Sequence record: SRR31156797_1590
Reading direction: 5' to 3' (one strand)
Length of the DNA stretch: 45,978 nt
Shown here: in pieces, positions 1 to 45,978 of the stretch
How the letters are laid out: each line of letters begins with the position of its first letter
Position numbering within the stretch: the stretch's first letter is position 1
Made by a program: the position numbers and the translations under genes
Notes under the pieces: model-generated
Seen by the model: only the letters and a program-made list of their open reading frames with translations
The model's database searches: none
Told to the model about the DNA's origin: nothing

Positions 1-30
1 TCGTTTTCAGCTGAAAACGAGGGCTTTTTT
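1..30. terminator. Intrinsic terminator hairpin downstream of pal, truncated by the window edge
   Basis: Perfect 20-bp palindrome TCGTTTTCAG/CTGAAAACGA followed by GGGCTTTTTT, 15 nt past the pal stop. Confidence 0.7.
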
Positions 31-45
31 GGAATTTAGTAAAAA

Positions 46-636
46 CTAATAAGTCAAACGGAACTGGGCTCTTCTATTTTTTGCCCACGCGGTTTCATTC
101 TGACCGGGATCAATGGGATCCTCTTCACCAAAACTTACGATACTCAATCTTTCGGGGGCCACGCCAAGCAGGATAAGGAACTCATATGCTGCACGGGCAC
201 GACGTTCACCAAGAGCAAGGTTATATTCTTCGGTTCCACGATCATCGCAGTACCCTTCAATAACCATAGTCACGTTATCGTATTTCTTAAGAATTTCAGC
301 CTTCTGCTGCAACAGGGGGCGGTATTCCTGCTTGATTTCAAAAGAATCGAAATCAAAGTGAATCATATTTCCAAGCTCTACAACTGCATCGTCAAAAGCT
401 TTTTTAGCGGCTGTAGCCTGACGCTCTTCTTCAAGAGCCTGCTCCTGAAGGGCTTTCTCCCGTTCCAAGCGGGCCTGCTCTTCATTCCTGAGCTGTTCTT
501 TTTCCTGCTGCTGAGCCATTCTTTCCTCTACAGCAGGGCTGGCCGGGGAAGACTCAACCTGCTTCTTGGAACAACCGGTACCAAGGCCGGCAATCAACAT
601 GAATACAACACACAAAATTATCGCTCTAGCTCTCAT
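46..636 (-). CDS. pal: Peptidoglycan-associated lipoprotein (OmpA-like C-terminal domain)
   Basis: Lipobox-like GTGC; motifs IHFDFDS, EGYCDDRGTEEYNLALGERRA, AWAKNRR; start moved to ATG 636 behind AGGAGG; follows tolB. Confidence 0.95.
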   Translation of the reverse strand: MRARAIILCVVFMLIAGLGTGCSKKQVESSPASPAVEERMAQQQEKEQLRNEEQARLEREKALQEQALEEERQATAAKKAFDDAVVELGNMIHFDFDSFEIKQEYRPLLQQKAEILKKYDNVTMVIEGYCDDRGTEEYNLALGERRARAAYEFLILLGVAPERLSIVSFGEEDPIDPGQNETAWAKNRRAQFRLTY

Positions 637-789
637 TTGCCCTCCTGAATAAGGAACTTTTAAGGACAGGAGTATGTCCACCCGCCAAGATACAATACAT
701 TAACTTATACTTTCAATACAATGACCCTAAAGTGTTTTGTAAAAAAATCAAGTCATGCCTGCAACAAAACGGTTAAATCACTCCTCAAT

Positions 790-2163
790 TTACGATTTAT
801 GGGCCTTACCCCATGCCGGGGCTTTTGCAACACCGCTTCCGGTAGGTACCAACATGGCCGGATCACCATGTCGAGTGGTCAGATAAATCTTGTACTTACC
901 ATTTCTGCTGGAAGAAAAAGCAATAAAATATCCGTCCGGTCCGAATGCGGGATCTTCATCATTGCCGGGGCCAAAAGTCAGCTGCCTTTCTCCCCCAGTC
1001 TTCAAGTCATGCACAAAAATGCGGTGTCCCAAAGGAGTCTGACGAGAAAAAGCCACATAACGACCATCCGGACTGATGGTCGGGTTGGTGTTGTATTTGC
1101 CTTCAGTTGTAACTCTGGTGACAACACCGCTTTTCATATCCAACAGAAAAATATGTGGATTGCCAAACCTTGCAGAAGTGAAAACCATCTTCTCCCCGGT
1201 CCGGTCAAAATCAGGTGACACTTCAATGGCCCAGCTTTTGGCAAGGGCTTTCTTAGGTTTGTAGTTCCCATTAATCAAAAAAATATCAGAGTTACCGTTC
1301 ATGGTCAGGGTTGCGGCCATATTACCGTCGGGAAGGAAATCCGGACCGATTACGGTATTTCCGGGAAAACTTTTCTGATCGATCTTTCCGGTGGCCCTGT
1401 CCCAGACGCAAAGCAAATGCTGACGCGATCCCAAACGGGTAAATACCAGCCTATTGCCATCTGGAGACCAGTTAGGACTCAGGTTGATACCGCCAAGGGA
1501 ACTGATCTGTCTGAGATTGCGTCCCTGCGGGCTAACCGTATAAATTTCCTTGTTCCTGCCTGACTTGCGCACAAAGGCGATCGAGGATTCAAAAAAACCG
1601 TCCCGCCCGGTGAGGATGCGCATCAAATGCGAGCTGAAACGGTCGGCAATGCGAGGTAGCATTTCCTCGGTAACCATTGAATACTTCTTACCTAAAATAG
1701 TGCGGCCATTAAATGTTCCGATACAACGGATGAGCAGATTCTTCTCACCGTTAGGACGAATTTCCCAGCCGGTGGTCAGGGCAAGGTCAACCTTGGAAAG
1801 CCTAAGCGGCTTGATATCAATATCACCGGGCCGGACACCGCGAGACGGATCACCGCCCAGAATATCGGTAACGGGTACGATGTTCAGGAAAGGCAGATAG
1901 GCAAGGTCCTTGGCAAGGTCTTTACTGAAAGTCCCGGCCTCCGCAGGCAGGGGCAGATCTTTCTCCTTGGAATCCTTATACTTTCCTTCAGGTACAGTCT
2001 TTGGCGGTAGCAGGATAATATTAACCTTGCGCTGACCGGGACCGTAAATATCCACGGTAAGGGTATCCGCTGCAAAAACATTCCCGGCAGCAAGAAGCAT
2101 GAGCAACATAACCACCAGCAATTCAAGCACGGATTTTTTTATACTGAACTTATTTTCTTTCAT
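790..2163 (-). CDS. tolB: Tol-Pal beta-propeller protein TolB
   Basis: Signal peptide; PD40-like repeats (SPNWSPDG, PTISPDG, PAFGPDG); position between tolA and pal. Confidence 0.9.
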   Translation of the reverse strand: MKENKFSIKKSVLELLVVMLLMLLAAGNVFAADTLTVDIYGPGQRKVNIILLPPKTVPEGKYKDSKEKDLPLPAEAGTFSKDLAKDLAYLPFLNIVPVTDILGGDPSRGVRPGDIDIKPLRLSKVDLALTTGWEIRPNGEKNLLIRCIGTFNGRTILGKKYSMVTEEMLPRIADRFSSHLMRILTGRDGFFESSIAFVRKSGRNKEIYTVSPQGRNLRQISSLGGINLSPNWSPDGNRLVFTRLGSRQHLLCVWDRATGKIDQKSFPGNTVIGPDFLPDGNMAATLTMNGNSDIFLINGNYKPKKALAKSWAIEVSPDFDRTGEKMVFTSARFGNPHIFLLDMKSGVVTRVTTEGKYNTNPTISPDGRYVAFSRQTPLGHRIFVHDLKTGGERQLTFGPGNDEDPAFGPDGYFIAFSSSRNGKYKIYLTTRHGDPAMLVPTGSGVAKAPAWGKAHKS

Positions 2164-2178
2164 AATTATGAACCTGCC

Positions 2179-3129
2179 CTACTGATCAAGATCATGCAGG
2201 TTAAAGTTTACGACGATGTTCCTGATAGATGTTCCCGGAGGCTTAGGAAGTACTTCAGTATCCCGCAAGGCGGTAAGCACCGAGTCATCAAAATCAACAT
2301 TGCCCGATGAATCTAGCAACTTAATGCTACTGATTTCACCGCTGGATTTCAATTGGATCTGTACACGGGCCATAAGGTTCTGTTTCTGCCCGAAGACCGG
2401 ATATCTCCAGTTCTTACGAACCGCTTCCTTAACAATGGAAGCGTATACTTGAACCAACCCAGAAGCACCTGCGGTGCCGTCAGCGGAACCGGTTACAGCA
2501 GTAGACTTGGCACTCTTTGCAAGAGAAGCCAGATCACTGGCTACAGCCTGCTGTTCTGCCTTTTCCTGCTTCTCCACTATCTTAGTCAATGAAGCTAGAT
2601 CTGCAGCAAGTGCATCTTCCGCCGAAATCTCAGGTTTCTTTTCGACTTTCTTTTTCGCAACCTTTTTGGGTGGCATCTTTTCGGCCACCTTCTTTTTAGG
2701 CGAAGTTTTCTTTTCTACCGGTTTTTCAACCTTTTTGACCGGCTTCTTCTTGGTTGTGGTCTTAACTTTTTTGGGTGAAATTTTCTTTGTATCAGTCTTG
2801 GGCTTTGCTTTGGGTTTCGGCTTGGGCTTAGGCGCAGGTTTAGGAGCCGGAGATTTAACCGTTTCAGGCTTGGACTTGGGTACAACTTTCGGTTTAGCCT
2901 CAGGAATTGCAACAGTATTTGGTTTGGAAAGTTTGGCTGAAGCTTTCGGCGCAGGTGCTTTTTTTACAACCGGAGCGGCAGGCAAAGGAGCAAGGCTGAC
3001 CAGATCAACCTTGTAGACGGGCATATCAAGTGAAATCTTCACCGGAGGTGAGATGGACCACGTCAGGGCTAAAATTATCAGACCGGCATGGAGCAGTAAA
3101 GATATGAAAAGGCCGATGATCTTCATCAA
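2179..3129 (-). CDS. tolA: TolA (N-terminal TM, Lys/Pro-rich linker, TonB/TolA C-terminal domain)
   Basis: SLLLH TM motif, KP-rich linker, SSGNVDFDDSVL C-terminal motif; tolQR-tolB context. Confidence 0.85.
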   Translation of the reverse strand: MMKIIGLFISLLLHAGLIILALTWSISPPVKISLDMPVYKVDLVSLAPLPAAPVVKKAPAPKASAKLSKPNTVAIPEAKPKVVPKSKPETVKSPAPKPAPKPKPKPKAKPKTDTKKISPKKVKTTTKKKPVKKVEKPVEKKTSPKKKVAEKMPPKKVAKKKVEKKPEISAEDALAADLASLTKIVEKQEKAEQQAVASDLASLAKSAKSTAVTGSADGTAGASGLVQVYASIVKEAVRKNWRYPVFGQKQNLMARVQIQLKSSGEISSIKLLDSSGNVDFDDSVLTALRDTEVLPKPPGTSIRNIVVNFNLHDLDQ

Positions 3130-3149
3130 TAAATTCGCCTGTACCTTAG

Positions 3150-3566
3150 CTATTTCTTTTTCTTTTCAACAGGTTCGGCCACTACGCCCATCCTGTCAAT
3201 TCCGGCGGCCTTGATTTCGCCCATGACTTTAACCACTTCACCGTAAGCAACATTCTTGTCTGCACGCAAAAAAAGCATCTTATTTTGCTTCTTGACCAAC
3301 TTCTCAAGATGAGACTGCAATTCGTCGAAACCGACCTTATATTCATCAAGGAAAATCTCGCCCTTATCGCTGATGGAAAGCACAAGGTGCTCGTTATCCT
3401 GCGGCAAAGAACGTACGGTGCGGGTCTGCGGCAAATCAACTTCAACCCCCTGAGTCATCAACGGAGCAGTAACCATGAATATGATCAGCAGCACCAGCAT
3501 GACATCCACAAAGGGAGTCACATTGATCTCAGCCAACATACCCCGATTATTAGTGGAAATTCCCAT
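3150..3566 (-). CDS. tolR: TolR (ExbD family)
   Basis: EINVTPFVDVMLVLLIIFMVTAP; LRADKNVAYGEVV. Confidence 0.92.
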   Translation of the reverse strand: MGISTNNRGMLAEINVTPFVDVMLVLLIIFMVTAPLMTQGVEVDLPQTRTVRSLPQDNEHLVLSISDKGEIFLDEYKVGFDELQSHLEKLVKKQNKMLFLRADKNVAYGEVVKVMGEIKAAGIDRMGVVAEPVEKKKK

Positions 3567-3569
3567 ACT

Positions 3570-4289
3570 CTACTCCTCCGCGGCAGAACTTTTACCGGAA
3601 GGCTCAACCCATGAGACTTCACGTTCCACACGGTTAAGGAAAGTACCTGCAAAGTTAACCAGCTCGGTCTCAATTCCATTCAACACGCCAAGAAAAAAAT
3701 TATAAAAAATGGTTGCCGGGATAGCGACACCGAGACCAATGGCTGTTGCTACCAAAGCTTCTGAAATACCGGGAGCAACTGCTGCCAGTGCGGCTGATTT
3801 TGCGGAACCGATAGCGTGGAAAGAATTCATGATCCCCCAGACAGTACCGAACAGGCCGATAAATGGGGCTCCGTTGGCGCAAGTTGCCAGAAAAGAAAGA
3901 GAAGAAGTAAGTTTTTTCATCTCAGAGCTGACCTTGCGGCGCAGGATTCGGCGCAGAGTATCTTTAATCAGGCGGCGCTTATGGCTGGCACTAACCGCAG
4001 ATTTTTCCAGCACACGGTATTCCTTTACCGCTGCTGTTCCAATACGGTTCAATGGAGAGCTTTCAGTCTTACTTATTTCAGTCAAACCGGAAGAAAGAGA
4101 ATCAGCATCTTCCATAATCTTGTTGCCCTTGAGAATCAGGGTTCTTGCCCTACCGAGGGAAATCAATTTCCAAAAGATGATTGTCCAGCTCCAAAGTGAC
4201 ATGCCCGCAAGCAGACAAAGCACACCTTTGACTACAATGGTGGCCTGATCGAGCATTGCGAAAATTCCGCCTTGAGGTAAGAAATCCAT
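3570..4289 (-). CDS. tolQ: TolQ (MotA/TolQ/ExbB family)
   Basis: APFIGLFGTVWGIMNSF; VAPGISEALVATAIGL. Confidence 0.92.
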   Translation of the reverse strand: MDFLPQGGIFAMLDQATIVVKGVLCLLAGMSLWSWTIIFWKLISLGRARTLILKGNKIMEDADSLSSGLTEISKTESSPLNRIGTAAVKEYRVLEKSAVSASHKRRLIKDTLRRILRRKVSSEMKKLTSSLSFLATCANGAPFIGLFGTVWGIMNSFHAIGSAKSAALAAVAPGISEALVATAIGLGVAIPATIFYNFFLGVLNGIETELVNFAGTFLNRVEREVSWVEPSGKSSAAEE

Positions 4290-4349
4290 ACTTCACCGCA
4301 CCTTTGTTTTGCCTGCGCCTCAAGCGTCCGGCATTTAGAAGAAATTATT

Positions 4350-5096
4350 TCAGCTTAAACTCTGCACAATAGCAGGCAGAACCTCTTCCGCCGCGCCCTG
4401 AATAAACACATCGCTGAACGACGAATAGGCGGACGGAGCCTTATTTATCTCGATAATTGATCCCCCTGCCTCCTGTATCCTCGGTGGAATCAGGCTGGCA
4501 GGGACAACTCCCCCGGAAGTTCCGGCCACAATGACCAGATCAGACTGGTCAGCAAGCTCAAAGGCAGCCTTATAAGCTTCGGACGGAATCTGTTCCCCGA
4601 AGAAGACCAGATCCGGCCTGATTACCCCGGAACATTGCGGGCAACGGACCGGAAGTTCAATCCCGGACTCAATCCGTTCGGCAGGAAATGGAGCAAAACA
4701 CTCCATGCAGTAAAAATCACTGCAATTACCATGAAATTCAATAACATTCAGCGAACCGGCCCGCTGATGCAGTCCGTCGATATTCTGGGTGATCACACCT
4801 TGCAGGTACCCATCTTTTTCCAGCTGGGCCAGTCCCTTATGTCCTGCATTAGGTTCGGCACTTTTAAGCATGGCATCGGCCTCGAGCAAAAATTTCCAGA
4901 CCGTTACCGGGTCAGCCTGTAAGGCCCGGATAGAAGCTACTTTTTCCGGATCATGCTTAGACCACAGTCCACCCGGACTGCGAAAATCAGGAATGCCGCT
5001 GGCAACGGACATGCCCGCTCCGGTCAAAGCAATGGCACAACGTGCTTTTTTTATCAGCCGCGCTGCCTGCTCTATCCCGGATTTACGGTTGTCCAT
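4350..5096 (-). CDS. cobB: Sir2-family NAD-dependent protein deacylase
   Basis: TGAGMSVASGIPDFR, TQNIDGLHQRAG, HG, CxxC...CxxC Zn site, RPDLVFFGE. Confidence 0.88.
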   Translation of the reverse strand: MDNRKSGIEQAARLIKKARCAIALTGAGMSVASGIPDFRSPGGLWSKHDPEKVASIRALQADPVTVWKFLLEADAMLKSAEPNAGHKGLAQLEKDGYLQGVITQNIDGLHQRAGSLNVIEFHGNCSDFYCMECFAPFPAERIESGIELPVRCPQCSGVIRPDLVFFGEQIPSEAYKAAFELADQSDLVIVAGTSGGVVPASLIPPRIQEAGGSIIEINKAPSAYSSFSDVFIQGAAEEVLPAIVQSLS

Positions 5097-5104
5097 GCTG
5101 TTAC

Positions 5105-5761
5105 CTAGGAACGCTTCATTATTTTCTGAACCAGTTCGCGGGAATTTTCCTCGGCCTGTGCATATTCTTCAATGCTGAGCCCTGCGCCAAGGGCAACCTT
5201 GCGGCGCATTTCAAGCCCGACAAGATCACCGGGAGCGTGAGCATCGTTATTGATAACAAGCTTGGCCCCGTGCTTACGCGCCAGTGCCGCCACATGCCCG
5301 TTAGTCAGACTGTGTCCCTTGCGGGTGGTGATTTCCAAACAGACCCCGTATTCAGCAGCCAGTTTCACTTCCACATCGGTAATCATGCCGGGATGGGCCA
5401 GCACATCGACCTTAGCCTCAATGGCAGCGAGGTTCGTACCCTCAGCAACCGGCTCCACGATGGTTTCACCATGCACAACCACAATTTGGGCACCGGACTT
5501 GCGGGCATGTTCAACCATTTCACCAATCAATCCCGGAGGAACATGGGTCAATTCCACTCCGGCAAAGACATCAATATCAAAATAATGACCATGTTTCTTT
5601 GCAAATCTGCGAACATTTTCAAGAATAATATCAATATTGCTGGAATCAGCATGGTCGGTCATAGCCAGTGCACGGTACCCCGCAACCTTGGCCCGCCTTG
5701 CCAGTTCCGCAGGGATAAGTTCCCCGTCGCTGAACACAGTATGGGTATGGAAATCTATCAT
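5105..5761 (-). CDS. PHP-domain phosphoesterase (histidinol-phosphatase-like family)
   Basis: DFHTHTVFSDG, TDH, GVELTH, LAHPG, NNDAH metal-binding motifs. Confidence 0.85.
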   Translation of the reverse strand: MIDFHTHTVFSDGELIPAELARRAKVAGYRALAMTDHADSSNIDIILENVRRFAKKHGHYFDIDVFAGVELTHVPPGLIGEMVEHARKSGAQIVVVHGETIVEPVAEGTNLAAIEAKVDVLAHPGMITDVEVKLAAEYGVCLEITTRKGHSLTNGHVAALARKHGAKLVINNDAHAPGDLVGLEMRRKVALGAGLSIEEYAQAEENSRELVQKIMKRS

Positions 5762-5770
5762 CGAATTGAC

Positions 5771-6250
5771 CTACATTTTATATTTAAAGTCATCAGCGGA
5801 AAGTCCTTCGAGATCATCTTCCCAGCCGGACTTTTCCTCAACTTTCTCTTCAATATTCTTGGTCCCGGCAACATCAATAACCTTGCGGGCCACACGCACC
5901 GGACAGTCCGCGCGCACAGCAAGAGCCACAGCATCGGAAGGACGAGAATCAATAGCCACCATCTCACCGTCCTTACGAACCATAATTTCGGCATAAAAGG
6001 TGCCCTGCTCGATATCAACGATATCAACAGACACAACCTCACCACCAAAAGTGGCAATGGTGGATAAAAGCAGATCATGAGTCATGGGCCGTGGAAATGA
6101 AACTTCATTGAGTACCAGAGAAATCGCCATAGCTTCCATGGCCCCTATCCAGATAGGCAGGACCATCCCCAGTTCTTCACTTTTCAAAACCAGAACCGGA
6201 GTCTCGGTATCATTTTCCACCGCCAGACCGTATACCTGCATTTCTACCAT
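5771..6250 (-). CDS. Bifunctional nuclease family protein (DUF151)
   Basis: LPIWIGAMEA, RPMTHDL, IDSRPSDAVALA. Confidence 0.9.
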   Translation of the reverse strand: MVEMQVYGLAVENDTETPVLVLKSEELGMVLPIWIGAMEAMAISLVLNEVSFPRPMTHDLLLSTIATFGGEVVSVDIVDIEQGTFYAEIMVRKDGEMVAIDSRPSDAVALAVRADCPVRVARKVIDVAGTKNIEEKVEEKSGWEDDLEGLSADDFKYKM

Positions 6251-7620
6251 GGCTCTCCCACCTTCGCCCCTACAAGGGAATGATTCTTGGCTTCGGTAAT
6301 CTTCACTTTGACCAGTTTGCCTCCGAGCTTCTGCTCTTCATCATACCCCGCAAAGTGAACATTGACCACCCGTCCTCCGGGATCTTTACCCCGCCATGAC
6401 ATGCCGCCAGCTTCCTGTCTTTTGCTGAGACGCTCCAACAGAACCACGGTCTCAAGACCTTCTAAAGCTTCTAGACTTTCTCTAGTAATACTCTTTTGTC
6501 TTTCCTGCAAGCGGGCAAGACGTGCTTGGGCCACATCTTCAAGAACTTTCGGCTTCATTTTCACTGCGGTAACACCCGGACGATCAGAATATTTAAAGGA
6601 GAAACTACTTTCGTAACGCACCCTTTCCAGCATATCCATGGTCTGCTCAAAATCTTCGTCGGTCTCACCGGGGAAGCCCACGATCAAATCCGTGGTCAGG
6701 GAAATATTCGGGCAGGCCTCTTTCAAACCTTCCACGATTCCCAGATAACGTTCGCGGTCATATTTGCGCCCCATTTTCTTCAGGATACGGTCCGACCCGG
6801 ACTGAACGGGCAGGTGCAAACTAGGACAAAGATTGGGCAGCTCGCCAAAAGCCTTGATCACCTCAGGAGCAATATCCTTAGGATGAGAGGTGGTGAAACG
6901 GATACGCTCAAGCCCTTCGATCGCGGAAATCTTGTAGAGCAACTGCGCAAAAGAAATATCATCACCCTTCTTATCAATACCGAAGCTGTTCACGTTCTGA
7001 CCCAGCAGGGTAATCTCGCGGACACCGGACTTGACCAGATGCTGACATTCTTTAATTACCGCTTCCGAAGACCGTGATTTCTGGCGACCACGGGTATAAG
7101 GCACGATGCAATAGGCACAAAAGTTATCACAACCCTGCATGATATTGACGAAAGCCTGACCGGGAATGGTACCGATACCCGGAGGAATCAGGTCCGCATT
7201 GGGCTGAACTTCGCCACCCTCACGTTCCGGGTAATCGCCGAGAAAATCAGTGAGTACCAGACGCTTTTCATGGTTTTCAGCAAGATCAATGAGAGCATCA
7301 GGAGCCTGAGCAATACCGTCACTGCCGAAAACAAGGCGCACGTGCGGAAACTTCTCAAGGAAACCGTCGCCGATCTGCTGGGCAACACAACCGCCAATAG
7401 CAACAAAGCTGCCGGGCTTCTTACACAGCGGAGCCAATCGGCCCAGCACGCTGTAAACTTTCTGCTCCGGCTTTTCGCGCACGGAACAGGTGTTAATAAT
7501 AAATATATCTGCTTCAGATTCAGTAACTGCTGTCCAGCCACGGCTCTCCATGGCCCGGATCAGCCAGTCTGAATCGTGAACGTTCATCTGACATCCGAAT
7601 GTTAGTACTGTAAATTTCAT
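6244..7620 (-). CDS. miaB: tRNA i6A37 methylthiotransferase MiaB
   Basis: TFGCQMN, NTCSVR, GCVAQ, radical-SAM CDNFCAYC, C-terminal TRAM-like domain. Confidence 0.95.
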   Translation of the reverse strand: MKFTVLTFGCQMNVHDSDWLIRAMESRGWTAVTESEADIFIINTCSVREKPEQKVYSVLGRLAPLCKKPGSFVAIGGCVAQQIGDGFLEKFPHVRLVFGSDGIAQAPDALIDLAENHEKRLVLTDFLGDYPEREGGEVQPNADLIPPGIGTIPGQAFVNIMQGCDNFCAYCIVPYTRGRQKSRSSEAVIKECQHLVKSGVREITLLGQNVNSFGIDKKGDDISFAQLLYKISAIEGLERIRFTTSHPKDIAPEVIKAFGELPNLCPSLHLPVQSGSDRILKKMGRKYDRERYLGIVEGLKEACPNISLTTDLIVGFPGETDEDFEQTMDMLERVRYESSFSFKYSDRPGVTAVKMKPKVLEDVAQARLARLQERQKSITRESLEALEGLETVVLLERLSKRQEAGGMSWRGKDPGGRVVNVHFAGYDEEQKLGGKLVKVKITEAKNHSLVGAKVGEPW

Positions 7621-7743
7621 ACCCGGCTCATACGCTATATAAATATGATGGTAAAGCTTGCGGGGGTGGGTTTCGGCATCCCTTTGGGGACCAGAGAAAC
7701 TTTTAGCAAGCTTCGCTTCTTCATAAGGCTAAGTTACTCCATC

Positions 7744-7793
7744 AAAAAAAGAAAAAGGGGAAAACTTCTTACCCCCGTAAGAAGCTCTCCCCT
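7744..7793 (-). terminator. Intrinsic terminator of the rsfS-gpmI-Zn ribbon unit
   Basis: Minus strand AGGGGAGAGCTTCTTAC-GGGG-GTAAGAAGTTTTCCCCT followed by a long U tract. Confidence 0.85.
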
Positions 7794-7820
7794 AAACATT
7801 TGTCACTTTCGCTTACTGAT

Positions 7821-8063
7821 TTAAAAGAAATCAGGATCAACAGCAGCCTTGCCGTTATCAAGCATGGTTTTGTAAAACCTGATAATCTTTTCGTCCACCG
7901 GAACTATAGGAAAATTGCGGCGGCAAGCATCGCAGGTAGCCATGGCTGGCTGTGTCGGTGCGATGTAAGGTACTTCCCGACCGCAGAACGGACAGGGAAA
8001 CATAAAAATTATCTCCATCCCGCTAGGCTTGACCGGAGATAAAGGTTTGCGGGTTTCAGACAT
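7821..8063 (-). CDS. Small Zn-ribbon-like hypothetical protein
   Basis: CPFC...CDAC; ATG 3 nt after the gpmI stop with an AAAGGA SD; followed by a terminator. Confidence 0.75.
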   Translation of the reverse strand: MSETRKPLSPVKPSGMEIIFMFPCPFCGREVPYIAPTQPAMATCDACRRNFPIVPVDEKIIRFYKTMLDNGKAAVDPDFF

Positions 8064-8066
8064 CAA

Positions 8067-9599
8067 TTATCCTTTTAAAAGATCTTTACCGGTCATTTCT
8101 TCGGGAACGGAAATGCCCATGTGATTCAAAATTGTGGGTGCGATGTCACAAAGTGCGCCTTCAGCAGGAGTCACGCCTTCAAAAGCTTTACCGATAAACA
8201 CCAGCGGAACATTGTTCAAGCTGTGTGCGGTCTGCGGCCCGCCGTTACCGTCAATCATTTCTTCGGCATTACCGTGGTCAGCAGTCAGCAGGATGGCTCC
8301 GCCCTGCGCTTTAACAGCTTCAACGATCTTGCCGACACATACGTCAACAGTCTCGCAGGCTTTAATTGCTGCGGGAATGAGGCCCGAATGACCGACCATA
8401 TCAAGGTTGGCAAGGTTGCAAATGCACAGTGAATATTTCGGAAGTGCTTCAATCAGCTTACTGGTTACTTCCTCAGCGCTCATCTGCGGTTTGAGATCGT
8501 AAGTGGCAACATCGCGCGGGGAAGGCACGAGAATACGGTCCTCACCCTCAAAAGGCTCTTCGCGTCCACCATTCATAAAATAGGTTACGTGAGCGTACTT
8601 CTCAGTCTCGGCTATACGCAACTGCTTCAGACCATTATCCGCTATAACCTCCCCGATGGGGTTGCTGATATTCAGCGGAGGGAAAGCATTGGGAAAAGCA
8701 AAATCAGACTCGTACTGAGTCATGGTCACAAACCCGCTGAACTCAGGTGCCTTGGGACGGTCGAATTCACTGAAATCCTTTACAGCAAGCACCCGGCAAA
8801 GCTGACGGGCACGGTCGGCACGGAAGTTAAAAAAGAACACACCGTCGCCGTCTTTCAAGGTTCCGTCAACACCGGAAACAAGACGGGGCTTGATGAATTC
8901 ATCAGTCTCTCCCGCGGCGTATGCTTCCTCAACACCTTTAACCGGATCAGAAACATCCTGCCCTTCACCGAGAACCAGAGCCTTGTAGGAAAGTTCGTTG
9001 CGCTCGTAATGTTTATCACGGTCCATGGAATAATAACGACCGGAAATAGAGGCCACTTTACCGGCCTCGATTTCAGCCATTTTATCCACGAGCTGCTGCA
9101 TGTACTTTTTACCGCTGGTGGGCGAGGTATCACGGCCATCCATAAAAGCATGAACAAATATTTCCTTGATCCCGGCATCCTTGGCCACTTCAATCAATGA
9201 AAAAAGATGATTGATATGGGAATGGACACCACCATCGGAAAGAAGCCCCATGTAATGCAAACGCCCGTCCGCAGCTTTGACATTTTCCATGAGATTACTG
9301 ACGACCTCGTTGGCTGCCAGCTCGTGTTTCTCAATGGCAATGTCAATGCGAGTCATGTCCTGATAAACAACCCGGCCTGCTCCGATGTTGGTGTGACCTA
9401 CCTCGGAGTTACCCATGAATCCGTCGGGAAGCCCTACCGCACGGCCAGCACATTTGAGCTGGGTCCGGGGACAGCTTTCCATCAGCCCGTCCAGAACGGG
9501 AGTGTTGGCAAGTTTAACTGCGTTGCCTTTACCTTCAGGGGCAATTCCCCAACCGTCCAGAATAAGCAGAACGGAAGGAGCACCGGTTTGTTGAGACAT
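8067..9599 (-). CDS. gpmI: 2,3-BPG-independent phosphoglycerate mutase
   Basis: ILDGWG, MGNSEVGH, DGRD, AETEKYAHVT, DMVGH, ADHGNAE. Confidence 0.97.
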   Translation of the reverse strand: MSQQTGAPSVLLILDGWGIAPEGKGNAVKLANTPVLDGLMESCPRTQLKCAGRAVGLPDGFMGNSEVGHTNIGAGRVVYQDMTRIDIAIEKHELAANEVVSNLMENVKAADGRLHYMGLLSDGGVHSHINHLFSLIEVAKDAGIKEIFVHAFMDGRDTSPTSGKKYMQQLVDKMAEIEAGKVASISGRYYSMDRDKHYERNELSYKALVLGEGQDVSDPVKGVEEAYAAGETDEFIKPRLVSGVDGTLKDGDGVFFFNFRADRARQLCRVLAVKDFSEFDRPKAPEFSGFVTMTQYESDFAFPNAFPPLNISNPIGEVIADNGLKQLRIAETEKYAHVTYFMNGGREEPFEGEDRILVPSPRDVATYDLKPQMSAEEVTSKLIEALPKYSLCICNLANLDMVGHSGLIPAAIKACETVDVCVGKIVEAVKAQGGAILLTADHGNAEEMIDGNGGPQTAHSLNNVPLVFIGKAFEGVTPAEGALCDIAPTILNHMGISVPEEMTGKDLLKG

Positions 9600-9620
9600 G
9601 TTTCTATTCCTTGCGCAGAT

Positions 9621-10007
9621 TTAATCCTGCGGCTTGAGATTTAAATCCATTCTGGTGCCTTCGGACCAGAGACCTTCCACGTTGTAAAAACCGCGGTTTT
9701 CTTCCTGAAAAATATGTACGATAATATCGTTCAGATCGAGAAGGATCCAGTCTCCGGTTTTGTAGCCTTCCATACCGAGGTACTCGATATTGTCATCAGA
9801 AAGCTGCTCCAGAACGAAATCAGCCAAAGCCTGTGCGTGACGCACACCTTTTGCTCCTGCAACCATCACCACTTCAGCGATGGGGCAGATTCCCTGTACG
9901 TCTACAGCGGAAATTTCACTGGCCTGTTTTTCATCCAACCATTCAGCAACAAGCTGAACTTTATCCTTAGTATCAATCTGTTTAAATTTCTTTTCTTTAG
10001 TTTTCAT
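9621..10007 (-). CDS. rsfS: Ribosome silencing factor RsfS (Iojap)
   Basis: WILLDLNDIIVHIF...RGFYNVEGLW; start taken at ATG 10007 rather than the ORF-track TTG 10070. Confidence 0.92.
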   Translation of the reverse strand: MKTKEKKFKQIDTKDKVQLVAEWLDEKQASEISAVDVQGICPIAEVVMVAGAKGVRHAQALADFVLEQLSDDNIEYLGMEGYKTGDWILLDLNDIIVHIFQEENRGFYNVEGLWSEGTRMDLNLKPQD

Positions 10008-10027
10008 TCTTTTGGTTTTATTAACCG

Positions 10028-10158
10028 GCGTCTTCCCCTTTCGGAAAACGCGCTTGAATTCGGACTGCAAACAGCGGGAATAAAAGGATTAACACCCCTG
10101 CGTGCCGGAGGTCCGTTACTCCCGGCCAGACGCAGTTCTCACATTTCGTCCAAAGTAC
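10028..10158 (-). ncRNA. Candidate structured 5' leader RNA of rsfS-gpmI
   Basis: GC-rich island between promoter and rsfS with three helices (10154-10148/10065-10059; 10135-10098; 10051-10028 with GAAA loop); family not recognised. Confidence 0.4.
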
Positions 10159-10164
10159 AATAAG

Positions 10165-10195
10165 ATTATATAGAGAATTTACGCCCGCTACGCAA
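10165..10195 (-). promoter_or_regulatory. Sigma70-type promoter for rsfS-gpmI
   Basis: TTGCGT (10195-10190), 17-19 nt spacer, TATATAAT (10172-10165). Confidence 0.6.
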
Positions 10196-10211
10196 TCTAT
10201 CTATAGCGGAC

Positions 10212-10247
10212 TTTTAAATCATTTTCAATTGTGAAAATTATTTTCGT
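10212..10247. promoter_or_regulatory. Tandem Fur-box-like palindromes
   Basis: TTTTAAATCATTTTCAA (10212-10228) and GTGAAAATTATTTTCGT (10231-10247), each 2 mismatches from WTGAAAATNATTTTCAW; AT-rich background lowers specificity. Confidence 0.35.
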
Positions 10248-10282
10248 TTATGAAAAAAGAACCCCGAAATTTCAATGAAATG

Positions 10283-10314
10283 TTGACGGTGGGTAAACAC
10301 TTATGTCATAAACT
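10283..10314 (+). promoter_or_regulatory. Probable promoter of the leader-paaK transcript
   Basis: TTGACG at 10283-10288; -10 ambiguous (CATAAA at 18-nt spacing or TAAACT at 10309-10314). Confidence 0.45.
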
Positions 10315-10319
10315 TCTCC

Positions 10320-10379
10320 ATGCTTAACCACGACCTTTTTTCCTTTTTCTTTTTTTTCTTTTTTAGGACTGAAATATAG
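10320..10379 (+). CDS. Phe-rich attenuator leader peptide MLNHDLFSFFFFFFFRTEI
   Basis: ATG CTT AAC CAC GAC CTT TTT TCC TTT TTC TTT TTT TTC TTT TTT AGG ACT GAA ATA TAG; 8 Phe codons, 7 consecutive; overlaps alternative RNA stems. Confidence 0.85.
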   Translation: MLNHDLFSFFFFFFFRTEI

Positions 10380-10456
10380 TCATCCCGTGGTTATGGAAAA
10401 ATACACTTACTGAGAGTTTACCGGGCCACGGGCGCAAACCCCGTGGCCTTTTTTTT
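10325..10456 (+). promoter_or_regulatory. Ribosome-mediated transcription attenuator
   Basis: 1:2 TAACCACG (10325-10332)/CGTGGTTA (10386-10393); 2:3 CCCGTGG (10384-10390)/CCACGGG (10426-10432); 3:4 terminator plus U8. Confidence 0.85.
10424..10456 (+). terminator. Attenuator terminator upstream of paaK
   Basis: GGCCACGGG-CGCAAAC-CCCGTGGCC-TTTTTTTT, about 50 nt before the paaK ATG. Confidence 0.92.
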
Positions 10457-10507
10457 ATTTTGTAACTTAAACCCTGTACCGGGATCAGCCATATCAGGAG
10501 GCAAGCG

Positions 10508-11818
10508 ATGATCTTCGACGTAGACAAGGAAACAATGCCGAGGGAAGAGCTGGAAGCATTACAGCTCAGACGTCTTAAACAGCTTTGCGAGCGCGTTTAT
10601 GCCAACGTTCCTTTTTACACCAACAAGTTTAAAGAACTGGGCATAGAACCCAAGGATATAAATTCTCTATCCGACCTGACCAGACTGCCTTTCACCGAAA
10701 AGCAGGACCTGCGCAACCACTACCCCTTCGGCCTTTTTGCTGTTTCCCGCGAGAACATCGTCCGCATCCACTCCTCTTCCGGTACCACTGGCAAGGCTAC
10801 TGTTGTCGGCTACACCAAACGCGACATCAAAAACTGGGCGGACCTGATGGCCCGTTCCTTCGCCATTGCCGGCGCAACTCCAGAAGACAGCATCCACAAC
10901 GCCTACGGCTACGGCCTTTTCACCGGGGGCCTCGGCGCACACTACGGAGCAGAAGCTCTCGGTGCGACCATCATCCCGGTTTCCGGCGGCGGTACCAGAC
11001 GCCAGATCATGCTGCTCAAAGATTTCGGTGCAGACGTAATCTGCTGCACTCCTTCCTACGCCCTGTTCCTCTACGAGACAGGTAAAGAAATGGGCATTGA
11101 TTTCAGCAAGCTGCCCCTGCGCATAGGTATTTTCGGCGCTGAGCCATGGACAGAATCCATGCGCCGCGACATCGAAAGTAAGCTGAACATCAAAGCCCTC
11201 GACATCTACGGCCTTTCCGAGATCATGGGCCCCGGTGTTGCTATGGAATGTGCCGAAGAACAAAACGGCCTACACATCATGGAAGACCACTTCCTGCCCG
11301 AGATCATCAACCCCGAAACAGGCGAGCACGTGGAACCGGGCGAGGCTGGAGAGCTGGTAATCACCACCCTGACCAAAGAAGGCATTCCGCTTATCCGCTA
11401 CCGCACTCGCGACCTGACCCGCTTGAACTACACCGCCTGCCGCTGCGGCCGCACTTTCGCCCGCATGCAGCGTATCATGGGACGCAGTGACGACATGCTC
11501 ATCATTCGCGGCGTGAACGTATTCCCGTCCCAGATCGAGTCCATCCTCATCGAAACAGAAGGTCTCTCCCCGCATTACCAGCTGGTGGTTGAACGCGACG
11601 GAAACCTCGACATCCTGACTGTAAAAGTCGAAATTTCTGGTGCCGCTTTCTCCGATGAAATTAAAAATTTACAGCGTCTCGAAAGAAAGATACAAAAAAC
11701 TATTAAGGAATTCCTTGGCGTAACCGCCCGGGTCAAACTTGTGGAACCCAAATCCATTGAACGTTCCGTAGGTAAGGCCCAGAGAATTCTCGACCTGCGT
11801 AATCAGGACCAGCAATAG
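10508..11818 (+). CDS. paaK: Phenylacetate-CoA ligase
   Basis: [68 protein letters not shown] at 10496-10501. Confidence 0.93.
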
Positions 11819-11844
11819 AACCTATTCAAATGCGAGGAAACACC

Positions 11845-12276
11845 ATGAAATGTGACCAGCTATCCATATTCCTTGAGAACCGTGCCGGAAGACTCGCCGA
11901 GGTAACCCGTCTGCTTACCGAGAACAAAGTCAACATCCGCGCTCTCTCCCTTGCCGACACTTCCGATTTCGGTATCCTGAGAGTTATTGTCTCCGACTTT
12001 GATACCGCACAGAAAGTGCTCAAAGACGCAGGCTTCACCGTAGGCAAAACCTCCGTTGTTGCCGTAGAAGTTGACGACCAGCCCGGCGGACTGCACAACC
12101 TGCTCGAAATGCTGCGCGGCTCCGGCATCAACGTGGAATACATGTACGCCTTCGTACACCAGTCAGGCTCCAACGCCGTGATCATCTTCCGCTTCGATCG
12201 CACCGATCAAGCCATCGAACTGCTCGAATCCAAGAATATCAAAATGATCCCCAGCGAAGAACTTTGTAAGCTGTAA
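11845..12276 (+). CDS. Tandem ACT-domain (amino acid-binding) protein
   Basis: QLSIFLENRAGRL...NIRALSLADTSDFGILR...DQPGGL...NVEYMYAF; GAGG SD before ATG 11845. Confidence 0.9.
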   Translation: MKCDQLSIFLENRAGRLAEVTRLLTENKVNIRALSLADTSDFGILRVIVSDFDTAQKVLKDAGFTVGKTSVVAVEVDDQPGGLHNLLEMLRGSGINVEYMYAFVHQSGSNAVIIFRFDRTDQAIELLESKNIKMIPSEELCKL

Positions 12277-12299
12277 TAAATTATTACACTGAAACATTT

Positions 12300-12339
12300 A
12301 AGGGAGATTTTAACTTGAAATAGTTAAAATCTCCCTTTT
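12300..12339 (+). terminator. Terminator of the paaK-ACT operon
   Basis: AAGGGAGATTTTAACT-TGAAAT-AGTTAAAATCTCCCTT followed by TT. Confidence 0.8.
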
Positions 12340-12355
12340 CATTTATGATTATAAA

Positions 12356-13783
12356 ATGAATACCAAACTACTCAAACAAGAAGCTTCCTGCATATGGCGT
12401 ATGGAAAAATACGGTCCCATGCGCGTGGACGGGCTTTTCTTCGGCAACAAGGACATCATCCTTGAACTGGACGACACAACAGTTTCGCAGGTCCGCGATG
12501 TAGCATCGCTTCCGGGAGTAGTCGGTCCGGTCTGCGCTATGCCGGATGCCCATTCTGGGTACGGCTTTCCCATCGGTGGGGTTGGAGCCTTTGATGAGAA
12601 ACACGGCGTTATCTCTGCAGGCGGGGTAGGATTTGATATTTCCTGCGGCGTACGCACCCTGACCACCGGACTGAAGAAGCAGGATTTGATTACTTGCGAT
12701 ACAAAGTTGGCTGACCTGCTTTTCAAACGGGTTCCATCAGGAACGGGAGTTGGCGGTGACATTATCCTTAAAGGCGAACAGCTTGATGATATGCTGCTTG
12801 GAGGTGCTTCATGGGCTGTTGGTCAGGGATTTGGTAAACCGGAGGACCTCGGCAGGATTGAGGGCAATGGCAAAAATAATTTTTCCAATCCGGACAAGGT
12901 GCCGCTCAAGGCCAAGCAACGTATGAGTAATCAGATGGGATCGCTTGGCTCCGGCAACCACTATCTGGAAGTTCAGTATGTAGAAGAAATTTACGATAAT
13001 ACAAAAGCTAAGGCTTTCGGCATCGATATTGATGATGTGGTGGTCAGCATTCATTGCGGATCACGCGGGCTGGGGCACCAAATCGCCAAGGATTACCTGC
13101 CTATGATGGCTGCGGCAGCTCCTGAATTCGGTATCAAACTGCCCCACCGCGATATTGCCTGCGCGCCAATTAATTCCGAGCTTGGACAAGATTACCTCGG
13201 AGCCATGGGAGCAGGGATAAACTGCGCCCTCGCTAATCGGCAGGTCATCACCCACCTTGTGCGGGAATGCTTTACGAATATTCTGCCTCAGGCTGACTTA
13301 CAACTGCTTTATGATGTCAGCCACAACACCTGCCAGCGCGAAGAATTCAAGATCAACGGTAAAAAGAAAAACCTTTGGGTGCACCGCAAAGGCGCAACCC
13401 GCGCACTGGGACCGGGACACCCTGAACTGGGCCGAGAATTCAAGAAACACGGTCAGCCCGTGATTATCGGCGGAAGTATGGGCACGGCTTCTTACATACT
13501 TGCCGGGACAAAACAGGCTGCAAAAATTTCATTCTCATCGTGCTGCCATGGCGCTGGACGGGTTATGAGTCGAGCCAAAGCCCGCAAAAATTTCAAAGGC
13601 AATAAAATTCAAAAAGAACTGGGTAGACGCGGAATCACCATCCGTACTGGATCATTCAAAGGCATTGCTGAAGAAGCCCCTCTTGCCTACAAGGATGTAG
13701 ACATGATCATCCAATCAGCCCAAACTGCCGGAATTGCTGAAAAGGTTGCCCGCTTACGCCCCATTTTATGTATTAAAGGCTAA
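12356..13783 (+). CDS. rtcB: RtcB-family RNA 3'-phosphate/5'-OH ligase
   Basis: MPDAHSGYGFPIGG, GFDISCG, GSGNHYLE, HCGSRG, HN, HRKGAT, HGAGR, EAPLAYKD. Confidence 0.93.
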   Translation: MNTKLLKQEASCIWRMEKYGPMRVDGLFFGNKDIILELDDTTVSQVRDVASLPGVVGPVCAMPDAHSGYGFPIGGVGAFDEKHGVISAGGVGFDISCGVRTLTTGLKKQDLITCDTKLADLLFKRVPSGTGVGGDIILKGEQLDDMLLGGASWAVGQGFGKPEDLGRIEGNGKNNFSNPDKVPLKAKQRMSNQMGSLGSGNHYLEVQYVEEIYDNTKAKAFGIDIDDVVVSIHCGSRGLGHQIAKDYLPMMAAAAPEFGIKLPHRDIACAPINSELGQDYLGAMGAGINCALANRQVITHLVRECFTNILPQADLQLLYDVSHNTCQREEFKINGKKKNLWVHRKGATRALGPGHPELGREFKKHGQPVIIGGSMGTASYILAGTKQAAKISFSSCCHGAGRVMSRAKARKNFKGNKIQKELGRRGITIRTGSFKGIAEEAPLAYKDVDMIIQSAQTAGIAEKVARLRPILCIKG

Positions 13784-13824
13784 TAATTGTGGAAATAGAT
13801 TTTGTTTTGGACTAAGTTACTCTG

Positions 13825-14169
13825 ATGGAAAATATTGAAGTAATTAACAAGGATTGGCTGGCTTCCATGGCCTCCACTAAAAAGGAATTCCTGACCAAGC
13901 TTTTCGCCGTTTTCCTGCGAGATGAACCCGCCCGGGTAATCAAAATAAGGGAAGCTTTTGAAGCCGGACAAATGGATGAACTTAAATACCTTGCCCACTC
14001 CCTTAAAGGCGCAGCCGCCACCATGGGAGCAGACAGGGTTCGTGAAGCCTGCCTGAAACTGGAATACAGTGCCCGTGACGGAGACAAGGAACTCTCAGAA
14101 GAGAACATGCATGTTCTGGAAGATGAGATGAAACTTGTTTACGATTTCATGAGCGAGTTCATTCATTAA
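13825..14169 (+). CDS. Stand-alone Hpt phosphotransfer protein
   Basis: LAHSLKGAAATMGA motif in a small helical protein. Confidence 0.88.
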   Translation: MENIEVINKDWLASMASTKKEFLTKLFAVFLRDEPARVIKIREAFEAGQMDELKYLAHSLKGAAATMGADRVREACLKLEYSARDGDKELSEENMHVLEDEMKLVYDFMSEFIH

Positions 14170-14196
14170 CCCAATAAATTTACGCTGAATATTCAT

Positions 14197-14230
14197 AAAA
14201 AAACCGGGGAATCACTTCCCCGGTTTTTTT
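14197..14230. terminator. Bidirectional terminator between Hpt and kup
   Basis: A7-CCGGGGAA-TCAC-TTCCCCGG-T7 between convergent genes. Confidence 0.9.
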
Positions 14231-16094
14231 ATATTTTAATCGCTGTACCGATAGTAATAACCTTATCCGCTGGAATCCGTAAATAATCCAAGGGGTCTTC
14301 AGAAATGGAGCTGAGCATGATAAAAATTTTCCGCCGCAACAGATGTTTTTTATCTTCCTTGTTAAAACGCAGCAACATCCGTCCGATATAAAAATAATTA
14401 TCCGTACTGCTAAGTCCCAGCTGGTTCCATGACTGCACCAAGACCAATGACAGATTGGGCTTCTCCATAAAGCCGTAATTCACGGTCATCCAATAAATAT
14501 TCTTTTCAACATTTTTTAATGAGATGCGTTTGTGCAAATCAAGATACGGCTCGCTGGAGGTGTTCACCCTCAGGAAAACCAACTTCTCGTGAACTACCCG
14601 ATTGTTTCGCAAATGTTGTAAAAAAGCATGCGGTATGAATTCAGAAGCGGAAAGAAATACAGCTTCTCCGGGAACCTTTGCCAACATGTACTTATCAATT
14701 TCAGATTCCAGATCAGATACTTCAAGCCCGCGAGCCTGCAACTGCTCACGAAGCTTGGCCCTGCCCCAAATCCAGACAGACATGCCATAGGCAACTAAAC
14801 CAGCCAGCAGTATAGGAAACCAGCCGCCCCCGGCAATCTTGGTAAAGTTGACGATAAAAAAACCAATATCAAACAGTGCAAAAAATCCGGTCAGTATTGC
14901 TGCAAATATCCACGGACAATTGCGGATTTTCCGCAGATAAAACCAGAATAGATAGGTGGTGATGACCATGGTTCCGGTAATGGCGATCCCGTAGGCCCCG
15001 GCCAGATGCTCCGAACCTTCAAAAACCAACACCAAAAAAATACACAGCCCTGCCATGACCCAATTAACTGAACGCACAAAAACCTGACCCGGATTTTCTT
15101 CTGATGTCTGCATGATACGGATACGCGGGATAAAACCGAGATGGACAGCCTGAGCGGTCAGAGAGAAGGCCCCGGAGATAATAGCCTGTGAAGCTATAAT
15201 TGCAGCAAAGGTTGCCAGCGCTACCATGGGCAGCATCAGAAATTTGGGAAAAAGGCTGAAGAACGGATTAATGATTGATTTAGGATTTTCAATCAGCATA
15301 GCCCCCTGCCCCAGATAATTAAGAACCAGACTTGGTAGAGCAACAAAATACCATGCAAGGGTTATCGGCCTGCGTCCGAAATGGCCCATATCAGCGAAAA
15401 GAGCCTCGCCCCCGGTAACACAAAGAACAACCGCCCCAAGAACCATGATTCCGGCCAGACCGTTTTCAGCAAAAAAGTTCAATGCATGGTAAGGGCTGAA
15501 CGCCTGTAGCACCTCCGGATTTCCCACTGCGGAAAACAGTCCGAAAGCACCTATCACCGTAAACCAGAGCAGCATAACCGGACCGAACAAGCGCCCTATT
15601 TTATCAGTACCGCTACTCTGAAAAGCGAACAGGGCCAGAAGAATAGTGCAGGCAATATGCGGGGTATACTTATGCGCGGCAGTGGTTGCCACATCAAGCC
15701 CTTCGATGGCGGAAAGCACAGAAATGGCTGGAGTGATAACTCCGTCACCATAAAGTAGAGCCCCGCCGATCATAGCCGCAAAAAGCATAAATGAAGCAGA
15801 CCTGCGCTGCCCTTTATGGCTAACAAGTTCGTAAAGCGCAAAAATACCGCCCTCGCCCTCGTTATCCGCAGCCATGACAAAAGTTACGTATTTCAAGCAG
15901 ATCACGATCAACAGAGACCAGATAATCAGCGAAAGCACCCCCAACACATTACCCGGGTTGAGTGCAATGGCATGGTGACCGCTGAAACAAGCCTTCATGG
16001 CATAAAGGGGACTGGTTCCGATATCGCCGAAGACAACTCCCAGTGCCCCCAAGGCCAACGCTGCCTGATGGCTTTTATCTTTCTGTTTTTTCAT
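14229..16094 (-). CDS. kup: KUP/HAK/KT potassium transporter
   Basis: LGVVFGDIGTSPLY, DNEGEGG, GDGVITPAISVLSA, GGEALFADMGHF. Confidence 0.96.
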   Translation of the reverse strand: MKKQKDKSHQAALALGALGVVFGDIGTSPLYAMKACFSGHHAIALNPGNVLGVLSLIIWSLLIVICLKYVTFVMAADNEGEGGIFALYELVSHKGQRRSASFMLFAAMIGGALLYGDGVITPAISVLSAIEGLDVATTAAHKYTPHIACTILLALFAFQSSGTDKIGRLFGPVMLLWFTVIGAFGLFSAVGNPEVLQAFSPYHALNFFAENGLAGIMVLGAVVLCVTGGEALFADMGHFGRRPITLAWYFVALPSLVLNYLGQGAMLIENPKSIINPFFSLFPKFLMLPMVALATFAAIIASQAIISGAFSLTAQAVHLGFIPRIRIMQTSEENPGQVFVRSVNWVMAGLCIFLVLVFEGSEHLAGAYGIAITGTMVITTYLFWFYLRKIRNCPWIFAAILTGFFALFDIGFFIVNFTKIAGGGWFPILLAGLVAYGMSVWIWGRAKLREQLQARGLEVSDLESEIDKYMLAKVPGEAVFLSASEFIPHAFLQHLRNNRVVHEKLVFLRVNTSSEPYLDLHKRISLKNVEKNIYWMTVNYGFMEKPNLSLVLVQSWNQLGLSSTDNYFYIGRMLLRFNKEDKKHLLRRKIFIMLSSISEDPLDYLRIPADKVITIGTAIKI

Positions 16095-16122
16095 AACCTT
16101 CCCATGCGGGACTTTGCCGAAG

Positions 16123-16160
16123 AAAAAAGGGGAAAACTATCTGGCACAATAGTTTCCCCC
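16123..16160 (-). terminator. Terminator after the NTF2-like gene, just upstream of kup
   Basis: Minus strand GGGGGAAACTAT-TGTGCCAG-ATAGTTTTCCCC-TTTTTT. Confidence 0.75.
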
Positions 16161-16180
16161 TCCCTATGAAGCATATTAAT

Positions 16181-16651
16181 TTACTTACCTTTACGCCCGT
16201 AGGTTTCCTTCTCAATTAACCATTTTCCATCCTTACGCAAAAATTCAAAAGAAGGAGTAAACTTTCCACGCCCGTCATTACTCCGGTAATCCCACTGCAC
16301 CCTTATACTGCATTTGTTACCCTCAACCTTGAATGTAGTAATCTTGAACAAACGTAATTTGAAGGCACTATCCACCCAATAGGAAGAACAACGAGCCAAA
16401 CTTTCACTGAAATCTGCAAACAGGAGGTCTTCCGTTGATTTACAAGGAAAAGATCTTACAACCGCATTATCAGCATACAAGGTATGAATGGCATCAAAAT
16501 CCCGAAGATTGTAGGCATCCTTATAATCAAAAAGTACATCCTTAATCTGGTCCCGGACTTCATCTTCAGCAGAAGCTCCGGCAGAAACAGCAGAGCAGAC
16601 AACAACCAGCAACATCAACATTGAGAGTAAAATTTTCTTCACAACAAACAC
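16181..16651 (-). CDS. Exported NTF2/SnoaL-like fold protein
   Basis: Signal peptide; AYNLRDFDAIHTLYADNA and KDGKWLI patterns; start may be GTG 16642. Confidence 0.65.
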   Translation of the reverse strand: MFVVKKILLSMLMLLVVVCSAVSAGASAEDEVRDQIKDVLFDYKDAYNLRDFDAIHTLYADNAVVRSFPCKSTEDLLFADFSESLARCSSYWVDSAFKLRLFKITTFKVEGNKCSIRVQWDYRSNDGRGKFTPSFEFLRKDGKWLIEKETYGRKGK

Positions 16652-16709
16652 CTTCTGATATGTTTATTTTATGCAACTGCATTCCTTTTAAAACAATTTG
16701 AAATAAAAA

Positions 16710-17318
16710 TCAGCAAATCCCGTTCATCATGCGCCACTTTTGCAGACAGTTTTGTACTTCCTCAAAAGTTTCGTCAGGCGTTCTTCCGGCAGTATCTACA
16801 ATGCACTCGGCATTATGATCTTCCTGAAATTTCACATCCACCCCGATAACTTCTCCAAGATCCCTGAATTCCTTTCCAGTACGCTGTCGCTCAAGAGCCT
16901 TTTCATACAATCCGGCCATGACCAGTCCCTGCTGCCGCCCGGACTCACGCTTCATGGCCATATTCACAGGGCAACGCAGGTACACTTCTGCAAAAAACTC
17001 TATCTTCTCACGGGCATCATTTCGCCAGCAAAGTTCATGCGCGGAACCGTCCAGAATCACACAACGCCCAGACTCCATAATCGAAATAGCATCTTCCACA
17101 AAAAGATTATAGGCCCGCTGCCGTTCATCACAGGTGTATTCAGGATTGGGAATATAGATTTTCCGCCGCTCATCCATGCAGAGCAAGACAACCTTAACCC
17201 CTTCTGCGCGCAATTGGTCGTACAATTTTCTAGCAATCGTACTCTTACCGCATGCAGGCAAACCGGTAATCCAGATAGCCCAGTTTCTGTTAACGCATAT
17301 ACCTTTCGAATTGGACAT
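16710..17318 (-). CDS. Adenylyl-sulfate-kinase-like P-loop kinase
   Basis: WITGLPACGKSTIA, FAEVYLRCP, GLYEKA; start at ATG 17318 behind GAGG, overlapping the upstream gene end. Confidence 0.75.
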   Translation of the reverse strand: MSNSKGICVNRNWAIWITGLPACGKSTIARKLYDQLRAEGVKVVLLCMDERRKIYIPNPEYTCDERQRAYNLFVEDAISIMESGRCVILDGSAHELCWRNDAREKIEFFAEVYLRCPVNMAMKRESGRQQGLVMAGLYEKALERQRTGKEFRDLGEVIGVDVKFQEDHNAECIVDTAGRTPDETFEEVQNCLQKWRMMNGIC

Positions 17319-18372
17319 AATCGAAAACCTCATCCTCAAGGACATTTTCAATAAAACGCATCAACGCATCCCGCACTTCCTGCGGATGATCTGGATACCA
17401 TACCGGAGAGGCAATGACCAACCCCCTGAACACAAAAAATGGTGCCATAACCTGCAAAACTTCTGTGTCCCCGGTCTTTTCAAAATACGTTTCCATGTAG
17501 GTCATGTACAGATTGCGCAGCTTGCTGGAAAACGTCCCGTCCGAATAAAGCCCGAAAAGAATATAATTTGTCGCCATACAGCAAAGATCACCGGCAGGTT
17601 CACCCCATTCCCCCCTGCTACGGTCAAGTACGCTGAAACCTCCCGGCCCTCCCAAGAGCACATTCCAAGGATGGAAATCACCGTGCACCGCGCAAAGACG
17701 GTGGGTGTAGTGAAACAACTTCCAGCGCCAGTCGATCAACTTCTTCTCAAGATTTACAAAACGGTCCTGAGAAAAAAAATCGCAAGGATGCTTGAAAGCC
17801 TCATCCACCAGCCCCATGATGCATTCACTGGAACCGATCAAGTCACGAATACGGCGCATGTAAAGATGTGGATCATTCTTCTTTACCGAATGGATTTCCG
17901 CCAGCCATCCGGCAAGATCAGCAGCATTCTGAACGTCCTGATCCTTGAAATCCCCATTACGGACACGGTCAAGATCATTAAAATAATCGTAGCCCTGCAA
18001 CTTCTCGTTAAGGATAAAAAATTCCTGAGGTTCACTGAGTGGACGCATCTCACCACTACGGCTGATGTAACCGATACCCATAGGCTTCACATGGCGCGGT
18101 AAGTGGGCGGAGGTCTCGTACTGAAACATTAGCACCGCTGCGCGGTCCCAATAAAACTGGTGCCCGTAATTATCCCCTTTCATAACTGAAATTACGGTTT
18201 CACGCTCCTCACCATCCACAGTGAATAGCACCAACAAGGGTTTGCCGTAGCCGAACTTCTTCATACCCTGCTTATCCAGCGAGCCGATATCCCCGTAATC
18301 CACAAGGGCCGCGCCGGGACCGAAAGCCTCTTTCAGATACCCTTCAAGCATGGCAGCGGTTATTTCAATCAT
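17290..18372 (-). CDS. APH/choline-kinase-like phosphotransferase
   Basis: HGDFHPWNVL catalytic loop and LDRSRGEWGEPAGDL. Confidence 0.8.
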   Translation of the reverse strand: MIEITAAMLEGYLKEAFGPGAALVDYGDIGSLDKQGMKKFGYGKPLLVLFTVDGEERETVISVMKGDNYGHQFYWDRAAVLMFQYETSAHLPRHVKPMGIGYISRSGEMRPLSEPQEFFILNEKLQGYDYFNDLDRVRNGDFKDQDVQNAADLAGWLAEIHSVKKNDPHLYMRRIRDLIGSSECIMGLVDEAFKHPCDFFSQDRFVNLEKKLIDWRWKLFHYTHRLCAVHGDFHPWNVLLGGPGGFSVLDRSRGEWGEPAGDLCCMATNYILFGLYSDGTFSSKLRNLYMTYMETYFEKTGDTEVLQVMAPFFVFRGLVIASPVWYPDHPQEVRDALMRFIENVLEDEVFDYVQFERYMR

Positions 18373-18462
18373 GATTCATCCTCCGGGATTTTAACCCAAG
18401 GATACAGGAACCGGGCAATTACTTACAATTGTTTTTGACAAAAAAATAACAACACTCAAACA

Positions 18463-18504
18463 GAAAGAAAAAAAGCCGGAATCCCAAACACAGGATTCCG
18501 GCTT
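18463..18504 (-). terminator. Terminator after the PfkB kinase
   Basis: Minus strand AAGCCGGAATCC-loop-GGATTCCGGC followed by a U tract. Confidence 0.85.
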
Positions 18505-18531
18505 AATATCAATTCAATATAAGTTGTAATT

Positions 18532-19464
18532 CTACAGCTTGCCGAAGTTGTCTTCGTAACGTGCCCAGAACTCTTCCTCGGTGTAGGAATGCTCCTGAGT
18601 ACCGAGTTTTTCAACGCAGTAAACTGCGCTGACAGCACCCACATGGGCAGCCTCAACAAGATTCTTACCCATAGCGAGGCCCTTGATCAAACCGGCACGG
18701 AAAGCATCACCAGCTCCGGTAGGATCTTCTACAACTTCGGCCTTAGCTGCGGGGACTTTGGTCTCGCCGTCTTTTTCAACAACAAGACAACCATGCTCAC
18801 CAAGGGTAACGATGATGGAATCACAAATTTCCATAAGCTCGTCACGGGTCTTGCCTGTGGATTTCATGATCATTTCCAGCTCGTAATCGTTGGAAACGAG
18901 AATCTTGCAGCCACCGATCATTTCCAGCAGCTGTTCACCACTGAATGCGGGGATGTTCTGCCCCGGATCATAAATGTAAGGCAGCCCCTTTTCACGGTAG
19001 ACCTTGGGAAAATTCTGCATGTCATCAAGGTTACCGGGAGATACGATTGCGAGCGCATCTGCGGGGTTCACAACGGAAAAATCGTAATCACAGCCGTATT
19101 TCATAGCACCTGGGTTAAATCCGGTAATCTGGTTGTCAGACTTATCGGTGGTGATGTAAGCACCGGCGGTAAATTCATCGTCCACACGCTTGATGCCTTC
19201 GCGGGTAATCTTATTTTCGTCCAACCATTTTTCGTAACCGTCGAAATCCTTACCGGCAGTACCGAGGATTACGGGCTTTTCATCAAGCATGGAAAGAGCG
19301 TAAGCAATGTTTCCGGCTGTACCGCCAAAGCGTTCGTCAAGGCCGTCCACCAAAAAGCACACGTTAAGCATGTGAATTTTATCGGGCAGGATATGATCGG
19401 CGAAACTGCCGGGAAAACTCATAATTCTGTCATAGGCCAAAGAACCGGAAACCAATATCTGCAT
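18532..19464 (-). CDS. PfkB-family kinase (adenosine/nucleoside kinase-like)
   Basis: SGSLAYD, GGTAGNIAY, DPGQ, NDYE, DPTGAGDAFRAG. Confidence 0.88.
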   Translation of the reverse strand: MQILVSGSLAYDRIMSFPGSFADHILPDKIHMLNVCFLVDGLDERFGGTAGNIAYALSMLDEKPVILGTAGKDFDGYEKWLDENKITREGIKRVDDEFTAGAYITTDKSDNQITGFNPGAMKYGCDYDFSVVNPADALAIVSPGNLDDMQNFPKVYREKGLPYIYDPGQNIPAFSGEQLLEMIGGCKILVSNDYELEMIMKSTGKTRDELMEICDSIIVTLGEHGCLVVEKDGETKVPAAKAEVVEDPTGAGDAFRAGLIKGLAMGKNLVEAAHVGAVSAVYCVEKLGTQEHSYTEEEFWARYEDNFGKL

Positions 19465-19501
19465 TTGTTTGAACTCCTTAAATATGATTCGAGCAAGAAA
19501 T

Positions 19502-19550
19502 AAAAAAGCATACTCCCACCCGGTTTGCGCGGATGACAGTATGCTTTCTT
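19502..19550 (-). terminator. Probable terminator after cutA
   Basis: AAAGCATACT...AGTATGCTTT imperfect hairpin with U tract on the minus strand. Confidence 0.6.
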
Positions 19551-19573
19551 TAATAGTAAAGTCAATGAACAGG

Positions 19574-19888
19574 CTAGCCAGTATGACTCTTCACCCATTC
19601 GAAAAATTCTTCATTACCCTGCTTTGACTCAAGAGCAACAATAGCGGGACAATCATAACTGTGAATGTTTTTGACTGTCTGGATCAACTTTTCAACCAAT
19701 TCCGGCGTGGTCTTGGCAATAAGCACCGCTTCCTCTGAACGCTCAAGCTTTCCCTCCCACCAATACATGGACTCCATCTTCTCAAAAATATTCACACAGG
19801 CAGCCAGATGACGCATGACCAACTCTCCGCCTATCTCACGCGCCTCTTCCACATCCCCAGTGGTAATATAAACCAGCATTATGGACAT
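19574..19888 (-). CDS. cutA: Divalent-cation tolerance protein CutA
   Basis: LAACVN, SMYWWEG, KT, HSYDCPAI. Confidence 0.93.
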   Translation of the reverse strand: MSIMLVYITTGDVEEAREIGGELVMRHLAACVNIFEKMESMYWWEGKLERSEEAVLIAKTTPELVEKLIQTVKNIHSYDCPAIVALESKQGNEEFFEWVKSHTG

Positions 19889-19896
19889 AAGCCCTC

Positions 19897-20184
19897 CTAC
19901 TTACAGACAGGACTCTCACCGGGCTTGGCATTTGCAAGATAATTACTAATTGCATCCAGTTCATCAGCAGTTATGGTCATGCCCATTTCTGCCATACGCT
20001 GATTAGTTTTCTCCCATGCAGCAAGGTCCTTTTTACCCAATCCTCGGCAGACACGTTTCAGACTGTGACAAGCAGTACACTTGGCAGAGACAAGGCTGGA
20101 ACCATCTTCTGCACCAGAAGTAGAAAGTCCCAATCCGGAAATGGTAAAAAGAGCAGCAACTATCAGACTCAATGCTATTTTCAT
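19897..20184 (-). CDS. Small periplasmic monoheme c-type cytochrome
   Basis: Signal peptide, CTACH heme motif, distal Met candidates (RMAEM); GGAGG SD 8 nt before ATG 20184. Confidence 0.75.
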   Translation of the reverse strand: MKIALSLIVAALFTISGLGLSTSGAEDGSSLVSAKCTACHSLKRVCRGLGKKDLAAWEKTNQRMAEMGMTITADELDAISNYLANAKPGESPVCK

Positions 20185-20317
20185 TTTCAATTCCTCCGCT
20201 ATGGATTTGTATTAAATGATACATGAATTGACATGAACGGCAACATTTATCACCATCATGGCAGTATATTCGATGATTGTAAGTTGTAAAAAGAAATGAT
20301 AGCCCACAGCAGAGATT

Positions 20318-22115
<1,798 letters not shown>

Positions 22116-22116
<1 letters not shown>

Positions 22117-22751
22117 TGAAAATTGTCAGACCGTTATTAACGCTGATTGGAGCACTGACCGTTGCCGGAATACTGGCGGCGGCAGTGCTCTTTTTCTTTG
22201 CCCCGGTCCTGCTCCAGCAAGAAGATAAACCTGAAAAAGCCGATGCCATCGTGGTGCTGGGAGGTCATTACTATCGTCCCATATACGCTGCCGATCTCTA
22301 CAACAAAGGCTACGCACCACTAATTCTGGCCAGCAAACCGGTGGTTACGCCGGAAATCGAAGCTGTGCGCAATCTGGGTATACACTTCCCTTACCAATGG
22401 GAATTGTTCCGTGATGTACTGCAGAAAAAAGGGGTACCTGCAGACAGAATAGAATTTTTCGGCAAAGCCAACATCAGCACTCTAAATGAAGCGGAGAAGC
22501 TGAAGGCAAAACTCACACCACAAATCAAATCTATAATTCTGGTGACTTCCCCCATGCACACCCGCCGCGCAGGAATCATTTTCCGCGAAATACTGCCTCC
22601 GAATGTGAAGATAATCGTGGTCGGTACTCCTTACGAGATCACTCCTGATAAATGGTGGACCAATTTCCGGACCGCCCCGTTTGTCATTCTGGAAGTAGCC
22701 AAGACCCTCTACTACGAGCTTGGCGGAGCCATGAAAAATCCGGGACAATAG
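22116..22751 (+). CDS. YdcF/DUF218 (ElyC/SanA-like) membrane protein
   Basis: ADAIVVLGG, STLNEA, LVTSPMHTRRA. Confidence 0.85.
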
Positions 22752-22760
22752 GCAAATTAA

Positions 22761-22799
22761 ACAAAAGCCCTTCCGTGAACATCGCGGAAGGGCTTTTGT
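22761..22799. terminator. Bidirectional terminator between DUF218 and cooC
   Basis: ACAAAAGCCCTTCCG...CGGAAGGGCTTTTGT. Confidence 0.9.
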
Positions 22800-22802
22800 A
22801 TT

Positions 22803-23591
22803 TTATGCTTTAGTCATTTTCTGCAATGTGCGAACTATTACTTCCATCTTCGCGTCAATTTCCACTGATTCGGGCAGATTAAGCACGTTACCGTCCGACA
22901 TTTGCCGCTCAACCAGTCCAGGCAATTGCGGCATGGTAAAACGCTTCTCCGGCAGATACTCCAGCTTGGGAGGCTCACCGCCCAGATAACGGTTAATAAC
23001 CAGCACCTGATTATCAAGTCCCAGCTCAGAGGCCATCCGGCCTACCTCTGAAGCGGTCTGAAAACTGCGCATAGAAGGCTCGCTGACCACCACTAATCCA
23101 TCCACATACATGGCCGTTCCTCTACCAAGGTGCTCTACCCCGGCTTCAAGATCAACCAGCACACAATCTTCACTATCCATGACAATATGGGCCAGCAACG
23201 CTTTGAGCAGAGCATTGGCATCACAAGCGCAGCCACCTCCGGCATTGGAAAGACCGCCCATTACCAGTAACCTTTTCTTACCCGGTTCAACTCCGGGAAA
23301 AGGCTCTTCGTGAAGCGGGAGTTCCACCGCAAGCTCTTCAGGCAGATCACCGACATCAGGATTTAGATTGAGGAACCCTTCCTCATGAATCCGCTCCCTA
23401 ACCAGATCAGTCCGTGAAGAAACAGGCTCAGGAAGCGCCCCGGCATCCAAACCGGAAGCCTGCCCCAACGACAAAGCCGTGTCAGCATCGATCATCCAGA
23501 CATTCTGCCCGCTGCGAGCCATCCAATCGGCCATCCACGCGGTGATGGAGGTTTTGCCTACACCGCCCTTGCCTGCAAATGCCAGCTTCAT
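22803..23591 (-). CDS. cooC: CODH nickel-insertion ATPase CooC
   Basis: GKGGVGKT, GGCAC, DLEAGVEHLGRG; directly after cooS. Confidence 0.93.
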   Translation of the reverse strand: MKLAFAGKGGVGKTSITAWMADWMARSGQNVWMIDADTALSLGQASGLDAGALPEPVSSRTDLVRERIHEEGFLNLNPDVGDLPEELAVELPLHEEPFPGVEPGKKRLLVMGGLSNAGGGCACDANALLKALLAHIVMDSEDCVLVDLEAGVEHLGRGTAMYVDGLVVVSEPSMRSFQTASEVGRMASELGLDNQVLVINRYLGGEPPKLEYLPEKRFTMPQLPGLVERQMSDGNVLNLPESVEIDAKMEVIVRTLQKMTKA

Positions 23592-23602
23592 ACTCAACTC
23601 CT

Positions 23603-25480
23603 CTACTCGCTTAAACCAAGACCTTTACGTTTGGCCTTGATCCTTTCGTCGAAGAGTTCCGCTGCCTTGACCGGGTCCGGCTCGATGACGAATGAAGCAC
23701 CTACCAGATCCTCAAGGCCTGAAACTGCTATATTGGTTACAGTTTCGGAACCGAGAATATTCGGCGGATGTCCAAGGTGGGTATATATTCCGCTGGCTAC
23801 GGCATAGAGACCGATGGCAGCAGCTTTTTCAGAATACCACTCAGGAGAAGATGCTCCCACAGGCAGATCACTGATGTCCACATTCAGGGCATCAGCCAAC
23901 GCTGCACAAAGTTGCAGAATACGTGCGTTATCCACACAAGAACCGTAATGCAGCACCGGCGGAATTCCCAATGCGCCGCAGACTTTCTTAAGTCCCGGCC
24001 CGGCCATTTCAATGGCATCGGGAACCAGCAGTCCGGCCTTGCCTGCCGCAGTTGTTACGCATCCGGTAACCAGCACGAGGATGTCTTTCTTGATTAATTC
24101 TTTGGCAAGCCCCACGTTCATGGAATCCTGCTTAAACTTGGGGTTGTTACAGCCTACAATCCCTACGGCGCCGCGAATATCTCCCGCAGCAATAGCTTCG
24201 ACCAACGGATCGAGAGAACCGCCAAGTGCGGAAATAACAGCTTCATTGGAAAATCCAGTCATGATTTCCACCGGCTCGCAAGGAATGTCCACACGGGATG
24301 CATCACGCGCGGAATAGGCTTCCACCGCCAGACGGACAATCTCGCAAGCCTGCTCATAGGCATTGTGCGGATGGATATCAAAATGAGTTGCTCCGGTAAA
24401 ACGAGCCTTAGCTGCGGTGTCGATGAATCTGGTATGGTAACATCCGGATATCTGCACCAGACTAGGCATGATACACTGATAATCAACAACCACGGCCTCG
24501 ACCGCTCCGGTCAGGATTGCCAGCTCTGTCATAAGATGGTTCCCGGCCATGGGAATGCCTTTACGCATGAGCAATTCGTTACCGGTACAACAAAGCCCTG
24601 CGATATTAATACCTGCTGCCCCGGCGGCTTTTGCTTCAGCAACAATTTCTGGATCACGGGAAGCAGCCAAAATCATCTCGGAAACAACGGGATTGTGACC
24701 ATGAACAAGAATATTGACCTTATCTTCCTTGATCACCCCAAGGTTGGCCTGCGACATGGACGGGGTCGGGGTTCCGAAAATAACATCTGAAAGCTCAGTA
24801 CCGATCATGGAACCGCCCCAGCCGTCAGCAAGTGAAGTCCGGGCAGCATGAAGAAGAGTATTAGGCGCGTCATTATCACAACCCATGTGAGTGCGGTGCA
24901 TCATTTCTGCAATTTCGCGGTCAACACCGCGCGGTGTTACACCCAGATTAGACCATATGTCCTTGCGCTTCTGAGGTACGCGGGAAAGAAAGGAAACCTG
25001 TTTTTTACGGCTACCGAAGTCGGCAAAGAAACATTCCATAGCATCGCGGGCAACATCCTTAATATCACGCCCTTCAGTTTCAATACCTATTTCAGCGGAA
25101 ATACGGCGTAGTTTATCCTCGTCGGTAATTTTATAATCCTTGGTTTCGCCCTCAACAATCGCCTCAAGCACTTCGATCAAATCACGTCCATGATCTGAAT
25201 GACCTGCAGCTCCCCCGGCAACAAAACGACCGAAATTCCTTGCCACCACAACATCCGCATCAGCACCGCATACACCGCGCGGAGATTTCGGGGTGATTTT
25301 ACACGGCCCCATGGTACAGATACGGCAGCTGGTACCAAGCTCGCAAAATTTACAGTGCGGAGTCTGCTGCTGTAGCCTTTCGTGCACAGTCTCAATGCCC
25401 TCGGCACGAGCTTTGTTGATCATTGCGCGGGCATCATCCCAGATTGTCAATTCTTCAGCCGGACGGGGTTCTTTTGCCAT
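23603..25480 (-). CDS. cooS: Ni,Fe carbon monoxide dehydrogenase
   Basis: CRICTMGPC/GVCG B-cluster, HSDH, HGHNP, CCTGNE, GCNN, TGC, GSCVDN, EKA; ATG 25480 behind GGAGG. Confidence 0.97.
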   Translation of the reverse strand: MAKEPRPAEELTIWDDARAMINKARAEGIETVHERLQQQTPHCKFCELGTSCRICTMGPCKITPKSPRGVCGADADVVVARNFGRFVAGGAAGHSDHGRDLIEVLEAIVEGETKDYKITDEDKLRRISAEIGIETEGRDIKDVARDAMECFFADFGSRKKQVSFLSRVPQKRKDIWSNLGVTPRGVDREIAEMMHRTHMGCDNDAPNTLLHAARTSLADGWGGSMIGTELSDVIFGTPTPSMSQANLGVIKEDKVNILVHGHNPVVSEMILAASRDPEIVAEAKAAGAAGINIAGLCCTGNELLMRKGIPMAGNHLMTELAILTGAVEAVVVDYQCIMPSLVQISGCYHTRFIDTAAKARFTGATHFDIHPHNAYEQACEIVRLAVEAYSARDASRVDIPCEPVEIMTGFSNEAVISALGGSLDPLVEAIAAGDIRGAVGIVGCNNPKFKQDSMNVGLAKELIKKDILVLVTGCVTTAAGKAGLLVPDAIEMAGPGLKKVCGALGIPPVLHYGSCVDNARILQLCAALADALNVDISDLPVGASSPEWYSEKAAAIGLYAVASGIYTHLGHPPNILGSETVTNIAVSGLEDLVGASFVIEPDPVKAAELFDERIKAKRKGLGLSE

Positions 25481-25572
25481 TAACCTATCCTCCCTGTTTT
25501 GCCGGAAGCACAAAAATTATCGCTCCCGATCCATTCCTGTTATACTAACGTAACAAGTCTGAAACATTTTGT

Positions 25573-25590
25573 TTGTCGGGTAGCCGACAA
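25573..25590. promoter_or_regulatory. CooA binding site upstream of cooS
   Basis: TTGTCGG-GTAG-CCGACAA palindrome (CRP/FNR-type TGTC-N8-GACA); candidate -10 TAGTAT at 25547-25542 on the minus strand. Confidence 0.85.
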
Positions 25591-25613
25591 AAGAAGTATA
25601 TTTTTTAAAATAA

Positions 25614-25652
25614 TGTCTCTACAAAAATCGCATAATTCTGCGTTTAGAGACA
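25614..25652 (-). terminator. Possible weak terminator after cooA
   Basis: TGTCTCTA...TAGAGACA interrupted hairpin right after the cooA stop; U tract imperfect. Confidence 0.35.
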
Positions 25653-25654
25653 GG

Positions 25655-26305
25655 CTAATTTTCAGCGAATCCTTTCAACTGCTCCAAGTCAGCAACAAGC
25701 CAATGAGAACGGTCAATACGAAAAAGAATTCCTTCACGGGTGAGGTTGTTCAATAAAGTTGATACGGTCTGACGGGTAGCACCAAGAAGAGTGGAAAGCT
25801 GTTCGGTGGTCAGATTAAGGTTGATCTCTATTCCGCCGTCAACGGGCTTTCCGTATTCGGAGGCTTCTTTGTATAGATAGGAACAGAGCCGGGAGTTGAT
25901 ATCCTTGAAAACTAATCCATTAATTACGGAAAAAGAATTTTGCAGAATCTTACCCAAGACACGGACCATGGTGCGATTAAAGATAGGAATATCAGCCATA
26001 CAACGTTTTACCGACTGCACATCGGTAGTCAGCAGCATGCCGTCTTCGTAAGCCTGTACAAAACATCCGGCATGGGTTGAATAAAGATCTCCGGGACCGA
26101 GAATTCCAAGAGTAAATTCTTTGGATTCGTAAGCAAGATAAATACGCACCCGCCCTTTTGCCACTATAAAAACAAGGTCTTCATCTGTCTCAGGAGCAAA
26201 TATTATGGCACCTTTTTTAAACCTGCGCTCACCAAAGACACTGCGAATATCTTCAAATTCTACACGTTCCAGTTCATCCAGAAGATTGATACCGGAAAAT
26301 TTCAT
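25655..26305 (-). CDS. cooA: CRP/FNR-family CO-sensing regulator CooA
   Basis: cNMP-like domain with YSTH (candidate heme His), LVFKDINSRL, HTH GATRQTVSTLLN; adjacent to cooS. Confidence 0.87.
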   Translation of the reverse strand: MKFSGINLLDELERVEFEDIRSVFGERRFKKGAIIFAPETDEDLVFIVAKGRVRIYLAYESKEFTLGILGPGDLYSTHAGCFVQAYEDGMLLTTDVQSVKRCMADIPIFNRTMVRVLGKILQNSFSVINGLVFKDINSRLCSYLYKEASEYGKPVDGGIEINLNLTTEQLSTLLGATRQTVSTLLNNLTREGILFRIDRSHWLVADLEQLKGFAEN

Positions 26306-26307
26306 AC

Positions 26308-27678
26308 TTAACCTTCCTCAGGTGCGGCTGGAAGTTTTTTTAAATACTTATCCATGTCTTCCGCACATTCGGAAAGGGACACGTCGCATCCGCTTTCACG
26401 TATAACTGTCTTAATGTCATCTATCATTTTAGAAACAAAAAGCATTCCTGGATTTTCAACCACAGAACTAGCACCCTTTCCTGTGCCGGAAAGAATACCC
26501 ATCACCTGCAACATAGTCAGATTATTAGGGGAAACAGCAAAAGAATATATCTCGTTACCATCTTCCTCCCCTTTGATCAGAACTCCGCTTTCCACAAATT
26601 TATCCATCAGAGGAGAAATAAAACGAACCGGAACGCCAATCTCCCCGGCAAGCTCTTCCAACTCATAAGGATGTTCGGAGTTCTCAAAACGCAAAGCCAT
26701 CAAACTAAGTGCCAAGAGGGAGAACTTCTGCATATCCTCCACCCCGGCATCAGGCATAAATTTCTGCTGCCTGTAGAGCATCACATTCTGTACAGCGTAA
26801 CTAATCTCCGAACCGAGCAGGACAATAACCCAACTGGCATAAAGCCAGATCAGAAAAAGTGGCAACTGGGCAAAACTGCCGTAAATTGCATTATACTTGC
26901 TGACTCCGATTTGCCAGTTAATGTAGGCCCACTGAGCCATCTGCCAGACCGTACCAGCCACAATCCCGCCAGCGAAAGCACTGGTTATCCGCACTTTGGT
27001 GTTAGGCATGAAGGCATAAATAAAAGTAAAAGAGAGCCAGATCAGTACCAACGGAGCCAAATTGATAAAAAAACTCTCCAGCTCCGTGACCCCGTAAATA
27101 CTTTCAAACTGCTGCAGCACAGCTTGTTTCTTGATGGAAACACTGACACTTGTGGCAACGATAACCGCTACCGGACAAATAAAAATTACCGAGAAAAAAT
27201 CTGTAAATTTACGCCAAAAAGAACGTCCGTGACGAACCTTCCAGATTATGTTGAAAGCTTTCTCAACAGTCCCCACAGTGGAAAGCACGGTAAAAAGCAA
27301 GGTGGCTACGCCGATCCAACCGAGGGTCTGGACATTGGTATTGTCCACGTACTCTAGAATTTTGCCGACCACCTCTTCCCTTCCGGCGGAAACTTTGAGC
27401 AGCATTTCATGAATATAGCTGGAATCCTGAAATCCCATTCCCTTCATTAAAGAAAAAGCCACCGCAAGAAACGGGACAATAGAAAGCATGGTGGTGAAGG
27501 TAAGTGCGGACGCACGAATGATGCACTGATCCTTTAAGAATCCAAGAGTGACGAGATAGCCCACCCGGGCCAGAGTATGCAGGATTTTTATAGGGCCGCT
27601 GACATGGGAAGAACTCCAATCCCAAATATCATTCAGGAAAAACTCGGAAATCCGTTTTCCAACTTTTCCACCGGTCAT
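26308..27678 (-). CDS. YihY/BrkB-family membrane protein with C-terminal winged-helix-like extension
   Basis: ASALTFTTMLSIVP, EKAFNIIW, YNAIYGSFAQLPLFLIWLY; start moved to ATG 27678. Confidence 0.85.
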   Translation of the reverse strand: MTGGKVGKRISEFFLNDIWDWSSSHVSGPIKILHTLARVGYLVTLGFLKDQCIIRASALTFTTMLSIVPFLAVAFSLMKGMGFQDSSYIHEMLLKVSAGREEVVGKILEYVDNTNVQTLGWIGVATLLFTVLSTVGTVEKAFNIIWKVRHGRSFWRKFTDFFSVIFICPVAVIVATSVSVSIKKQAVLQQFESIYGVTELESFFINLAPLVLIWLSFTFIYAFMPNTKVRITSAFAGGIVAGTVWQMAQWAYINWQIGVSKYNAIYGSFAQLPLFLIWLYASWVIVLLGSEISYAVQNVMLYRQQKFMPDAGVEDMQKFSLLALSLMALRFENSEHPYELEELAGEIGVPVRFISPLMDKFVESGVLIKGEEDGNEIYSFAVSPNNLTMLQVMGILSGTGKGASSVVENPGMLFVSKMIDDIKTVIRESGCDVSLSECAEDMDKYLKKLPAAPEEG

Positions 27679-27751
27679 CGCGTCCCCCTGCTGGATTATG
27701 AATAGGTAACTGAAAACATCACTACGCAAGTATCAGTTTTGTTGAACCATA

Positions 27752-30700
27752 TCAAAATATAAGCTTCCTGAAAAACATAAAAGACTGCTCCGGAAGACCG
27801 AGTACATCGTTAAGCACATCACCCCAGCGCTCAAGTCCCTTAACTTCAACCTTAGGGTCACTTAACTTTCCGGTCACAGCCACATTAACCCCGGTCATGG
27901 CATCAAGAAAGGCATTTACCAACTTTAAATAAAGGTTTGGAAGCTTAATAATATCCGCATCAACCTGCAAATTGATGGAATCCTCAGGAAAGCTGAATCC
28001 CCCTTTGGCTGTTGCGGTCAGGTAATCTGTTTTTAGGAGATAATTACCCACCTTAAATCGTCCGTCCTTGCCGTTAACCACACCTGACATGATGGAAAAA
28101 CGGGTCGGCCCCGGAGTTTTCTTCTCCTTGATATCTTTTTCCGCTGTAGCAACGAAAAGATAGGAGCCGTCAACAATCTTGAAAGCCAATCCCCCGGTCA
28201 TAGTGTTCACAAAATCAATATTGGCGGTAGAATGTCCGCTTAGCTTGAGGGAGGCATCGGTAATACCCTTCACGCAATCACGGCCCACGTAATCAGCAAA
28301 AAACAATCCAGCCTGAAATTGACGCACCTCAATATCTGTATCCAGTGAAACCGTTCCGTTCTTAAGGCCCAGATCAAGTTTTCCGGCCAGATTGCCTTCG
28401 TGAAATTTGCCCTTCATGTTATGAATGCCAATGACCTGATCCTTCATATCCACGTCCGCACTGAGGCGGCTACCCGCGAAATCAAAAATTCGGAAATAAT
28501 TACACTCAACCTTTCCGCTGGCATTGATGGCTCCGAGCAATTTATCCGGGAACTGCCATTCAGGAAATTTAAAATTCTGGGCTTCCTTGAATCCGCTTTC
28601 CTTGGTTTTATTTTCAGGGTGGTTACCCATCACATCCGGAGGCAGAAAACGGTCTACATCTACTCTGTCACCTTTGATGACAAAACTCAGGGACGGTTTT
28701 TTGAAATCAGTCACCTGAAAAGTAGCCTCTGCCTCTGCTTCATCAAGGCTGGCCTTATTTACCCGAAAAGTAAGATTCTCACCGTTAAGTTGAAAGGAGG
28801 AATCTAGTGAAACAGACTCAAACGCATCGGGGTCTTGTGTCTCAGGCTTTTCCACCCCGAATAGATCAAAAAATTCGGCACAAGCAACTTTAGGAAGCTT
28901 GAGTATTCCCTTTGCTGATGCAGTCTCGCTACCCAGCCTGCGGGCATCAATCTTACCGTGCAAATTCATTTTACCACTCTTCACGGCAAAATTATCCAGC
29001 TTCAAATTACCGGATTTAACTGCTCCGCTGCCGGAAACAACAAGGGAAACATCTTTCTTGATAACCGGTACACCTTTGCCACCAATGGAAAATTCAAACT
29101 TCCCATCCCTGATCTCAACATTTGCCGGATCAAATCTACTAAACAATAAACCGCCGTTAAAACCACCCCTAAAAGCTCCCTCAGGCTCCAGAAAAGAACC
29201 GGAAAATTTCAAATCAATCTTGCGACCCACCAGTCCTTGCGTGATATTCCCGCCCAAGGGTTCAAATTTCAGCGATAATCCAGCACGCTTAACCCGCATT
29301 TTTTTCAATTCATCAGGCACACCCTTGAAGCTCATATCAGCCACAACACCCTTGCCCTCAAAATTGGAATCAAGTTTAAGATTACGGACCAGTTCACCGG
29401 GAGTACGCCCGTTGGAACGCAGGTACTTCAGTTTGAGAGCAGCCTTGCCCGCATGAAATTTCATACCATCAACCTTAAGCGGGATGCGCGCCAAGGAAAA
29501 CGGAGAAACTGCGCCTTCCCCACTCAGGTAAAGCACATCCTTCTTCCGGCTTTCATCAAAGGCCAGATCAACGGACAGACCGAAATCACCATCCAGATAA
29601 GCCCCTTTGCCAACGCTCAAGCTAAGAACTTTCGGCCCCGGAGAGACAGCAAGATTCACATTCTCCAAATTAATACCGTCATAAACAAACCGATCTAACT
29701 GAAGCTTCCCATTACAGGGAATTTTCTTCACCAGATCAGCAATGACCATGTCACGTAATGGATTCTTTTGCGGCTTGGGTTCAGGTTTGCCCACAGTGCT
29801 ATTGCTGTTGATCTTTTTCTCGAGATCAAAAAGCTTCGCATAGGGATCAAAATTCACAGAATCGGCATGCACATCAAATTCAAGCCACGGGCTGCGGTAA
29901 TCTTTGAGCGAAAAATCACCTTTAATAACAGTCTTATCCACCGCCAAAACCATGCGTGAAAGTTCCGTCTTTTCCAAGGTGGAATGAAAATCCATCTCAA
30001 AGGAAGCTACATTTAAAATATCTTTAAAATCCTCAGGAATAGGAATGGGTGTAAATCTGGAAAAAACTTCCTTTGGATCAAACCGGGTGGACTTGAGCGA
30101 ACCTTTAAAATCAGGCGCATGATAAATATCAGTGCAGTTTGCGGAACCGGTTAAACGCACACCTGCCCCCTGAAGCACCAGCCCCTTTACATCAATCATG
30201 CCCTCAACAAGATTGAAATCAAGGGAAGCTATCCCTTCTGCAACCTCGCCTTTGCCAAGTAGTTCATCGCTCTCAACCTTTACTGCAAGAGAAGTCTCGG
30301 AAAGAGAAACCTCTTTCTTCTGCACTGAAAAATCCAGCAACCCCTTAAGATCCGCCTTGGCTCTGAGATTAAACAGATCAGCATCGAGCATGGCACTGAG
30401 ATCAAAAGCCAATGGAGTATCCTTACGCAAAAGTCCGGTACGCACATTGACTCCGGAAACCATGAATGAATTACCGCTACCCCTATCTCGGTACGAACAA
30501 GTCGCGTTAAAAACACTGACCCCGCGCACACTGATGGAATTGAAATATCTGACCCCAACATTGTCGTTTTCCACATTGTCATCAGAAGCTATAATAGGCA
30601 GATTGAGCGAACCGTCTTTGAGGCGGTCCACGTGAAGTGAAGGCGAATCCACAATAATTGTATCAACCTCCAACTCTCCACTAAGCAGCGGGATCAAACG

Positions 30701-30997
30701 TACTTTGAAGTCGATATCTTGAACTGTGAGTTGATGGGGATAAGCTGAATTTTCAGGAGCTGAAACAGTTACCGGACCGGTATCCACGCCCAGCCAAGGG
30801 TAAAAAATCAAATCTAAATTTTCATGAAAACGGACATCTCGACCAAGCTTCTCACTGAGAAATTCTTCAAGAACAATGCGAGGCTCATCGGATTCAAGAT
30901 AATAAACTCCTCCAACCACTACTGCCAAAAGACAAAGATCAAAAAGGATAAACAGAATCCAAAATATTTTTTTTACCCGCAAAAGCACTGCCAGCAC
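27752..30997 (-). CDS. AsmA-family protein
   Basis: N-terminal TM, FYPWLG...VRLIPLLSG AsmA pattern, long beta-rich body, GKLSDPKV C-terminus. Confidence 0.8.
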   Translation of the reverse strand: MLAVLLRVKKIFWILFILFDLCLLAVVVGGVYYLESDEPRIVLEEFLSEKLGRDVRFHENLDLIFYPWLGVDTGPVTVSAPENSAYPHQLTVQDIDFKVRLIPLLSGELEVDTIIVDSPSLHVDRLKDGSLNLPIIASDDNVENDNVGVRYFNSISVRGVSVFNATCSYRDRGSGNSFMVSGVNVRTGLLRKDTPLAFDLSAMLDADLFNLRAKADLKGLLDFSVQKKEVSLSETSLAVKVESDELLGKGEVAEGIASLDFNLVEGMIDVKGLVLQGAGVRLTGSANCTDIYHAPDFKGSLKSTRFDPKEVFSRFTPIPIPEDFKDILNVASFEMDFHSTLEKTELSRMVLAVDKTVIKGDFSLKDYRSPWLEFDVHADSVNFDPYAKLFDLEKKINSNSTVGKPEPKPQKNPLRDMVIADLVKKIPCNGKLQLDRFVYDGINLENVNLAVSPGPKVLSLSVGKGAYLDGDFGLSVDLAFDESRKKDVLYLSGEGAVSPFSLARIPLKVDGMKFHAGKAALKLKYLRSNGRTPGELVRNLKLDSNFEGKGVVADMSFKGVPDELKKMRVKRAGLSLKFEPLGGNITQGLVGRKIDLKFSGSFLEPEGAFRGGFNGGLLFSRFDPANVEIRDGKFEFSIGGKGVPVIKKDVSLVVSGSGAVKSGNLKLDNFAVKSGKMNLHGKIDARRLGSETASAKGILKLPKVACAEFFDLFGVEKPETQDPDAFESVSLDSSFQLNGENLTFRVNKASLDEAEAEATFQVTDFKKPSLSFVIKGDRVDVDRFLPPDVMGNHPENKTKESGFKEAQNFKFPEWQFPDKLLGAINASGKVECNYFRIFDFAGSRLSADVDMKDQVIGIHNMKGKFHEGNLAGKLDLGLKNGTVSLDTDIEVRQFQAGLFFADYVGRDCVKGITDASLKLSGHSTANIDFVNTMTGGLAFKIVDGSYLFVATAEKDIKEKKTPGPTRFSIMSGVVNGKDGRFKVGNYLLKTDYLTATAKGGFSFPEDSINLQVDADIIKLPNLYLKLVNAFLDAMTGVNVAVTGKLSDPKVEVKGLERWGDVLNDVLGLPEQSFMFFRKLIF

Positions 30998-31090
30998 CCG
31001 TTTATATAAATTTGTCCCGCCCCCAAACTAATACGTCATTACTTGGGAAAAGGTAAGAGAAATCCACTAAAGCATACTCCCTACCTTAAA

Positions 31091-31942
31091 TTATTTTTCC
31101 TGACAAAACAGCGAAGTCTTCATGGGATGACCGGTCACATCAGCCACAACCGGACACTTTACTTTAAAAGCATAATAGACATCCGGCCTGACCCCCCAAA
31201 GGGATTCAAAATTGCCCTGCCCTTTACTGAGAACTACTGGTGACTCATCAAGACGTGCGCGGAATTCCGGGCTACAACGATTAAGCACCGTTCCGGGTGT
31301 GTCCACACCGGAGGTAACCACTTGGCACAAATCAGTCATACCAACAACCTTTGCGTCTACCACGGTAGCATCATTAAGGATATTTTTGCCACGCACAACA
31401 TAGGTCACATCAATGCCTTCATCACGCAACAACCCGGTTAATATGGTATCCAGCCCGATTTCCCCGGCATTGTCTCCAAGAACCAGCAAAGACTTATGCT
31501 CGCGCACTTCACAAAGAAACTTGCCGAAAGCATTAATATCAAGACCATGCTCAAGATTATCAAGCTCGTCTTCCCAGTCATATTCACCCATTACCGCACA
31601 ATCCATATAGTTGCCGATAATAGAAACTCCCATGGCAGCAAGTAACGGGTCCTTGCAGCCATGCACCTTGGCCTTTACTTCGGGCAAAAGCTCCAGAACC
31701 CGCTTATTGGCTTCTTCCTTCTGGACTTTAAAAATATCAACCTCACCCACATACTCAGCTACCTCGCGGAAGAGTCTCCCAGCAATGGACGGCGGAGATT
31801 CGCTCAGGTCGGCAGAAGCAAAACCTGCAGCCCAGTGCTTTACGACTTTTTCATGAATATCTTCCCGACCAGGACAAGTCTCCCTGATCCCCGCAAGCGC
31901 CATTTTCAAAAAACATGGCAGACAGTCCAAATGAGTTTTCAT
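31091..31942 (-). CDS. DUF89/ARMT1-like damage-control phosphatase
   Basis: CLPC, GNYMD, DNAGE, NDAT, KGQGNFE, KCPVVA. Confidence 0.88.
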   Translation of the reverse strand: MKTHLDCLPCFLKMALAGIRETCPGREDIHEKVVKHWAAGFASADLSESPPSIAGRLFREVAEYVGEVDIFKVQKEEANKRVLELLPEVKAKVHGCKDPLLAAMGVSIIGNYMDCAVMGEYDWEDELDNLEHGLDINAFGKFLCEVREHKSLLVLGDNAGEIGLDTILTGLLRDEGIDVTYVVRGKNILNDATVVDAKVVGMTDLCQVVTSGVDTPGTVLNRCSPEFRARLDESPVVLSKGQGNFESLWGVRPDVYYAFKVKCPVVADVTGHPMKTSLFCQEK

Positions 31943-31972
31943 AACTAGAACCTTTCCCAGCCCGAAGAGACT

Positions 31973-32021
31973 GGGCTAATTTTGCTTCTATCACTAACAA
32001 AAAAGGGCTGATTTTTAGCCC
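31973..32021. promoter_or_regulatory. Candidate enhancer (UAS) pair for a sigma54 activator
   Basis: GGGCTGATTTTTAGCCC (32005-32021) and degenerate GGGCTAATTTTGCTTCT (31973-31989), 32 bp apart, upstream of the sigma54 promoter. Confidence 0.55.
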
Positions 32022-32084
32022 GAGCATCAACATGAAACAATTTACGAACAAAGTAACAATCTGTATTAATTATATTTATCACCA

Positions 32085-32100
32085 AGGCACGGCTGTTGCT
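32085..32100 (+). promoter_or_regulatory. Sigma54 (-24/-12) promoter
   Basis: AGGCACGGCTGTTGCT, GG-N10-GC, close to TGGCAC-N5-TTGCW; 40 nt before ATG 32140. Confidence 0.8.
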
Positions 32101-32139
32101 AATCTCAAAATGACTAAAACTTAAACAGAGGAGCAAACA

Positions 32140-32439
32140 ATGCCATTTACCAACCGAAATAACAATAGCTCCCAAAGAGCTAGTCGGGGACTTGGTCCTT
32201 GCGGAGCCGGAATGTCCAGAGGAAGAGGCTTCAGACAGAATACAAATATGGGCTCGGGAATGGGGCGCGGCATGGGAGCCGGACGAGGTCAAGGTCTCGG
32301 CTTAAGGCGCCGGGACGGTTCATGTCAGCGCATGCAGAATCAGGACTTCAGGCCTGACCAGTATGCAAACGATCTTGAAAGACGTATTGCCGACCTTGAA
32401 GTTGAAAACCAAAGACTTAAAGCTGAAATGAATAAATAA
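32140..32439 (+). CDS. Small Gly/Arg-rich protein with C-terminal coiled coil (DUF5320-like)
   Basis: RGLGPCG, GRG repeats, LERRIADLE; GAGGAG SD. Confidence 0.7.
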   Translation: MPFTNRNNNSSQRASRGLGPCGAGMSRGRGFRQNTNMGSGMGRGMGAGRGQGLGLRRRDGSCQRMQNQDFRPDQYANDLERRIADLEVENQRLKAEMNK

Positions 32440-32487
32440 TTGATGGTTCCAAGACGTTGATCTTGGGACCATTTTTAAGGACCTGAT

Positions 32488-33348
32488 ATGAAAATAGCAA
32501 TTGCCAGCGGCAAGGGCGGTACCGGGAAAACCACTGTTGCCGTCAACTTTGCAGCCTATCTCGAATCTCTGGGCAAAAGTGTAAGTTTCACTGACTGCGA
32601 TGTTGAAGAACCCAATGCCCACTTTTTCCTGAACCCGGAACTCAGTGATGAAAAAGACGAATTTCTGCCTGTTCCGGCCATTGATGAAAACAAATGCATC
32701 GGCGAATCATGCAGAAAATGCATTGAACTCTGCCGCTTTAAATCCCTTATCTGGATGGTGAATTCCGTACTCAGCTTTTCCGAACTCTGCCACGGCTGCG
32801 GACTCTGCGAACTGGCCTGCCCTGCTGACGCCATCAGCAAGGGTAAGCGCCTCATTGGAACAACTTCCACAGGCAAAGCCGGTAACATCGATTTTTCAAG
32901 GGGCTTGCTGCGCATTGGTGAAGCAATGTCCCCGCCGCTGATCAAAGCGGTCAAAAACATTTCCCCCCGGGCAGAGGTGAATATTCTGGATTGTCCCCCC
33001 GGAACATCCTGTCCGGTGGTGGAATCCATTGATGACACAGACTTTGTAGTCCTGGTAACCGAACCCACTCCATTCGGATTGCACGACCTTAATCTAGCAG
33101 TACAACTCATGCAGACCTTAAATATGCCCTGCGGAGTGGTCATTAACCGTGCCGGAATGGGTGATGACCGGGTGGAAAAATATCTTGCAGAAAAAGACGT
33201 CCCCCTGCTCGGTTCCCTTCCCCACAGCCGTGAAGCCGCTTCCAGATATTCAAAGGGCAATCTGCTCTACGAAAACATCCCCGGATTTAAAGACGAATTC
33301 GCAAAAATCTGGTCTTCCATCCAAGAACACGTGAGCGGAGCACAATAG
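32488..33348 (+). CDS. MinD-superfamily ATPase with inserted ferredoxin domain (ORP-complex type)
   Basis: SGKGGTGKTT, DCDVEEPN, two Cys clusters, DCPPGTSCP, TEPTPFGLHDL. Confidence 0.88.
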   Translation: MKIAIASGKGGTGKTTVAVNFAAYLESLGKSVSFTDCDVEEPNAHFFLNPELSDEKDEFLPVPAIDENKCIGESCRKCIELCRFKSLIWMVNSVLSFSELCHGCGLCELACPADAISKGKRLIGTTSTGKAGNIDFSRGLLRIGEAMSPPLIKAVKNISPRAEVNILDCPPGTSCPVVESIDDTDFVVLVTEPTPFGLHDLNLAVQLMQTLNMPCGVVINRAGMGDDRVEKYLAEKDVPLLGSLPHSREAASRYSKGNLLYENIPGFKDEFAKIWSSIQEHVSGAQ

Positions 33349-33349
33349 A

Positions 33350-34207
33350 ATGAAACAATTAGTAGTTATCAGCGGCAAAGGCGGCACCGGAAAAACCAGC
33401 GTGGTTTCCGGACTTGCCTCACTCGGTCCCAAAAAAGTACTCGCGGACTGCGATGTGGATGCAGCAGACCTGCACCTGATCCTGCATCCTGAAATCAAAG
33501 ATACACACGACTTTCTCAGTGGCGAACGCCCTGAAATCAATTCCGAACTATGCACCCAGTGCGGACTCTGCGTCGAGCATTGTAAATTTGACGCCATATC
33601 CAAAGACTTCACCATAATGCCTGAAAAATGCGAAGGCTGCGGCGTCTGTTCCTATGTCTGTCCAGTTGAAGCTGTCTCCACCGCTCCCAGACTCTGCGGC
33701 CAATGGTTCCGTTCCGAAACTCGTTTTGGACAGATGGTCCATGCGGAGCTGGGCATCGGAGAAGAGAATTCCGGCAAGCTGGTAACCACAGTGCGCAACG
33801 CTTCAGCGGAGGTCGGAGAAGAGCTTGGTGCTGAACTGGTGCTGGTGGACGGTTCCCCCGGCGTAGGCTGTCCAGTAATCGCCTCCCTAACCAACGCAGA
33901 CTTAGCAATATTTGTTGCCGAGCCGACCATTTCCGCGGTGCACGACCTGAAAAGGGTTCACAAGTTGACTGAGCATTTCAAGATTCCCTCTATGGCCATC
34001 ATCAATAAATGCGGGATCAACGCCGAGCAGGAAAATGAAATTAAATCCTTCTGCACGGAAAAAGAAATCCTTCTTGCAGGTGAACTGCCCTACGACACCA
34101 TTTTTTCAAAAGCTCAACTAGCAGGGCAATCCGCAGTTGAATATGATCCGGACGGTATGGGCAAAAAGATCGAAGCCATCTGGAATAAAATGGAAGCAAA
34201 CCTTTAA
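33350..34207 (+). CDS. Second MinD-superfamily ATPase with inserted ferredoxin domain
   Basis: SGKGGTGKTS, DCDVDAADL, CTQCGLC, CEGCGVC, DGSPGVGCP. Confidence 0.88.
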   Translation: MKQLVVISGKGGTGKTSVVSGLASLGPKKVLADCDVDAADLHLILHPEIKDTHDFLSGERPEINSELCTQCGLCVEHCKFDAISKDFTIMPEKCEGCGVCSYVCPVEAVSTAPRLCGQWFRSETRFGQMVHAELGIGEENSGKLVTTVRNASAEVGEELGAELVLVDGSPGVGCPVIASLTNADLAIFVAEPTISAVHDLKRVHKLTEHFKIPSMAIINKCGINAEQENEIKSFCTEKEILLAGELPYDTIFSKAQLAGQSAVEYDPDGMGKKIEAIWNKMEANL

Positions 34208-34219
34208 AGGAGAGTAAGC

Positions 34220-34591
34220 ATGGGTAAGGAAAAAATTGTCATTCTCGGGTGCAGTCAGGCTATGGACGATATCTGTATCGGGTGTTCCCGCTGCATGGTC
34301 GGTTTTAACCGTCGAGCCGGTGAATTTGAAAACTGTGCGGAAGATGCAGAACTGACAGCCATCGTCGGCTGCGGAGGTTGCCCCGGTAGCGGCATTGTGA
34401 CCAGAATGGCCCATATGAAACTTTGGAACGCACCTATGGGCGAAGTTCCGAACAAGGTTTATGTCGCCCCTTGCATAACCATGCACTGTCCCCACAAAGA
34501 CGTTCTACTCAAAAAAATTAAAGCCAAGGCCGGATGTGAAGTCATCGAAGGCACACATCCCTACATTCCCGAGAACATTTTCGCCGAATAA
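34220..34591 (+). CDS. CGGC-domain metal-binding protein
   Basis: CIGCSRC, GCGGCPG, C-terminal GTH. Confidence 0.85.
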   Translation: MGKEKIVILGCSQAMDDICIGCSRCMVGFNRRAGEFENCAEDAELTAIVGCGGCPGSGIVTRMAHMKLWNAPMGEVPNKVYVAPCITMHCPHKDVLLKKIKAKAGCEVIEGTHPYIPENIFAE

Positions 34592-34600
34592 ATTCAGAAT

Positions 34601-34846
34601 ATGCCTATTTATGAATACAAATGCCGTGAATGCGGTGCCGTATACGAAGAAATTGCCAGTGCCCGAAATGCTCCCGGCCCCTGCCCTTCCTGCGGGAAGG
34701 ATGCCGGAGAAAAACTCATGTCATCAACATCGTCCCTGACCGGCAAAGACACCCCAAATACTCCGGATGCCGCCGGTACCGGATGTTGCGGGGCCAACCC
34801 TTCTTCTAAAGGATGCGTACCCGGTTCCTGTTGCGGTAAGGTTTAA
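34601..34846 (+). CDS. FmdB-family Zn-ribbon protein with Cys-rich tail
   Basis: MPIYEYKCRECG...CPSCG...KLMS, GCCG, GSCCG. Confidence 0.88.
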   Translation: MPIYEYKCRECGAVYEEIASARNAPGPCPSCGKDAGEKLMSSTSSLTGKDTPNTPDAAGTGCCGANPSSKGCVPGSCCGKV

Positions 34847-34852
34847 AACTAT

Positions 34853-34887
34853 AAAGGCACCGTCAAAAATAAATGACGGTGCCTTTT
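34853..34887. terminator. Bidirectional terminator
   Basis: AAAGGCACCGTCA...TGACGGTGCCTTTT between convergent genes. Confidence 0.88.
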
Positions 34888-35760
34888 CTAGTTTTTAATC
34901 AGAGCATCTTCAAACCCGGTTTTGTAATCACGCTCAAAATAGAAATTGAACTGCTTCGGTGTCCACCGCTGCAATAATTTCCTGTGTACCCCGGAACGGA
35001 TCACACTCTCTAAAGCTGTATTAATTTCAGCAATTATTTTACGCCCCCACTCAGTCCTGGGAACGGCATAATAACCGTAAATTGGATTCATCGGTAACTC
35101 CATACAAGATACAATCTCTAGCTGTTCTGAGAGTTTTGAATCCTTTAAAATATAATCAGCAATTAGCGGTCCGGCAAAAAAGAAATCAATCCTCTTTAAG
35201 AACAGCAACTCCATCAACTTGCTAAAATCATTTGAAGAAAAAGCCGGAATTTGACTATGAACATGCTTGAAAACCAGAGAATTCAAATCTCCATAATCGA
35301 CCCCTTTCACATACCCGAACTTGTATTCTGGATCACTTAAAGCAGCATCAGCCCGGAATTGCCCGTTTGAGTCAACATGCTTACTATCACCTTTGCGGAC
35401 GACAGCCAAAATAGTCCAAGTCATTCTGCAGGGCAACTTTGAATAATAAAGAGACTTTTCCCGAGTGGGTGTTTTGAGCAAACCGCTAAGAATCCAATGG
35501 CGGCCTTCCTGAACAGATTGAAAAATCTTAAGCGGGGAAGCGGCAATTATATGATGTTCGTATTCAGGCATTTGCGATTGCAGCAAAAAACCAAGTTCTG
35601 GCCCTATTCCTGTGAAACGTCCATCTTCATGATATATACTGAGGGGAGGAATATTAAAATATGGCCAATAAATATCACTACCAGCCTGGACTTTTGCAGC
35701 AAGGCAAAAAGAAAATGAGAACAAAGAAACAACGACTGAGACCAGCTTGCTAGGTAACAT
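34888..35760 (-). CDS. Orphan periplasmic solute-binding-like protein (type 2 PBP fold)
   Basis: Signal peptide, PPLSI...TGIG, KTPTRE, RIDFF, INTAL patterns; ATG 35760 with GGAGG upstream. Confidence 0.65.
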   Translation of the reverse strand: MLPSKLVSVVVSLFSFSFCLAAKVQAGSDIYWPYFNIPPLSIYHEDGRFTGIGPELGFLLQSQMPEYEHHIIAASPLKIFQSVQEGRHWILSGLLKTPTREKSLYYSKLPCRMTWTILAVVRKGDSKHVDSNGQFRADAALSDPEYKFGYVKGVDYGDLNSLVFKHVHSQIPAFSSNDFSKLMELLFLKRIDFFFAGPLIADYILKDSKLSEQLEIVSCMELPMNPIYGYYAVPRTEWGRKIIAEINTALESVIRSGVHRKLLQRWTPKQFNFYFERDYKTGFEDALIKN

Positions 35761-35826
35761 AAATAAAAACGCCTCCCAATATCCACCATATCCCTTAGAT
35801 AATAATAGATAAAAAGAGCAGTTCAA

Positions 35827-36669
35827 CTATTCTTGAAGCATTTTTTTATCAACCAACTCCTGATTCAACCCTACAATGGTGATTCCGTGTTTCTCAGCAA
35901 ATTTAACTGATTCATCGAGATCAAAAAAAAGACTTTTACCGGCCTCAACCCCCAAGCAGGTCGCTCCCAAATCTTTCATACCCTGAATGGTCTTAAGGCC
36001 GATTGAAGGCATATCCACCCGTTTTTCCTGACCGGGCTTAAAAACTTTCACAATACAACAGCCCTTACCGCCAAGCTCACATCCCCGCTTGACCGCAGCG
36101 TCGGTTCCTTCAATAGCTTCAACTGCGGCCACTACTCCCTCACGAACAACCACACACTGACCGATATCAAGCAGACCTAGTTCACGGGCAATTTTCCAGC
36201 CGAAAACAAGATCACCAGCCTCAACCTCATTGGGCTTCCGCTTGGTCAAAAAACCTGCTGGAGTGAGCAGTTCCGGAGCATACTCGTGAGGACCGACAAC
36301 TTCCATACCTTCAGCTTCAAACTCGCCGGTAATGGCCCGGAGCAGGACATCATCGCCTTTGGTCGCCAGCTTGAAAAGCAGCTTGGCAGCACGAAAGTCA
36401 GGACGGATATCAAAAGCCTTGGGCTTATTAATAGTCCCGGCCATGACGACCTTGCTGACCCCGTTTTTCTTGAAGAAAGAGATCAGCTTATTAAGCTGCC
36501 CGAGTTTGAGTTCAACAGAGTCATCAGTGTATTCACTAACTTCAAAATTTGAATGGCCTTTAAAAAAAACAGCCACAACACGATTTCCCTGTGCTGCAGC
36601 TCCTTTTGCGACCAGGAGGGGGAATTGCCCCCCCCCGGCTATAAGACCAATTGTATTCTTATTGATCAT
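35827..36669 (-). CDS. lpxI: UDP-2,3-diacylglucosamine pyrophosphatase LpxI
   Basis: GLIAGGGQFP, LDIGQ, AVEAIEGTD, RVDMPSIG; follows lpxA. Confidence 0.92.
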   Translation of the reverse strand: MINKNTIGLIAGGGQFPLLVAKGAAAQGNRVVAVFFKGHSNFEVSEYTDDSVELKLGQLNKLISFFKKNGVSKVVMAGTINKPKAFDIRPDFRAAKLLFKLATKGDDVLLRAITGEFEAEGMEVVGPHEYAPELLTPAGFLTKRKPNEVEAGDLVFGWKIARELGLLDIGQCVVVREGVVAAVEAIEGTDAAVKRGCELGGKGCCIVKVFKPGQEKRVDMPSIGLKTIQGMKDLGATCLGVEAGKSLFFDLDESVKFAEKHGITIVGLNQELVDKKMLQE

Positions 36670-37472
36670 AATCTCTTTTCAGGAGTACGGTCAGCGGGAC
36701 AAATTCCCCGCTCACTAGTGCGAATAAATTCAATAAGTCTTGCAACTTCTGGAACATCGGGAAACTCACTTTCAGCCATAGCAAGGGATTCTTCGCGAGT
36801 AAGCCCCGAACGGAAAATAATGCGGTAGGCTTTCTTGATATCAAGACAGGTCTTAGATTTAAAACCATGCCTTCTCAAACCAACCGAATTAGGGCCATGC
36901 AGCACCCCACGCACCCCTGTTGCCAACATGTATGGCGGGATATCCTGACCGAAGCCGGACATAGCGCCGAGAAAAGCATATTCACCGATGCGCACAAATT
37001 GGTGGATACCGGACAGTCCGCTGATAGTAACAAAATTGCCGACCTCAACATGACCGGCAAGGCTAGTAGCATTAGCCATGATGATATTGTCACCCAGGAT
37101 GCAATCATGAGCAATGTGCGCGTAAGCCATAATCATACAGTTACTTCCTACAACAGTACGCTCATTGCCCTGCACAGTTCCGCGGTGAATGGTCATGTAT
37201 TCACGGAAAATGTTATTGTCACCAATTTCGACAGTAGTCGGCTCACCCTTGAAGCCAAGATGCTGAGGATCTCCTCCGAGCACAGCTCCGGTATGAATGA
37301 CATTACCCTTACCCATACGGGTGTAGGATTTAATCTGTGCATGGGCATCAATAGAACAATTATCACCGATAACGACATTGTCCTCAATCACGCAGAAAGG
37401 ACCAATCTTAACATTATCGCCAATCTCTGCCCCAGAATCTACAATAGCGCTAGGATGGATTTCAGTAGCCAC
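36666..37472 (-). CDS. lpxA: UDP-GlcNAc acyltransferase
   Basis: IHPSAIV hexapeptide repeats, IHRGT, HIAHDC, LAGHV, HQF. Confidence 0.96.
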   Translation of the reverse strand: MATEIHPSAIVDSGAEIGDNVKIGPFCVIEDNVVIGDNCSIDAHAQIKSYTRMGKGNVIHTGAVLGGDPQHLGFKGEPTTVEIGDNNIFREYMTIHRGTVQGNERTVVGSNCMIMAYAHIAHDCILGDNIIMANATSLAGHVEVGNFVTISGLSGIHQFVRIGEYAFLGAMSGFGQDIPPYMLATGVRGVLHGPNSVGLRRHGFKSKTCLDIKKAYRIIFRSGLTREESLAMAESEFPDVPEVARLIEFIRTSERGICPADRTPEKRL

Positions 37473-37936
37473 TACAAAGACTCCTTGTCTACAATTGCTG
37501 CGGAGACTTCACCCTGAGCGGCGATTTCACCATCAACAGTTGCAACACTTTTCATTTTCCAGATATTCATCTTGCGTTTAACGTCAGTGATTTCAAGGAC
37601 AAGCTTATCTCCTGGAACGACAGGCCTGCGGAATTTGACTTTATTAATTCCGGTGAACAAAAAGACCTTATCTTTGGTATCAATATCATCATTACTGAGA
37701 ACAATAATACCACCTGCCTGAGCCAGGGCTTCCACAATAAGGACACCGGGCATAACCGGAAGTCCTGGAAAGTGGCCCTGAAAAAAAGGCTCGTTCATGG
37801 TTACGTTCTTATATGCCCGGATGGACTCACCGGGGGTGATTTCTTCCACCCGGTCAACGAGCAAAAAAGGATAGCGATGGGGAAGCATCCCCATGATCTC
37901 ATTAATATCAATAATATCAGGAGTTGAATTACTCAC
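37472..37936 (-). CDS. fabZ: 3-hydroxyacyl-ACP dehydratase
   Basis: LPHRYPFLLVD, FQGHFP, PGVLIVEALAQ. Confidence 0.96.
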   Translation of the reverse strand: MSNSTPDIIDINEIMGMLPHRYPFLLVDRVEEITPGESIRAYKNVTMNEPFFQGHFPGLPVMPGVLIVEALAQAGGIIVLSNDDIDTKDKVFLFTGINKVKFRRPVVPGDKLVLEITDVKRKMNIWKMKSVATVDGEIAAQGEVSAAIVDKESL

Positions 37937-37937
37937 T

Positions 37938-38966
37938 TTAATCTTCCTTGCTTAATTCTGCTTCTAATGCCTTGATACGCTTCTCCAGCGCAGACATTTT
38001 CTTTGCCATATCAGGCAGTTTACGATGGTAAATTGAGGATCTCAAAAAATTGCCCTTCTCAAGCAACGGGGACCCGGCACCCATGAAACCGGCCGGAACG
38101 TCATTAGTAACCCCGGCCTGTGCGCCGATAACTGCACCGTCGCCGATCTTGATGTTATCCACAAGACCAGCCTGAGCAGCAAGGACAACGCCTTTGCCGA
38201 GCTTAGTACTGCCTGCAACACCAGACTGGGAAATTACGAGGCAGTCTTCACCGGTAGTAACGTTATGGGCAATCTGGACAAGGTTATCGACCTTGGAACC
38301 GGCACCGATTCTAGTGACATCTAGAGCTGCTCGGTCAACACAAGCATTAGCTCCAATTTCCACCTGATCCTGAAGCTCTACAGTTCCGATCTGGGGAATC
38401 TTCATATGCTTGCCGGAAACCTGAGCATATCCGAAACCATCTCCGCCAATGACCGCTCCGGGCTGAACTATGCCCCCGGTTCCGATAACAGTGCCGGCCA
38501 TAATGGAACAATTGGGATAAATGATACATCCCGGTCCCAGAACAACATCTTCACCGATGTAAGCTCCTGCAAAAATTTTGCAATTGGGACCTATTTTGGT
38601 TCCTTTGCCTATGAAGGCAAACGGATAGACTGTAGCGCTAGCATCAACATCTGCTTCAGGATGGATAAAGGCTAACTCATGGACACCTTCCAGACATCCC
38701 TGAGGACGAGCAAAGACGTGCATTGCCTTTGCCAAATCCATGTAGGGGTTCTCGCTGATAAGTGCAGACTCCACCTGATCGGCGTACTTTTCCTCAAGCA
38801 CAATGGCTCCGGCTTTTGTAACCGAGAGCGCAGATTCATATTTCGCATTAGCCAGAAAAGACAGCTCAGTAGGTCCGGCCAAATCCAAAGTATTCAGACC
38901 TGAAATTTCCTTATCCTTTCCAGCCATCTTAAGGCCAATAAGACCTGCAAGTTCTGAAAGAAGCAT
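37938..38966 (-). CDS. lpxD: UDP-3-O-acylglucosamine N-acyltransferase
   Basis: DGFGYA, KIPQIG, DNLVQIAHN, hexapeptide repeats. Confidence 0.96.
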   Translation of the reverse strand: MLLSELAGLIGLKMAGKDKEISGLNTLDLAGPTELSFLANAKYESALSVTKAGAIVLEEKYADQVESALISENPYMDLAKAMHVFARPQGCLEGVHELAFIHPEADVDASATVYPFAFIGKGTKIGPNCKIFAGAYIGEDVVLGPGCIIYPNCSIMAGTVIGTGGIVQPGAVIGGDGFGYAQVSGKHMKIPQIGTVELQDQVEIGANACVDRAALDVTRIGAGSKVDNLVQIAHNVTTGEDCLVISQSGVAGSTKLGKGVVLAAQAGLVDNIKIGDGAVIGAQAGVTNDVPAGFMGAGSPLLEKGNFLRSSIYHRKLPDMAKKMSALEKRIKALEAELSKED

Positions 38967-38971
38967 AAGCC

Positions 38972-39499
38972 CTACTTTTTACCTGCTCTGAAAGCACGAT
39001 TCAACTCAAGCAACAGCTGGTTGGTGATATCAATAGTGTCATCAATATAAAGAAAACCGGAAGATTTCTTATCATAAATAGCTGTGTAACCGTTCTTTTT
39101 ACCGTACTCGGTAATAACTTTCTCAAGAAGTTTGAGAACAGGAGTACTTACTTTCTTCTCTTCAATCTGCATTTTACGCTGAGTAGCCTGAGTGAGGTCC
39201 TGAAAATCTCTAACCTTGCGTTTAAACTCAAGTTCTTTGTCCTGCTTGGCTTCAAGAGAAAGAACAAGGCTCTGTTTCTGCAAGGCCTGCTTCAAGCTTT
39301 CCAGTTCCTTCTTTTTAGTTTCGAGCTGTTTTTTTGCAGTTTCGAATTTCTTTTCCATCTTTTTCTGGGCATCCTGACCGATCTCAGAATCCTTGATCAA
39401 TTTAGTCATGGAAGCAACCGCAATCTTCTGAGGAGCGGCAAAAGCCGGGGCCTGAAAAGCAAAAACCAGCACCAGTACAGCAAAAAGAATTCTACGCAT
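38972..39499 (-). CDS. skp: Skp/OmpH periplasmic chaperone
   Basis: Signal peptide, long coiled coil, DIT C-terminal motif; between bamA and lpxD. Confidence 0.88.
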   Translation of the reverse strand: MRRILFAVLVLVFAFQAPAFAAPQKIAVASMTKLIKDSEIGQDAQKKMEKKFETAKKQLETKKKELESLKQALQKQSLVLSLEAKQDKELEFKRKVRDFQDLTQATQRKMQIEEKKVSTPVLKLLEKVITEYGKKNGYTAIYDKKSSGFLYIDDTIDITNQLLLELNRAFRAGKK

Positions 39500-39539
39500 T
39501 TAAAATTACTCCTTATAATTCCTATCTAATAATCAGCCG

Positions 39540-39569
39540 AAAAGGCATGCCGAAAATCGGCATGCCCTT
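39540..39569 (-). terminator. Hairpin between bamA and skp (weak terminator or stabiliser)
   Basis: GGCATGCCGA-TTT-TCGGCATGCC followed by TTTT on the minus strand. Confidence 0.55.
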
Positions 39570-39595
39570 CATTTACATTAATATGTCAAATTCTG

Positions 39596-42310
39596 CTAGA
39601 AGAACTGTCCCATAGAGAATTCAATCTTATGTCTTGAACTTTCTTCAAGCTTATCAAGTCCGTAACCGTACTCTACCCTGATCGGTCCCATGGGGGAGAA
39701 CCAACGCAGACCGGCACCGATACTCTTGTACATACCGAGGAACAGATCTTTTCCGTCAGCCTGTTTGGTATCGTAGAAGAAGCTCTGCCCGTCATCCCAA
39801 GAGTTACCAATATCAAAGAAACCAACACCTACAAGGCCGAGTTCCTCATTGATGGGGAACAAGAGTTCGAAGTTCATGTAGAACATCTTGTTACCACCGA
39901 TACGGTCATTTGATTCACTGTCACGGGGAGATATCTCACGGCTGTCATAACCGCGAACATTGTTGATACCACCAAGATAAAAACGTTCGAACACGGGCAT
40001 TTTACCGCCGCCAAAGTTATCGTGGATAAAACCGGCACTACCTTTCCAGTGGAAAACCAGATCCCAGAAGACCGGAGTGAAATAGTTTGAGTCGTAGGTA
40101 TACTTAACAAAGGAGTCATCCCCCAGAAGAACACCACCACCCATTTCAACTACAAAGTTGTTCACAGTACCGGTTGAAGGGTTGAAAGCCTTGTTAGTGG
40201 TATCACGTTTGACACCGGCTGTGACAACACTTGCCCAGTTATCGCCCTTGCTGTCCTTAATGGACTGCGCCGCATTATCTTTTACTTCAGAGATATTATA
40301 GAAATCCAGACGGTAGTTAGTATAGAAATGGGTGTATTCGCCGAGCGGGTAACCAGCTGAGACAACACCACCGATGGTCTGTTTATCATAATCGGTAAAG
40401 TCATCGTTACGCCAGTAGGTATTAAAACCACCGCCCCAGAGGGTATCGTCGATACGGGGGTTGTAGAAACTCAAACCGTAACTGATGGTCTTGGAGCTCC
40501 ATCCACCGTTAAGGGAGAATTCCATACCGCGACCGAATAGGTTGCGTTCAGTAATCTTTGCGGAAACAAAAACACTGTCGGATGTGGAGTAACCAATACC
40601 ACCACTGACCATACCGGTATTTTTATCCTTAACCTTGACCTTCAGATCCATCTCACCGGGATCACCAGTGGGAACTGGTTCAATGTCAACTTCACTGAAG
40701 TAGTCCAGCTTGTTCAGACGAACAATGGAACGCTGCAATTTGGAACCGCTAAACTGGTCACCGTCAGCGAGACGCATTTCGCGCAGGACAACGTTGTTTC
40801 TGGTCTTGGAGTTACCTTCAATAATAACCCTGCGGATATGAACCTTCTGACGTTTAGAAACAATGAAGGTGATATCCACGGCCTTCTCATCTTTATGCTG
40901 ATCAAACTTGATGTTGGCATCAGCATAGGCATAACCGTAATTAGAATAAAATTCAGAAATAGCCTTCATATCCTCACGCAGGAGAGACCGGTCCAGATAT
41001 TCCCCGCCGTCAGCCATATCATCAGCAGTAATAAGCTCACGCAGTCGGGATTTCTTAACAATCAGGTCCCCCTGAAAGCTAACCTTGCCGACCTTATAGC
41101 GATCACCTTCTGAGACCTTGAAGGTAACATAGATGCCATCTTCCTTGATATCCAGTTCAGGCTCACCGACCTTGGCATCAATAAAACCGCGGTTACCGTA
41201 ATAAGCGAGGATCGCAGCAGCATCACGTTCAAGGAGTTCTTCTTTTAGCACACCTGTTTTGGTGAACCAAGAAAGCCAACCCCTTTCAGTAAGAGCAAGC
41301 TGTTCCTTGACCTCATCAGGATCAAGCTGTTTAGCACCTTCGATCCTGATGCCTTCGATATAAAGCTTCTTGCCTTCATCAATATTGAGGTTCAAACGGG
41401 CCTGCGCACCTTCACCTTCAATATTGTAATCGATTTTAGCGTTGTAATACCCTTCCTTGCGATACATTTCACGCAGAGTGTTCAAGTCGTCGGAAAGAAC
41501 TTTGGGGTTCATGACCGCGCCCTTTTTGGTATTAACTGCCGCGAGAACATCTTCAGCGTCAATGGCGTCTTCACCCTTAACGGAAATAGCCTGAATGCGC
41601 GGCCTCTCCTTCACGTCAAAGATAATCTTCTTGCCGCTAGGCACATCGGTAACCTTGACCTTAACATCATCAAAATAACCGAGAGCGTAAATATTTTTGA
41701 GATCTGCGTTAATTTTGGAGGGAGTATAAATATCACCGGTCTTGATATTGGTACGCATCAAAATAACGTCTTTATCAAGAACACGACAACCACGGACTTC
41801 AACATCAGCAATCTTATCCTGACTAAGCAATTCCAGCTTCATCTTGGAAATCAGCTCGTCAACAGCAGGAAGAAGGTTAATCAACCCTTTTTTGGTAACA
41901 AAAAGAGGAACCGCAGGTTTCATACCAAACGCTTCCACAAGACGAACATCAAGGCTCAGGTCTTCACCTATCTGACTAAAACTGCCGTATACGGAATATC
42001 CCGCCCCGGACAGAAGTGCCATATCCTTAGCAGCCTGAATATTCAAAAATTCGTAACCCTGCTCATCGACAAGTCCCATGACCTTTTTCTGGTCAACCAC
42101 GCGGAATCCTGCTTCGCGCAATCTGTCTGAAAGAAGAGTAGGTAAACTGTCTTTGAGGTATTGTGTATCAGCGTCAGCGTTAACTTCAAAAGGAAGTACG
42201 GCAATAATAATGCTTGAGGCATCTTCAGCCTGAGCCTTGCTTGCTCCGAAATTAATCAGGAAAGCAAAAGTTGCCGCAATCAGTAAAAGCAGAATTCTAG
42301 TTCTGGGCAT
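39596..42310 (-). CDS. bamA: Outer membrane protein assembly factor BamA with an extra N-terminal domain
   Basis: POTRA repeats, VRGY motif, SPMGP, C-terminal Phe; ATG 42310 behind GGAG. Confidence 0.95.
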   Translation of the reverse strand: MPRTRILLLLIAATFAFLINFGASKAQAEDASSIIIAVLPFEVNADADTQYLKDSLPTLLSDRLREAGFRVVDQKKVMGLVDEQGYEFLNIQAAKDMALLSGAGYSVYGSFSQIGEDLSLDVRLVEAFGMKPAVPLFVTKKGLINLLPAVDELISKMKLELLSQDKIADVEVRGCRVLDKDVILMRTNIKTGDIYTPSKINADLKNIYALGYFDDVKVKVTDVPSGKKIIFDVKERPRIQAISVKGEDAIDAEDVLAAVNTKKGAVMNPKVLSDDLNTLREMYRKEGYYNAKIDYNIEGEGAQARLNLNIDEGKKLYIEGIRIEGAKQLDPDEVKEQLALTERGWLSWFTKTGVLKEELLERDAAAILAYYGNRGFIDAKVGEPELDIKEDGIYVTFKVSEGDRYKVGKVSFQGDLIVKKSRLRELITADDMADGGEYLDRSLLREDMKAISEFYSNYGYAYADANIKFDQHKDEKAVDITFIVSKRQKVHIRRVIIEGNSKTRNNVVLREMRLADGDQFSGSKLQRSIVRLNKLDYFSEVDIEPVPTGDPGEMDLKVKVKDKNTGMVSGGIGYSTSDSVFVSAKITERNLFGRGMEFSLNGGWSSKTISYGLSFYNPRIDDTLWGGGFNTYWRNDDFTDYDKQTIGGVVSAGYPLGEYTHFYTNYRLDFYNISEVKDNAAQSIKDSKGDNWASVVTAGVKRDTTNKAFNPSTGTVNNFVVEMGGGVLLGDDSFVKYTYDSNYFTPVFWDLVFHWKGSAGFIHDNFGGGKMPVFERFYLGGINNVRGYDSREISPRDSESNDRIGGNKMFYMNFELLFPINEELGLVGVGFFDIGNSWDDGQSFFYDTKQADGKDLFLGMYKSIGAGLRWFSPMGPIRVEYGYGLDKLEESSRHKIEFSMGQFF

Positions 42311-42980
42311 ACAGTTCTCCGGAACGCAACTCAAGCCGGCGTTTCATAACCCCGGCCAAATCCATATTGTGTGTCACAACGATGAGCGTCATTCCAAGCT
42401 CTTCATTAAGGGAAGCCAGCATTTCTCCGACCATCTTCCCTGTCTTCTCATCCAAGTTACCAGTAGGCTCATCTGCGAGCAGGACCTTAGGTTTAAGCAG
42501 AATAGCTCGCGCTATGGCGGCACGCTGCCTTTCCCCTCCCGACAAAGTAGTCACCCTGTGATCAATCCTGTTCTGCAGCCCTACCAGCCCAAGGGCTTCA
42601 CGGGCCATGTCAGAGGCTTCCCCCTGACCTATGCCTGCCATCATGGCAGGAAGAGCAACATTTTCCAGAGTAGTAAACTCTGGAAGAAGGTGATGAAACT
42701 GAAAAACAAAACCGATTCCCCTGTTCCTCACTTCGGCCCGCTTTTCAGGTGTCATATCATTAATATTCATTCCCGCAAAATAGATATTTCCGCCGGAAGC
42801 AGTATCCAAAGTGCCGAGAATATGCAGCAACGTTGTCTTGCCGGACCCGGATGCCCCGAGAATGGCAAGAGACTCTCCAGCATCAACCGTAAGATTGATG
42901 TGATCCAGGATCCGCACAGTCTCGGTCGGTCCTTCGTATTCTTTTACGACATCAGTAAGTTCGTAAAGCAAATTACTCAT
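42297..42980 (-). CDS. lolD: Lipoprotein-releasing ABC ATPase
   Basis: GASGSGKT, GFVFQFHHLL, LSGGERQR, DEPTGNLD. Confidence 0.9.
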   Translation of the reverse strand: MSNLLYELTDVVKEYEGPTETVRILDHINLTVDAGESLAILGASGSGKTTLLHILGTLDTASGGNIYFAGMNINDMTPEKRAEVRNRGIGFVFQFHHLLPEFTTLENVALPAMMAGIGQGEASDMAREALGLVGLQNRIDHRVTTLSGGERQRAAIARAILLKPKVLLADEPTGNLDEKTGKMVGEMLASLNEELGMTLIVVTHNMDLAGVMKRRLELRSGELYAQN

Positions 42981-44202
42981 ACCTTAAAGCCTGTGCCGGT
43001 TCCAAGGCAGCCGCCTGTCTTGCCGGATACAAAGTAGCCAGAAAACAAAGCAGAAACGCTGCAACACCGATAATTGTCAAATCCATCCAATCCATCCTGA
43101 TGGGCAAATAGTCCACCGGATAGACGTTGCTGGGCAACTTGATAAACTGATACTTTTTAAGCAGAAGCGCCACCGGAATACCGATCAAGTATCCAATGGT
43201 TGTTCCGATCAATCCAATCAAAGTTCCCTGCAGCATAAAAATTCTTCTAATACTCCCAGAAGTCGCTCCCATGGACATCAGCACCGCAATATCCTTAGTC
43301 TTCTGCATAACCAGCATGACCAGTGTAGTAATGATGCTGAATGAACCAACCATGACAATCATTGCCAGAATGATAAACATAGCTGTCTTTTCAAGCTTGA
43401 GCGCAGCAAACAGGTTGGCATTCATTTCCTGCCAGTTCCTGATCTGTACCGGATACCCGGCAAGCTCCTTATCCAGAAGTTTGCCTATGTTATCAACTGC
43501 ATATACGTCTGCGAGACGAATTTCAAGACCGGAGACGAAATCCCGTTTAAATCCAAGCAGTTTCTGGGCTGCAGTATTGCTGATGTAAGCCAAAGAAGAA
43601 TCATACTCATACATTCCTGTACGAAAAATTCCACCGACCTTAAATACCCGAACTTTGGGAGTAAATCCGGCAGCTGTGCGTGTTCCTGAAGGGGAAAGCA
43701 GGTTCACAGTATCGCCAAGCACAAGCCCGAGACGACGCGCCAACTGATTCCCAATGACAATTTCAGGAAGTTTACTATCTTTTGAAAGACTATCCACACT
43801 TCCGGAAACCATATCACCGGGAAGACTGAGTACGCCTTTAGCGGTATCAGCATCGACCCCTCTAAGGACAACACCTTTAACTCCCCCACCACTGGAGAGC
43901 ATAACCTCAGAATAGATAAAGGGCGTTACACCTGTAACGCCCGGAATCTTTTCAATTCTATCGGTCATGTGATGGTAGTTCTCAAGCGTGCCGTCGTATG
44001 CGGTCACGATGACGTGGGCATTAACTCCGAGAATTTTATCGCGGAGGTCGGTTGAAAAACCGTTCATGACCCCTATCACCACAATCAGGGCTGCTACGCC
44101 CAAAGCAACGCCGCACACGGCAAAGAGAGATATAACTGAGATGAAATTATTCTTTCTCAGCGTAAAAAGGTATCTCAGTGCGACGAAGAATTCAAACTTC
44201 AT
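42973..44202 (-). CDS. Lipoprotein-releasing ABC permease (LolC/E family, single copy)
   Basis: ALRYL, GVALGVAALIVVIGVMNGF, DIAVLMSMGA, YPARQAA...ALRYE. Confidence 0.9.
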   Translation of the reverse strand: MKFEFFVALRYLFTLRKNNFISVISLFAVCGVALGVAALIVVIGVMNGFSTDLRDKILGVNAHVIVTAYDGTLENYHHMTDRIEKIPGVTGVTPFIYSEVMLSSGGGVKGVVLRGVDADTAKGVLSLPGDMVSGSVDSLSKDSKLPEIVIGNQLARRLGLVLGDTVNLLSPSGTRTAAGFTPKVRVFKVGGIFRTGMYEYDSSLAYISNTAAQKLLGFKRDFVSGLEIRLADVYAVDNIGKLLDKELAGYPVQIRNWQEMNANLFAALKLEKTAMFIILAMIVMVGSFSIITTLVMLVMQKTKDIAVLMSMGATSGSIRRIFMLQGTLIGLIGTTIGYLIGIPVALLLKKYQFIKLPSNVYPVDYLPIRMDWMDLTIIGVAAFLLCFLATLYPARQAAALEPAQALRYE

Positions 44203-45794
44203 GAGCCACCATTGCCGGAAGCACCTTCTGTTCTAAGAAGCGGAAACAAGATGACTTCCCTAATGGAAGGACTGTCAGTCAAAAGCATGACCAAACGGTC
44301 AATTCCGATACCCTGACCTGCTGCCGGAGGCATGCCGTATTCAAGGGCGCGGACATAATCCTCGTCCATATTATGAGCTTCATCATCACCGGCATCCTTC
44401 TCCGCTACCTGCTCCATGAAACGGCAACGCTGGTCCACGGGATCGTTAAGTTCGGAGAAAGCATTTGCCAATTCACGACCATAGATAAACAGTTCAAAAC
44501 GGTCGGTAATATCCGGGTTTTCCTCATTCCTTCTGGAAAGGGGGGAAATGTCAGTGGGGTAATGATAAATAAAGTGCGGCTGGATCAACTTAGGCTCAAC
44601 CAGCTGGTCAAAAAGCTTGGCCTGCAATTTACCGAGCTTTTCACCCTCAACTGCTTTCTCACCAAGCTTTTTAACAAGTTCCTTACACTTATCATAGTCA
44701 TTGTATACTTCAGGAGAAACGCCACCAACCTTCTCAAGGGATTCGTGGAAAGCCATGCGATGCCACGCTCCGGGAGTCAGATCAATCTTTTCTTCCTGAT
44801 ATTCAATGACAGTATCGCCATTAACTTCCTTACAGACTGAGGAAACCATTTCCTCGGTCAAATCCATCAGGTCTTCGAAGTCGGCATAGGCCCAGTAGAA
44901 CTCAAGCATAGTGAATTCAGGGTTATGCCGAACAGAAATACCTTCGTTACGGAAGTTACGGTTGATTTCGTAAACCTTCTCGAATCCGCCAACCAGCAGT
45001 CGCTTAAGATAAAGCTCAGGAGCAATGCGCATGTAGAGCTGCATATCAAGTGCATTATGATGGGTGGTAAAAGGACGAGCCGCCGCGCCGCCAGCGATGG
45101 GATGCATCATGGGAGTTTCCACTTCCATAAAACCCTTGGAATCCAGATAATTACGGATAGCCCGAACAATCAGGGTACGCTTCTGGAAAATTTCGCGTGC
45201 GCGAGGGGTTACAATGAGATCGACGTAACGCTGGCGGTATCTGGTCTCCACATCCTTGAGCCCGTGATACTTTTCAGGAAGCGGACGCATGGATTTGGTG
45301 ATCAGGTCGACCTTCTCAGCCTTGACGGTCAACTCATCAGTTTTAGTTCTGAAAAGTGTACCTTCAACGCCGACAATATCGCCGATATCGAATTTTTTGA
45401 AAATTTTGTACAGGTCAGCACCGAGATCATCTCTCGCTGCGTACACCTGAATCCTGCCGGTAGGATCCTGAAGATGAAAGAATGCGACCTTACCGAAAGA
45501 TCTATGAGTGATAACCCTGCCAGCAAGCTTAAACTTCTTGCCCAGAGCTTCCAGCTCTTCTCCTCCGAGATTGTCATAATTGCCCCAGATATCTGAGACT
45601 TCTGTATCTTTACTGAAGTCGTTAGGATAAAGCGGTACACCTTCATCGAGAAGGCCACAGGCTTTTTCCACACGATTCTTCAGAACCTGATTGAGTTCGT
45701 TCTGAGCTTGCAGAGCCTCAAGCATGGGCATAAATGACTGCACATGCTCTGATTTGGTTGCCAGCTTGATTTGCTTTTTCTTCTTGCCGCTCAA
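44199..45794 (-). CDS. lysS: Lysyl-tRNA synthetase, class II
   Basis: YRQRYVDL, RIAPELYLKRL, FRNEG, HNPEF, YGMPPAAGQGIGIDRL; TTG start with GGAG upstream, exact start uncertain. Confidence 0.96.
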   Translation of the reverse strand: MSGKKKKQIKLATKSEHVQSFMPMLEALQAQNELNQVLKNRVEKACGLLDEGVPLYPNDFSKDTEVSDIWGNYDNLGGEELEALGKKFKLAGRVITHRSFGKVAFFHLQDPTGRIQVYAARDDLGADLYKIFKKFDIGDIVGVEGTLFRTKTDELTVKAEKVDLITKSMRPLPEKYHGLKDVETRYRQRYVDLIVTPRAREIFQKRTLIVRAIRNYLDSKGFMEVETPMMHPIAGGAAARPFTTHHNALDMQLYMRIAPELYLKRLLVGGFEKVYEINRNFRNEGISVRHNPEFTMLEFYWAYADFEDLMDLTEEMVSSVCKEVNGDTVIEYQEEKIDLTPGAWHRMAFHESLEKVGGVSPEVYNDYDKCKELVKKLGEKAVEGEKLGKLQAKLFDQLVEPKLIQPHFIYHYPTDISPLSRRNEENPDITDRFELFIYGRELANAFSELNDPVDQRCRFMEQVAEKDAGDDEAHNMDEDYVRALEYGMPPAAGQGIGIDRLVMLLTDSPSIREVILFPLLRTEGASGNGGS

Positions 45795-45848
45795 GTTATT
45801 AATTCTCCGTAACCGAATAAAGTCTAGATAAATACAAGATCCGTTGAT

Positions 45849-45877
45849 TGCCTAAGCTAATTACCCTTTGTCGTCAA
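45849..45877 (-). promoter_or_regulatory. Possible promoter of the lysS-lol-bam-lpx operon
   Basis: TTGACG-N17-TAGGCA on the minus strand; weak -10. Confidence 0.4.
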
Positions 45878-45911
45878 GAAAGTACATCTTTTATAGTTCA
45901 CTTTCACACAC

Positions 45912-45962
45912 AAATATTTTTTTTAAAAAGTGTTTGACAAGTACACAACAAGTCCGTAGAAC
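45912..45962 (+). promoter_or_regulatory. Sigma70 promoter firing out of the window
   Basis: TTGACA (45934-45939)-N17-TAGAAC (45957-45962) with an A/T-tract UP-like element upstream. Confidence 0.6.
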
Positions 45963-45978
45963 CCATCTTCGTTGCAGG

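What the first reader, a model, noticed from the sequence alone, without database searches (positions are those of the whole stretch)
10320..10456. Unannotated Phe-sensing leader-peptide attenuator in front of a phenylacetate-CoA ligase
Seen in sequence: the apparent poly-T run is an in-frame 19-codon ORF, MLNHDLFSFFFFFFFRTEI*, with 8 Phe codons. Two of the interrupting Cs fall at third positions (TTC) and so preserve Phe. The ORF overlaps mutually exclusive stems: 1:2 TAACCACG (10325-32)/CGTGGTTA (10386-93), 2:3 CCCGTGG (10384-90)/CCACGGG (10426-32), and a 3:4 terminator GGCCACGGG/CCCGTGGCC plus U8. Established: this is the pheL/trpL attenuator geometry. Inference: a ribosome stalled on the Phe codons masks segment 1 and allows the antiterminator, while one at the stop masks segment 2 and allows termination. 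Such attenuators normally control biosynthesis or tRNA-synthetase genes, not a ligase textbook-assigned to aromatic catabolism. I cannot check whether this element has been reported before.
Basis: partly seen in the sequence, partly recalled or inferred. Interest (0 to 1): 0.92.

Follow-up and report, generated by a model that had tools for sequence, protein, structure and literature searches.

The report
Phenylalanine attenuator before phenylacetate-CoA ligase
A short phenylalanine-rich leader peptide with competing RNA hairpins, conserved in marine sulfate-reducing bacteria, probably switches on a phenylacetate-activating enzyme when phenylalanine runs short, which suggests that the enzyme helps to make phenylalanine rather than to degrade it.

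Summary
The interpretation, a ribosome-mediated Phe-sensing transcription attenuator, is well supported by comparative evidence but not by any transcript or experimental data.

The 19-codon ORF (10320-10379, 8 Phe), stems 1:2, 2:3 and 3:4, and the U8 tract are all present.

In the genus (26 genomes, Maridesulfovibrio by record titles), 17 carry a strong copy before the paaK orthologue. In 18 aligned leaders:
- the frame, the Phe run and the stop-to-segment-2 distance are kept;
- all 3 indels inside the ORFs of the two aligned leader families are multiples of three;
- one lineage changes segments 2, 3 and 4 in concert.

New here:
- A paralogous Phe leader precedes a sodium:solute symporter operon in 16 of the 26 genomes. 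In Actinomycetota that symporter's orthologue sits beside paaK, an ACT gene and iorAB.
- The same architecture, with Phe/Tyr/Trp-rich leaders, precedes the aromatic biosynthesis operon across Desulfovibrionaceae.
- Every leader ATG lies 36-38 nt after a TTGAC box and has no Shine-Dalgarno, so the leader mRNA is probably leaderless.

It fails Rfam Phe_leader (19.5 bits against a threshold of 55). My searches found no report of it. The regulatory logic argues that this PaaK-like ligase and the symporter serve phenylacetate salvage into phenylalanine.

The parts
10283..10288 (+). -35-like box TTGACG of the leader promoter
   Evidence: Sequence. It is invariant in the 8-sequence alignment. It lies 36-38 nt before the leader ATG in 18 of 18 evaluated paaK leaders and 15 of 15 evaluated symporter leaders (two more at 36 and 37). 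The strict consensus scan did not list a promoter here.
10304..10312 (+). TG-n-CATAAA, a candidate extended -10. It ends 7 nt before the ATG, so the transcript would start at or 1-2 nt before the ATG (inferred, not mapped)
   Evidence: Sequence. CTTATG is invariant, while the 13-14 nt between it and the ATG vary in sequence but not in length (+/-1).
10320..10379 (+). Leader ORF MLNHDLFSFFFFFFFRTEI*, with no Shine-Dalgarno upstream
   Evidence: The ORF is kept in 18 of 18 aligned leaders (19 codons in 16, 16 in G016, 21 in G006).
10338..10364 (+). Regulatory codons: Phe at codon 7, Ser at codon 8, then seven consecutive Phe codons (10344-10364)
10325..10332 (+). Segment 1 (TAACCACG), inside codons 2-5
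   Evidence: I3. The 1:2 helix is paired in 95.1% of 144 cells in 18 sequences, with 4 pairs varying on one side only. RNAalifold predicts its core on its own.
10367..10381 (+). Small hairpin GACTG/TAGTC that holds the stop codon in its 3' arm; possibly a pause element (function inferred)
   Evidence: (95.6% of 90 cells paired). G006 has TGA instead of TAG, with a stem GACTC/GAGTC read from the sequence.
10384..10393 (+). Segment 2 (CCCGTGGTTA). It pairs with segment 1 or with segment 3 and starts 5 nt after the stop codon
   Evidence: I3, I5. The distance from the stop to GTGGTTAT is 10 nt in 18 of 18.
10423..10432 (+). Segment 3 (GGGCCACGGG), shared by the antiterminator (2:3) and the terminator (3:4)
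   Evidence: 2:3 paired in 99.4% of 162 cells. Column 122 changes G to A in G026, together with both of its partners.
10440..10456 (+). Segment 4 (CCCGTGGCCT) and the run of eight T (10449-10456): intrinsic terminator with segment 3
   Evidence: 180 of 180 cells paired; 3:4 is -20.2 kcal/mol.
10496..10501 (+). AGGAGG Shine-Dalgarno of the ligase gene
10508..11818 (+). PaaK-like aryl-acid (phenylacetate)-CoA ligase, 436 aa
   Evidence: TIGR02155: 621.2 bits, cut-off 646.3.
11830..12276 (+). ACT-domain-pair protein (ACT_8), 148 aa, second gene of the operon
   Evidence: The same pairing with the ligase orthologue is seen in L007, L008, L017, L025 and L029.
12300..12337 (+). Terminator-like hairpin that ends the paaK-ACT operon before rtcB

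Best explanation
This is a ribosome-mediated, phenylalanine-sensing transcription attenuator of the classical leader-peptide kind. It controls a two-gene operon: a PaaK-like aryl-acid-CoA ligase and an ACT-pair protein.

Proposed mechanism: transcription starts at or within 1-2 nt of the leader ATG, and a ribosome loads on the 5'-terminal AUG without a Shine-Dalgarno.
- When Phe-tRNA is plentiful, the ribosome runs to the stop codon at 10377-10379. Its footprint there covers the 5' part of segment 2 (10384-10390), so segment 3 pairs with segment 4, and RNA polymerase terminates at the U8 tract.
- When Phe-tRNA is scarce, the ribosome stalls on the first Phe codons (10338, 10344, 10347). It then covers segment 1 (10325-10332), and free segment 2 captures segment 3 before segment 4 is made. 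The polymerase reads through into paaK-ACT.
- Without translation, 1:2 forms and termination follows.

Shown here: the anatomy, its conservation, pair-preserving changes and the paralogues. Inferred: the start site, the stalling and the Phe response.

Biological reading (inferred): together with a paralogous Phe leader before a sodium:solute symporter operon, this forms a small Phe-starvation regulon. The regulon takes up and activates phenylacetate so that indolepyruvate/arylpyruvate ferredoxin oxidoreductase and a transaminase can turn it into phenylalanine.
For: Anatomy.

Conservation:
- Covariance model R1 finds one copy in the window.
- In the genus, 17 strong copies (117-178 bits), 3 weak and 6 none among 26 genomes.
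- All 20 copies lie directly before the paaK orthologue (84-99% identity).

Translation signature:
- ORF kept in 18 of 18 aligned leaders.
- 7-10 Phe in 16 of 18.
- Stop to segment 2 distance identical in 18 of 18.
- TTT/TTC synonymous swaps occur.
- Indels inside the ORFs are -9, +6 and -3 nt, so 3 of 3 are in frame although they lie in T runs. Gaps after segment 2 are 1-3 columns wide.

Structure:
- Cells paired: 1:2 95.1%, stop hairpin 95.6%, 3:4 100%, 2:3 99.4%, against 27-55% when partners are slid.
- In G026, one segment-3 base changes G to A together with C to U in segment 4 and C to U in segment 2.
- Between paralogues, segments 2/3/4 read CCCGUGG/CCACGGG/CCCGUGG against CCUGUGG/CCGCAGG/CCCGCGG. 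That gives one two-sided change in 2:3 and one in 3:4.
- RNAalifold predicts the 1:2 core, the stop hairpin and the terminator without my input.

Amino-acid logic:
- The same architecture with F/Y/W leaders (for example ...YFFYFFYFW...) precedes ADH synthase, DHQ synthase II and chorismate mutase/prephenate dehydratase.
- Phe-only leaders precede a second ADH synthase paralogue in G061 and G050.
- A Phe leader precedes paaK-ACT in a distant relative, G048 (PaaK 70% identical).

Regulon:
- A second Phe leader (MNTNKALFFFFNFFSFTSPVVWRCSLA) lies before the symporter small accessory protein and an SSS symporter in 16 of 26 genomes.
- Orthologues of these (51-52% identity) sit directly before paaK, next to iorA, iorB and ACT_8, in two Actinomycetota loci.

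Leaderless start: the TTGAC-to-ATG distance is 36-38 nt in 18 of 18 and 15 of 15 evaluated leaders, and there is no Shine-Dalgarno.
Against: - There is no transcript evidence. The RNA runs held only contigs of relatives and gave no cover of 10271-10483, so the start, the 3' end near 10456 and any Phe response are unshown.
- Covariation is thin. Among 18 close orthologues there is one two-sided change per helix, from one lineage, and 26-31 of 500 shuffles reach the observed covariation score.
- At equilibrium the terminator (-20.2) beats the antiterminator (-13.0). It stayed in all four ribosome-masked folds of the full leader, so the switch must be kinetic.
- The truncated leader that forms 2:3 is no more stable than shuffles (z 0.10).
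- The 1:2 helix is weak (-7.9), and it is left free if the ribosome stalls on the last Phe codons.
- Two leaders have only 4 Phe (G016, G026).
- In G007 and G008 the ATG is lost (AGG) although a terminator remains.
- The strict promoter scan found no site.
- It fails Rfam Phe_leader (19.5 bits against 55).
- The ligase's substrate is not known.
Confidence: 0.8

Rival explanations
1. A UTP-sensing or transcript-slippage element, like pyrBI attenuation (recalled from general knowledge). RNA polymerase would pause or slip in the long U tract when UTP is low, and the Phe reading would be incidental.
For: The regulatory stretch is a near-homopolymeric T run of about 30 nt directly before a terminator. 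The weak Rfam hit rests largely on U-richness plus the terminator.
Against: - The cargo has no link to pyrimidines.
- Paralogues of the same build replace T runs by TAT/TAC/TGG-containing aromatic codon runs and control aromatic biosynthesis, so what is kept across the superfamily is the amino-acid class, not U content.
- The frame, the ATG, the stop position and the in-frame indels are conserved.
Confidence: 0.04
2. The alternative hairpins are switched by a trans-acting factor, such as a Phe-binding RNA-binding protein or an uncharged tRNA, and the ORF is not the sensor.
For: The hairpins alone would allow such control. The operon encodes an ACT-pair protein of a ligand-binding fold. G007 and G008 keep a terminator without an ORF.
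Against: - No T-box or other Rfam family reaches its threshold.
- Pfam finds no RNA-binding domain in the ACT protein.
- This rival does not explain the fixed stop-to-segment-2 distance, the in-frame indels or the fixed promoter-to-ATG distance.
Confidence: 0.06
3. A small gene in its own right: a hydrophobic 19-residue peptide or a terminated small RNA with a function in trans. In that case the terminator simply ends that gene.
For: The leader would be released as a roughly 137-nt terminated RNA. Attenuator RNAs and their peptides can act in trans in Sinorhizobium meliloti (PMC7298713, passages read).
Against: - The peptide sequence outside the Phe run varies freely.
- Segment 2 competes with the terminator and covaries with it.
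- The element is always directly before paaK on the same strand.
- A trans role would add to attenuation rather than replace it.
Confidence: 0.05

Closest known systems
Escherichia coli pheL-pheA leader-peptide attenuator (Rfam RF01859 Phe_leader)
   Same: A short ORF with an internal run of Phe codons, mutually exclusive 1:2, 2:3 and 3:4 stems, and an intrinsic terminator before the regulated gene. pheL genes are described as short with internal Phe runs (PMC3082878, abstract and passages).
   Different: No detectable homology (19.5 bits against a gathering score of 55, E 1.5). No Shine-Dalgarno, and a probable leaderless start. Segment 1 lies before the Phe run, not in it. The cargo is a PaaK-like ligase plus an ACT protein rather than pheA. 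The host is Desulfovibrionaceae. PMC3082878 names only Bacteroides and Desulfobacterium autotrophicum as possible users outside the Proteobacteria.
Putative attenuator before the Desulfovibrio vulgaris aroA'-aroB'-pheA-aroF-tyrA-trp supraoperon (Merino's attenuator website, cited in PMC1173090, Table 7 and text)
   Same: In relatives I find the same build before that operon: a TTGAC box about 36 nt before the ATG, an aromatic-codon leader, a CCUGUGG-like segment 2 and a GGCCGC..GCGGCC terminator. The paaK leader is therefore a paralogue within this superfamily.
   Different: That leader mixes Phe, Tyr and Trp codons and controls de novo synthesis. This one is Phe-only and controls an aryl-acid ligase. 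I did not examine D. vulgaris itself, and the website's details were not available to me.
Sinorhizobium meliloti trpL attenuator (rnTrpL/peTrpL)
   Same: The 5' end of the attenuator RNA starts with the ATG of the leader ORF, so the leader peptide is read from a leaderless mRNA (PMC7298713, passage).
   Different: It uses Trp codons and has trpE(G) as cargo. Its start site is mapped experimentally there and is only inferred here.
Mycobacterial polycysteine leaderless short ORFs (bioRxiv 10.1101/834739; seen as search listing and start of abstract only)
   Same: Leaderless short ORFs with runs of one amino acid's codons act as attenuators of downstream operons.
   Different: A different phylum, amino acid and cargo. 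I did not read the paper's mechanism.
Aryl-acid route to aromatic amino acids in Methanococcus maripaludis (Porat et al., as cited in PMC4162585, passage)
   Same: [quoted passage not shown] That is the metabolic role I infer for the PaaK-like ligase and the symporter.
   Different: That work is on an archaeon. No leader-peptide control is mentioned in the passage I read. The role of the ligase here is inferred from regulation and gene neighbourhoods only.

Membership tests
Ribosome-mediated leader-peptide transcription attenuators (trpL/pheL/hisL class) | Short ORF with clustered codons of the sensed amino acid | tested here: met
   8 Phe in 19 codons, 7 of them consecutive. This pattern occurs in 0 of 100 shuffles.
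Ribosome-mediated leader-peptide transcription attenuators (trpL/pheL/hisL class) | ORF, frame and regulatory codons conserved in relatives | tested here: met
   18 of 18 aligned leaders keep the ORF, and 16 of 18 have 7-10 Phe. 3 of 3 indels inside the ORFs of the two aligned leader families are in frame.
Ribosome-mediated leader-peptide transcription attenuators (trpL/pheL/hisL class) | Intrinsic terminator between the leader and the structural gene, and an antiterminator that shares one arm with it | tested here: met
   There is a three-way change of segments 2, 3 and 4 in G026.
Ribosome-mediated leader-peptide transcription attenuators (trpL/pheL/hisL class) | Leader stop codon placed so that a terminating ribosome covers segment 2 | tested here: met
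   The stop at 10377-10379 lies 5 nt before segment 2, and this distance is invariant in 18 of 18. The footprint size is assumed (about 12-15 nt) from general knowledge.
Ribosome-mediated leader-peptide transcription attenuators (trpL/pheL/hisL class) | Translation start signal for the leader | tested here: inconclusive
   No Shine-Dalgarno before the ATG. The fixed 36-38 nt from TTGAC to the ATG points to a leaderless start, but no start site has been mapped.
Ribosome-mediated leader-peptide transcription attenuators (trpL/pheL/hisL class) | Read-through rises when the cognate aminoacyl-tRNA is scarce | not testable with these tools
   This needs reporter, term-seq or Ribo-seq work. The RNA runs were uninformative.
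Rfam RF01859 Phe_leader | Score at or above the gathering threshold of 55 bits | tested here: not met
   19.5 bits, E 1.5, at 10329-10456.
Phenylacetate-CoA ligase PaaK (NCBIfam TIGR02155 equivalog) | Score at or above the curated cut-off of 646.3 bits | tested here: not met
   621.2 bits, full length. The Pfam domains AMP-binding and AMP-binding_C_2 are present.
Aerobic paa catabolic pathway | Ring 1,2-epoxidase subunits PaaA/PaaC in the genome | tested here: not met
   PF05138 was found in 0 of 5 related genomes and in 4 of 14 control genomes. The window's own genome is not held.
pyrBI-type UTP-sensitive attenuator | Cargo in pyrimidine synthesis, with U tracts that act as pause sites independent of codon identity | tested here: not met
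   The cargo is paaK-ACT. Paralogues keep aromatic codons, not U runs. Pausing itself is not testable here.

The most novel reading that the evidence does not exclude
Desulfovibrionaceae carry a family-wide set of leaderless aromatic leader-peptide attenuators. In Maridesulfovibrio (and at least G048 and G030), Phe-only versions of these have been recruited to a sodium:solute symporter and to a PaaK-like ligase with an ACT partner. That would define a phenylalanine-starvation regulon whose job is anabolic: import environmental phenylacetate, activate it to phenylacetyl-CoA, and reductively carboxylate it (iorAB) to phenylpyruvate and then phenylalanine. The regulatory codons would then serve as a substrate label. 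This PaaK paralogue and this symporter would be phenylacetate-specific, and 'phenylacetate-CoA ligase' in strict anaerobes would be a biosynthetic enzyme rather than a catabolic one.
Probability: 0.5. Interest if true: 0.7.

Novelty: new variant of a known kind. Interest (0 to 1): 0.6.

Why it matters
Leader-peptide attenuators are read-outs of what a cell wants more of when one amino acid runs short. Finding a Phe-only leader on a PaaK-like ligase and on a symporter, in organisms where the PaaA/PaaC ring oxygenase family was not found, gives a regulatory argument that these genes supply phenylalanine from phenylacetate. Phenylacetate is a common fermentation product in anoxic sediments. This makes an old idea directly testable in sulfate reducers: aryl acids as precursors of aromatic amino acids in anaerobes, shown for Methanococcus maripaludis according to PMC4162585. 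It also assigns candidate substrates to an uncharacterised symporter with its small accessory protein, and to the ACT-pair protein. Finally, it shows that amino-acid attenuators, which PMC3766115 (passage) suggested may have originated in gammaproteobacteria, form a diversified and probably leaderless superfamily in Desulfovibrionaceae that Rfam models do not detect.

Tried and rejected
- **Whole genome of the window.** It is not held, so relatives were used instead.
- **Rfam.** No family reached its threshold. Phe_leader scored 19.5 bits. The other listed hits (Entero_OriR at E 0.036, isrD, suhB and others) are far below their gathering scores and are taken as chance.
- **RNA evidence.** The runs found hold only 5-8% of the sampled words. 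When laid they are contigs of relatives. RNA runs X1, X3 and X4 have no cover over 10271-10483, and X10 is of unknown kind. One X1 contig over 10488-11103 carries 26 loose letters that read as the reverse complement of a relative's post-terminator sequence, which I take as an assembly or snap-back artefact. Nothing can be concluded about the start, the end or expression.
- **Other long Phe-codon runs.** A search for six TTY codons in 5 related genomes gave 15 matches. Those outside the paaK leader lie within long stretches that read as coding sequence on the opposite strand, or are a plain T18 (judged by eye, not annotated).
- **iorA upstream.** The upstream region of the iorA orthologue in G001 shows no leader.
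- **paaK paralogues.** The two nearer paralogues (49% and 43% identity) in G001 and G004 show no aromatic leader.
- **More distant paaK loci.** L010-L024 (67-77% identity) showed no Phe ORF by eye.
- **Shared promoter motif.** GTAAA..CTTA in the promoters of both Maridesulfovibrio Phe leaders was considered as a transcription-factor operator. It is absent from the G048 and G030 leaders and from the aro leader, so it was left as an observation.
- **Literature.** All ten full-text searches found no paper that links a leader peptide or attenuator to phenylacetate-CoA ligase or to this symporter. PMC545781 holds none of the words attenuator, leader peptide, aromatic or phenylalanine. Supplements were closed and subscription journals are not covered.
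- **Ligase-ACT complex.** No complex prediction was sent, because I make no binding claim.
Full report
**1. The observation**

The window reads ATG at 10320 and TAG at 10377-10379. The frame gives MLNHDLFSFFFFFFFRTEI*, with 8 Phe in 19 codons (6 TTT, 2 TTC). A terminator-like site spans 10423-10449 (10 pairs, 8 G-C) and is followed by the T run; there are eight T at 10449-10456.

Chance does not explain it:
- Seven consecutive TTY codons occur once in the window and in 0 of 100 shuffles.
- The leader folds at -36.0 kcal/mol against -24.9 +/- 3.3 for 200 shuffles.

Downstream lies an AGGAGG box, then a 436-aa AMP-binding / AMP-binding_C_2 protein. That protein scores 621.2 bits on PaaK TIGR02155 (cut-off 646.3). 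Next come an ACT-domain-pair protein and then a terminator-like hairpin at 12300-12337 before rtcB. The operon is therefore paaK-like plus ACT. Upstream, rsfS is divergent.

**2. Conservation before paaK**

No genome is held for the window. A scan of species-representative genomes with the ligase gave 33 loci, and the closest carry Maridesulfovibrio titles. I read 32 upstream regions; L030 was left out because its match starts at the contig end. Of these, 7 (L001-L006, L031; ligase 92-99% identical) carry the leader ORF. L007-L009 (87-88%) keep the promoter and a terminator but have no ATG. The more distant Desulfovibrionaceae loci show no Phe ORF by eye.

A covariance model built from 8 leaders found:
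- one copy in the window;
- in 26 genomes of the genus, 17 strong copies (117-178 bits), 3 weak ones (G006, G007, G008) and none in 6.

All 20 copies lie directly before the ligase orthologue.

**3. Signs that the ORF is translated**

In 18 aligned leaders (window, 16 of the 17 strong copies with G005 left out, and G006):
- The ORF has 19 codons in 16, 16 codons in G016 and 21 in G006.
- Phe counts are 7-10 in 16 of 18, and 4 in G016 and G026.
- The distance from the stop codon to segment 2 is the same in 18 of 18.
- TTT and TTC interchange at Phe positions.

Indels inside the ORFs are -9 nt (G016), +6 nt (G006) and, in the paralogous family, -3 nt (G011). All three lie in slippery T runs, and all three are in frame. 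By contrast, gaps between segment 2 and the terminator loop are 1-3 columns wide.

**4. Signs that the stems matter**

On the 18 sequences, the share of cells that form a standard pair is:

| Helix | Cells paired |
|---|---|
| 1:2 | 95.1% |
| Small hairpin holding the stop codon | 95.6% |
| Terminator (3:4) | 100% |
| Antiterminator (2:3) | 99.4% |

When the 3' partners are slid by 1-3 columns, only 27-55% pair. Most variation is one-sided (A-U to G-U, C-G to U-G).

The one lineage with a two-sided change, G026, is informative. The same segment-3 base goes G to A, while its segment-4 partner goes C to U and its segment-2 partner goes C to U. That is exactly what a base shared by two exclusive helices should do.

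The statistics are modest: 26 and 31 of 500 shuffles reach the observed covariation score. RNAalifold, given no structure, returns the 1:2 core, the stop hairpin and the terminator.

Energies in the window are -7.9 (1:2), -13.0 (2:3) and -20.2 kcal/mol (3:4). Because the terminator is the more stable, the antiterminator can only win kinetically, as in the classical systems. Ribosome-masked equilibrium folds kept the terminator in all four cases.

**5. A second Phe leader, and what it controls**

The genus search also returned a weaker second match (35-43 bits) in 16 of 26 genomes. It is a paralogous attenuator:
- a TTGACA box;
- an ATG without a Shine-Dalgarno;
- the leader MNTNKALFFFFNFFSFTSPVVWRCSLA (7 Phe);
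- a 12-bp antiterminator, CCUGUGGUCUGG with CCAGGCCGCAGG (-20.4 kcal/mol);
- a terminator, GGCCGCAGGC with GCCCGCGGCC plus a T run (-22.1).

Compared with the paaK leader, segments 2, 3 and 4 differ by compensating changes: one two-sided change in 2:3 and one in 3:4.

All 16 copies precede a 53-aa 'symporter small accessory protein' (NF045580). In L080 this is followed by a 532-aa sodium:solute symporter.

In two Actinomycetota loci the orthologues of both proteins (51-52% and 41-51% identity) lie immediately before the paaK orthologue. The gene order there is iorA, iorB, ACT_8, small protein, symporter, paaK, second paaK. In an Eubacteriales locus and a Termititenax locus the order is paaK2, iorA, iorB, paaK, ACT_8.

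So two operons that carry Phe leaders in Maridesulfovibrio are one gene cluster elsewhere, joined to indolepyruvate-type ferredoxin oxidoreductase genes.

**6. The wider family of attenuators**

In G001 the aromatic biosynthesis operon consists of ADH synthase, DHQ synthase II and chorismate mutase/prephenate dehydratase. It is preceded by the same build with the leader MQTFNTIGTGLSYFFYFFYFWCTHACGRVEVCSYKK.

A search of 151 sampled genomes of the family gave hits in 16, two of which are Maridesulfovibrio. The 15 other loci break down as follows:
- 13 lie before ADH-synthase-like genes. Three of these were checked with NCBIfam; the rest were judged by N-terminal similarity.
  - Some carry mixed Phe/Tyr/Trp leaders.
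  - L113, L101, L108 and L105 carry leaders with Phe runs (no Trp; L105 has one Tyr); L113 and L101 precede what is confirmed as a second, monocistronic ADH synthase paralogue.
- 1 (G048) lies before paaK-ACT, with the leader MITTSTFSFFTSFFFFWGFFFRNSR (ligase 70% identical).
- 1 (G030) lies before the small protein and the symporter.

What is conserved across the superfamily is therefore aromatic codons ahead of genes for aromatic amino acid supply. This argues against a UTP-sensing reading of the T run.

Negative results in the same genomes:
- The nearer paaK paralogues of G001 and G004 have no leader.
- iorA in G001 has no leader.
- The PaaA/PaaC ring oxygenase family was found in 0 of 5 relatives.

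**7. The start of the leader**

There is no Shine-Dalgarno before the leader ATG, whereas the ligase has AGGAGG. The ATG lies 36-38 nt after the T of a TTGAC box in 18 of 18 evaluated paaK leaders and 15 of 15 evaluated symporter leaders. The two that the script mis-framed were 36 and 37. The same spacing is seen by eye in the aro leaders.

The 13-14 nt between the conserved CTTATG and the ATG vary in sequence but not in length. With a 17-18 nt spacer and a -10 hexamer, that geometry puts the transcription start at the A of the ATG or 1-2 nt before it.

I therefore infer, without any mapped 5' end, that the leader peptide is read from a leaderless mRNA. There is precedent in Sinorhizobium meliloti trpL (PMC7298713, passage) and in mycobacterial polycysteine short ORFs (10.1101/834739, listing only).

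**8. How it most likely works**

- **Shown:** the anatomy, conservation, pair-preserving change and the paralogues.
- **Inferred:** with charged Phe-tRNA the ribosome reaches the stop codon. Its footprint there, taken as about 12-15 nt ahead of the A site (general knowledge), covers CCCGUGG of segment 2. Stem 3:4 forms and transcription ends at the U8 tract.
- **Inferred:** under Phe shortage the ribosome stalls at the first Phe codons (A site at 10338, 10344 or 10347) and covers segment 1. Segment 2 then pairs with segment 3 before segment 4 is made, and paaK-ACT is transcribed.
- **Open points:** stalling on the last Phe codons would leave segment 1 free. The small stop-codon hairpin, which is conserved and rebuilt in G006 with TGA, has no assigned role; it may be a pause site.

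**9. Comparison with what is known, and novelty**

In mechanism this is the textbook pheL/trpL kind. It is not a member of Rfam Phe_leader (19.5 bits against 55). [quoted passage not shown] PMC3082878 names only Bacteroides and Desulfobacterium autotrophicum as possible pheL users outside the Proteobacteria. A putative attenuator before the D. vulgaris aro-trp supraoperon is listed in PMC1173090 from a website.

None of my ten full-text searches found a leader peptide or attenuator linked to phenylacetate-CoA ligase or to this symporter. PMC545781 does not mention the subject. Supplements and subscription journals were out of reach, so prior mention cannot be excluded.

I file it as a new variant of a known kind. 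The principle is classical, but three things differ: a probable leaderless start, a separate sequence family, and an unusual cargo that carries a functional prediction.

**10. Verdict**

- Interest is 0.6. It is not a new principle, but it is a clean, conserved and testable case that reassigns a 'catabolic' ligase and an uncharacterised symporter to amino-acid supply in strict anaerobes.

Noticed in passing
Not in the window. For example G001:C1:388376-388526 (+) = L080:177-327, and G004:C1:1624160-1624314 (-): A paralogous Phe leader-peptide attenuator (MNTNKALFFFFNFFSFTSPVVWRCSLA) lies before a symporter small accessory protein and a 532-aa sodium:solute symporter, in 16 of 26 genomes of the genus. 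Orthologues of these two genes lie next to paaK, ACT_8 and iorAB in Actinomycetota loci L026 and L028.
   Followed up: yes
L098 (G001:C1:1041500-1048500), reverse strand, about 3530-3760 of the reverse complement: An aromatic leader peptide (...SYFFYFFYFW...) with a terminator lies before the operon of ADH synthase, DHQ synthase II and chorismate mutase/prephenate dehydratase. The same build recurs before ADH synthase genes in 13 loci of other Desulfovibrionaceae. Four of these (L113, L101, L108, L105) have leaders with Phe runs; L113 (G061) and L101 (G050) precede a confirmed second ADH synthase paralogue.
   Followed up: partly
window 10367-10381: A conserved 5-bp hairpin holds the leader's stop codon in its 3' arm. 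G006 uses TGA instead of TAG and rebuilds the stem (GACTC/GAGTC). Its role is unknown; it may be a pause element.
   Followed up: partly
window 10291-10305, and the promoters of L069-L078: Both Phe-leader promoters in Maridesulfovibrio share GTAAA-N2-3-CTTA(C/T) between the -35 and -10 boxes. In the symporter promoter this forms a near-palindrome, AGTAAATGCTTACT. It could be an operator or just shared ancestry. It is absent from the G048, G030 and aro leaders.
   Followed up: partly
window 10292-10301 and 10413-10422: A 10-nt inverted repeat (90% complementary) links the promoter spacer (GGTAAACACT) and the conserved AGAGTTTACC just before the terminator. The first arm would not be in the RNA if transcription starts at the ATG. 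No explanation.
   Followed up: no
L067, L068 (G007, G008) and L008, L009: In these species the leader's ATG is AGG and the Phe run is broken, yet a terminator hairpin with a T run remains before paaK. Either the attenuator has decayed or control there works differently.
   Followed up: partly
window 12300-12337: A long A/T-rich hairpin (16 pairs) followed by TTCATTT separates the ACT gene from rtcB. In L007 and L008 the gene after ACT is an Hpt-domain protein instead, so rtcB is not a conserved operon member.
   Followed up: partly
window 10158-10272 (-): A weak Rfam hit to the enteroviral 3' UTR element (22.8 bits against 80, E 0.036) falls in the A/T-rich divergent promoter region between rsfS and the leader. 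I take it as chance.
   Followed up: no
window 23603-25513 (-) and 25655-26305 (-): An anaerobic CO dehydrogenase catalytic subunit gene lies next to a Crp/Fnr-family regulator gene. This is ordinary context and unrelated to the finding.
   Followed up: no

Follow-up and report, generated by a model that had tools for sequence, protein, structure and literature searches.

A predicted phenylalanine attenuator ahead of a paaK-ACT operon in Desulfovibrionaceae suggests a role in phenylalanine synthesis from phenylacetate

Annotations of indolepyruvate:ferredoxin oxidoreductase (IOR) and of PaaK-type ligases occur throughout the anaerobes; where gut bacteria are concerned, these enzymes are generally taken for a route of amino acid degradation yielding phenylacetate, a metabolite of medical interest. 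The direction in which IOR and PaaK work in a given organism is not decidable from gene content alone. The locus described here raises this question for a sulfate-reducing bacterium of the Desulfovibrionaceae: does its paaK gene serve to burn phenylacetate or to build phenylalanine (Phe) from it? The window, i.e. the whole analysed stretch of 45,978 nt (record SRR31156797_1590), was compared mainly with Maridesulfovibrio relatives, and the operon genes lie within positions 10508 to 12276. Whatever is said genome-wide about IOR, about pheA or about missing catabolic genes comes from the genomes of these relatives and not from the window's own genome.

Judged by its sequence, paaK-ACT is a two-gene operon under a classical ribosome-mediated phenylalanine attenuator (Table 1). 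Both ORFs were found as given in a preliminary description of the stretch, which had named a PaaK-type ligase followed by a tandem-ACT protein, and the intergenic distance between them was 26 nt. All 10 Maridesulfovibrio loci examined had an ACT-like ORF directly 3' of paaK, as had 8 of the 9 other non-Mailhella Desulfovibrionaceae loci. The Pfam scan of the 39 further ORFs of the window recovered no paa ring-degradation, benzoyl-CoA or IOR genes, which bears out the earlier statement that ring-degradation genes are missing from the window, and we found no phenylacetate transporter in the paaK-ACT locus. RNA data comprised eleven runs, each with a small share. The comparison covered four metatranscriptome runs, as Logan contigs that mostly correspond to relatives at 90-95% identity. 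One metatranscriptome contig of 192 nt (X3) spanned the paaK-ACT junction with two other letters and one gap, in a run that possibly contains DNA. No contig of the four runs lay over 10271-10483 and contigs by nature carry neither transcript ends nor levels; therefore, termination is not readable from these runs.

Table 1. Features of the paaK-ACT operon and of its leader region (positions in the window).
Feature	Position	Strand	Details
Putative -35 box TTGACG, leader promoter	10283..10288	+	Best -10-like hexamer CATAAA, 10307-10312
Leader peptide ORF, MLNHDLFSFFFFFFFRTEI*	10320..10379	+	19 codons, 8 Phe, 7 of them consecutive (10344-10364); stop TAG 10377-10379
Segment 1 (AACCACG)	10326..10332	+	Pairs with segment 2 absent ribosome; minimum-free-energy fold
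Small hairpin GACU...AGUC over leader stop codon	10367..10381	+	Minimum-free-energy fold
Segment 2 (CCCGUGGUU)	10384..10392	+	Alternative partners: segment 1; segment 3 (antiterminator)
Intrinsic terminator	10423..10456	+	Segment 3 10424-10432, loop, segment 4 10440-10449, 8 T 10449-10456
PaaK-type arylacetate (probably phenylacetate)-CoA ligase	10508..11818	+	436 aa; Shine-Dalgarno AGGAGG 10496-10501; profile and structure-relative matches
Stand-alone tandem ACT protein (ACT_8 pair)	11845..12276	+	143 aa; alternative start 11830; Pfam match
Terminator-like hairpin closing the two-gene operon	12300..12337	+	16 pairs, weak T tail (terminator scan)

The first ORF matched the AMP-binding (PF00501) and AMP-binding_C_2 (PF14535) domains, the PaaK-type two-domain layout, and this architecture together with the similarity to characterised enzymes (2y27 and 4r1l) places it in the ligase family. 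The closest solved relative was PaaK1 of Burkholderia cenocepacia (2y27; 498 bits, aligned residues 8-431), while the Bacteroides ligase 4r1l aligned over the whole length with 414 bits. The score on the PaaK model TIGR02155 was 621.2 bits, just below the equivalog cut-off of 646.3, and the copies of the relatives (619-625 bits) were likewise under it. There were three PaaK paralogues per genome, none of them over the equivalog cut-off, and PaaK-1 was the nearest to bona fide PaaK (621 bits versus 494 and 393 bits). The substrate is probably phenylacetate according to these matches, though it could be another aryl acid because of the score below the cut-off and the three paralogues per genome. 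The leaders of the paaK paralogues, which the preliminary description had singled out for inspection, gave no parallel: in genome G002, one of the relatives, neither paralogues 2 and 3 nor an F390-like ligase had a Phe/Trp/Tyr leader upstream or an ACT partner gene beside them. In a tree of 17 ligases, the Desulfovibrionaceae PaaK-1 clade was supported with 98/96 and its placement among the IOR-linked ligases was an open polytomy; long branches led to paralogue 3 and to the F390-like row.

The second ORF matched ACT_8 (PF19571) with 106.4 bits (gathering score 23.5), residues 1-142 aligning to positions 1-140 of the 141 of the profile, and PF01842 matched it in two stretches; it is thus a full-length, two-unit member of ACT_8, in agreement with the tandem ACT partner described earlier. 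We preferred the start at 11845 over that at 11830 because the ACT_8 alignment begins at residue 1 and a GAGGAA motif lies 7 nt upstream. The closest solved structure was PDB 2f06 (113 bits, E 6e-32), a stand-alone ACT_8 pair annotated as 'conserved hypothetical protein' that resembles our protein over its full length. An ExxxGxL-type loop was invariant in the ACT alignment (E11, N12, G15, R16, L17). Unlike these pairs, the Phe-binding ACT domain of PheA from G002 shared with the protein only a 30-residue match confined to the generic loop (E 0.018). The domain family suggests that the protein binds an amino acid, and the most natural guess is that the ACT pair would sense a ligand as an accessory to either the ligase or IOR; the Phe-feedback subunit suggested in the preliminary description would be a speculative role for it. 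Complex prediction for PaaK and ACT, which made no use of our own alignments, scored 0.31, 0.31 and 0.32 (mark 0.34; controls 0.00), values that we count neither for nor against binding.

We then considered the leader region. All the parts of a leader of this type were present: an ORF with Phe codons, an intrinsic terminator, and an antiterminator that excludes the terminator, together with a segment that sequesters it. The 'attenuator logic' invoked in the preliminary description is therefore real in its elements, namely the Phe leader ORF (10320-10379), the terminator hairpin (10423-10449; 10 pairs, 8 of them G-C) and the mutually exclusive antiterminator. The window holds a single run of seven TTY codons, and none of 100 shuffles had one. 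The 2:3 antiterminator formed in the fold of a truncated transcript, with the stalled ribosome masked and segment 4 not yet transcribed, whereas in full-length equilibrium folds the terminator formed every time; the antiterminator would thus work only in a kinetic, co-transcriptional model. A TTGAC(G/T) box was found at the homologous place in 26 out of 26 upstream stretches of the genus, but the consensus promoter scan called no promoter at 10283-10312, and the leader promoter is for this reason given as putative. No Shine-Dalgarno sequence precedes the leader ATG, which lies about 7 nt past the -10-like box; this spacing fits leaderless translation.

According to this arrangement, a ribosome supplied with ample Phe-tRNA would reach the leader stop (10377) and cover segment 2, so that the 3:4 terminator would form and the transcript would end at the T run, some 50 nt short of paaK. 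When Phe-tRNA is scarce, the ribosome would stall in the Phe run and occupy segment 1, leaving segment 2 free for segment 3; the 2:3 pairing would block the terminator and paaK-ACT would be transcribed. The response to Phe-tRNA is predicted here from the layout of the leader.

The leader was present in 18 out of 26 Maridesulfovibrio genomes, including the most distant one (84% PaaK identity). These 18 genomes retained the reading frame with its ATG and stop as well as the Phe run, with synonymous TTT/TTC variation and a varying run length. The leader ORF was lost or remodelled in 8 of the 26 genomes, and the terminator was retained without the leader ATG in six genomes (L123-L128). Across 19 leaders, pairing was kept at 100% for the terminator, 99.4% for the 2:3 antiterminator and 97% for helix 1:2, compared with 27-55% for slid controls; the stop-codon hairpin was 82% paired and had no double-sided change. 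One leader (L117) combined a G-to-A change in segment 3 with C-to-T changes in segments 2 and 4, a three-way compensatory change and the one compensatory event seen; there was one double-sided change per helix. Shuffles reached the observed covariation in 287-488 out of 500 cases for the terminated structure and in 21 out of 500 for the antiterminator; with leaders this similar to one another, support from covariation is thin.

In five genomes, the pattern (TTY)5 matched 68 times and its reversed control 79 times. Among the 30 loci and 5 regions inspected with this pattern, the only short ORFs started by ATG were the paaK leaders. Nine other Phe-codon runs examined closely corresponded to the antisense strand of coding sequence rich in Lys and Glu codons. 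The Rfam model Phe_leader (RF01859) scored 19.5 bits on the leader (gathering score 55, E 0.83), which is thus not a member, and the other five sub-threshold Rfam rows were at chance level. In 129 kb from 15 related loci, no Rfam family reached its gathering score.

The paaK leader resembles the pheL-pheA and pheST attenuators of Enterobacteria (RF01859) in its short ORF with a Phe run, its intrinsic terminator, its mutually exclusive antiterminator and the read-through predicted when Phe-tRNA is scarce. It differs from them in showing no homology to the Rfam model, in controlling an aryl-CoA ligase and an ACT protein instead of pheA or pheST, in a segment 1 that precedes the Phe run, at codons 3-5, in the lack of a Shine-Dalgarno sequence before the leader ORF, and in its host, a member of the Desulfovibrionaceae. 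The 53 known pheL genes were placed in the gamma subdivision in the excerpted text of PMC3082878. Among the literature matches listed, no paper linked attenuation or a leader peptide to paaK or to phenylacetyl-CoA ligase, and the terms phenylalanine, phenylacetate, aromatic and leader do not occur in Rodionov 2004 (PMC545781).

We also identified a second leader within the genus. In G002, an operon with the order ADH synthase, DHQ synthase II, pheA, aroA, tyrA and trpEGDCF is preceded by a leader beginning MQTFNTLGTGLSYFFYFFYFWC... and by a strong terminator. This leader of the aro-pheA-tyrA-trp superoperon, with Tyr, Phe and Trp codons, was kept in 24 out of 25 loci, and its layout matches that of the paaK leader; both peptides may be translated from leaderless transcripts. 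Since the genus appears to control aromatic synthesis by leader-peptide attenuation, paaK-ACT would join that set with a Phe-only signal, and the presence of Phe as the sole regulatory codon, against the mixed codons of the aro leader, suggests a Phe-specific product. The range of leader-peptide attenuation in aromatic amino acid metabolism would in this way come to include the Desulfovibrionaceae, with two distinct leaders, one Phe-only and one Tyr/Phe/Trp.

The relatives encode both IOR subunits. All 26 genus genomes had iorA, which scored above the curated cut-off in 25, and iorB adjoined it where examined; the absence of an Ior-type enzyme, which the preliminary description had named as a refutation of its proposal, can accordingly be set aside for these relatives. 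In the L037 locus, iorA scored 730.6 bits (over its cut-off) and iorB 161.4 bits, with IOR_beta as the best family and below its cut-off of 205.8 bits. The ligase and IOR genes are unlinked, with about 1.0-1.1 Mb between paaK and iorA in G001 and G002. The same description had also pointed to iorAB as a place to look for aromatic leaders; the region upstream of iorA contained none (L037). No members of the PaaA (TIGR02156) and Oah (TIGR03200) families were found in 5 out of 5 close relatives. The de novo pathway is complete in the relatives; therefore, a salvage route would be dispensable to them. Outside the Desulfovibrionaceae, six homologues from other phyla (55-63% identity) all lay in clusters with an IorB-type gene, with an IorA-type gene in 4 of the 6 (within the part scanned) and a Pfam-confirmed ACT_8 gene in 5 of the 6; this clustering ties the ligase-ACT pair to IOR. 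Rfam recovered no T-box or other known element upstream of these IOR-paaK clusters.

Based on regulation and gene content, we propose that Phe starvation induces the activation of phenylacetate, which would feed reductive carboxylation by IOR to phenylpyruvate and from there Phe; we put the probability of this reading at roughly two in three. A switch predicted to open only at Phe shortage points to Phe synthesis from scavenged phenylacetate and not to its combustion, and a Phe-codon attenuator makes sense only for a gene that relieves Phe shortage, so that the likely direction of flux can be drawn from the regulatory logic. The leader would offer a cheap and specific experimental handle on flux direction in a cultivable sulfate reducer, and the locus would give the widespread, uncharacterised ACT_8 pair proteins a first physiological context. 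In particular, PaaK, an AMP-forming ligase, would convert phenylacetate to phenylacetyl-CoA; IOR, encoded elsewhere, would use reduced ferredoxin to carboxylate phenylacetyl-CoA reductively to phenylpyruvate; and an aminotransferase would yield phenylalanine. In Phe shortage the salvage route would run alongside de novo synthesis, and a ligase made only at that time would also fix the direction of flux at the reversible IOR step. Concerning the earlier proposal that the locus is an anabolic entry step, the Phe-starvation logic, the presence of iorA in all 26 genomes and the lack of PaaA and Oah in the five relatives support it, as does the aro superoperon under like leader-peptide control; iorAB had no aromatic leader and lay about 1 Mb from paaK.

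An aryl-acid pathway of this kind is known from methanogens (Porat 2004 and Tersteegen 1997, as cited by PMC4162585 and PMC6737245) and is proposed for Bacteroides. As described in those citing papers, the route of Methanococcus maripaludis and Methanothermobacter is alike in its enzyme families (arylacetate-CoA ligase and IOR), in the chemistry proposed here and in coexisting with a de novo pathway of the DKFP type, to which the ADH synthase and DHQ synthase II of our relative correspond. It is unlike the present case, which concerns a bacterium with unlinked ligase and IOR genes, control by a Phe leader peptide and an ACT pair as partner. In Bacteroides, the excerpted text of PMC13285125 identifies the IOR-linked AMP-forming ligase (4r1l) as an arylacetate-CoA ligase of the same family and reads such a ligase beside IOR as biosynthetic; that case rests on co-localisation and enzyme activity in vitro, and the paaK-ACT case on a regulatory signal.

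Other explanations of the locus have to be weighed against this one. The Phe-rich ORF might go untranslated, the region being a terminator that is constitutive or controlled otherwise, by a protein or a small RNA. Such a terminator would fit with the missing Shine-Dalgarno sequence, the lack of an Rfam match and the six genomes that keep the terminator without a leader ATG (L123-L128), but it would not account for a frame, ATG, Phe run and stop kept in 18 out of 26 genomes under synonymous TTT/TTC variation and varying run lengths; given also that the position of the ATG behind the -10-like box fits leaderless translation and that the aro leader shares the layout, we regard an untranslated ORF as very improbable. 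We give the least credence to a catabolic ligase, which would start anaerobic phenylacetate degradation for carbon and energy behind a T-rich leader that is no working Phe sensor. Its attenuator would shut the gene off just when the precursor amino acid is plentiful, the conservation of its leader ORF goes together with that of terminator and antiterminator, and neither the window (paa genes) nor the five close relatives (PaaA and Oah) supplied further catabolic members; the family name, the closest solved relative, from the aerobic paa pathway, and the eight genomes that miss the leader ORF are what speaks for it. PaaK1 of B. cenocepacia (2y27) has the two-domain architecture in common with our ligase, but here the relatives hold no paaABCDE-type partner, the partner gene encodes an ACT pair, and the predicted regulation is opposite to substrate induction.

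Phenylacetyl-CoA could instead be made for another use, in detoxifying or trapping phenylacetate, as an acyl donor or as a starvation signal, with the ACT protein as an unrelated small regulator. A signalling role for phenylacetyl-CoA is reported for Burkholderia in the excerpted text of bioRxiv 10.1101/700799, and the unlinked iorAB without an aromatic leader would agree with such a use; nevertheless, a Phe-specific starvation signal has no obvious rationale in detoxification, and the ligase clusters with IOR and ACT genes in the six loci of other phyla, which makes this explanation quite unlikely. A closer variant keeps the anabolic attenuator logic and assigns it to a broad or different arylacetate-CoA ligase, acting on 4-hydroxyphenylacetate or indoleacetate in addition to phenylacetate or in its place, so that a general aryl-acid salvage would be gated by Phe alone. 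The IOR-linked ligases of Bacteroides and C. difficile act on PA, HPA and IA according to the excerpted text of PMC13285125, the tree leaves the IOR-linked group of PaaK-1 as a polytomy, and none of the three paralogues per genome exceeds the equivalog cut-off. Against this, PaaK-1 is the paralogue nearest to bona fide PaaK and the Phe-only leader, compared with the Tyr/Phe/Trp leader of the aro operon, suggests a Phe-specific product; a broad ligase is in our view unlikely, if the readiest of these four alternatives to entertain.

Phenylacetate salvage under Phe starvation may be taken one step further, in a tentative extension that we find rather doubtful. IOR would be always present and able to run either way, and the irreversible AMP-forming ligase, by being made or not, would set the direction; the Phe attenuator would then act as a flux-direction switch on a reversible IOR node, choosing between the rebuilding of Phe and fermentation to phenylacetate, and the ACT pair, by sensing a ligand, would add a fast second layer of control to either the ligase or IOR. 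If this extension is true, anoxic sediments and guts would be places where phenylacetate is cross-fed as a 'pro-amino acid', and the clusters of IOR, ACT and paaK genes in Actinomycetota, Bacillota, Margulisiibacteria and Bacteroides would serve as modules for biosynthesis. Finally, 2 of the 6 IOR-ACT-paaK loci outside the Desulfovibrionaceae also contained a sodium:solute symporter gene.

The leader of the paaK-ACT operon contains a leader ORF with a Phe run, a terminator and a mutually exclusive antiterminator pairing; the sequence and its folds thus bear out the attenuator logic, with predicted expression under Phe-tRNA scarcity, that the preliminary description had proposed. Leader start and paaK are 188 bases apart, and the run of seven consecutive TTY codons occurred once in the window and in 0 of 100 shuffles. 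The free leader RNA folded into helix 1:2, which sequesters segment 2, together with the terminator 3:4. When a ribosome stalled over the Phe codons was masked and the transcript was ended before segment 4, the minimum-free-energy structure became the 2:3 antiterminator. The terminator prevailed in every full-length equilibrium fold, from which we infer that the attenuation model must be kinetic, like that of other attenuators. Against the Rfam Phe_leader model the leader scored 19.5 bits, below the gathering score of 55; judged by its sequence, it would act like pheL yet lies outside that family. According to the available part of PMC3082878, known pheL leaders belong to the gamma subdivision. 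A small hairpin over the leader stop codon, possibly serving as a pause or ribosome-release element, is 82% paired across 19 leaders, and the alignment used shows no double-sided change in it.

Features of the paaK-ACT operon and of the superoperon leader
Feature	Sequence	Position	Strand	Details
Leader peptide ORF	window	10320-10379		19 codons; MLNHDLFSFFFFFFFRTEI, then stop
Segment 1	window	10326-10332		AACCACG; leader codons 3-5
Small hairpin	window	10367-10381		GACU(7 nt)AGUC; spans leader stop codon
Segment 2	window	10384-10392		CCCGUGGUU; complementary to both segment 1 and segment 3
Intrinsic terminator	window	10423-10449		10 pairs, 8 of them G-C; then eight T
Segment 3	window	10424-10432		GGCCACGGG; terminator 5' arm
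PaaK-type ligase	window	10508-11818	+	436 aa; AMP-binding and AMP-binding_C_2 domains
Tandem ACT protein	window	11845-12276		143 aa; 26 bases 3' of paaK; preceded by GAGGAA
Terminator-like hairpin	window	12300-12337		3' of ACT gene
Superoperon leader region	L103 (locus of relative G002)	9930-10130	-	upstream of ADH synthase gene (L103:9078-9875)

Pairing was well preserved across the 19 aligned leaders (cells paired: terminator 100%, antiterminator 99.4%, helix 1:2 97%), and sliding the partner columns as a control left 27-55% paired. Each helix had one double-sided change, always from L117, a related locus in which a G-to-A change in segment 3 is accompanied by compensating C-to-T changes in segments 2 and 4. 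The covariation is thin because the leader sequences are close to each other; 21 of 500 shuffles reached the observed score for the antiterminator and most did so for the terminated structure.

The window belongs to a Maridesulfovibrio chromosome, its ligase sharing 99% and 98% protein identity with L001 and L014, both from named Maridesulfovibrio sp. records. The ACT protein matched PF19571 (ACT_8) with 106 bits over two ACT stretches and PDB 2f06, a "conserved hypothetical protein", with 113 bits. The operon is surrounded by housekeeping genes (gpmI and rsfS upstream and divergent, rtcB downstream), and a Pfam scan of the 39 further window ORFs detected neither paa ring-degradation genes nor IOR genes. 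Domain matches and scan agree with the earlier reading of paaK plus a tandem ACT gene without paa ring-degradation genes nearby. The further suggestion, that the ACT protein is a Phe feedback subunit, is a guess: it resembles the PheA ACT domain only in generic features, and the literature consulted assigns no function to the ACT_8 family. Two short contigs of a relative in the metatranscriptome run X5 covered the end of paaK and the start of the ACT gene (window 11757-11982) with 6 and 13 differences, at word depths of 2665 and 2234 versus 3.7 for the third aligned contig of the run, contig depth being unable to rank genes.

The de novo route carries a leader of its own. We found pheA in all five close relatives, and in G002 it is part of a superoperon of ADH synthase, DHQ synthase II, pheA, aroA, tyrA and trpEGDCF, preceded by a 36-codon leader peptide (MQTFNTLGTGLSYFFYFFYFWCTHACGRVEVCLYKK, then stop; run YFFYFFYFW) and by a strong terminator; the fold z-score is -3.6. 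From its sequence, this leader looks like a mixed Tyr/Phe/Trp attenuator. Of 25 genus loci, 24 retain it and the last is a truncated contig; one genome had no match to the query protein. Together with the paaK-ACT leader, this conservation points to leader-peptide attenuation as the way in which the genus controls aromatic amino acid synthesis, mixed Tyr/Phe/Trp for the common pathway and Phe-only for paaK-ACT. In both leaders (window 10283-10322; L103 about 10121-10165, minus strand) no Shine-Dalgarno sequence precedes the ATG, which follows the best -10-like hexamer at a distance of about 7 nt; from this spacing we propose that both peptides may be translated from leaderless transcripts.

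Genome-wide checks refer to relatives of the window's organism rather than to its own genome. The preliminary description had made an Ior-type enzyme indispensable, and all 26 genus genomes carried iorA; 25 copies scored above the curated cut-off, and the remaining one is cut by a contig end. In the locus L037 iorA is followed by iorB (730.6 and 161.4 bits), and in G001 and G002 iorA lies about 1.0-1.1 Mb from paaK. Five close relatives each have three PaaK-like paralogues (about 620, 500 and 400 bits on TIGR02155), and the ACT partner and leader are confined to the first of them. The other two copies, inspected in G002, have no aromatic leader, nor does iorA, inspected in L037.

We propose that Phe starvation would stall the ribosome in the leader, favouring the antiterminator and transcription of paaK-ACT; PaaK would make phenylacetyl-CoA, IOR would reductively carboxylate it to phenylpyruvate, and transamination would give Phe. 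To this route as a whole we assign a probability of roughly 0.65, and its anabolic core withstood the checks made, the refuting condition of a missing Ior-type enzyme among them, and is consistent with the leader, the conserved pairing, the presence of iorA and the missing PaaA and Oah. The same anabolic logic with a ligase of broader or different aryl-acid specificity is unlikely. The ligase scored 621.2 bits on the PaaK equivalog TIGR02155, below the cut-off of 646.3, and its nearest solved structures were Burkholderia cenocepacia PaaK1 (2y27, 498 bits) and a Bacteroides ligase (4r1l, 414 bits).

Catabolism and another use of phenylacetyl-CoA are each very improbable. None of the five close relatives had a member of the PaaA (TIGR02156) or Oah (TIGR03200) families, so no known outlet of phenylacetyl-CoA to ring degradation is visible. 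We consider a non-translated leader similarly remote. All 26 genus genomes searched encode the ligase, and 18 of them have the leader ORF, Phe run and terminator, the most distant (84% ligase identity) with the leader MNNHGFFPFFFGFCHFFMTQN. The other eight (L120, L121, L123-L128) either show AGG in place of the leader ATG at the corresponding site or have a long TTG-started ORF instead, and six of these (L123-L128) retain a terminator-like hairpin and T run upstream of paaK.

The aryl-acid pathway is known from methanogens, which assimilate aryl acids through phenylacetyl-CoA ligase and IOR (Porat 2004 and Tersteegen 1997, as cited in the available parts of PMC4162585 and PMC6737245), and is proposed for Bacteroides, where the AMP-forming enzyme linked to IOR is an arylacetate-CoA ligase, of a type that favours acyl-CoA synthesis (PMC13285125, 2026, in the part available); leader-peptide attenuation is textbook knowledge. 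In a literature whose coverage mostly excludes subscription journals, we found no report of a leader peptide or attenuator for paaK or phenylacetyl-CoA ligase, and no account of aromatic leaders in Desulfovibrionales. What was not found described is the combination: in a sulfate reducer, an attenuator with Phe codons would control an arylacetate-CoA ligase together with an ACT-pair gene, and the de novo superoperon has a mixed aromatic leader besides. The finding makes the flux direction of IOR-ligase modules open to a simple experiment.

Six homologues with 55-63% identity came from Actinomycetota, a Termititenax and a Eubacteriales MAG. All six clusters contained an IorB-type gene and a second PaaK-type ligase, four an IorA-type gene within the scanned part, and five a Pfam-confirmed ACT_8 gene, the sixth having an ACT-like ORF by alignment only. 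In two loci, both from Actinomycetota (L010:2250-3890 and L012:2342-3964), a sodium:solute symporter (PF00474) lies between the ACT gene and two paaK genes, adjoining iorB; it may be the importer of aryl acids for this module. Within Desulfovibrionaceae, the ACT gene directly follows paaK in 10/10 Maridesulfovibrio, 8/9 other non-Mailhella and 0/4 Mailhella loci (three truncated loci left out). A tree of 17 ligases supported a Desulfovibrionaceae PaaK-1 clade, its position among IOR-linked ligases being a polytomy. The second PaaK paralogue of G002 (L051:1483-2778; 493.5 bits on TIGR02155) begins 54 nt past the stop codon of a 475-aa ORF, tentatively read as dnaB from its sequence, with a small membrane-like ORF next; in the tree its grouping with an IOR-linked ligase from a Termititenax MAG is weak (87/47).
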